NCBI GenBank assembly: GCA_016699935.1
Contig: CP064992.1
Span: forward strand, 1-32,000
Length of the DNA stretch: 32,000 bases
Direction of reading: 5' to 3'
DNA from: Candidatus Saccharimonadota bacterium
Lineage (GTDB): Bacteria; Patescibacteriota; Saccharimonadia; Saccharimonadales; UBA4665
In this document: positions 1-32,000 of the stretch, piece by piece
Layout of the letters: each line of letters begins with the position of its first letter
Numbering within the stretch: the first letter of the stretch is position 1
Notes under the pieces: model-generated
What the model saw: the letters and a program-made list of their open reading frames with translations, nothing else
The model's database searches: none
What the model was told of the DNA's origin: nothing
Program-made: the position numbers and the translations under genes

Positions 1-1603
1 GTAACTCGCGTGGCAGCTTATCGAAGCCATACAGACGTCCCACTTCCTCGACGATATCTTCGGGGAGGTCAATGTCAGTCCTCCAAAATGGCGGCTGAAT
101 CTTGATAGATGTATCATGAATCGTGCAGGTAAATTCAACGTTTTCGAGCAGCATTTGTATCTGCTGAACATCCAGCGCCAAACCAAGTCGGTCGTTTATA
201 AACTGACTCGACACTTCGACTTCTTGATTCTTGATTCTTGATTCTAGATTCCACTCGTCAAAGACATTCGATGCCTGTGAGCCACCTGCGACGTCAAAAA
301 CTGACTGCATGAGCAGGGCGATGATTCGGTCATTCTGCAGTGGTGACTGGCCTTTATTGAAACGAGTCAATGCATCGGTGAAAAGGCCGTGTCGCATGCT
401 ACTTTTGCGCACGGTGTACATATCGAAATTGGCGACTTCGAGCACGATATTTTTGGTACTCGCCGAGACTTCACTATTGCCACCACCCATGATGCCACCC
501 AGACCAACGGGACCTTCGCCGTCGACGATGACGATATCATCTGCCTCGAGCGTATATGTTTTGCCGTTTAAGAGCGGGAGTTGTTCACCCTGTTTAGCCA
601 TCCGTGCGCCAATCTTATGACCGCGGAGCTTGTCGTAGTCATAGGCGTGAGTCGGTTGGGCAGTGAGAAGCATGACGTAGTTTGTGACATCGACGATGTT
701 GTTGATGGGTTTGCCGCCCATAGCGACGAGTGCGCATTGCAACCAAAGTGGGCTGGGTTTAATCTCGATGTCTTTGATAGCGACCGCCATAAAGCGTGGA
801 ACTTTGTCTCCTGCGTCATTACTGACCGTTAACTCCAGTTGCTTGTCATTCTGAGCGGAGCCGCTACCAAGCGGCGAAGCCGAAGAATCTTCCGCTGCGT
901 TAGGAGAAGATTCCTCCGCTACGGTCGGAATGACAGGATGCAGGTACCATTCTGGGCTGACGAATGGCTGCTGTTGTATGCCTGCAATCTCGCGCGCTAC
1001 ACCGAGCTGACCAAAGAGGTCAGGACGATGGGTAAACATTTTGTTTTCTATGTCGATAATTGTGTCATCCAGCCCATACGCACGGGCAAAGTCCACCCCG
1101 GGTGCAATTTCTACCCCTGTCGGCTTCCACTCCGTTGTATCAATTTCCACTATGCCGTCGTGGTTGTCACCTATAGCGAGTTCGGCTGAGCTAGCCAGCA
1201 TGCCGTTACTTTCGACGCCACGGATTTTGCGCACATCGAGCACAAACGGCTCTTTGTCGAAACTAGCCGGTACGGTGGCGCCGGGTGGCAGCCAGGCGAC
1301 GAACATATCGGCGTGGACGTTTGGAGCGCCGCAGACGACCTGGATGAGGTTTGACGGTAGGCGTTCGACGGTAGGGGGTAAGGGGTAATCACCGATGTCG
1401 ATTTCACAGACATGCAAATGGTCACTATCCGGGTGTGGTTCGCACTTGACCACTTTTGCGATAACAATGCCCTTGTATTTTGCGCCAATATCTACGACTT
1501 CCTCGACGCCGCCCAACTGTTCGTTAATACGAGCAACTAGCTCATCTACGGGTGGTAGCTCGAAATTAACGTACTGGCGTATAGTATTGAGTGAAACTTT
1601 CAT
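1..1603 (-). CDS. pheT: Phenylalanine--tRNA ligase beta subunit (N-terminal ~534 aa; 3' end lies beyond the left edge)
   Basis: Absent from the ORF track because it runs off the window. Manual minus-strand translation from ATG 1603 is open to nt 1: MKVSLNTIRQYVNFELPP...VVKCEPHPDSDHLHVCEIDIG...VDVTNYVMLLTAQPTHAYDYDKL...GGIMGGGNSEVS. These are tRNA-binding, B3_4 and B5 type signatures. It lies directly downstream of pheS. Confidence 0.9.
   Translation of the reverse strand, partial: MKVSLNTIRQYVNFELPPVDELVARINEQLGGVEEVVDIGAKYKGIVIAKVVKCEPHPDSDHLHVCEIDIGDYPLPPTVERLPSNLIQVVCGAPNVHADMFVAWLPPGATVPASFDKEPFVLDVRKIRGVESNGMLASSAELAIGDNHDGIVEIDTTEWKPTGVEIAPGVDFARAYGLDDTIIDIENKMFTHRPDLFGQLGVAREIAGIQQQPFVSPEWYLHPVIPTVAEESSPNAAEDSSASPLGSGSAQNDKQLELTVSNDAGDKVPRFMAVAIKDIEIKPSPLWLQCALVAMGGKPINNIVDVTNYVMLLTAQPTHAYDYDKLRGHKIGARMAKQGEQLPLLNGKTYTLEADDIVIVDGEGPVGLGGIMGGGNSEVSASTKNIVLEVANFDMYTVRKSSMRHGLFTDALTRFNKGQSPLQNDRIIALLMQSVFDVAGGSQASNVFDEWNLESRIKNQEVEVSSQFINDRLGLALDVQQIQMLLENVEFTCTIHDTSIKIQPPFWRTDIDLPEDIVEEVGRLYGFDKLPREL
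221..248. repeat. Tandem heptamer array (TTCTTGA x3 + TTCTAGA) inside the pheT coding sequence
   Basis: Direct reading. On the coding strand it is GAATCAA-type units translated as NLESRIKNQEV. The pheT frame stays open through it. Confidence 0.8.
845..934. mobile_element. MITE-like palindromic element, 90 bp, termini GTCATTC...GAATGAC, inserted in frame in pheT
   Basis: Terminal inverted repeat plus an internal hairpin GCCGCT-ACCA-AGCGGC. Same family as intergenic copies at 4330, 11894, 20818 and 22092. 90 bp = 30 codons (VIPTVAEESSPNAAEDSSASPLGSGSAQND). Confidence 0.7.
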
Positions 1604-1616
1604 GAGTAGACTCCGT

Positions 1617-1651
1617 AAGAAGAACGCGGAACGGAGAATGAAGAATGTAGA
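1617..1651. repeat. Heptamer array (GNRGAAY-type units) flanking the four-helix-bundle gene, left side
   Basis: 7-nt periodicity: aagaaga acgcgga acggaga atgaaga atgtaga. It is inverted relative to the array at 2025-2059. Confidence 0.6.
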
Positions 1652-1652
1652 T

Positions 1653-2039
1653 TCATAATCGCTCCTTTGATGCCCTTATTAAGCCAGTTAGTAGCTTATC
1701 TGCTCGCTCGCATAACGACATAAGGTCATCGTAACTTCGATCATCAATAAATTGCAGATCGAGCGAAAGGATAATTTGGTTTTGTAACTCGATCAATGAG
1801 CCATGTGCCATAACATAAAAGTGCACTTTGTCTTTCATGGTGTCACGTTTAAAACCTTCGGCAATATTTGAAGCAACCGACACCGAAGACCGTTTCATTT
1901 GGCTCACAAGGCCATACTGCTCTTCTTTTGGATAGAGGTAGCATGCGCGGTATACGTTTTTTACAAGCACCCTGCTCGATTTCCACGCTTCAAGGTCAGT
2001 AAACTGTCTTATTTTTGTTTTAGGTTCCTCGTTCTTCAT
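1653..2039 (-). CDS. Four-helix-bundle protein (23S rRNA intervening-sequence protein family, same family as DGR Avd)
   Basis: 128-aa ORF with the family pattern FTDLEAWK...LYPKEEQYGLVSQMKRSSVSVASNIAEGFKR...KVHFYVMAHGSLIELQNQ. It sits between pheS and pheT. Confidence 0.85.
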   Translation of the reverse strand: MKNEEPKTKIRQFTDLEAWKSSRVLVKNVYRACYLYPKEEQYGLVSQMKRSSVSVASNIAEGFKRDTMKDKVHFYVMAHGSLIELQNQIILSLDLQFIDDRSYDDLMSLCERADKLLTGLIRASKERL

Positions 2040-2059
2040 TCTTCGTTCCTCATTCTCTT
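2025..2059. repeat. Heptamer array flanking the four-helix-bundle gene, right side
   Basis: ttcctcg ttcttca ttcttcg ttcctca ttctctt. It overlaps the start codon and first codons (MKNEEP) of the 4HB gene and abuts the pheS stop codon. Confidence 0.6.
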
Positions 2060-3111
2060 CATGCGAATTGCTCCAGGAAGTCTAGTTTGGCGCTTTCGAG
2101 ATGACGGATGTCTTCGATAGCGTATTTCATCATGACCAGACGGTCTATTCCGCACCCAAAGGCAAAGCCAGTGTACTCGGCCGGGTCAATATCTGCTGCT
2201 CTGAGCACATTTGGATGAATCATGCCGCAACCAAGTAGTTCTATCCAGCCTTCGCCAGAACATACTTTGCAGCCGGCGTCCTTGCCCTTGCAAAATGGAC
2301 AGCTCAGGGCAAATTCGAAACTTGGTTCGGTAAATGGGAAATAAAATGGATTCACCCGCACGTCGAGCTGCTGGCCATAGTATTCTTGCAAAAACTCTTG
2401 CAAGGTGGCAATGAGCATACCGGCATGCACACCCTTTGCCACGTAGACGCCCTCAACCTGATAGAACGTATGCTCGTGGCGGGCGTCGAGATCCTCATTG
2501 CGGAAACAGCGGTCAGGCACAATTGCCGCGATGGCTTCGCCTTTCGCCAGGTCGTCTCGATATTTACGCAGCGTGCGGTTTTGCATAGTACTAGTATGTG
2601 CTGGCGCAATGAAAGGGTCGCCGTCTGCGTCGGTTTCGACCGTCATAAAGGTGTCGTAATCGTCGCGGGCGGGGTGGCCTTTCGGAAAGTTTAGCGATTC
2701 AAACATGTGGTACTGGTCGTCGATTTCGCGTGATTCTTCGGTGACAAAACCCATGCGACTAAAGATGTCACTGATGTGGTTCGTCTCTTGGCTTAACGGA
2801 TGCAGGCTACCTGCTTCAGCAGCGAGCAAGCCTGGGAGCGAGGCATTTACATCCATAGGGGCAGTAACGTCTATGGACGGTAGCTCAACTTCGGCGTCGG
2901 CCATGGCATCTACTTTTGCCTGAAGCTCATTTTTCAGCTCATTAAGCTCTTTACCGAAGGACGATTTCACTTCGTTTGGCAATGTACGGATTTGCGCATA
3001 GAGCGCACCGAGTTCTGGAGCGCGCATGATGGCGGCTTTATCATCGAGCGTCTCAAACTGCGCCTGAAGTGTTTCGGCGGCCGATGCGATGTCTGCGTGT
3101 TGGTAGTTCAT
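2059..3111 (-). CDS. pheS: Phenylalanine--tRNA ligase alpha subunit
   Basis: 350-aa intact ORF with class II aaRS motifs: KGHPARDDYDTF, CFRNEDLDARHEHTFYQVEG, GFAFGCGIDRLVMMKY. Confidence 0.95.
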   Translation of the reverse strand: MNYQHADIASAAETLQAQFETLDDKAAIMRAPELGALYAQIRTLPNEVKSSFGKELNELKNELQAKVDAMADAEVELPSIDVTAPMDVNASLPGLLAAEAGSLHPLSQETNHISDIFSRMGFVTEESREIDDQYHMFESLNFPKGHPARDDYDTFMTVETDADGDPFIAPAHTSTMQNRTLRKYRDDLAKGEAIAAIVPDRCFRNEDLDARHEHTFYQVEGVYVAKGVHAGMLIATLQEFLQEYYGQQLDVRVNPFYFPFTEPSFEFALSCPFCKGKDAGCKVCSGEGWIELLGCGMIHPNVLRAADIDPAEYTGFAFGCGIDRLVMMKYAIEDIRHLESAKLDFLEQFA

Positions 3112-3119
3112 TGGTACAT

Positions 3120-3148
3120 AGTATACAGAGTTAAGAGTGAAGAGTTAA
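3120..3148 (-). promoter_or_regulatory. Putative leaderless-type promoter of pheS (TTAACT-N17-TATACT, 8 nt before the ATG)
   Basis: Minus-strand reading: -35 TTAACT (3148-3143), 17-nt spacer, -10 TATACT (3125-3120), ATG at 3111. No Shine-Dalgarno. The same hexamers and spacing occur at yajQ and DUF475. Confidence 0.5.
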
Positions 3149-3154
3149 GAGTTA
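3127..3154. repeat. Tandem heptamer array AGAGTTA/AGAGTGA x4
   Basis: Direct reading. It is the reverse complement of the CTCTTAA array at 5117-5165 and contains the pheS -35 hexamer. Confidence 0.8.
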
Positions 3155-3184
3155 CAAAACGAGAACCGCCAGAAAGCGGTTCTC
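3154..3184 (-). terminator. Rho-independent terminator candidate for the 4229->3208 operon
   Basis: 9-bp stem GAGAACCGC / GCGGTTCTC (3161-3169 / 3176-3184) with loop CAGAAA. On the minus strand it is followed by GTTTTGT. Confidence 0.5.
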
Positions 3185-3207
3185 ATAGGAAACAAAATCC
3201 CAAATGT

Positions 3208-3468
3208 CTATAGCATGGCGTCGATGTCTTGGTCGAGCGCCGTTGTATCGAGACCTGTTTCAAGTTCGTTATTTGCGTCGCTCAGTGTCGCATCGGCTTG
3301 CTTTAGTTCTGGCACCGCCTCGACTTTTTGCTGTGTGGACACCGTATTGTCTTTATTGTCCTGGGAGTTCATCACCGTATAACCTACAAAACCAACTACG
3401 GCAACTACGACCACAAGCAAAAAGGCAACAATATGCCCAGTACCACGCTCAGAGAGTGAATATTTCAT
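3208..3468 (-). CDS. Hypothetical small membrane-anchored protein (86 aa)
   Basis: ORF with an N-terminal TM segment (IVAFLLVVVVAVVGFVGYTV). Its start overlaps the upstream stop (TAATG). No recognisable family. Confidence 0.5.
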   Translation of the reverse strand: MKYSLSERGTGHIVAFLLVVVVAVVGFVGYTVMNSQDNKDNTVSTQQKVEAVPELKQADATLSDANNELETGLDTTALDQDIDAML

Positions 3469-4229
3469 TAGTTCGTTCCTCCTGTCATATCTGTTGTGGA
3501 GCCATCTCGAGAATCGTTCATCCCATCGCTAGCGGAATTATCACCGTTTTCAGCATCGTCCTTGGACTGCGCAAGCGCTACCACCATGTCTTTGAGCGCT
3601 TTTCGATAGTCATGGAGAGCCGAGCGCGTTGCTTTAGCTGCTTCCCTCACCTCGGTCAGTTTTACGACTGTTTCTGGGTCGCTACAGTCTACACCCGTTG
3701 CAACTTCCTTAAGCGCAGCAACAGCAGCCGTGGCTGCTTCTTGCTTCGCGGTTGCAGCGGCTACGAGCTCATCATAACCAGCAAGCTGAGGATCCTCGAC
3801 GGCTTTGTAAGATTGAATACGTGTGTTTGCGTCGTTCAGTTTGGTAAGGTGCTTACTTGCCGCCTGATTGAAAGCCGTGAGCTTGTTTTCGATTGCCTTC
3901 TGCCTGTTTTCGCACACGAGTTTACGCTTGTCTTCGGCCATTTCCTTGCGGCCTTCACGCTTTTTTTCTAACTCTTTTTTAGCATCTTCGCGGAGCTGAT
4001 TAATCCTTAGTTCAGCCTGTTTTCGGCGATTGCTATCATCGGGCACACCTGATTGCGCCCCAGGTCCGTCTTCGACTTTCTGTTCGGTACTGTCTTGCGT
4101 CATAGTTGCGTCATCCGCTCCTTGGCGAGCACTGACTAGTTGCGTTGCTGCGAGGGCAAACACGGCCACAAAGCCAAAAGCAGCGAGTGCAAACACAAGT
4201 CGCTTTGATACAATTGTTGTTTGGTGCAT
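3468..4229 (-). CDS. Hypothetical signal/TM-anchored coiled-coil protein (253 aa)
   Basis: N-terminal hydrophobic segment (LVFALAAFGFVAVFALAA), then a charged, Ala/Lys/Glu-rich helical sequence. No family recognised. Confidence 0.55.
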   Translation of the reverse strand: MHQTTIVSKRLVFALAAFGFVAVFALAATQLVSARQGADDATMTQDSTEQKVEDGPGAQSGVPDDSNRRKQAELRINQLREDAKKELEKKREGRKEMAEDKRKLVCENRQKAIENKLTAFNQAASKHLTKLNDANTRIQSYKAVEDPQLAGYDELVAAATAKQEAATAAVAALKEVATGVDCSDPETVVKLTEVREAAKATRSALHDYRKALKDMVVALAQSKDDAENGDNSASDGMNDSRDGSTTDMTGGTN

Positions 4230-4329
4230 CTACTTTATTCCCCAAATTATATTTTGTTAGGTAATTGTAGTATAGCAAAAAGCTTGTGCTTATAATAGGT
4301 TAGGCTGACCCACATCCACCCTTTGAGCT

Positions 4330-4426
4330 GTCATCTTGAGCGCAGTCGAAAGATCTCCATGATATTGACACCTAAGAGATCCCTCCACGAAGCCTGCCCC
4401 GCACTTGATGCGGGGGTCGGGATGAC
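4330..4426. mobile_element. MITE-like palindromic element (GTCATC...GATGAC), 97 bp
   Basis: Contains GTCATCTTGAGCGCAGTCGAAAGATCTC and a CCCCGC-ACTTGAT-GCGGGG hairpin, then GTCGGGATGAC. Same architecture as 845-934. Track ORFs 4290-4691 and 4331-4600 read through it and are judged spurious. Confidence 0.65.
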
Positions 4427-4656
4427 AACGAGAAAAAAGTGGATGTGAGTTAGGGTGTAGCCAATCAGTACTGACAGATATGATACAGTATACGTGATGC
4501 GGTGACCGAGAATAGGTGATTGCCTGCAGGGCAATAACGGTAGCGTCATGACTACCCCGCATCTCCATACATATGACCGCACAAGAATACATAGAATCAT
4601 TATTTACACGTATAACTTTGCCATCAGAGGTGGAAAAACCTGCCAGTCGTGCAGAA

Positions 4657-5067
4657 TTAACACATGTTTTGTATAGACTGCTCACGACCAAAAAGTTTCG
4701 TAAGTATACTCTTAACGACGAATATGTAGCTCACATACAAAAATCCATAGCCGCTAGTGTCGCAGCGAATGAGCACGTGTTTGCCCTCAACGGAGTGAGT
4801 AAGGTCGCTAATTTTCTTTACTTCACCACTTGAATCCGTGCCGTGATAGCTGGCAAGATGAATCGTATCAGATGTCATCACAAACCCAAGGTCAGGATTT
4901 GCTTTTGCAATCGCAAACCTCAGCGCCGAAGCAAAGTGCAGTGCTCCATTCAAGACAGTTATGGTATGCAGCCCGCTTCGTGGTACATAGTCTTTCGCAA
5001 TTTCTTGAGCCAGCGAATCTACACGCTCAAGTATTTGAACCTCGCGAAATAGCACCGTGGCTATCAT
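4657..5067 (-). pseudogene. hpt: Hypoxanthine phosphoribosyltransferase, C-terminally degenerate
   Basis: The N-terminal 100 aa fit HPRT (VLNGALHFASAL...LASYHGTDSSGEV...GKHVLI). The PRPP motif reads LIRCDTSG instead of the expected acidic pair. The C-terminal third is recognisable only weakly in another frame (SLYKTCVNSAR..AGFSTSDGKVI). Confidence 0.6.
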
Positions 5068-5116
5068 TTTCGTCTCCCCACCATCACCCCATCATCAAAC
5101 CCGTTCATGCTGGCTC

Positions 5117-5165
5117 CTCTTAACTCTTAACTCTTAACTCTTAACTCTTAACTCTTAACTCTTAA
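5117..5165. repeat. Perfect tandem heptamer array CTCTTAA x7
   Basis: Direct reading. It lies in the divergent hpt / yajQ intergenic region. Confidence 0.95.
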
Positions 5166-5176
5166 AGCAGTATACT
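5148..5176 (+). promoter_or_regulatory. Putative leaderless-type promoter of yajQ (TTAACT-N17-TATACT, 7 nt before the ATG)
   Basis: -35 TTAACT at 5148-5153 (inside the heptamer array), -10 TATACT at 5171-5176, ATG at 5184. No Shine-Dalgarno. Confidence 0.5.
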
Positions 5177-5183
5177 AGAAACT

Positions 5184-5678
5184 ATGGGAAACTTCTCTTT
5201 CGATATCGTGAGTGAATATGACAAGGCCGAAATGAATAATGTATTCGACCAAGCTTTGCGTGAAATGGCAAGCCGCTATGACTTTAAGGGCACGCCAGCC
5301 GAACTGGACTGGCTGGAAGACAAAAAGGTTTCAAAGTGGTGGGTAGTGGCGAGTGGCAGGTGGAGGCCATCCTAGAAATAATACGTAAGAAACTCGCTGC
5401 CCGTGGTCAAAGTCAAAAGGTCCTTGACGTTTCAAAGAAATAGCCGAATCAAACCTAAAAGCCACCAAAGAAGTGCCGTTCAAGGCTGGACTCGACCAAG
5501 ACAAAGCCAAAACCCTCACCAAACTCATTCGCGATACCTATCCCAAAGTGAAAACCCAAATCCAAGGCGACGCCGTGCGTGTCATGAGCAGCAGCAAAGA
5601 CGACCTCCAAGCTGTCATGCAACTACTGAAAGCTCGCGAAGACCTGACTTCCCCCTAAGCTTCACCAACTACCGCTAA
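5184..5678 (+). pseudogene. yajQ: YajQ family nucleotide-binding protein, three 1-nt frameshifts
   Basis: Pieces in three frames join to MGNFSFDIVSEYDKAEMNNVFDQALREMASRYDFKG...GFKVVGSGEWQVEAILEIIRKKLAARG...[52 protein letters not shown]...[10 protein letters not shown]. The shifts are at the A run 5322-5326, near 5440, and at CTGAC near 5645. Confidence 0.8.
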
Positions 5679-6238
5679 GCTTCCTCGTGGTGAGTAAGCT
5701 GCATTGTCTTGAGCATAAATCCGCAAGCACCTACGCAAAAAAGTGGCTCAAAAATACCCCACAACGGGCTTGGGGTGCGTAATAAGAACATAAAACAGCC
5801 GACGCCTATCAAGAACCCTACGAATTGTAACGAGACAAATGGCCAAAGATTTCTACCGGTTTGCTGCCTTGCAATAGAAATACTTACGGTCAAAAATATA
5901 ACCGCCATCACTGCCGCAAGAGAATTGTGAAAATTGCGGATAATTGGACCAGCCGTGTAAGGCAGTAAAATGAGTGCGACAACTATGACCGCACAAACCC
6001 GTAGAGCGGCCGCCTTCCCTAAACTCTTTAGGTGCACCCTAACAAATAATCCAAAAACCCATAAAGTAACTGCCACAGCCATCATGCTTGCGGCGAAAAG
6101 AGGAAATGTCTCTTCCAAAGTGCCATAGCGGCTAAATGTCGTCCAGCGCGGCTCTAGCGCGAAACAGCTTGCCATGCAGACGCTAAACACCAGCATACTG
6201 AGCCAAACTATCTTCCTCGTCCGTTCCATACAGAACAT
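5675..6238 (-). CDS. Hypothetical polytopic membrane protein (187 aa)
   Basis: Intact ORF with about 6 hydrophobic segments. No family recognised with confidence. Confidence 0.55.
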   Translation of the reverse strand: MFCMERTRKIVWLSMLVFSVCMASCFALEPRWTTFSRYGTLEETFPLFAASMMAVAVTLWVFGLFVRVHLKSLGKAAALRVCAVIVVALILLPYTAGPIIRNFHNSLAAVMAVIFLTVSISIARQQTGRNLWPFVSLQFVGFLIGVGCFMFLLRTPSPLWGIFEPLFCVGACGFMLKTMQLTHHEEA

Positions 6239-6277
6239 AATACTACCTATAGGAATATGCAGTATACTTTAAGAAGC

Positions 6278-7668
6278 ATGAGCGAAAACGAGCTAGATGA
6301 ATTAAAAGTTGAAGAGGTGCTGACTGAGCAAGAAGTTGCAGACGTAGAGCAGCATGCTCAGCTGCCACTTGACGAGCAAGCTCGACTAATCCTGCGTGCA
6401 AACGACAGAGGTAATTACACCATCCCAGCCGAAAACCTGTACCCGCACCAATGGTTATGGGATAGCTGTTTTCGTAGCGATTGGCCTGCGCCATATTGAT
6501 GTCGACCGCGCCCAAACCGAACTGCTTGAGCCTCGTAAAGGCCAGTGGAGTAATGGCATGCTGCCAAACATGATTTTCAGTAACGAACCAGAATACCGCC
6601 GCGATAGAGAGTTCTGGCGAAGCTGGATAAGCCCCTACTCGCCCGATGGTATCGCCACCAGTGGTATCACACAGCCACCCATGCTTGCCGAAGCGGTCTG
6701 GCAGGTCGGCCAGAAATTGTCGCTTGCAGAGCGACGAGGATGGTACCAGCAGCTGATGCTGCCACACATCGTTTCGTATCATGAATGGCTCTACCGCGAA
6801 CGCGACCCGCACGATGAAGGGCTTGTTCTGTTGTTGCACCCATGGGAGTGCGGCCTCGATAATACTCCCCCTGGACATCCGAGCTCCACGAACACATTAT
6901 GCCGGCTTGGATTCGGTTTATCCGCTGGACTCGACTGGATGGAGTCATCGGTTTCTTCCGACGCGATCGACACTATATACCGCCTGGCCAACGCCTTTCC
7001 ACACTCGAGACACTGAGCTATTTTGATGCACAGCGCCGCTTGCGTCGGAAAGCGTACGATTCTCTCAAAATTCTTGACCACGGGCTGTTTAGTATAGAAG
7101 ACCTCACCTTTAACTGCATCTTCATCCGTGCCAATGAACGACTGCGTGATATTGCTCGCACCCTGCATCATGAACTGCCTGACGACCTGCAGCAACACAT
7201 GGAAAAAAGCGAACGCGCCCTGCATGAGCTGTATGACCCATATAGCAAAACTTACTGGTCACGTGACTTTATCACCCACCGCCTCCTAAAGCAACCGAGC
7301 ATTGCCGCCCTCATGCCGCTCTACGCCGGAGTGCTCACAAAAGAACAAGCTGAACACCTAGTAAAACAGCTCGAAAATGAACACATCTTTGGCCCAGCTT
7401 TTCCGGTACCAAGCGTGCCGCTTGACAGCCCCAGTTTAACCCCGATCTGTACTGGCAAGGTCCAACCTGGGTCAACACCAACTGGCTCATCATCGATGGT
7501 TTGCGGCGAGCTGGCTACAAAGACCACGCCGATGCACTCACCGAAACCACTCTCGACATGGTGCGCCGCAGCGGCTTCGCCGAATATTTTGACCCCGTCA
7601 CTGGCGAACCCCTCGGTGCCCAAAACTTCTCCTGGACCGCCGCTTTAGTTATTGATTTAATTAAGTAG
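6278..7668 (+). pseudogene. GH63-like (alpha/alpha)6 glycoside hydrolase (amylo-alpha-1,6-glucosidase / mannosylglycerate-hydrolase-like), three frameshifts
   Basis: Motifs across frames: YPHQWLWDSCF, HPWECGLDNTPPW, GPTWVNTNWLIIDGL, FAEYFDPVTGEPLGAQNFSWTAA. Shifts lie near 6470 (T run), 6870 (C run) and 7435 (T run). Start taken at ATG 6278, 9 nt after a TATACT box; ATG 6257 is the alternative. Confidence 0.75.
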
Positions 7669-7689
7669 TTATTATATAGTTTCCTAAAC

Positions 7690-8424
7690 ATGGACGAAGC
7701 TCAATACGGTCGCTGGTTAGCATTTCGTAGCCAGACTAATGTTAGCGCTGATCATCACATAGGCGCTCTTTGTGCCATGGCAGCATATAGCATAGGTATG
7801 CGCCCTGTAGTTGCCGCAATAGATCCGACCTTGGCGGGTGAGGCTGCCGCAAAAGCCGGCTTACGTCTAGCTCAACTTGATCCAAATAATCCAGACATCG
7901 CTTCGTGGTTTAACCGCTCATATGATGCGCTCAATATGGATGACCCTCGGCATCAGCGAGAGCGTATCGCAACAGGGTTGCTAGATGGTCGTACTTTTTC
8001 CCTAATTGCACTTCGTTCCAGTGTTCCATCGATAAAAGCCGAGCGCGAAGAACGCGCATCCACGGCTTTTTGTGCCGCATATTCACTAGCAAAAACACTG
8101 CGCCACGGCCTACTGCGTGATCCTTACGAAACAATGCTCAGCAGACACTGGGCTACACATGAATCGATGCGAACAGAAGGCAGCGTTGTAAAAGCATCAA
8201 TCATTGCTTTACGTGGTATCACACAAGCATTAGCAAGCAGACCCAAACAGACAAACTTCAAATCTGGCACAAGAGCCTCAGCACTCAAAGAGCACGCTTC
8301 ATTCGTCGTGAAGCAGTCTACAATGAACGGAGCAGCGTTAGTACTTGGCCTAACCCGTCCAGGAAAAAGTATTCAACGACTTAACCGCGCTCGAAAGCGT
8401 CTTGCAGATCATATGCTTTGCTAG
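7690..8424 (+). CDS. Hypothetical protein (244 aa)
   Basis: Intact ORF with non-repetitive composition. No family recognised. Confidence 0.45.
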   Translation: MDEAQYGRWLAFRSQTNVSADHHIGALCAMAAYSIGMRPVVAAIDPTLAGEAAAKAGLRLAQLDPNNPDIASWFNRSYDALNMDDPRHQRERIATGLLDGRTFSLIALRSSVPSIKAEREERASTAFCAAYSLAKTLRHGLLRDPYETMLSRHWATHESMRTEGSVVKASIIALRGITQALASRPKQTNFKSGTRASALKEHASFVVKQSTMNGAALVLGLTRPGKSIQRLNRARKRLADHMLC

Positions 8425-8446
8425 TTCGCATGCTACACTAATATGC

Positions 8447-9258
8447 GTGATTCAAATCTTACAGGCGTTGCTGCTGGGTATTGTTGAAGGCATAACGGAG
8501 TTTTGCCTATTTCTAGTACGGGGCACTTGATCTTGACGCAAAAACTGATTGGGTTTAAAGATACGCACGAGCTCTTTTACGGTCGTTATACAGGTAGGGC
8601 AATCGCCGCGGTTGTGTGGTATTATCGTCACGATTTGTGGCAGAAAAGCTTGGGACTTTTGCGGCGAGAAGCTGCGGCGCTCAACTTTTGGAAAATACTG
8701 GCGCTCGGCACCTTACCTGCTGGCGTCATCGGGCTGGCATTCGACAAAGTGTCATCGGCAATATCGGTGCCGGTGGTGATTGCTCTGGCACTTATCATCG
8801 GCGGCGTCATTTTGTGGCTGGTCGATAACAAACCGGTTCATAGCAAAGACGATCCAGTGACATTAGATTCCATCACCACAAAACAGGCTTTGCTCATCGG
8901 CCTTGGGCAATGTGTCGCCATGATACCTGGCGTGTCGCGCAGCGGTGCAACCATCGTGAGTGGACTGGCTGTCAAGCTGAACCGCCCAACTGCAACCGCA
9001 TTTTCGTTTTACCTGAGCATACCCGTGCTTGTTCTCGCTAGTGCCTACAAGCTGGCAAAATACTCAAGCGACGTGCCGACCATATCGGGAGGCTGGGTCG
9101 GAATCATTATCGGTTTAGTGGCAGCCTTCTTCACTGCGCTACTGGCGGTTAGCTGGCTCATCCGCTACATCGCTCACCACAACTTCAAACCGTTTGCCGT
9201 TTACCGAATAGCCCTTGGAGCTATACTGCTGCTAGCCCTCTCGGTTGGCTGGATATAA
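8447..9258 (+). pseudogene. uppP: Undecaprenyl-diphosphate phosphatase (BacA/UppP), three frameshifts in the first 160 nt
   Basis: The reconstruction from GTG 8447 is [30 protein letters not shown]...FTVVIQVG-AIAAVVWYY..., then the intact ORF 8503-9258 (GVSRSGATIVSGL). The shifts are at T and G runs near 8497, 8572 and 8595. Confidence 0.85.
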
Positions 9259-9307
9259 GCCGCGAAGTTACACTCCTCTCTGTCAATGACCCATCCCAGA
9301 TGAAATA

Positions 9308-10204
9308 TCAACCAACAGTATAGGTTTTCAGTTGTTCGCGCATGGCAAGAGCAAGGCCAACCAGCCGCGGTGGCAGTTTGCGGCCTTTCAGAGTCACGAC
9401 ATGCAGACGGCGCCGAACAGCATATGGTTTTCCCTGTACGTTTACACGAACCAGCACACCACTTTCTAAGCCCCTTTTTACTAGTATTTCTGGCAAAATA
9501 GCTACGCCACGGCCTCTCGATGCCATAGCGAGCATACTATCTGGACTGGTAGAGTAAACTATAGGGTTAACTTTTATCCCAGATGGTCTCAAAGAACGCT
9601 CTATGACAGTAAATGTCATCGATTCTGGTACATACGAAAGGAAGGCAACAGGTATGCCCTGTACTATAGCTACTTCAAATTGTTCGACCTCCGACGGCGA
9701 ACAAACCATAAAAAGATTATCTGAAGCGACAGCAGCTACTTCTAGCTTGTCATCCTGGGCGTCATCTGCCACGATTATCGCAACATCTAGTTCACTCCGT
9801 CGGACTGCTTGCCGAAGAGCCGTCGAATTTTCGACATACAAACTCAACTGGGCCCGAGATTCAAGCGTTTTTAGGGGCTCATCGGTCGTCGTAAGCAAGG
9901 CTGCAACACTATCGATAAGCCCAATCCTCAGTGGCACTTTCTCGCCACCAATCGAAGTTAATTGGGACTGCAGATTATGTTCGATTCGCCGTTGCTCGAG
10001 TCCAGCATTGTACATGTACTCGCCAGCCGGCGTTAGCTGTACACCACTACGCCCAGTACTCTCAAACAGGACAACACCATACTTTTTCGCGAGCTTGCTC
10101 ATAGCCACACTTAGTGCTGGCTGAGATATGTGCAGCGTTTCGGCAGCACGCGTAAATGTACCGGCTTCGACAACTGCAACAAACTTTTTTAAACTATCAT
10201 CCAT
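9308..10204 (-). CDS. LysR family transcriptional regulator
   Basis: 298 aa with an N-terminal wHTH (FTRAAETLHISQPALSVAMSKLAKKYGVVLF) and a LysR substrate-binding domain. Divergent from the inositol-phosphate synthase gene. Confidence 0.9.
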   Translation of the reverse strand: MDDSLKKFVAVVEAGTFTRAAETLHISQPALSVAMSKLAKKYGVVLFESTGRSGVQLTPAGEYMYNAGLEQRRIEHNLQSQLTSIGGEKVPLRIGLIDSVAALLTTTDEPLKTLESRAQLSLYVENSTALRQAVRRSELDVAIIVADDAQDDKLEVAAVASDNLFMVCSPSEVEQFEVAIVQGIPVAFLSYVPESMTFTVIERSLRPSGIKVNPIVYSTSPDSMLAMASRGRGVAILPEILVKRGLESGVLVRVNVQGKPYAVRRRLHVVTLKGRKLPPRLVGLALAMREQLKTYTVG

Positions 10205-10219
10205 AAGTTTTTATTATAT

Positions 10220-10255
10220 CAAATGTAAATACTATGTATTGGATTTATACATTTG
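10220..10255. promoter_or_regulatory. Inverted repeat CAAATGTA-N20-TACATTTG in the LysR / ino1 divergent region (candidate LysR site)
   Basis: 8-bp arms at 10220-10227 and 10248-10255. A TATAAT box at 10213-10218 (minus strand) lies 8 nt before the LysR ATG. Confidence 0.3.
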
Positions 10256-10288
10256 TGAACCGTAAACTTGATAAAAGGAGTTATTTTT

Positions 10289-11419
10289 ATGGTCAAGAAA
10301 AGTTCTATCAAGGTTGCAGTGGTGGGTGTGGGAAACTGTTTTTCTTCGCTGTACCAAGGGTTTGAATATTACCGGGAGCACAAGGAAGATAACATACCGG
10401 GTATCATGTACGCTGATATCGGGGGCTACCGGACGAGTGACATAGATGTGGTTGCGGCTTTTGATGTCGACCCACGAAAAGTTGGCAAACCAGTTGGCAA
10501 GGCGATTTTTGCCAAGCCAAACTGCGCTAGAGTGTTTCAAGCAAAGGTTCCGGCTGGACCGGTGGTACAAATGGGCAATCCACTCGACGGCGTGTCTGAC
10601 TATATGAAAGAGCAGCCCGAAGAACTCGGCTTTCGCGTCGCCAAGCTCAAGACTGTTGATGTCGTAAAAGTGCTGAAAGATACCAAAGCCGACATACTTA
10701 TCAACTACCTTCCGGTAGGCTCACAGGAAGCAACTGAGTTTATGCCCAGTGCGCGATAGATGCTGGCATAGCGTTTCTAAACTGCATCCCAGTTTTCATC
10801 GCCAGCGACCCGAAGTGGGAGAAAAATTCATCGATGCTGGCCTACCAATTATCGGCGATGACATGCGCAGCCAAATTGGTGCCAGTGTCGTTAGCCAGGT
10901 CTTGCAAGAGCTTGCCTTTGACCGTGGTGCCGAAGTCGAGTTTCACCAGCAACTCAACATTGGTGGCAATACCGACTTCAACAACATGATGGTGCAGTCG
11001 CGCCTCGCTAGCAAAAAATTAGCAAAGAAAATGTCATCCGCGCCCAAACCGCCATCCGTGGTATAGCCGTGCCAGAGCACAGCCTATTTGCTGGTCCTAG
11101 CACTTACCTGCCCTACCTGAAGGATAACAAGGTTGCGTACTTCAATATCCGCCTCCGTGGCTTTGGTGGTGCACCGATAACGATGGACTTGAAACTCTCT
11201 GTCCAAGACAGCGAAAACAGTGCCGGTGTAGTGATAGACGCTATCCGCTACTTGAAAGTTGCCCGCGAGCTAGGTGTCGTTGGTGCCCTGCGTGGTCCAA
11301 GTGCCTGGACCCAAAAAACTCCGCCAGAACAAATGATGTACACCGACGCCAAACGCGAGTGCGAAGCCCTCGCCAAACGCCAACTGACTTCTAGCGTAAA
11401 GAAGCAAGTAAAGAAATAA
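10289..11419 (+). pseudogene. ino1: Inositol-3-phosphate (myo-inositol-1-phosphate) synthase, three 1-nt deletions
   Basis: SD AAAGGAG lies 8 nt before ATG 10289. The pieces join to KVAVVGVGNCFSSLYQG...[63 protein letters not shown]...-ISKENVIRAQTAIRGIAVPEHSLFAGPS...LSVQDSENSAG. The shifts are at a T run near 10740 and at the A runs 10822-10826 and 11013-11018. Confidence 0.85.
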
Positions 11420-11550
11420 AGAATTTTCAAAGTTTCAATTCACGAATTTACAGAAAATTTTCAAAGTTAAAGATTACAAACACCCAACACGCAGTCGGAG
11501 GCCGCTGGGAGTAAGCGTCATAAGGCAAGATAGAGATAAGAGATAAGAGC

Positions 11551-11833
11551 GCGGCCGTGAGGCCGCAAGTAAACCGTCGCGCGAGTGACATAGCTAAGAC
11601 GAGCATGCGGAGTCACCCGGCTACCATGTTGCCCAGGCTTTGCAACTTCCGTCAGGCGGCAAAACTTGTTTGAGTGAAAGGTAGGTTGCCAGTGGCAACC
11701 TACCTGGAGCGAGTTGTTTTGTCGGTTGCAAAACTGACAACCTGGTACCGATTGACGGAGCTCTGCTCTTGATCTTTGCCCAGCTTTGCATCAAGGCAAA
11801 GCTGGTCGGCTAACAGTCCGAGAACTGCCGAGT
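11551..11833 (+). repeat. Structured intergenic element, copy A (candidate ncRNA or non-autonomous element)
   Basis: About three-quarters identical to 21734-22041 by eye, and shares blocks with 20440-20757 and 31475-31682. Hairpins: GCGGCC-GTGA-GGCCGC, GGTAGGTTGCC/GGCAACCTACC, CAGCTTTGC/GCAAAGCTG, and terminal CAG-TCCGAGAA-CTG. No conserved ORF. Confidence 0.8.
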
Positions 11834-11893
11834 GAGTAAGGCTAAGTGAGACTGTCAGGTGTAGTGAGTGTACAGAAACTAGAGCAAGCGTAT

Positions 11894-11977
11894 GGATTCC
11901 CGCCGGAGTTTATCTCAACTCGGTTGGGGACGGGAATGACAAGCTCGAGGAAGGTTCTTCACTTCGTTCAGAATGAC
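11894..11977. mobile_element. MITE-like modules: GGATTCCCG-long loop-CGGGAATGAC hairpin plus GGTTCTTC..TTCGTTCAGAATGAC half element
   Basis: Same modules in the same order follow copies B and C (22092-22147, 20818-20878). Confidence 0.7.
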
Positions 11978-12042
11978 AAGATGGTAGTGAGTGGTGACGT
12001 ATGGATACTGAAATGAATACAGGATGGTGGAAAGTAGGGCTT

Positions 12043-12089
12043 CGATTCCCGCCGGGTTTATCCTCAACTCGGTTGGGGACGGGAACGAC
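12043..12089. mobile_element. Second copy of the long-loop CGATTCCCG...CGGGAACGAC hairpin
   Basis: Near-identical to 11894-11940, including the inner stem CCGG(A)GTT...AACTCGG. Confidence 0.7.
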
Positions 12090-12127
12090 AGACTAAAGAT
12101 GTGACTTCAATCGAGATGGCATAAGGC

Positions 12128-13201
12128 TTAGTCTTCGGTTTGCGGCTTGTCGAGGAGGAGCGGTTCGACGGTGGCTGTTGTGTCGGCAATCTTCACGACA
12201 TCTTTATCCATTCGTTGCAGTGATTTATGAGCGCCGTTGAAATGATTGACCGTTGTACTCAGTGAATTACCAAGCTTTTGCATAAAGCTATCGTGAGCCG
12301 CGATGTGCTTGCCCAACTCACCGACCCGCTTTTGGATGTCTTTAGCCTGCTCTTCTATTTGCAGCGACTTCAGCCCCTGCATGACAGTCTGCAGGTAAGC
12401 CAGCAGCGTCGTAGGGCTGACAATGATGACTTTTTATCTATAAAGGCGTACTCGATAAGATCGCGCGAATTCGTACCAGTCGCCCCAACATTATTGATAA
12501 GCAGATCATAGTAAATGGCTTCACTCGGGATAAACATAAAGGCGTAGTCCAGCGTGTTTTCACTAGGGGCGAATGTATTTGCTCGTCTCGTCGATACGAA
12601 GTTTGAGATCGGCTTTAAACGTTTTGGCGATGATATCGCGCTGCGTTTTATCCTTTTCCTCAATCAAACGGTTGTAGTTTTCCAGGCTAAATTTGCTATC
12701 GATTGGTAGCAAGCGGCCGCGATCTAGCTTTATGACGGCATCGACGATTTCACCGTCTTTGAACTTGTACTGCATTTCATAAATATGCGGCGGCAAAACA
12801 TTGCCAAGCACGGTGTCGAGATAATATTCTCCCAGACCACCACGCTGTTTCGGGTTTTGCAGCACATTTTGCAGCGTTTTCAGCTCATCAGCGACATCTA
12901 CCACCCGCTTATTGGACTCTTTTAGCTCAGTGAGATTACGAGTGATTTCAGTAATAATTTTATTGCTTTCACTCGACTGTTTTTGTAGAGCGCCGAACAT
13001 TGCTGACTGCGATTTATCTAGCCGGTCGCTTATTTGCGTCTGCACGCCGTCTTTAAGCTTCGTGATGTCCTCACTGAGCGCCCGCAAATCTTCTTTGAGC
13101 AGTAACGCGCTCTCATTTGATGGTTTTTTTAAGAGCACGTACATAAGCACTCCGCCTAACACAACGACAACTAATCCCAATACTCCGACTGCTATTTCCA
13201 T
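12128..13201 (-). pseudogene. rmuC: DNA recombination protein RmuC, two frameshifts
   Basis: N-terminal TM plus coiled coil (12563-13201), then ENTLDYAFMFIPSEAIYYDLL and VIIVSPTTLLAYLQTVMQGLKSLQIEEQAKDI in other frames. The shifts are at a C run near 12568 and at the T run 12431-12435 (A run on the coding strand). Confidence 0.85.
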
Positions 13202-13218
13202 AGTGCTAGTGTAGCAGA

Positions 13219-14094
13219 TTAATCGTGGTTTTCGTGGTCATTGTCAGCATGATCGCCAACAGTACTATGCTGAGCATGCTCGCTTGCCGTCTCTTCATGA
13301 ACGTGGCCAGCGTCAATATACTTATGCGCTATCTGAACCGCAAACAGCACAGTAACGATGCCGCCTATCAGTAGTAGTGGCTGCCAGTCAACAAATTTAC
13401 CGCCTTTATCGTGTTTGTGCAGTTCTGGGATTATGTCGCTCATTGCAATGTAAAGCAGAAAACCTGCACTCAGACCGATGAGTATGCCCATGGGCAACTT
13501 TTCTGTGCTACCGATAGCAAACGTCAGCACCGCCATAACTGTCGTTGCGAGAGCGCTAAGCGCGTTCACTAGAAGTGCTCGTCCACGTGACAACCCTTTG
13601 TGAAGCATCAGTCCAAAGTCCCCAATCTCTTGAGGAATCTCGTGTGCCGCGACTGCAATAGTCGTCACAATACCGGTTGGCACACTTATGAGAAAAGAAG
13701 CGGCGATCGCTACACCGTCAAGTGCATTATGTACAGTATCACCCGCTATGATGAGTGGCAGTGAACTATCGTGATGCTTGGATACGTGCTTACCTTCATC
13801 TTCTCGGTGGTGATGGTGAAACCAGTGTATGAATCGTTCCATAAGGTAAAACAGTACAATTCCAACGACGGTCGAGACCATGAGTGTTCGCACTGGTGAT
13901 TCTTCAACCCCTTCCGAAAGAAGATCGAAAAAAACTGCCCCTATGAGTGCTCCTGCCGCAAATGGTGTCGCATACTTGGCTAAGGCTAGCGCAGTGCGCT
14001 CCCGGCTTACCAGCAAGGCGCCCACGAGCAGCGAAAACAGCCCTCCAATAAGTGAGAAAAATATAATGTGTCCATAATTTGCCATAATTTGCAT
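13219..14094 (-). CDS. ZIP family divalent-metal (zinc) transporter with His-rich loop and tail
   Basis: 291-aa intact ORF with HEIPQEIGDFGLML, HNALDGVAIAASF, loop HWFHHHHREDEGKH and tail HAQHSTVGDHADNDHENHD. ATG 14085, which has an AAGGA 8 nt upstream, is an alternative start. Confidence 0.85.
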   Translation of the reverse strand: MQIMANYGHIIFFSLIGGLFSLLVGALLVSRERTALALAKYATPFAAGALIGAVFFDLLSEGVEESPVRTLMVSTVVGIVLFYLMERFIHWFHHHHREDEGKHVSKHHDSSLPLIIAGDTVHNALDGVAIAASFLISVPTGIVTTIAVAAHEIPQEIGDFGLMLHKGLSRGRALLVNALSALATTVMAVLTFAIGSTEKLPMGILIGLSAGFLLYIAMSDIIPELHKHDKGGKFVDWQPLLLIGGIVTVLFAVQIAHKYIDAGHVHEETASEHAQHSTVGDHADNDHENHD

Positions 14095-14157
14095 CCTTTA
14101 CTTCTTAACCTTAGTGTAATTTTTGCGTGATAATACTGCAAATCTGTCGCAAATCCT

Positions 14158-14604
14158 CTATTTCTTGCGACATCTGCGACCCGCCATGCAGTCTTTACAG
14201 CTTTTTACATCATGCGTTTCATGCTTGTCGTGATCATGCCCGTCGTCTTTGATGTGGTCACTTTCTCCAAGTAACAACTGCCCTACTTCATTTGCAAGAC
14301 CTTGCATGTGGTTATGGTTACAGGCCATCGCCCCAAGCGTCATGGCCATCTGTATAGCCTGCTCGACATAGCCACGCGATTGTACTTCGCCCACGAGTGA
14401 TTTGATAGCGGTAAAGGCCTCCTCGTCAGAGGGCCCTTCGGCTACACGAGCCGCTAGTTCGTCAAAAGTAGCATCAAACATATCGACAATTTCATCATCA
14501 CTGAAGCTTAGTGTGTCCGAAAAAAACTTCTCCCAGTCATTCTGTAAACCAAGACCTACTAATTCCACGGGCAGATCGGCTTCTTGTAACGTTTCGGCCT
14601 GCAT
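14158..14604 (-). CDS. Hypothetical acidic protein with a His/Cys-rich C-terminus (possible metal-binding)
   Basis: 148 aa. C-terminus MACNHNHMQG...DHIKDDGHDHDKHETHDVKSCKDCMAGRRC. Tightly packed between the unknown gene and the ZIP transporter. Confidence 0.5.
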   Translation of the reverse strand: MQAETLQEADLPVELVGLGLQNDWEKFFSDTLSFSDDEIVDMFDATFDELAARVAEGPSDEEAFTAIKSLVGEVQSRGYVEQAIQMAMTLGAMACNHNHMQGLANEVGQLLLGESDHIKDDGHDHDKHETHDVKSCKDCMAGRRCRKK

Positions 14605-14607
14605 AAA

Positions 14608-15427
14608 CTATCTGCTCATTTCTGCAAATGCACGTCCCAGATCGACACTTCCAGCATCGGGGTTTGACATTGTCGCAGCCAAGGTCAATGCTACATTTCC
14701 AGCCTCACCACTCAGACCACTGCCAAACATGTCCCCCGTAGGCGGTTGATAATGGCTCGCAACCTCAAGCCCTACGCGATTTAGCGCAAGTACTCCTGCG
14801 CGCACCCGAACTGTCTGTTGACCAATATGTATGTCTTGTAAGCCTTGGCGTGTAACTTCTGTACCAAAACTCCGCGTATTGAATTTGTGTACTACGCTGT
14901 GTACATCCCAACGGCTTGCAAGTGCCGAAGCGGCGATTACCGCATGTCCACCAAACCCAGCAAGCTTATTTCCGTTCGGATGATCAAGTACATTTGCGCG
15001 GTTATTCAGATACACCGTCGAGAGCAGTGATTGCGCCAAAGACGAGACAGTTTCGTGCCCCGCAAGAACTCCAACTCTCATGCTATCTTCAAGGACTATT
15101 CCGGGAATTCTCGCTGGCCTCTGCCCCTGACGCGGCACAAGTACAATTGCCATGAGCCCCGCGAAACCGGGTAGCGATGGTACCGGTGGAACAAAATACT
15201 ACTACCGCTAACTGTAGTGTAGCGATTGGTAATCGCCCACTCTTGAAACTTCTGAAATGATGGCTTGGGTACCTCTGCTTGAACGAGTCCTCCAAATGGC
15301 ATGGCGGCCTCCACAAAAAAATACTGTGGGCTTCCTGTAGGTGATCGGGTGAAATAGATGTCATGCTTAGTAGTACATCATAGGCGTAATGTTTTTGCAA
15401 TTTTGTCGCATTCTGATTGTTCAACAT
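14608..15427 (-). pseudogene. Hypothetical protein (~270 aa after repairing two frameshifts), first gene of the Zur-side operon
   Basis: Three minus-strand frames join to MLNNQNATKLQKHYAYDVLL..HDIYFTRSPTGSPQYFFVEAAMPFGGLVQAEVPKP...SSILF-PPVPSLPGFAGLMAIVLVPRQGQRP...(14608-15153). No family recognised. Confidence 0.4.
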
Positions 15428-15432
15428 TTCTT

Positions 15433-15462
15433 TTGCGACTTTATTGCATTTTATGTTATACT
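15433..15462 (+). promoter_or_regulatory. Putative promoter of the Fur-family gene (TGTTATACT extended -10, 7 nt before GTG) with nearby TGCAAT/TGCGAC repeats
   Basis: TATACT at 15457-15462, preceded by TG-n. The related 15-mers TGCAATTTTGTCGCA (15394-15408) and TGCGACTTTATTGCA (15434-15448) lie in inverted orientation in the divergent region and are candidate operators. Confidence 0.35.
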
Positions 15463-15469
15463 TGCGACT

Positions 15470-15891
15470 GTGACTAGCCAATCTATATTTGAAAAGGCGC
15501 TAAAAGATAACCACTTAAGTCTCAAAACCACGCCAAGCAGTTTTTGACGCCCTACAGCACCACAAAAGCCTCACCATGGCAGAGCTGGTTGCCGCTTGTC
15601 CAGAGGTGGACAGAGCAAGCGTTTACCGCACCAGCGAGCTGTTTGAAAAACTTGGCATTATTGTACGCATACCGACTGGCTGGAAATATCGGCTCGAACT
15701 AGGCGAGGCTTTTCACGAACATCACCACCACGCCACCTGTGCAAACTGCGGTGCCTCCATAGCTCTGCCGGAAGACCCAGCGCTAGAGAAAGCGACTCCA
15801 TGAACTCGCCGCCCGCCGCAACTTTACTCTCCCTTCTCACCAGATAGAACTCACCGGCACCTGCGAATCTTGCCAAGCTGCAAAAAGCTAG
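15470..15891 (+). pseudogene. Fur family metalloregulator (Zur-like by context), two frameshifts
   Basis: The reconstruction is SIFEKALKDNHLSLKTT-RQAVFDALQHHKSLTMAELVAACPEVDRASVYRTSELFEKLGII...HEHHHHATCANCG...-IHELAARRNFTLPSHQIELTGTCESCQ. Divergent from the ZIP operon. Confidence 0.7.
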
Positions 15892-15912
15892 GTCACTCAC
15901 CTACACACATAA

Positions 15913-16342
15913 CTACGTTTTCGAAAGCCAGGTTTTTAGAGCTTCAAGGTCTGTAAACATTTCGTCGAATATACCATGCAGAGGTCTCCGTTTTTCAGGT
16001 TTTCCAACAGCATAGCAAAACTCAGCCTAGACCGTAAGACACGCCAGCTTCCATGTGCGCTGCAAGCCCAGCTGGAAAACGAGCAACGATACTGCGAACT
16101 TTTCTGTGCTGTCATATCTTTTCAAATACACTGCGCAAAAATGGGTCGTCTAATGCCATAACCTCAGTGGCTAGCATTTCTTTCTTCTATACTAAGATCT
16201 TGTCTAAACTCAACTATCTCACCTTCGTGTGTGTTCTCAATAAAACAATACGCTGTATTGCCTGCGGCGCGCACGGCATCAAGTACTTCTTTGATAGCAG
16301 CATGGTTTCGCCACCGCCCCGCGATAAAAAATCGTATTTCAT
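15913..16342 (-). pseudogene. Degraded small gene, possibly nucleoside 2-deoxyribosyltransferase-like
   Basis: Minus-strand fragments in three frames: MKYDFFIAGRWRNHAAIKEVLDAVRAAGNTAYCFIENTHEGE..., ..PAGLAAHMEAGVSYGLG.., ..VGKPEKRRPLHGIFDEMFTDLEALKTWL. The family call is weak. Confidence 0.3.
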
Positions 16343-16376
16343 ATTTCTGCTTATTATATGATTATCAAAGCATTTT

Positions 16377-16403
16377 AAAAAGGCCGGTACTTTCGGCCTT
16401 TTT
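16377..16403. terminator. Bidirectional terminator-like hairpin (AAAA-AGGCCG-loop-CGGCCT-TTTT)
   Basis: 6-bp GC stem at 16381-86 / 16394-99 flanked by A and T runs. It lies between two divergent genes, so the transcript it would terminate is unclear. Confidence 0.35.
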
Positions 16404-16523
16404 CGTGGAAAATCAATTTCCATGAGTTACTATAGAGAAACGAAACGAAAAGTATGTGATAAAAAGTACTGACAGATGAAAGGCACATTTTACATCGTTT
16501 GTATTCCGCGTTATGCTGAATAG

Positions 16524-17312
16524 ATGTTTGATTACCTTATACACGGTGTGCTCGGCAGACCTTATCGGTTGCACGTTAGGCACAGTGGCGACAAAAAGTA
16601 AACCAACAGTTATCTTGCTGCATGGTATCGCGGCCAGTGGTGACGACTGGCGAAAAGTACTCCCCATCTTGAGCCTAATTATCACTGCATAACCATTGAC
16701 CTGCTCGGTTTTGGTCGCTCACCCAAACCAGAATGGTCAAACTACACCATGGACGAACACATGCGCTCTTTGTACCACACTATGAATAAACTTCACCTGA
16801 GAGAGCAGTTTATACTGATTGGACATTCACTTGGTTCGCTTCTGGCAGCACGGTACGCCACCGAGCATGAAGTGAACCTCAACAGGCTACTGCTCTTAAG
16901 CCCACCCGTTTATCCACCACTGTCGCAAATAAAGAACACTGCAGCACGAAAGCTGACCGGCATGCTCCTCAACACATACAAATTCCTTAGGGATGATCCG
17001 CGCATAAATCCCGAATCGTTTCGGAAGCTTATGTACCTAGCCCCGCTCCCCCGCAGCGTTGTCAAGCAGCCAGAAACAGGGGTGCCTGTTATGCGTACCC
17101 TGAAAGAATGCGTAGAAAAGCAAACCATTCTGACTGATGTAAAGCGGCTCACGCTCCCCATAGATATCTGTTACGGTAGCCTAGACCAAGTGGTTGTAGG
17201 TAGCAACGTGGAGCTCCTAGCCCGCAACAAAAATGTCCGCCTCCACACTTTCCTAAACACTCACGACCTCACCACCCGCTACGGCAAACTCGTCGCGAAA
17301 ATTCTGAAATAA
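16524..17312 (+). pseudogene. Alpha/beta hydrolase fold protein, two frameshifts near the N-terminus
   Basis: KPTVILLHGIAASGDDWRKVLPIL (shifted frame), then NYHCITIDLLGFGRSPKP and the nucleophile elbow LIGHSLGS in ORF 16749-17312. The first shift is at an A run near 16593. Confidence 0.75.
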
Positions 17313-17457
17313 TATACTACTTATCAAACCGAATCTCGAACTCAGCTGTCCCTGGATCAAAGTCTGGGATGATATCAACTAGCCGGAACATTACAGTTCA
17401 TTTGCTGTTTTGGGTAATATACCACACTGTCGATTTTACATATACGCAAGATTCATT

Positions 17458-18082
17458 CTAGTCCACGGCGCGGCGTATTTCCTCGGCTATGGCAGCGTTT
17501 ATGACAGCGAGCAACAGAAGATTAAACACAAAACCAGGCAGTGCACCGAATTCTACGCGGCTGAATTCGAAAAATTGTGTGAGTAACAGGTTTATGAGCG
17601 TCGCGTCGGAACCATTCAAAGGCACGTAAGCGTGAGCGACTGAACCAGAAAAGACCCATTGCTGTGCAGATTGCTGAAACGACTGTGGTTGCAAACTGAC
17701 CCATTACGAGGCTGTGCCCATAATCAGCCTGCCCTGCAAAAAATCTCGAACATCGTCAATGTTTGTGTAAACAGCCCATAGTACAGCGCTGACAAACACC
17801 AACGTTTGCAATATAAAAACAACCGCACTAGCGCGGAAGAACCCCGGCGATTCCACAGACGTGTATACATGGCGCCAAAACGCTCTCGCAATCGTCTGTA
17901 TGGCCCTTTTGGCCGCGATGGGGCCACCGGTAGTTTTTTTCACAACTTTCAAGTTCCTTTGTAAGATGAGATTGCTGGCTGGCACGACTAAGCAGCTGCA
18001 GCGTCACGGCACGCTCATGCACGTCCATATCTTGATGTACGGCCTCTTCAAGCTGCCGCAGTGCATTGTTGGTACTCTTCAC
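17458..18082 (-). pseudogene. Hypothetical membrane protein broken into three ORFs
   Basis: ORFs 17828-18082, 17704-17985 and 17458-17694 are collinear on the minus strand, with TM segments ASAVVFILQTLVFVSAVLWAVY and LPGFVFNLLLLAVINAAIA. No family recognised. Confidence 0.35.
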
Positions 18083-18103
18083 TAGTCAGCCTTTGCTGAC
18101 GTG

Positions 18104-18483
18104 TTAAGAAAGATACGAGTAAAATAATCCAACAAAAATTGCATAAATTATTCCTATAGCTGGTCGGTAAAAATAGTTGTTGTCACGGGTTATTAACTTC
18201 CCAATCTCGTCTATAAATACGCCAAATCCCACGCCACCTAGGAATGCAACCACCCTTTGCATGCTGCGTCCCAAAACGCAAAATTTAGCACAAATGCAGT
18301 CATCATAATAATACCGCCCCACAATACGTGTGCAATATGGTATTTGGTGCCACCGATACTTGGGTAACCAGTCACATGCAAATAAAATCGAAGTAACAAT
18401 ATGCTCGCAACCGCCGAAACAAGAAACAAATCAAAAAGTCCGCGCGAGGAGCTGCTACGAATAAATACTCTTTGCCACTGCAT
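18104..18483 (-). pseudogene. Hypothetical small membrane protein, one frameshift
   Basis: ORFs 18238-18483 and 18104-18322 join to ...HVTGYPSIGGTKYHIAHVLWGGIIMMTAFVLNFAF-LGRSMQRVVAFLGGVGFGVFIDEIGKLITRDNNYF... Confidence 0.45.
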
Positions 18484-18561
18484 GCTCGTAGTATAGCAGC
18501 CACGGCGTAAACGAAAACACCCGGCTTCAGCCGAATACTCCAGCGTTAAATCACTAAAATT

Positions 18562-18595
18562 CTACATATTTGTCCCAGCTGGGACAAATATGTAG
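18562..18595. promoter_or_regulatory. 34-bp perfect palindrome CTACATATTTGTCCCAG|CTGGGACAAATATGTAG
   Basis: Direct reading with no mismatch. It sits in the divergent region between the membrane-protein gene (start 18483, minus) and the kef-like gene (start 18679, plus). Confidence 0.5.
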
Positions 18596-18678
18596 GAAAA
18601 AGCTGTGCGCACATAAAAACGCTCACGTGCTCGGTTCCTGTTGCGCGAGGCGTAAGCAGTATGGGAGAATGAACTGTA

Positions 18679-20349
18679 ATGGAATCAACTATCTTTCTGC
18701 AACTGGCTGCCGTGCTCGCCGTGGCGGCAGGCGTTTCTATTATCATGCGCCTGCTTCGCCAGCCACTTATCATCGGCTACATCCTCTCTGGCATCATTTG
18801 CGGACCGGCCGCGCTCGACCTCATCCAGAACCATGAGGCATTTGAATCGTTTAGCCAAATTGGCATAGCGTTACTGCTGTTCATCGTCGGACTCGGGCTC
18901 AACGTTGGGGTCATAAAAATACCGGTAAACCAGTGTTCCTAATATTCCTACTCAATACGCTTCTCGTCGGCGGCCTCACTTACGGCGTTGGCAATCTCCT
19001 CGACTTGCCACGAAACGAAGCGCTTGTCTTAGCTGTCGCCATGCTGTTTAGCAGTACTATTGTGGTCGTTAAAAATCTCGTCGACAAACGCGAGCAGCAC
19101 CGGCCTCTACGGCCAAATTGCCATAGGTGTGTTACTGGTCGAAGACTTGGCCGCGACCATCGCACTCGTTTTTCTGGCGACCGCAAAAGACGGTGGAGGT
19201 GTCGACCAACTTTACGGGCTCATCGGCAAAGGTTTACTCCTAGGCGGTACGCTCACGTTTATCGGCTGGTTTGTCATGGATAAACTGGCGAAGTTTTTTG
19301 CGGCAAACCAAGAGTTTCTTTTCACCTTTGCCCTCGCGTGGGCATTTAGCGTTGCAGCGGTGTTTGATGTGAGCGGTTTTTCACTGGAAGTGGGCGCCCT
19401 GTTCGCGGGTGTATCGCTCGCCTCGCTGCCGTACGCACAAGAAATCAGTACGCGCTTGAAGCCACTACGTGATTTCTTTTTGGTTCTCTTTTTCATCAGT
19501 CTCGGCAGTACCATGACGCTAGGGGGTATGTCTGAGGCACTCGTTCCCGCCCTGCTTCTATCTGCTATTGCGCTTTTTGTGAAGCCGTTTAGCGTGTCAA
19601 CCGGCATGGGGCTGCTCGGGTTCACCAAACAAACCGGTTTCAAGACGGCCGCACATTTATCTCAAGTAAGCGAATTCTCTATCATCGTCATTGCACTCGC
19701 AGTCAGTGAGGGAATGGCCAGTGGCCGTATGCTCAACGCGTTGACACTCACAGCGCTTATCACCATCGACGCGTCAAGCTACCTTATGAAATACAATGAC
19801 GAGCTGTTTCGCTATTTTGCCCGTTGGCTATCAATGTTCGAGCGACGCAACGCATACGCGGATCATGGTAAAAGTCCCGACTACAAACTGTTTCTTTTTG
19901 GGTATAAAAAGGGCGGCCACGAATTTGTAAATACGTTTCGAGATATGAAGAAAAATACATTGTAGTCGACTACAACCCAGATGTTATCGAGACACTTGAG
20001 CGCCAGCACATTCACCACGTGTATGGTGATGCGCGACAGACTATGAGCTGCTTGAAGAACTGGCTATCGGCAAGGCTGAGATGATTGTCAGTATACTGCC
20101 AGGACAAACTACCAACAGAGAGTTACTGAAGTACTACCTTAGTAAAAATGCAAACGGGATATTCATCTGCCACGCTACCAGCTATGACCATGCCGCCGAA
20201 CTCTATGAACTCGGCGCCTCATATATCATGCTACCTCACTTCATAGGCGGCGAAAAATGAGCGCTTTCATCCGCGCTCACGGCAACGACAAAGCCGCTTT
20301 CGACACCTACCGCAAAAACACATCATCACTCTCGGCCAAGCCGCGATAA
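18679..20349 (+). pseudogene. CPA2 (Kef-type) cation:proton antiporter with C-terminal TrkA-N/RCK domain, at least five frameshifts
   Basis: The membrane domain spans ORFs 18679-18942, 18933-19283 and 19060-19965 (LYGQIAIGVLLVEDLAATIALVF, EVGALFAGVSLAS). RCK part: KKYIVVDYNPDVIETLERQHIHHVYGDA..DYELLEELAIGKAEMIV. The shifts are at A runs near 18925, 19955 and 20255, and near 19095 and 20035. The exact 3' end is uncertain (20349 or 20354). Confidence 0.8.
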
Positions 20350-20439
20350 CCTAGTTTTATTTTCAGGCGGGAGACATCAAACGATTAAACGTTCAATGTT
20401 CAAGTTGTCAAGAAACTATCATCACTCAACTTTCAACGC

Positions 20440-20757
20440 GCAGCCATGAGGTCCGCTAGAAATCATCGCGAAGCGATATAGCCAGAATAGAGGGTGATGC
20501 GCCGTGAGTGCTTTCCTCGACGCTGTAAGGGGTCGCCTCTTGGGGTACCGGGTGCATAACGACTGATTTGAAATTTCTTTTGGACTGCTTGCGTGACGAG
20601 AATGTTTGACCCTCGCTTAAAGGCGGGGAGTTTCGAGAGGAACCAAACAGGTCAAAAGAAATTTCAAGTAAGCCGGTCGTTTGCATTCTCCACGGCGGTT
20701 TACTCTCATTTTGTCCGTACAAATGAGCCGCCCAGCAGGTGCGGGAACCTGCGGAGG
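20440..20757 (+). repeat. Structured intergenic element, copy C
   Basis: Shares the TCGCG..AGCGATATAGCC block with A and B. Shares GGGGTACCGGGTGCATAACGACTGATTTGAAATTTC...AAGTAAGCCGGTCGTTTGCA with D. Terminal hairpin GCAGG-TGCGGGAA-CCTGC. The 5' boundary is approximate. Confidence 0.75.
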
Positions 20758-20817
20758 AATAAGAAGGTTAGTGAGAGTGTTATGTATTGTTTATACACAA
20801 ACGTCGAAAAAGCACAT

Positions 20818-20878
20818 GGATTCCCGCCTGCGCGGGAATGACAAGCGCGTGGAAGATTCTTCGATGCGTTCTTAATGA
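20818..20878. mobile_element. MITE-like modules: GGATTCCCGC-CTGC-GCGGGAATGAC hairpin plus GGAAGATTCTTC..GCGTTCTTAATGA half element
   Basis: 8-bp stem with a tetraloop. Same order and spacing as after copies A and B. Confidence 0.7.
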
Positions 20879-21013
20879 AAATAATAGGATTTTCTAACGC
20901 TTGAAATATGATACAATCTGAGTAATTACGAAAGCTTGTCGGGCATGCTTTATGCCGAGCGAGGATGTGGCACACAGTATAAAAATAACACCCTAACTTG
21001 AGGATTATATTGT

Positions 21014-21698
21014 ATGCCTAAAACGAAAAATTACCGCTACTATGACCTGGCGGTGGCGGCTAGTGTCGCGACGCTTATTATTTCCAACCTGGGTGCCATG
21101 AAACTTATCGCTATCGGCCCGATTATTTCTGATGGCGGGGCGCTGCTCTTCCGCTCGCTTACATACTGGGCGATGTTATGACGGAAGTGTACGGCTACAA
21201 ATACACACGCCGCGCCATTTGGGTGAGTTTTTCTGGCTTCTCGCTTATGATAGCCGTACTCACCGCAGTGCAAAGCGCTGCCCTCTGTCGCGGGCGCACC
21301 GAATGTAAGTGAGTTCAACACCGTCTTTGGTTTTGTGCCTCGTATAGTGGCTGCAAGCCTTGTGGCGTACCTAGTGGGCGAATTTGTAAATTCGTTTGTC
21401 CTTGCAAAATGAAAGTTCGCAGTCAAGGTAAGCGGCTTTGGCAGCGACTTGTTGCATCGACACTGCTCGGTGAGGCCATAGACACAACCATCTTCTGCAT
21501 GGTGGCTTTTATGGGCTTATTACAGGCAGCCAGATGGTAAATTACATATTGGTTGGCATCGTTTTTAAAGTAACCGTTGAATCCATAATGCTCCCCGTGA
21601 CCTACCGCGTTATAGCCTGGCTAAAGCACAAAGAAAACGAAGACCACTACGACAAAAAGACGAATTTCAACCCGCTCTCAGTTCAGTTAGACGACTAG
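21014..21698 (+). pseudogene. yhhQ: Queuosine-precursor transporter (YhhQ / DUF165, VUT family), several frameshifts
   Basis: MPKTKNYRYYDLAVAASVATLIISNLGAMKLIAIGPIISDGGALLF-PLAYILGDVMTEVYGYKYTRRAIW..., later PRIVAASLVAYLVGEFVNSFVLAKMKV and ...VTYRVIAWLKHKENEDHYDKKTNFNP in other frames. The first shift is at a C run near 21150. Confidence 0.75.
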
Positions 21699-21733
21699 CT
21701 GAGCTGGAATCATGAACTTTCGAATCATGAAAT

Positions 21734-22041
21734 GCGGCCGCAGGCCGCAAGAAAACCGTCGCGCCAGCGATATAGCTAAGACGAATGGCATGCGGAGTCA
21801 CCTGGCTCCATGTCAGTCTGCACACCCTGTCGTGCTTCTGCAACTTCCGTGGCGATTGGCAAAACTTGTTTGAGATGATGGAAGCGTGCCAGTGGCAACC
21901 TACCTTGGAGCGAAAGAAAAGTTTTGTCGGTTGCGAAACCCTGACAACCTGGTACCGATTGAGCGGGTTTCCTTTTTTGAGGCTCGCCCCCCTCTTTGCA
22001 TCAAAGCAAGCTGGTCGGCTTAGCAGCCCTGAACTGCCGAT
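21734..22041 (+). repeat. Structured intergenic element, copy B
   Basis: Collinear with copy A from the 5' hairpin GCGGCC-GCA-GGCCGC to the terminal hairpin CAG-CCCTGAA-CTG followed by CCGATG. Starts 36 nt after the yhhQ stop. Confidence 0.8.
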
Positions 22042-22091
22042 GAATTAAATTGAGTGAGGCTTTCAACTGCGCACAGTTACAAGCACAGCTT

Positions 22092-22147
22092 GGATTCCGG
22101 CAGCGCGGGAATGACAAGCCATGGCGGATTCTGCGCTTCGTTCGAAC
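22092..22147. mobile_element. MITE-like modules: GGATTCCGG-CAG-CGCGGGAATGAC hairpin plus GGCGGATTCTGCGCTTCGTTCGAAC half element
   Basis: Homologous to 20818-20878 and 11894-11977. Confidence 0.65.
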
Positions 22148-22194
22148 CGGCGGGTCGCCGCCGCTTCGCAGCGGTGCCTGCGGCAACAGTGAGT

Positions 22195-23412
22195 TTATGT
22201 ACGTCCGTGGTAGTACCGTGAGAGCCAGACGTCGCGGAAGGCGTAGAACGTGCCGTCTTCTATACTGGCGCGCATTTGATCAACAAGCCCCACAATGAAA
22301 TGCTCATTGTGGATAGACATGAGTGTATTTGCCAGTAGCTCCTTGGCGCGGAACAGGTGCTGCACGTACGCCCGGGTGTAATTTTGGCACGTATAACAGA
22401 GGCAGTCTTCGAGCAACGGGGTGAAATCTTCTTTGTACATGGCGCCGCGAATGTTCTTACGTCCTTCAAAAGTATAGAACGCACCGTTACGCCCAACGCG
22501 GGTCGGTGACACGCAGTCAAGCGTATCGACACCATTTTCAACCGCCGCAAACATGTCGTCCGGCTCGCTTATACCTAGCATGTGCTTTGGCCGGTCTTCC
22601 GGCAGTATCTCGTTGCACCACCGCACAATTTCACCCAGCCGTTGTTTTTCTATAGCCCCACCTATGCCATAGCCATCAAAATCCCGCTCGGCCATCCAGG
22701 CAGCGGTTTCGCGCCGTAAATCCTCGTAGTTTGCCCCCTGCAAAACTCCAAAAACGGCCTGGTAAGGTCTTTCTGGGTGCAGTGCGCGTAACCTTTGCAT
22801 TTCTTTTAGGCAACGTTCTGCCCACGGCTGCGTTCGAATGCGCATGGATTCGCATTGATATTCATAGCCGTCAAATAGTGATGTCAGCTCATCGAACGCA
22901 AAACACATATCGGCACCAATCCCGTGCTGTACCTGCATGCTATGCTCTGGTGTAAAACGGCGCATGGAACCGTCGAGGTATGACTTAAAGTTCACCCCGT
23001 CGTCATCTACCCAAGCCTGTCGCTCCTTGCGCGGCGCGATAACATCGTCGGCGACAATACCTTCCACTTCCATGCTGAGCGTTTTTTTGAAACCGCTGCC
23101 AAGTGAAAGCACCTGAAATCCACCGCTGTCGGTGTACGTCGGACAATTCCAGTTCGCAAACTTCGCCAGCCCACCCGCCTTCTCGATCAGTTCTTGTCCT
23201 GGCTGTAAATACAGGTGATAGGCGTTTGCCAGCATGACCTGGGCACCCGTCGCATGAACTTGCTCTGGAGTCATAGCTTTCACACTTGCCTTGGTGCCAA
23301 CCACAACAAACGCCGGCGTTTGTATGTCGCCATGCGGGGTATGAATCACACCCGTCCGAGCAAGAGTACCACTCAGCCGAGCTCGAACCTCGTAGTAAAA
23401 TGGTTTTTTCAT
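22195..23412 (-). CDS. tgt: Queuine/preQ tRNA-guanine transglycosylase
   Basis: From the internal ATG 23412: MKKPFYYEVRARLSGTLARTGVIHTPHGDIQTPAFVVVGT, TDSGGFQV, the zinc site CLCYTCQNYTRAYVQHL, and IHNEHF. The track ORF extends in frame to 23763 through a DUF475 C-terminal segment. Confidence 0.9.
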   Translation of the reverse strand: MKKPFYYEVRARLSGTLARTGVIHTPHGDIQTPAFVVVGTKASVKAMTPEQVHATGAQVMLANAYHLYLQPGQELIEKAGGLAKFANWNCPTYTDSGGFQVLSLGSGFKKTLSMEVEGIVADDVIAPRKERQAWVDDDGVNFKSYLDGSMRRFTPEHSMQVQHGIGADMCFAFDELTSLFDGYEYQCESMRIRTQPWAERCLKEMQRLRALHPERPYQAVFGVLQGANYEDLRRETAAWMAERDFDGYGIGGAIEKQRLGEIVRWCNEILPEDRPKHMLGISEPDDMFAAVENGVDTLDCVSPTRVGRNGAFYTFEGRKNIRGAMYKEDFTPLLEDCLCYTCQNYTRAYVQHLFRAKELLANTLMSIHNEHFIVGLVDQMRASIEDGTFYAFRDVWLSRYYHGRT

Positions 23413-24464
23413 TTTCAATTCGCCAGAATCAAGCTTCTGCCGGACGCGAACTGATGCTGCCATAGAAGCCCCGATTATACCTATACCTGCTAACCCTGGC
23501 ACCAGCTCCGGCACATGCCAAAGCGCGCTAAAGAGCATGATTAAAGCTAGAACAAACACCGTATAGTGAGCCCCGTGCTCTAGATAGACAAAGTTTTTCA
23601 GCGTCCCACGCCGCACCATAAAGACCGTCATGGAACGAACCCAAATAGCGCCTATGCCAAGTCCGGCTGCAATGAGGACAACGTTACTCGTAATAGCAAA
23701 AGCGCCGATCACGCCGTCAAAACTAAAGCTGGCGTCGAGTATTTCAAGATACACAAAACTCATAAACGCAGCCAGGCCTACCTGTTTTACGGCTGATTTT
23801 TTGCATCAATTCCTTGATATTTTTCTATAAACAATATTGCGCCGTGTATAAGCAGGTATGTAAGAGTTCCGAAGCCACCCGCCAGAAGCGTAGTTCTCGT
23901 GTGGGTGTTTACGGGCAAGGCAGCGACTGAAAATAGCACTGCGGTCGTAACTGCAGACGGCCACGCCCAATGCGTTAGTTTTTTCATATGTTTTTCTATG
24001 TGTTTGATCCACATAGTGTCACGCTCGTCGCTAAAGAAAAAGTGAAAAGCAAGCATCAGCAAAAATGCACCACCGTATGCCGAAATAGTTGGATGCGCTT
24101 CTTCTAGGTGATGAGCGTATTCCTTGGGGTTATTGAGCGCTAGATCAAGCACTGTTTTCCAGCCTAGGTCTGCCGTTATTGAAACAATGAGTATGGGAAA
24201 AATAACCCGCATACCAAAAATTGCAATAAAAATACCGACTGTCAGAAAAAGCATTTGCCAAAACGGACTCATTCGCTCGAGTATTTTGGCGTTAATGATG
24301 GCGTTGTCGAAGCTAAAGGTTAGCTCAACAATCATCAGTATAATAGTCACAAACAGGGCACCCCAGCCTAACCCCCAGACTATTCCTATCAGTGTCGCAA
24401 TGGTTGCAGAAACTGAAAAAGCAAATATACGGAACGCTGAGTGTGGGTGGAAAATATGTTTCAT
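23413..24464 (-). pseudogene. DUF475 (TerC-like) integral membrane protein: one frameshift and no stop codon before tgt
   Basis: N-terminal part is 23787-24464 (ELTFSFDNAIINAKILERM). The C-terminal part starts at 23763 (YLEILDASFSFDGVIGAFAIT...YLEHGAHY). The two join if the T run 23797-23802 (A run on the coding strand) is one base longer. The C-terminal part runs in frame into the tgt ATG. Confidence 0.7.
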
Positions 24465-24471
24465 TCTGGGT

Positions 24472-24500
24472 AGTATACAGATTTATGAGCCAAGAGTTAA
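24472..24500 (-). promoter_or_regulatory. Putative leaderless-type promoter of the DUF475 gene (TTAACT-N17-TATACT, 7 nt before the ATG)
   Basis: Minus-strand reading: -35 TTAACT (24500-24495, within AAGAGTT heptamers), -10 TATACT (24477-24472), ATG at 24464. Confidence 0.5.
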
Positions 24501-24525
24501 GAGCTGAGGAAAATTATGCTGGATA

Positions 24526-25452
24526 CTACAGCCATTTGTTTTTACGAAAGATGAGTACTGCGAGCGCTGAGAGCCCGAGCACTATGGCGAGCACGAACGC
24601 AAAAGCATACTGGTTATTCGCAAACGGTACCGCCACATTCATACCCCACAGCCCACCTACGATAGTTGGTATAGTAAGAAATATTGCGATTGATGTCAGC
24701 CGCTTGAAGGTCGCGTTCAGGTTCGTTGTGGCGATGGCATCGTAGGCCTGACGCATATTCACAAGCGTCCGTAGTCTTCCCTGCACCTGGCCGATAAGCT
24801 CGCCAGTACTGCGTTCGATATCTTCTATCATGTCGCGGTCGTCTTCGTACAGTCGCAAATACTTGCCGCCGAGCAGCGCATTGAAGAGCAGCGACTGAGG
24901 CTGAAGCGCAGAAAGAAATTCGTTTAGGTCCTCTTCGAGCTCAATGATTCGCACAAACTCTTTCGCACTCAGACGCGACTGGCGCAATTCGGCCCGAAGC
25001 TGCAAGACTCGACGAGCCACTTTGGTGAGGTGTTTTTCATAGGATTTGTTGATTTCGTCGAGCATCCATAGTACTGTTTTGGTTTTTTGGGTCGTGACGA
25101 ACTCGAGCTGGTCGTGAATAAGCCGGTCGAGAATGGTCGTATCTATCCGCGACAGCGTAAAAATGTAGTCGTTTGTATAGACAATCAGGAGTGGTTCGGT
25201 CGCAATCTCGACGCCTTCTGGGTGGCAATAACGTGTAAAAAGGTAAACTGCACCCTGATACGTTTCTATACGAGGCGCTTCATATATATCTATGGCGTCT
25301 TCCAGCGTATCACGGTCGAGTCCGTACGTATCGCTCAGCATATCCAGCTCTTTCTCGGATGGATTCGTCACCGCAATCCAGGAACCGACGCGAGGCGTAT
25401 CGAGTATTTGCAGCGCTCGTTCGCGCGCACGACTGTAATAAATCTGTACCAT
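24526..25452 (-). CDS. corA: CorA family magnesium/cobalt transporter
   Basis: 308-aa intact ORF. GMN motif (GGLWGMNV) between two C-terminal TM helices, plus the typical cytoplasmic N-terminal domain. Confidence 0.9.
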   Translation of the reverse strand: MVQIYYSRARERALQILDTPRVGSWIAVTNPSEKELDMLSDTYGLDRDTLEDAIDIYEAPRIETYQGAVYLFTRYCHPEGVEIATEPLLIVYTNDYIFTLSRIDTTILDRLIHDQLEFVTTQKTKTVLWMLDEINKSYEKHLTKVARRVLQLRAELRQSRLSAKEFVRIIELEEDLNEFLSALQPQSLLFNALLGGKYLRLYEDDRDMIEDIERSTGELIGQVQGRLRTLVNMRQAYDAIATTNLNATFKRLTSIAIFLTIPTIVGGLWGMNVAVPFANNQYAFAFVLAIVLGLSALAVLIFRKNKWL

Positions 25453-25613
25453 GCAAAATATTCCCTGAGCTCAAAAGCTCATTTAGTACCTATTACCGTA
25501 AGTGTAGCACACCGGTTTCATAAATGAAACCATAATATTGCTTTTTTTTGTATTTATTTGCTATAATATACTTTACTCGTGAATCTGTCGCGAGCAGAAG
25601 GAGTTTTTCGGGA

Positions 25614-26480
25614 ATGTTTTATGGAAAATACCGCCATGCATATGGTGGGCGACGTCATCGTTCTGCATCATATACACCTGCGCAGCACCACGCCTCCCTG
25701 TTCGTTTTTGTGCTGTTTCTGCTCGTATACGGCAATCTCTTCCGCGTCACCGGACAATTATTCCCAGCAGCCAGTATTGCACCAACGGCCTATGCGGCAA
25801 ACACGCCCGCCAAGCCACTAAGTCAGTCCCCCGTGACTCCACAAACACTCAGTACCGCAACCGCGGCCGGAGAGGCAAACACGCCCGCCGCAGCGACGAC
25901 AATTGAAGTACCTCGCAGCTGTACGAGTAGTGGTTATACTCTTCCTAGTGCTCTCAGTCTCACTGCAGCCGCCCCCGGCCTCACCACTGTCATAGACACA
26001 CCGACACACTATGAAGTTTACGGTTCAAGTCTACCTGCACTTCGCACTGCCATAGTCAATTGCCCTGCTCGCCGAGCCGCCGGGTCATACCACGCGCTCA
26101 CCGCGTATCAGCTGAACTGGGCCTATACACCGGTTGCCACAAGCGGCGTCTGCCGTCTAGATAACGTCCGGATCGGGTTACGCGTCAACCAATTCCTACC
26201 CGTTTTTTCACCCGGGAGCACTACACCAACATCGGTCGCTTCCACCTGGGACGCCTACAGCCGTGCTCTCAAAACTCACGAAGACGGCCACACCGCGCTG
26301 GATGTCGAGTACGCCACCAAGCTCACAACCGCACTGCAAAACGTGGGCGAAATGAACTGCGCCACTCTCACTCGCCAGACTCAAAGCATCATAGACAGCC
26401 ACGTCGCCATGCTCAACACCGCCAATGAACTATACGATAGTCAAACCAACCACGGCGCCACCCAGGGCGCGGTATTATAA
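25614..26480 (+). CDS. DUF922-like predicted secreted zinc metallopeptidase
   Basis: SD GAAGGAG lies 10 nt before ATG 25614. N-terminal TM, Ala/Thr/Pro linker, HExxH (THEDGHTALD), and the C-terminal ELYDSQTNHGATQGA typical of the family. A possible TTGCTT-N18-TATAAT promoter lies at 25538-25567. Confidence 0.7.
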   Translation: MFYGKYRHAYGGRRHRSASYTPAQHHASLFVFVLFLLVYGNLFRVTGQLFPAASIAPTAYAANTPAKPLSQSPVTPQTLSTATAAGEANTPAAATTIEVPRSCTSSGYTLPSALSLTAAAPGLTTVIDTPTHYEVYGSSLPALRTAIVNCPARRAAGSYHALTAYQLNWAYTPVATSGVCRLDNVRIGLRVNQFLPVFSPGSTTPTSVASTWDAYSRALKTHEDGHTALDVEYATKLTTALQNVGEMNCATLTRQTQSIIDSHVAMLNTANELYDSQTNHGATQGAVL

Positions 26481-26484
26481 CAAT

Positions 26485-27211
26485 ATGCCATCGATTAAAA
26501 CCCTTGATGAATACCAGCAACGGGCAGTTGGACTTAGACGCAACGATACCACTGAAGGCTGGGAGCAACTAAATGAATTGATTATTGGCGATGAAGGCAC
26601 CGAAGTTTTCACTCAGCACGGTGATTCATTTGCATTACTTGCTCCGAAAGGATTATGGAAACCCTACCAGATACTGATAGCTAGGCCAGCGACACGTTTT
26701 GGCATGGCAGAAGAAGTGGGTGATGTGCTGTGGGTTGCAGCAGATTCGTTAGCTCGAAAAGAAACAACTCTATCGTCGGCGGTGCGAACAGCTATGGAAA
26801 AACATAGCCTCGATCCCACGGAGTGTGAAACGATGGAACAGCTTGGAGCGGTGGCTTTGGCTGGCGCTGACAGAATTTCCGTTCCTACAAAAGACGCGTT
26901 AACCGATAGCAAATTTCGGGGTCCAAAAGAAATATCCCTGGCAGATAACCCATTCAGTGTATATCTTAGAACAGTCTTGCGTGTCATGAAAAGCCTCAAT
27001 CCTGATAATGTCAGTGAAGGACAACCGACAGCAATTGATTTTGAAGCCGCTCAGCCACTTGCTTTGTCGGTTGGCGAATTAGTACTAGCGACTGCATATA
27101 TTTTCGAAGCACGGCTTAAAAATACCAACTGCACTGGTAGCAGATTTTAATATCGTCAAGTTAGCCCATCGCAGAGAGTATGGCAAAGAACATGATATAA
27201 AAAAGCAGTAG
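26485..27211 (+). pseudogene. MazG-like nucleotide pyrophosphohydrolase domain protein, one frameshift near the 3' end
   Basis: LDEYQQRAV..., GMAEEVGDVLW. The C-terminal DFNIVKLAHRREYGKEHDIKKQ is in another frame after about 27130. The family call is moderate. Confidence 0.5.
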
Positions 27212-27262
27212 TTTGGTTCCAGAATGCCCTGCGGTCGTTGCGCGCCGTGTAAAACCCTTACT

Positions 27263-29083
27263 TCATCCTTTTGCGTTTGGTGGGGTCGAGTTCTTTTTGC
27301 GGAGACGAAGGCTCTTTGGAGTGACTTCTAGCAGTTCATCGTTTTCGATGAAATCGAGACATTGTTCTAGGCTAAATATGGTCGGCGGGGTCAGTTGCAC
27401 GACACCGTCTGATGAGCTTGAACGCATGTTGGTTAGGTGCTTTGCTTTGCAAATGTTTATTTCCATGTCTTCTTGGCGGGTATTGAGGCCTATGATTTGC
27501 CCAGCATATACTTGCTCGGCGGGGCCAATGAATGTCGTGCCGCGGGCTTCGGCATTTTGTAGTGAATATGGTGTTGAGATACCTGTTTCAAAAGAAATTA
27601 GCACGCCATTACGCAGCTGTTCCAAAGCAGCCCCAATTGGCGCATACCCGGTTACCAAAGTGTTCATGACAATGGTGCCTTTGGTATTTGTCAGCAAAAT
27701 GTTCCGCATACCCAGTAGTGTTCGGGTAGGCATTTCATACACAAGCTTCGTAACGCCTTTGCTTGGACTAGCAAATTGCTCTTTTAGGGTGGCCCGGCGC
27801 TGGCCAAGTTCCATCTGGACGGTTCCAACATGTTCGGCTGGCACTTCTATAATGACTTCCTCGACCGGCTCAACTTCCACGCCATTTTCAATGTGCGTGA
27901 CGACTTGCGGCCGACCAACTTCAAATTCGTAGCCTTCCCGGCGCATGGTTTCTATGAGCACACCGAGGTGAAGCTCACCCCGGCCTGCGACAGTAAAGCC
28001 AATGCCATCATCAGTTACTTGCAAACCGACATTTGTTTCCAGCTCTTTTTGCAAACGTGAGCTTATTTGGCGAGAAGTATTAAACTCTCCTTCAAGACCT
28101 TTGAATGGTGAGGTGTTCGGGCCGAGATATATCCGGAGGGTCGGCGCTTCGACTTCTATGGTCGGCAGGGCTTCTGGCTCGTTGACATCGGCAATTGTTT
28201 CACCGATCTGAGCCGTACCGACGCCAGTCAACTGCACAATATCGCCGGCTACTCCTTCCGGCACTTCGTACTTGCTAACGCCTTGACTCATAAAAACTAG
28301 CTCGACTTTGGCTTTGACCTGCGAGCCATCTTTTTTACACAGCACAACCTGTTCGCCGGCTTTGACCCGCCCGCGCGAAATTCGACCAATGGCGTATTTA
28401 CCCTTGAAGTTATCCCACGCAAGCGCTGTCACGAGCATCTGGAATGGCTTGTCGGCTTCGACTGCTGGTGCGGGGATCTTCTCGATGATAGCATCGAACA
28501 ATGGGGTTAAATCCGCCTCTGTTAAAGCGTCATCCGGGACGGAAGCCCAGGCTTTGCCCTCTCGCCCGATTGCGTAGTACACCGGGTAGTGCAACTGGTC
28601 TTCGTGAACGGCGAGCTCCAAAAACAAATCGGCCAGTTCGTCTTCGACTTCAGCGATCCGCGAACCAGATTTGTCGATTTTGTTTATGACGACGATGGGT
28701 TTGAGTTCGGCTTCGAGCGCCCGCTCTAAAACAAACTTGGTCTGCGGCATGGGGCCTTCCTGCGCATCGACTATGAGCAAACAGCCATCGGCCATATTGA
28801 GCGTGCGCTCAACCTCGCCCGAAAAGTCGGCGTGTCCAGGCGTGTCGACGATGTTAATGCGGTAATCGCCGTGCTGCACCGCCGTGACCTTTGCGGTAAT
28901 AGTGATACCACGCTCGCGTTCCTGGTCGCCGCTATCCATAATGAGATCTTGGCTCATTTCTGCCTGGTTCTCGCGAAACGTGTGACTCTGCTTCAGCAGA
29001 CCATCCACCAGAGTGGTCTTGCCATGGTCAACATGTGCAATAATTGCGATGTTTCGGATTTTAGTTGGGTCTTGGGCGCTCAT
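27263..29083 (-). CDS. typA: Translational GTPase TypA/BipA
   Basis: Intact. Start taken at [25 protein letters not shown] (ATG 29083). G motifs DTPGH and NKID, plus the EF-G-like domains and BipA C-terminal domain. Confidence 0.95.
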
Positions 29084-29229
29084 GATAGCCCCCGACCGGG
29101 AAGAGCAGCCCGACAAAAAGTCACGTCTTTTTGCCGGCGCGATGAGAAACCTGCATGCAGGTGTCTCATACGCTCAACGCGCGCAACAATTGCGATATTA
29201 CGAATTTTAGTTGGGTCTTGTGTAGTCAT
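29080..29229 (-). other. 49-codon upstream ORF whose first 19 codons are a diverged duplicate of the typA 5' end; its stop overlaps the typA start (ATGA)
   Basis: [19 protein letters not shown] compared with [19 protein letters not shown]. Most DNA differences are at third codon positions. It contains a 12-bp-arm palindrome around GCATGC (about 29147-29170). Confidence 0.35.
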
Positions 29230-29303
29230 AAAATAAAGCGCCGTGTGGGCGCCCCTTCTTGTTCATCATTTTAGCACATCTGTGGTTAAATGGCAAAAGC
29301 ACT

Positions 29304-29332
29304 TTGCCACAGGGGTAGCGATACTGTATACT
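29304..29332 (+). promoter_or_regulatory. Putative promoter of the CNNM gene (TTGCCA-N17-TATACT, 10 nt before GTG)
   Basis: -35 at 29304-29309, -10 at 29327-29332, GTG at 29343. No Shine-Dalgarno. Confidence 0.4.
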
Positions 29333-29342
29333 GGGTACGATT

Positions 29343-30347
29343 GTGGAAGTCATTATTCTCATAGTTCAAGTCGTGCTGCTCGTTGGAGTCGCCGCTATCT
29401 GTTCGGGACTCAATGTTGCGTTTATGTCCCTGAATCTTGCTGACTTGCGAAGGAAGGCGAAGCTGGGCAATAGTTATGCCAAATGGCTGATGCCACTGCG
29501 TAAAAACGCGCACCTTACTCTCGCCGCAATACTACTGACAAATGTCGCCGCGGCTTCACTAACACCGCTCGTGATCGATACACGTCTGAGCGGCCTGTGG
29601 GCTGTGGTCATTAGCACGCTTGCACTCACAATATTCGCCGAGATTATGCCGCAAGCACTTTTCGCGCAAAACGCCATACTATGGACCGGACGACTGGTGT
29701 GGCTGATTCGCCTCATGATTATCGTCACCTATCCCTTAGCAAAGCCCCTGCAGCTCATGCTCGACCGCATGTTTCGGCATGCTACCCACAGCTTACACAC
29801 CCGCCACGAACTTGGGCTTTTGGTTGCCGAACACATTGGCGCAAAAGAAAGCGAGCTTGATGAAGACGAAGTAGAGATTATTAAAGGGGCGCTGCAACTG
29901 AGCGAGAAAAAAGTTGGCAGTATTATGACGCCAATTGAGAGAGTCTTTTCACTCAGGCCATTCAGCCTTATTGATGATAAGCTCATAGATGAAATAAAAG
30001 CGACCGGCCATAGCCGCATCCCAGTCTTTAACACGCAAAAAACCATATGCTTTGGGGTTATACTCGTCAAAGAACTTGTTGACATAGACTTCGACGAAGA
30101 CCCACCCCGCGTTGACGAGTTGGCTCTACACCCAACGCAGCTTGTCGGTGCCGGTACCGCGCTCGATACCATGTTTCGTAAATTTATTTCCGCCCAAACC
30201 CATCTTATCCCGGTTGAGCGCGACGATGTTATTGTAGGCATTGTCACTATTGAAGATTTACTTGAAGAAATCCTCGGCCACGAAATAGAAGACGAGTCAG
30301 ATCGAGCTGTCGCGCTCGCAAATCGGCTCAAGAGAAAGAGAAGCTAA
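29343..30347 (+). CDS. CNNM/CorB-type transporter (DUF21 membrane domain + CBS pair; HlyC/CorC family without the C-terminal CorC domain)
   Basis: 334-aa intact ORF. DUF21 TM region (GLNVAFMSLNLADL...), then a CBS pair (IMTPIERVFSL...HSRIPVF...IVGIVTIEDLLEEILG). Confidence 0.85.
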   Translation: MEVIILIVQVVLLVGVAAICSGLNVAFMSLNLADLRRKAKLGNSYAKWLMPLRKNAHLTLAAILLTNVAAASLTPLVIDTRLSGLWAVVISTLALTIFAEIMPQALFAQNAILWTGRLVWLIRLMIIVTYPLAKPLQLMLDRMFRHATHSLHTRHELGLLVAEHIGAKESELDEDEVEIIKGALQLSEKKVGSIMTPIERVFSLRPFSLIDDKLIDEIKATGHSRIPVFNTQKTICFGVILVKELVDIDFDEDPPRVDELALHPTQLVGAGTALDTMFRKFISAQTHLIPVERDDVIVGIVTIEDLLEEILGHEIEDESDRAVALANRLKRKRS

Positions 30348-30585
30348 ATTATCATTGTCGTTGTGATAAATATCACAAATTGTTGTAAATAAAGTAACGT
30401 GCTTTTGGCCTCTGGAATTATTGTATAATATCATTCGTTTTGCTTGACTTGCGAAATGCTTATGAACTAGCCTAATCGCTACGTGCCGATAACTTTATGG
30501 TGGAGTTATGACGCACTAGCGGTCCTCCCTGGCTTTCAATACTATTCGCCGGGATTGTACTTGGACTGCGCTTAAGGAGGGTATT

Positions 30586-31350
30586 ATGAGAAAAACCGTA
30601 CTATCAGCGGTCGCCTTTGCGACCGTACTATGTGGCGTCACCATGCCACGCGTATCAGCTCAATCGTTGGGCTCTTACCAGGAAAAAGATTTCGTCAAAA
30701 CGGTCATATTGGCCAGCAACGATGAGAAAAATCCAAATGAGGTGAAGCAAACAGAAGAGAAAAAGGCAGATGAAGTTAAACCTGCCGTAGCGTCCGAACC
30801 AGCAGCACCGGCGCCTGTCGTCGTGACAGTGCAGCCAGGTGACAGCCTGAGCAAAATCGCGGAAGCTCATGGCACAACTTGGACTCGTCTGTACTTTGCG
30901 AATACCGCCATCGGTAATCCAAACATCATCAATCCAGGCGAGCAGATTCGGGTGCCAAGTGCGGATGAGGTGTTGGCTGAACGCCCACTGCCACAGCCCG
31001 TCGTCGTTGCCGCTCCAGTAGCGACAGCATACCGCGCAACCACCTACCGCGCAGCTGCCGCACCTGCCACGAGCTATCCGGTCAGTGCAAATGCCGCAAA
31101 GGCCTACATCTATTCACGCGAAAGCGGCAATAACCCAAATGCTACTAACCCGGGAGGCTGCTACGGCATCGGCCAGGACTGCAATGGTGTATTGCGCAGT
31201 TCTTGCGGTGCTGACTACGCCTGCCAAGACGCCTACTTTGAGGGCTACGCTGCCCGCCGCTACGGCAGCTGGGAAGCCGCCTATGCTTTTGGCAAGCCAA
31301 CCACTGGTGGTAGGATATGGGAGAAACATGCGCGGCCCTATCCGCTTTGA
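30586..31350 (+). CDS. Secreted LysM-domain protein with C-terminal Apf/SceD-like (transglycosylase-like) domain; 3' end probably shifted
   Basis: SD AAGGAGG. Signal peptide, LysM (VTVQPGDSLSKIAEAHGTTW...INPGEQIRVP), and a C-terminal YSRESGNNPNATNPGGCYGIGQ...RRYGSWEAAYAF. One extra T in the run at 31287-31290 would give the family-typical ending AFWQANHWW with a stop at 31311-31313. Confidence 0.8.
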   Translation: MRKTVLSAVAFATVLCGVTMPRVSAQSLGSYQEKDFVKTVILASNDEKNPNEVKQTEEKKADEVKPAVASEPAAPAPVVVTVQPGDSLSKIAEAHGTTWTRLYFANTAIGNPNIINPGEQIRVPSADEVLAERPLPQPVVVAAPVATAYRATTYRAAAAPATSYPVSANAAKAYIYSRESGNNPNATNPGGCYGIGQDCNGVLRSSCGADYACQDAYFEGYAARRYGSWEAAYAFGKPTTGGRIWEKHARPYPL

Positions 31351-31427
31351 GCGGACAGGGAACCTCCGGCTTGTTTTTCCCACTCTCCGCCCTAACGGCG
31401 AATCACTTCCCTTTTCAACAATTTTGT

Positions 31428-31462
31428 AAATATATTTCCGGAATAAATCCGGAAATATATTT
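31428..31462 (+). terminator. 15-bp perfect hairpin AAATATATTTCCGGA-ATAAA-TCCGGAAATATATTT (terminator candidate for the LysM gene)
   Basis: Direct reading. The AT-rich stem has a GC core and is followed by CGTTTATT. Confidence 0.45.
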
Positions 31463-31474
31463 CGTTTATTGAAC

Positions 31475-31682
31475 TGTCGCTTTCAGCGACAAAACTTGGA
31501 AAGAGGCTGGTATGCAGTGAGTGCTCACTGCGATGCTGCATAAGGTTATCCCTGGGTACCGGGGATGCATAACGACTGATTTGAAATTTCAAGTAAGCCG
31601 GTCGTTTGCACTCTCCCCGGCAGCTTTGTCCAACTTTGGCTGCCCAAAGTTGGTCGACACGGCAGTCCGAGAACTGCCGATG
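31475..31682 (+). repeat. Structured intergenic element, copy D (minimal version)
   Basis: 5' hairpin TGTCGC-TTTCA-GCGACA plus an A tract. GGGTACCGGGGATGCATAACGACTGATTTGAAATTTCAAGTAAGCCGGTCGTTTGCA is shared with C. The terminal hairpin CGGCAG-TCCGAGAA-CTGCCG has a loop identical to A. Confidence 0.75.
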
Positions 31683-31847
31683 TTAAAACCTCTTGCAGAA
31701 TAATCCGTATACCCAGAACGTGATGATTTTTGTTTCAAATTGGCAATAGCCGACAAATCGTAACTGCTGTTACGATGCGAAGGTTATTGCTCTGTTTGGG
31801 ACAAAAAGGGCGCGTTATGGACTACGGAGTTATTATGCGGGGAGGTC

Positions 31848-32000
31848 TTAAGTAGATAGGTTAGGATCATCTTGTGGCGCATAGACGGCGTCTTGTGGCG
31901 CATTGACGGCGTCTTGTGGCGTACCGACAACTTTTCTTGCATGTCCAACGATGACCCACAAGGCACTAACAGCACTGCTATGGTTCGTGCGTCGTTCGTC
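31848..32000 (-). CDS. C-terminal end of a membrane protein (5' part beyond the right edge) with a tandem heptapeptide tail
   Basis: The minus-strand frame is open from nt 32000: DERRTNHSSAVSALWVIVGHARKVVGTPQDAVNAPQDAVYAPQDDPNLST, stop at 31848-31850. The track ORF 31784-31975 is in a different frame and reads through the repeat as a low-complexity peptide. Confidence 0.45.
   Translation of the reverse strand, partial: DERRTNHSSAVSALWVIVGHARKVVGTPQDAVNAPQDAVYAPQDDPNLST
31871..31933. repeat. 21-bp tandem repeat x3 (CTTGTGGCGCATWGACGGCGT)
   Basis: Direct reading. It encodes the (A/T)PQDAV(N/Y) repeats of the partial minus-strand CDS. Confidence 0.85.

Follow-up and report, generated by a model that had tools for sequence, protein, structure and literature searches.

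An uncatalogued family of modular, structured intergenic elements in Saccharimonadales genomes

Genomes of Saccharibacteria and other CPR bacteria measure about 1 Mb and are regarded as streamlined, with few repeats and few of the known regulatory RNAs; Saccharibacteria have become genetically tractable only recently. Our search of the literature on noncoding RNAs, repeats and RAYTs of Saccharibacteria and Patescibacteria returned nothing relevant. Here, we analyse a stretch of 32,000 nt (the window) from a Saccharimonadales (TM7) chromosome, in which several intergenic regions are filled by composites of 400-900 nt of noncoding, highly structured sequence. Are these composites RNAs, mobile repeats, or both? 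An earlier note, made from the sequence letters alone, had singled out four copies, A to D, for which it proposed either a structured RNA not yet described or a non-autonomous element, with the plus strand as the strand read. This proposal is supported by the comparisons described below, and none of the results that the note had named against it (e.g., a known Rfam family or an assembly artefact) was obtained.

Members of the family and their modules

The four copies lie where they had been placed, and the blocks listed for them are seen in the sequence. Copy A resembles B (blastn E = 2e-51) and C resembles D (blastn E = 2e-11 and 5e-12), and we distinguish two module sets, termed alpha (A and B type) and beta (C and D type). 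Alpha and beta copies are not connected by BLAST over their full length, but they are linked via shared modules. The P0-P1 module at the 5' end of B matches a beta copy of the related locus L010 (blastn E = 1.5e-8; nhmmer 9e-8), and A and D have the 18-mer CAGTCCGAGAACTGCCGA in common. A covariance model of the alpha rod does not find the beta rods with default filters and reports them at 9.9 bits only with filters off, i.e., as weak homology. Repeat families of 43-66 nt with 79-100% identity also occur in the window.

About 12 further copies were found in independent NCBI, JGI, ENA and Logan assemblies. The labels L003 to L021 denote related loci from these other assemblies, and suffixes such as -B and -C denote the copies there. 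At least six independent assemblies, with all four sources represented, contain homologous copies; genomes bearing the family include CP065016.1 and JGI Ga0558719_00012. The gene order of the window is shared with CP064993.1 and with JGI contigs, and the TGT homologues, at most 91% identical, are assigned to Saccharibacteria or Saccharimonadales in their source records. We found the family in a subset of Saccharimonadales genomes only. Neither a blastn search of plasmids and phages with one complete composite nor scans of viral contigs with alpha and beta patterns gave a match. An alpha-core pattern found one true match in metagenome contigs (L007) and two by chance. The 3' pattern TGGTCG..CAGYCC..GAACTGCCGA gave two chance matches in genome contigs, one clearly within a gene and neither accompanied by the rest of the element; TGGTCG is missing from relatives, which made this pattern too narrow. 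The window holds four copies, L004 three and L010 two. Across approximately 150 kb of related loci, which are a biased sample, the density ranges from 0 to 0.3 copies per kb and points only faintly to the high genomic copy number that had been suggested.

Copy A begins just 3' of a purine-rich (GAGATAA)n tract (11531..11549; all features of the window given here are on the plus strand). Similar (GAGTYAAGA)n tracts lie 5' of the copies in L007 and L017. Its first module, P0, is the GC hairpin GCGGCC-GUGA-GGCCGC (11551..11566). P0 is optional, and none is present in D and L010-C. RNAalifold proposed a long-range pairing of P0 with GGCCAUGCGG, which is broken in the copies of the window; P0 was kept as a local hairpin. 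The next module, P1 (11576..11589), is the hairpin GUCGC-GCGA-GUGAC followed by AUAGCUA. In several copies its loop is of the GNRA type, and its stem alternates between G-C, G-U and A-U pairs. The TGTCGC/GCGACA hairpin of copy D, previously regarded as a counterpart of the GCGGCC hairpin with the same shape, is in fact homologous to this second block (P1, GTCGC-NNNN-GCGAC). An unpaired motif, CAUGCGGA (11603..11610), is invariant in all seven alpha copies and precedes the alpha rod, an irregular hairpin of 141 nt (11614..11754). The rod carries a bulge, CUUCCG..AGGCG (11647-11656), an internal loop, UUGUUUGAG / GAGCGAGUU (11666-11678 / 11705-11715), and an apical hairpin (11679-11705). P5 (11780..11805) has the form CCAGCUUUGC-AUCAAG-GCAAAGCUGG, abuts UCGG and co-varies with the P5 of D (CCAACUUUGG..CCAAAGUUGG). 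The terminal module P6 (11814..11834) is the hairpin CAG-UCCGAGAA-CUG followed by CCGAGUG.

The part trailing copy A starts with a linker containing GUGAGACUG (11835..11893), which is kept in A, L010-B, L004-C and L020. It leads to a dRS3/REP-like hairpin in a long-loop version, GGATTCCCGCC..GGGAATGACAAG (11894..11943), to a second, degenerate hairpin unit, GGTTCT..AGAATGACAAG (11953..11980, formerly described as a half-site), and to two more units, GGATACTGAA..CAGGATGG and GATTCCCGCC..GGGAACGACAG (12003..12090). These hairpin units form a NIME/BIME-like array that reaches the 3' end of rmuC.

The same plan recurs in the other copies. Copy B (21734..22041, alpha type) consists of P0 (21734-21748), P1 (21758-21771), a rod (21799-21961), P5 and P6. 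Its trailing part (22042..22150) runs from a GAGUGAG linker over the hairpin ATTCCGGCAGCGCGGGAATGACAAG (22094-22118) to the unit GATTCT..TTCGTTC. Copy C (20438..20757, beta type) has a degenerate P0, P1 (20463-20477), a further hairpin (20500-20527), the beta rod (20553-20685), P5' (20705-20727) and P6' (20735-20752). It is trailed (20758..20880) by a GUGAG linker, a hairpin and the degenerate unit GATTCT..GCGTTC. Copy D (31475..31682), a short beta type, comprises P1 (31475-31490), a hairpin (31513-31540), a truncated rod without apex (31566-31610), P5 (31630-31653) and P6 (31661-31678), and has neither P0 nor trailing hairpins. Overall, the module order is an optional P0, P1, a single-stranded motif, the rod, P5, P6, a GUGAGAC linker and at least one small REP/dRS3-like hairpin, and the elements measure between about 110 nt (the mini version) and about 400-520 nt (every module present, trailing hairpins included). 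GGTACCG, thought to be an invariant block, is so within the window; relatives have GGAACCG, TTTCCG or GCTGACC instead.

Base pairing, covariation and strand

Two separate alignments of seven copies each allow the fold to be judged. In the alpha alignment, 93.9% of the cells are paired and 20 out of 59 pairs show changes on both sides; the beta alignment has 96.6% of its cells paired and both-sided changes in 20 out of 70 pairs. None of 500 shuffles of either alignment matched the observed pairing, both-sided changes and covariation score, a control that overstates significance for related sequences, and some of the copies are closely related. In slid controls, 1-3 pairs (alpha) and 0-6 pairs (beta) are changed on both sides. 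The covariation is strong in both alignments.

The conserved motifs that are unpaired sit between variable stems. Rods are hairpins of 45-160 nt with conserved asymmetric bulges, and the element has at least five separate helices. The sequence of the rod stem is free to vary, whereas the bulge and apical motifs, CUUCCG..AGGCG and YUGUUUGA...GAGUU, are kept. As to the strand, the minimum free energy of the plus-strand RNA lies below that of the minus strand by 7-30 kcal/mol in 13 of 14 copies, so that the plus-strand reading is energetically favoured. Near-invariant G-U pairs occur at beta columns 226-329, 223-336, 77-94 and 112-122. The generic signs of a structured RNA, compensatory changes above controls and a preferred strand, are both present. 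The alignments show that selection preserves base pairing of the plus strand, conserved G-U pairs included, which is the pattern expected of RNA. Judged by sequence comparison, A, B, C and D are confirmed as members of a real, uncatalogued family of modular, strand-specific structured intergenic elements.

Single copies were also compared with shuffled sequence. The MFE z-scores are -4.9 for A, -3.3 for C and -6.2 for D, and +0.2 for B, which folds no better than shuffled. Copy B probably carries indel errors, since frameshifted genes abound in the window around it (ino1, yhhQ and a DUF475-tgt fusion are examples). The many frameshifts and the poor fold of B are what one would expect if the family had arisen from GC-rich terminator hairpins that look alike by chance, or from faulty assembly of a noisy genome rich in frameshifts. 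We give this explanation practically no credence: BLAST E-values between copies go down to 1e-51, the covariation is far above the controls, and homologous copies recur in independent assemblies from four sources; the copies are not an assembly artefact.

No known RNA accounts for the fold. Rfam 15 has no match to the window at gathering score, and a search at E <= 10 with four copies (A, L017 and two from L010) returned only noise (E >= 0.5, at least 25 bits under gathering), which agrees with the claim that the family is uncatalogued. The Rfam families covered include RNase P, tmRNA, SRP, 6S, riboswitches, HEARO, ROOL, GOLLD, OLE, group I and II introns and ribozymes. A class C group II intron, which shares the orientation and inserts after hairpins, was rejected, as there is no domain V or VI; the Intron_gpII and group-II D1-D4 models give no match at E <= 10, and the 5' ends are GCGGCC or GUCGC hairpins, not GUGYG. 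Integron attC sites were discarded likewise, as the R'/R'' consensus is absent.

Segment exchange and the trailing hairpins

The comparison of orthologous sites, proposed as a search for empty sites, reveals presence, absence and mini versions of the element among relatives. The B-site is occupied by an alpha copy in the window and L004 and by a beta copy in L010, and the A-site by an alpha copy in the window and a beta copy in L021. L006 carries a mini version of 110 nt at a site where L003 and L014 have none. A block of 231 nt is exactly identical between L018, where it adjoins a PGA_cap gene, and the yhhQ-tgt site of L004, which are non-orthologous loci; another of 109 nt is identical between L020 and L021. 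Whole modules are present, absent or exchanged among copies, and the rod apex and other modules are dispensable in some (D, L004-C, L006). The family also persists at orthologous sites between genomes that share just 75-78% identity in coding DNA. As far as sequence can tell, these data show that copies exchange or copy segments among loci and differ at orthologous sites, i.e., they behave as a repeat family and not as independent single-copy genes.

The boundaries of the elements bear no terminal inverted repeats or target-site duplications that we could find. In a MITE the two ends would be inverted repeats of each other, which is not the case for P0/P1 at the 5' end and P6 or the trailing hairpins at the 3' end. 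The hairpins at the two ends are also unrelated in sequence, which does not fit derivatives of IS200/IS605 (PATE) or a TnpB omega-RNA. Compared with D, copy C has an additional rod segment with GAAATTTC on its flanks, which was considered as a target-site duplication. Pairing within the stem accounts for these repeats, because L010-C carries a complementary stem of another sequence.

Small hairpins trail the A, B and C composites in the window. The GGATTCCCG...CGGGAATGAC hairpin had been counted as part of the composite unit. It does trail the element (in C at 20818-20842), but it is a separate small palindromic unit that occurs without the large element as well: at 12044-12090, inside pheT (838-937), and in many unrelated bacteria. 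Small hairpin units insert even inside genes. A perfect dRS3-type palindrome, ATTCCCGCCTGCGCGGGAAT, followed by GAC, lies at 20820-20839 within the trailing part of C; variants are found at 11896-11937 and 22094-22112 and in the arrays 3' of A. This type of palindrome is not specific to Neisseria and also found in many Proteobacteria. In our elements, dRS3-like units stand only 3' of the large element, not on both sides.

A further hairpin of the trailing parts, CGTGAAAGGTCGGAGCTTTCACG, occurs as a single copy at the end of the composites in L004, L013, L017 and L018. In L020 it is arranged as an inverted doublet, 2 nt upstream of a Y1_Tnp gene. This gene scores 37 bits with Pfam against a cut-off of 23; its best NCBIfam match is REP_Tyr_transpos (REP-associated tyrosine transposase) with 40 bits, below the cut-off of 80. 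This RAYT-like gene is a single find, from a genome other than that of the window, and does not adjoin any large element. The arrangement typical of REP/REPIN-RAYT systems, a dispersed palindrome whose doublet flanks a Y1 gene, is found for the small hairpin CGTGAAAGGTCGGAGCTTTCACG only. The large module was rejected as a REPIN (two inverted REPs plus spacer, about 100 nt), as the rods and at least five helices do not fit.

One may ask whether the family acts at the DNA level only, in the manner of non-autonomous REPIN- or IS200-like elements. A Y1 (RAYT/TnpA) transposase would recognise and move their plus strand, folded as single-stranded DNA. The hairpins would then be conserved for recognition by the transposase and maintenance of the palindromes, not for an RNA function. 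The structure is strand-specific, and the four copies of the window share one orientation. REP-like hairpins are present, a REP doublet adjoins a RAYT-like gene in one relative, small units insert within genes, and the copies are mosaics in which some blocks are exactly identical at different loci. Persistence fits too, as REPIN populations persist and are vertically inherited according to the literature on them. We nevertheless consider this explanation improbable. Its end hairpins should resemble the LE/RE hairpins of IS200/IS605, and they are unrelated; known REPINs lack a fold of 300 nt with several domains and conserved internal loops; and neither a Y1 gene nor the REP type flanking the RAYT-like gene of L020 occurs in the window. 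The conserved G-U (in DNA, G-T) pairs and the strand asymmetry of 7-30 kcal/mol, computed with RNA parameters, fit an RNA better.

Possible roles and relation to known systems

A stand-alone, trans-acting RNA would account for several of these properties. In this case the copies would be orphan or paralogous RNA genes without a role in cis, each encoding the scaffold or guide of a ribonucleoprotein, e.g., a TnpB/IscB omega-RNA-like partner, an IS110-type bridge RNA, or a new large ncRNA class of the HEARO, ROOL or OLE type. Co-varying stems with kept loop and bulge motifs over 200-400 nt are typical of protein-bound functional RNAs; the conserved G-U pairs and the persistence at orthologous sites at 75-78% coding identity agree with this. 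Moreover, the trailing palindrome has the dRS3 sequence. The enzyme tied to dRS3 belongs to the IS110 family, members of which use bridge RNAs. The HEARO/IscB, TnpB and IS110 RNAs resemble our elements in length (200-400 nt), in their many hairpins and internal loops, in occurring several times per genome and in their association with palindromic target-like sequences. They differ in what surrounds the copies here. No nuclease, recombinase or reverse transcriptase gene, and no tnpB, lies next to the copies at any of eight independent sites, and a DEDD recombinase gene is absent from the window and from approximately 150 kb of related loci. HEARO has no Rfam match in the window or the tested copies, and the translations are without a Pfam match. 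Inspection by eye shows that the bulge CAGGCGG could pair with CCGCCUG of the dRS3-type hairpin in A, L017 and L019; the match fails in B and in genomes without such a hairpin. No consistent complementarity of conserved loops to flanks or hairpins was seen, again by eye, which, together with the want of a recombinase gene, speaks against an IS110 bridge RNA. Neither a sigma-70-like promoter nor an intrinsic terminator was detected flanking the elements in consensus scans. Given these findings and the dispensability of whole modules (D, L004-C, L006), we regard trans-acting RNA genes as a doubtful explanation. A bolder version, in which the family is a new large RNA class of CPR bacteria/Saccharibacteria (about 300-500 nt) and the RNA part of a ribonucleoprotein or RNA-dependent mobile system instead of a passive repeat, also appears unlikely to us; such a system might, for example, provide a scaffold or guide with a Y1/RAYT-type or other recombinase acting on REP/dRS3-like palindromes.

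In the reading that we prefer, with a probability of roughly one half, structured RNA modules that form a new family are part of mosaic repeats similar to REP, BIME and NIME. The elements would be non-autonomous. Usually they would be transcribed with, or just after, the upstream gene, which is co-oriented at seven of eight independent sites. At the 3' end, the RNA may form a series of hairpins that would block 3' exonucleases or serve as a terminator or insulator, and its conserved loops may be the binding platform for some protein. Against this preferred reading, a plain exonuclease barrier would need no conserved loop motifs. The negative promoter and terminator scans, the single RAYT-like gene with its NCBIfam score under the cut-off, the boundaries free of terminal inverted repeats and target-site duplications, the small alignments and the weak homology of alpha and beta rods count against it as well. 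In D and L017, a terminator-like hairpin lies between the upstream gene and the element (in D at 31428-31462, 12 nt before the copy), and simple read-through from the upstream gene is therefore not assured. Spread and homogenisation could proceed via recombination or single-strand copying with participation of the trailing REP-like hairpins, and the RAYT-like Y1 transposase of a relative is a candidate enzyme.

Several known repeats share parts of this organisation. The BIME/REP clusters of enterobacteria and the REPIN-RAYT systems are likewise intergenic, multi-copy mosaics of palindromic units in a fixed order, mostly at the 3' ends of genes, and BIME/REP units persist at orthologous sites; here, small hairpins trail the composites. 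They differ in that our large module is a multi-hairpin unit of 200-400 nt with conserved loops and co-varying stems, not a palindrome of 20-40 nt or a REP doublet of about 100 nt. The window is also without a RAYT gene, and the link between the large module and a Y1 enzyme is putative. ERIC/IRU, pneumococcal BOX and the bcr repeats of the B. cereus group are structured interspersed repeats that are co-transcribed with their neighbours and show compensatory changes in hairpins. Our elements share with them the multi-copy intergenic, modular nature and the compensatory changes that keep RNA hairpins, but resemble them neither in sequence nor in architecture, and are larger, with several domains and unpaired motifs. 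The NIME of Neisseria consist of RS elements flanked by dRS3, ATTCCC-N8-GGGAAT (PMC1797815). The RS elements measure 19-214 bp, and no conserved fold of several domains has been reported for them. Common to NIME and our composites are the dRS3 at 20820-20839, the unit arrays 3' of A, spaced by segments of 30-100 nt, and a mosaic module content that differs between syntenic sites. In contrast to NIME, the dRS3-like units here follow a large element, and the host is a CPR bacterium.

The family is kept across several genomes and is of interest under either outcome. If the fold works as RNA, it would be one of few large bacterial RNA classes that are supported by covariation and have as yet been given neither name nor function. 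If it is mainly a repeat, mosaics of the REP/BIME/NIME type and a RAYT-like transposase would be extended to the CPR, and the elements could serve as markers for strain typing and mark recombination hot spots.

A practical consequence concerns annotation. Long ORFs antisense to the elements (83-177 aa) are found in public databases as hypothetical proteins (P0121-P0128). We rejected a protein-coding reading. The frames differ between copies, so that the trailing hairpin reads VISTAVERS in one and HLDRSGEIS in another, and the amino-acid identity of about 63% (counted by hand) is lower than the nucleotide identity of 75%. Translations of both strands have no Pfam match, and thus no decayed tnpB is present; this agrees with the earlier observation that no ORF is conserved between the copies. 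The deposited antisense ORFs should be flagged as spurious.

Copies and anatomy of the element

The plus-strand copies lie at 11551-11834 (A), 21734-22041 (B), 20438-20757 (C) and 31475-31682 (D), where the earlier note had placed them, and the sequence blocks listed there were found. A matches B (blastn E = 2e-51) and C matches D (E = 2e-11 and 5e-12); the module sets of the two pairs are referred to as alpha and beta. The plus-strand RNA folds of A, C and D far surpass those of shuffled sequence (z = -4.9 for A, -3.3 for C and -6.2 for D); that of copy B does not (z = +0.2). Many genes of the window carry frameshifts that its relatives lack: ino1 (10268-11419) is in three pieces, yhhQ (21016-21700) is broken, DUF475 and tgt (22195-24464) are fused, and a further gene is affected at 6396-7648. 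Such a pattern is suggestive of a noisy assembly prone to homopolymer errors, not of pseudogenes. The window sequence therefore carries indel errors, which are relevant to copy B.

Further copies were found by two routes. The first was synteny. The best homologues of the TGT protein of the window are 85-91% identical and are labelled Candidatus Saccharibacteria or Saccharimonadales by their sources, and their neighbourhoods led to orthologous sites, both occupied and unoccupied. The gene order pheT-pheS ... uppP-lysR-ino1-rmuC-zip-fur ... kef-yhhQ-tgt-DUF475-corA ... typA-CNNM-LysM is shared with CP064993.1, a complete genome, and with several contigs from JGI and Logan. The second route made use of spurious "hypothetical proteins", which have been deposited because the antisense strand of the elements often lacks stop codons: profiles of antisense-strand translations retrieved eight such proteins, which led to five further loci. 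Among the related loci (L003 to L021), alpha copies occur at the yhhQ-tgt sites of L004 and L013, at the ino1-rmuC sites of the same two loci, where they are cut by the locus end, in L007, 3' of rplL in L017, and adjoining a PGA_cap gene in L018 and purC in L019. Beta copies occupy the kef-yhhQ site of L004, both the yhhQ-tgt and the kef-yhhQ site of L010, the ino1 site of L021, and L020 (CP065016.1), which holds the most complete copy. Since the copies stem from NCBI, JGI, ENA and Logan assemblies, an assembly artefact, which the earlier note had named as a possible refutation, is excluded, as is chance.

Read 5' to 3' on the plus strand, the element begins with P0, an optional GC hairpin (GCGGCC-N3-4-GGCCGC), and P1, GUCGC-NNNN-GCGAC followed by AUARCUA, with a GNRA loop in several copies. 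The 5' hairpin of D, previously taken as the counterpart of the GCGGCC hairpin, corresponds to P1 instead. A conserved single-stranded stretch follows, CAUGCGGA in alpha and CUGCAGUGAGUGCU plus a small hairpin in beta, and then a long irregular hairpin, the rod. The alpha rod spans approximately 140-160 nt; its bulge, CAACUUCCG..AGGCG, is invariant, and it has an apical hairpin as well as an internal loop, UUGUUUGAR / GAGUU. The beta rod is closed by UGCAUAACGACUGAUUUG / CAAGUAAGCCGGUCGUUUGCA, and its apex has a similar YUGUUUGA ... GUGAGUU motif. D lacks the rod apex and the kef-yhhQ copy of L004 the entire rod. An extra module of about 90 nt (GAGAGCCGCC..GGAACGUAGC) is present in the latter copy and in L020, and also in the alpha copies of L007 and of the ino1-rmuC site of L004. 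The two short hairpins P5 and P6 have one common shape in two sequence versions, the first in A, B, D and the kef-yhhQ copy of L010, the second in C, the yhhQ-tgt copy of L010, the kef-yhhQ copy of L004 and L020. A linker containing GUGAGACUG leads to one to several trailing hairpins of the form GGAU-stem-loop-stem-AUGAC(R)(R)G. The yhhQ-tgt site of L006 holds a mini version of about 110 nt, consisting of P0, P1 and the GGCCAUGUGGAGG core; nothing recognisable as the element was found at this site in L003 and L014.

Rfam 15 gave zero matches at gathering score across the whole window and nothing beyond noise for copy A at E <= 10, and literature searches found no description of the large element. 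That it represents a new structured element family, absent from Rfam 15, is well supported.

Selection on the plus-strand fold

Plus-strand base pairing is under selection, as seen in small and partly related samples. For the 5' domain of alpha (59 pairs in 7 copies), standard pairs make up 93.9% of the cells, and 20 pairs have changed on both sides. None of 500 column shuffles reached these values, and sliding the 3' partners by 1-3 columns left 33-53% paired and 1-3 both-sided pairs. The beta alignment (7 copies, 70 pairs) is 96.6% paired, likewise with 20 pairs changed on both sides (0 of 500 shuffles; 0-6 both-sided pairs in slid controls); in the middle of its rod, both-sided changes affect 12 of 19 pairs at 98.9% pairing. 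The alignments are small and the copies partly related, so that the shuffle control overstates significance, but the two alignments, which are independent, and the slid controls point the same way. Beside the changing stems, the unpaired motifs CAUGCGGA, CAACUUCCG and UUGUUUGA are invariant.

The minimum free energy of the RNA is lower for the plus than for the minus strand in 13 out of 14 copies, by 7-30 kcal/mol, the exception being the noisy copy B. Several G-U pairs are nearly invariant in the beta copies, where the opposite strand would have A-C mismatches. RNA is the most economical reading of this selected pairing; a strand-specific enzyme that recognises single-stranded DNA might also account for it.

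Antisense ORFs of 83-177 aa are present. A protein-coding reading was rejected: no ORF is conserved, the frame in which one and the same trailing hairpin is read varies from copy to copy, amino-acid identity in the best-conserved antisense stretch (about 63%, hand count) is below the nucleotide identity of 75%, and neither antisense ORFs nor plus-strand frames match a Pfam family. The lack of Pfam matches also speaks against a decayed gene such as tnpB. The public proteins P0121-P0128 (67-177 aa, from NCBI, JGI and ENA, e.g., NCBI IPP75_05935 and WAW63_00335) are antisense translations of structured elements and almost certainly spurious gene calls.

Repeat behaviour and REP-like hairpins

In a biased locus sample, four copies were counted in the 32 kb of the window, three in 21 kb of L004 and two in 6.4 kb of L010; L003 and L014, 21 kb each, had no large-element copy. 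At the yhhQ-tgt site, the window and L004 have an alpha copy, L010 a beta copy and L006 the mini version, and in L003 and L014 the site is empty; at the ino1 site, the copy of the window is alpha and that of L021 beta. L018 and L004, whose gene neighbourhoods, P0/P1 and 3' parts differ, share an exactly identical block of 231 nt, and L020 and L021 share an identical one of 109 nt. Coding DNA of the window is no more than 75-78% identical to that of L010 and L021. Differing module sets at orthologous sites, together with identical blocks elsewhere, thus indicate that segments were copied or exchanged between loci. No terminal inverted repeats, target duplications or adjacent transposase gene were found for the elements.

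The trailing hairpins form a layer of their own that is known in part, and small units also occur without the large element in the window (12044-12090). The unit at 20820-20839, ATTCCCGCCTGCGCGGGAAT, perfectly matches the Neisseria dRS3 consensus ATTCCC-N8-GGGAAT, an inverted repeat of neisserial intergenic mosaic elements (PMC1797815). When 36 nt around this unit served as query, near-identical sequences were retrieved in multiple copies from Neisseria and from unrelated Proteobacteria, among them Photobacterium (29 nt at 100%), Novosphingobium, Legionella, Cupriavidus and Azospirillum; according to a 2007 paper, NIME arrays had not been seen outside Neisseria. The alpha composites of L004, L013, L017 and L018 end with a different hairpin, CGTGAAAGGTCGGAGCTTTCACG. 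In L020 this hairpin is arranged as an inverted doublet whose end lies 2 nt ahead of the start codon of a Y1_Tnp gene (L020 19540-20204; hairpin CGTGAAAG-N7-CTTTCACG). The best NCBIfam match of this RAYT-like gene is the REP-associated tyrosine transposase, with a score below the cut-off. Neither the CGTGAAAGGTCGGAGCTTTCACG hairpin type nor a Y1 gene was found in the window, and a search of the literature turned up no account of REP/RAYT systems in CPR bacteria. The doublet and gene correspond to the classical, REPIN-like REP/RAYT arrangement. A purely DNA-level REPIN-like element is a possible reading of the family.

A co-oriented gene lies directly upstream at seven of eight independent sites (the L019 copy is divergent from purC), and a terminator-like hairpin separates this gene from the element in D and L017. 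Around the elements, scans for consensus promoters and terminators found none, with one exception on the minus strand: P0 and, after it, the pyrimidine-rich stretch complementary to the upstream tract look terminator-like.

The family combines features of a functional RNA (covariation, a preferred strand, conserved loops) with those of an intergenic repeat (its copy number, mosaic make-up and association with REPs), in agreement with the hedged proposal of an undescribed structured RNA or non-autonomous element. BIME/REP clusters, NIMEs, ERIC, BOX and bcr repeats likewise have both RNA-like and repeat-like properties, but none has a 200-400-nt multi-domain module with conserved bulges. We therefore file the family among the mosaic structured intergenic repeats, as a variant. 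Most likely it acts as a plus-strand RNA on the 3' side of the upstream gene; it would be transcribed and play a 3'-UTR role, presumably with a protein partner. A trans-acting guide or scaffold RNA of a ribonucleoprotein is possible as well. Spread or homogenisation may proceed via recombination or single-strand copying, with REP-like hairpins taking part and a RAYT-like enzyme as putative mobiliser. For this poorly explored phylum, a structured element family is well supported, with function, transcript and partner at candidate level.

Motifs in the neighbourhood

The motif CAGGAUG(A/G) and many GGA motifs recur unpaired or at stem edges in the trailing hairpins (e.g., window 12018-12030, L004 11395-11405, L010 3060-3075), and presumably resemble CsrA-binding repeats of CsrB-type sponge RNAs. 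The palindrome TGGATTCCCGCCTGCGCGGGAATGACAAG, the Neisseria dRS3 repeat, occurs at window 20818-20846, L010 4350-4380 and L020 9880-9905. Within the minus-strand ORF of pheT (window 838-937), an inverted pair of small units, CTTGTCATTC..GAAGAATC and GATTCCTCCGCTACGGTCGGAATGACAGG, leaves the frame open, reading ...PVIPTVAEESSPNAAEDSSASPLGSGSAQNDKQ..., which resembles the in-frame insertions of Rickettsia palindromic elements. A dRS3-like unit, GGATTCCGGGTCAAGCCCGGAATGACGGG, lies at L017 13279-13308 within the called gene of a 441-aa phosphoglucomutase-family (PGM_PMM) protein.

Tracts of (CTCTTAA)n / (GAGTTAAGA)n at window 3117-3154, 5117-5177, 24471-24508 and 11531-11549 adjoin a palindromic -10-like box, TAGTATAC; purine-rich tracts of the (GAGTTAAGA)n type also precede structured elements. 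The pheS start codon directly follows the box (GTATACTATG), which hints at leaderless transcripts and at a common promoter element upstream.

Upstream of yhhQ, which encodes a queuosine-precursor transporter, a conserved leader TAATTACGAAAGCTYGYSGGGC...GCCGAGCGRGGATGTGGCAC..AGTATA (window 20905-21015, L004 12490-12600, L010 4190-4290) lies downstream of a TGnTACAAT promoter-like box. It had no Rfam match even at E <= 5 and is a candidate preQ1-type riboswitch. Downstream of copy D, 2-3 copies of a short direct repeat, CTTGTGGCGCAT(A/T)GACGGCGT, stand in tandem (window 31870-31930).
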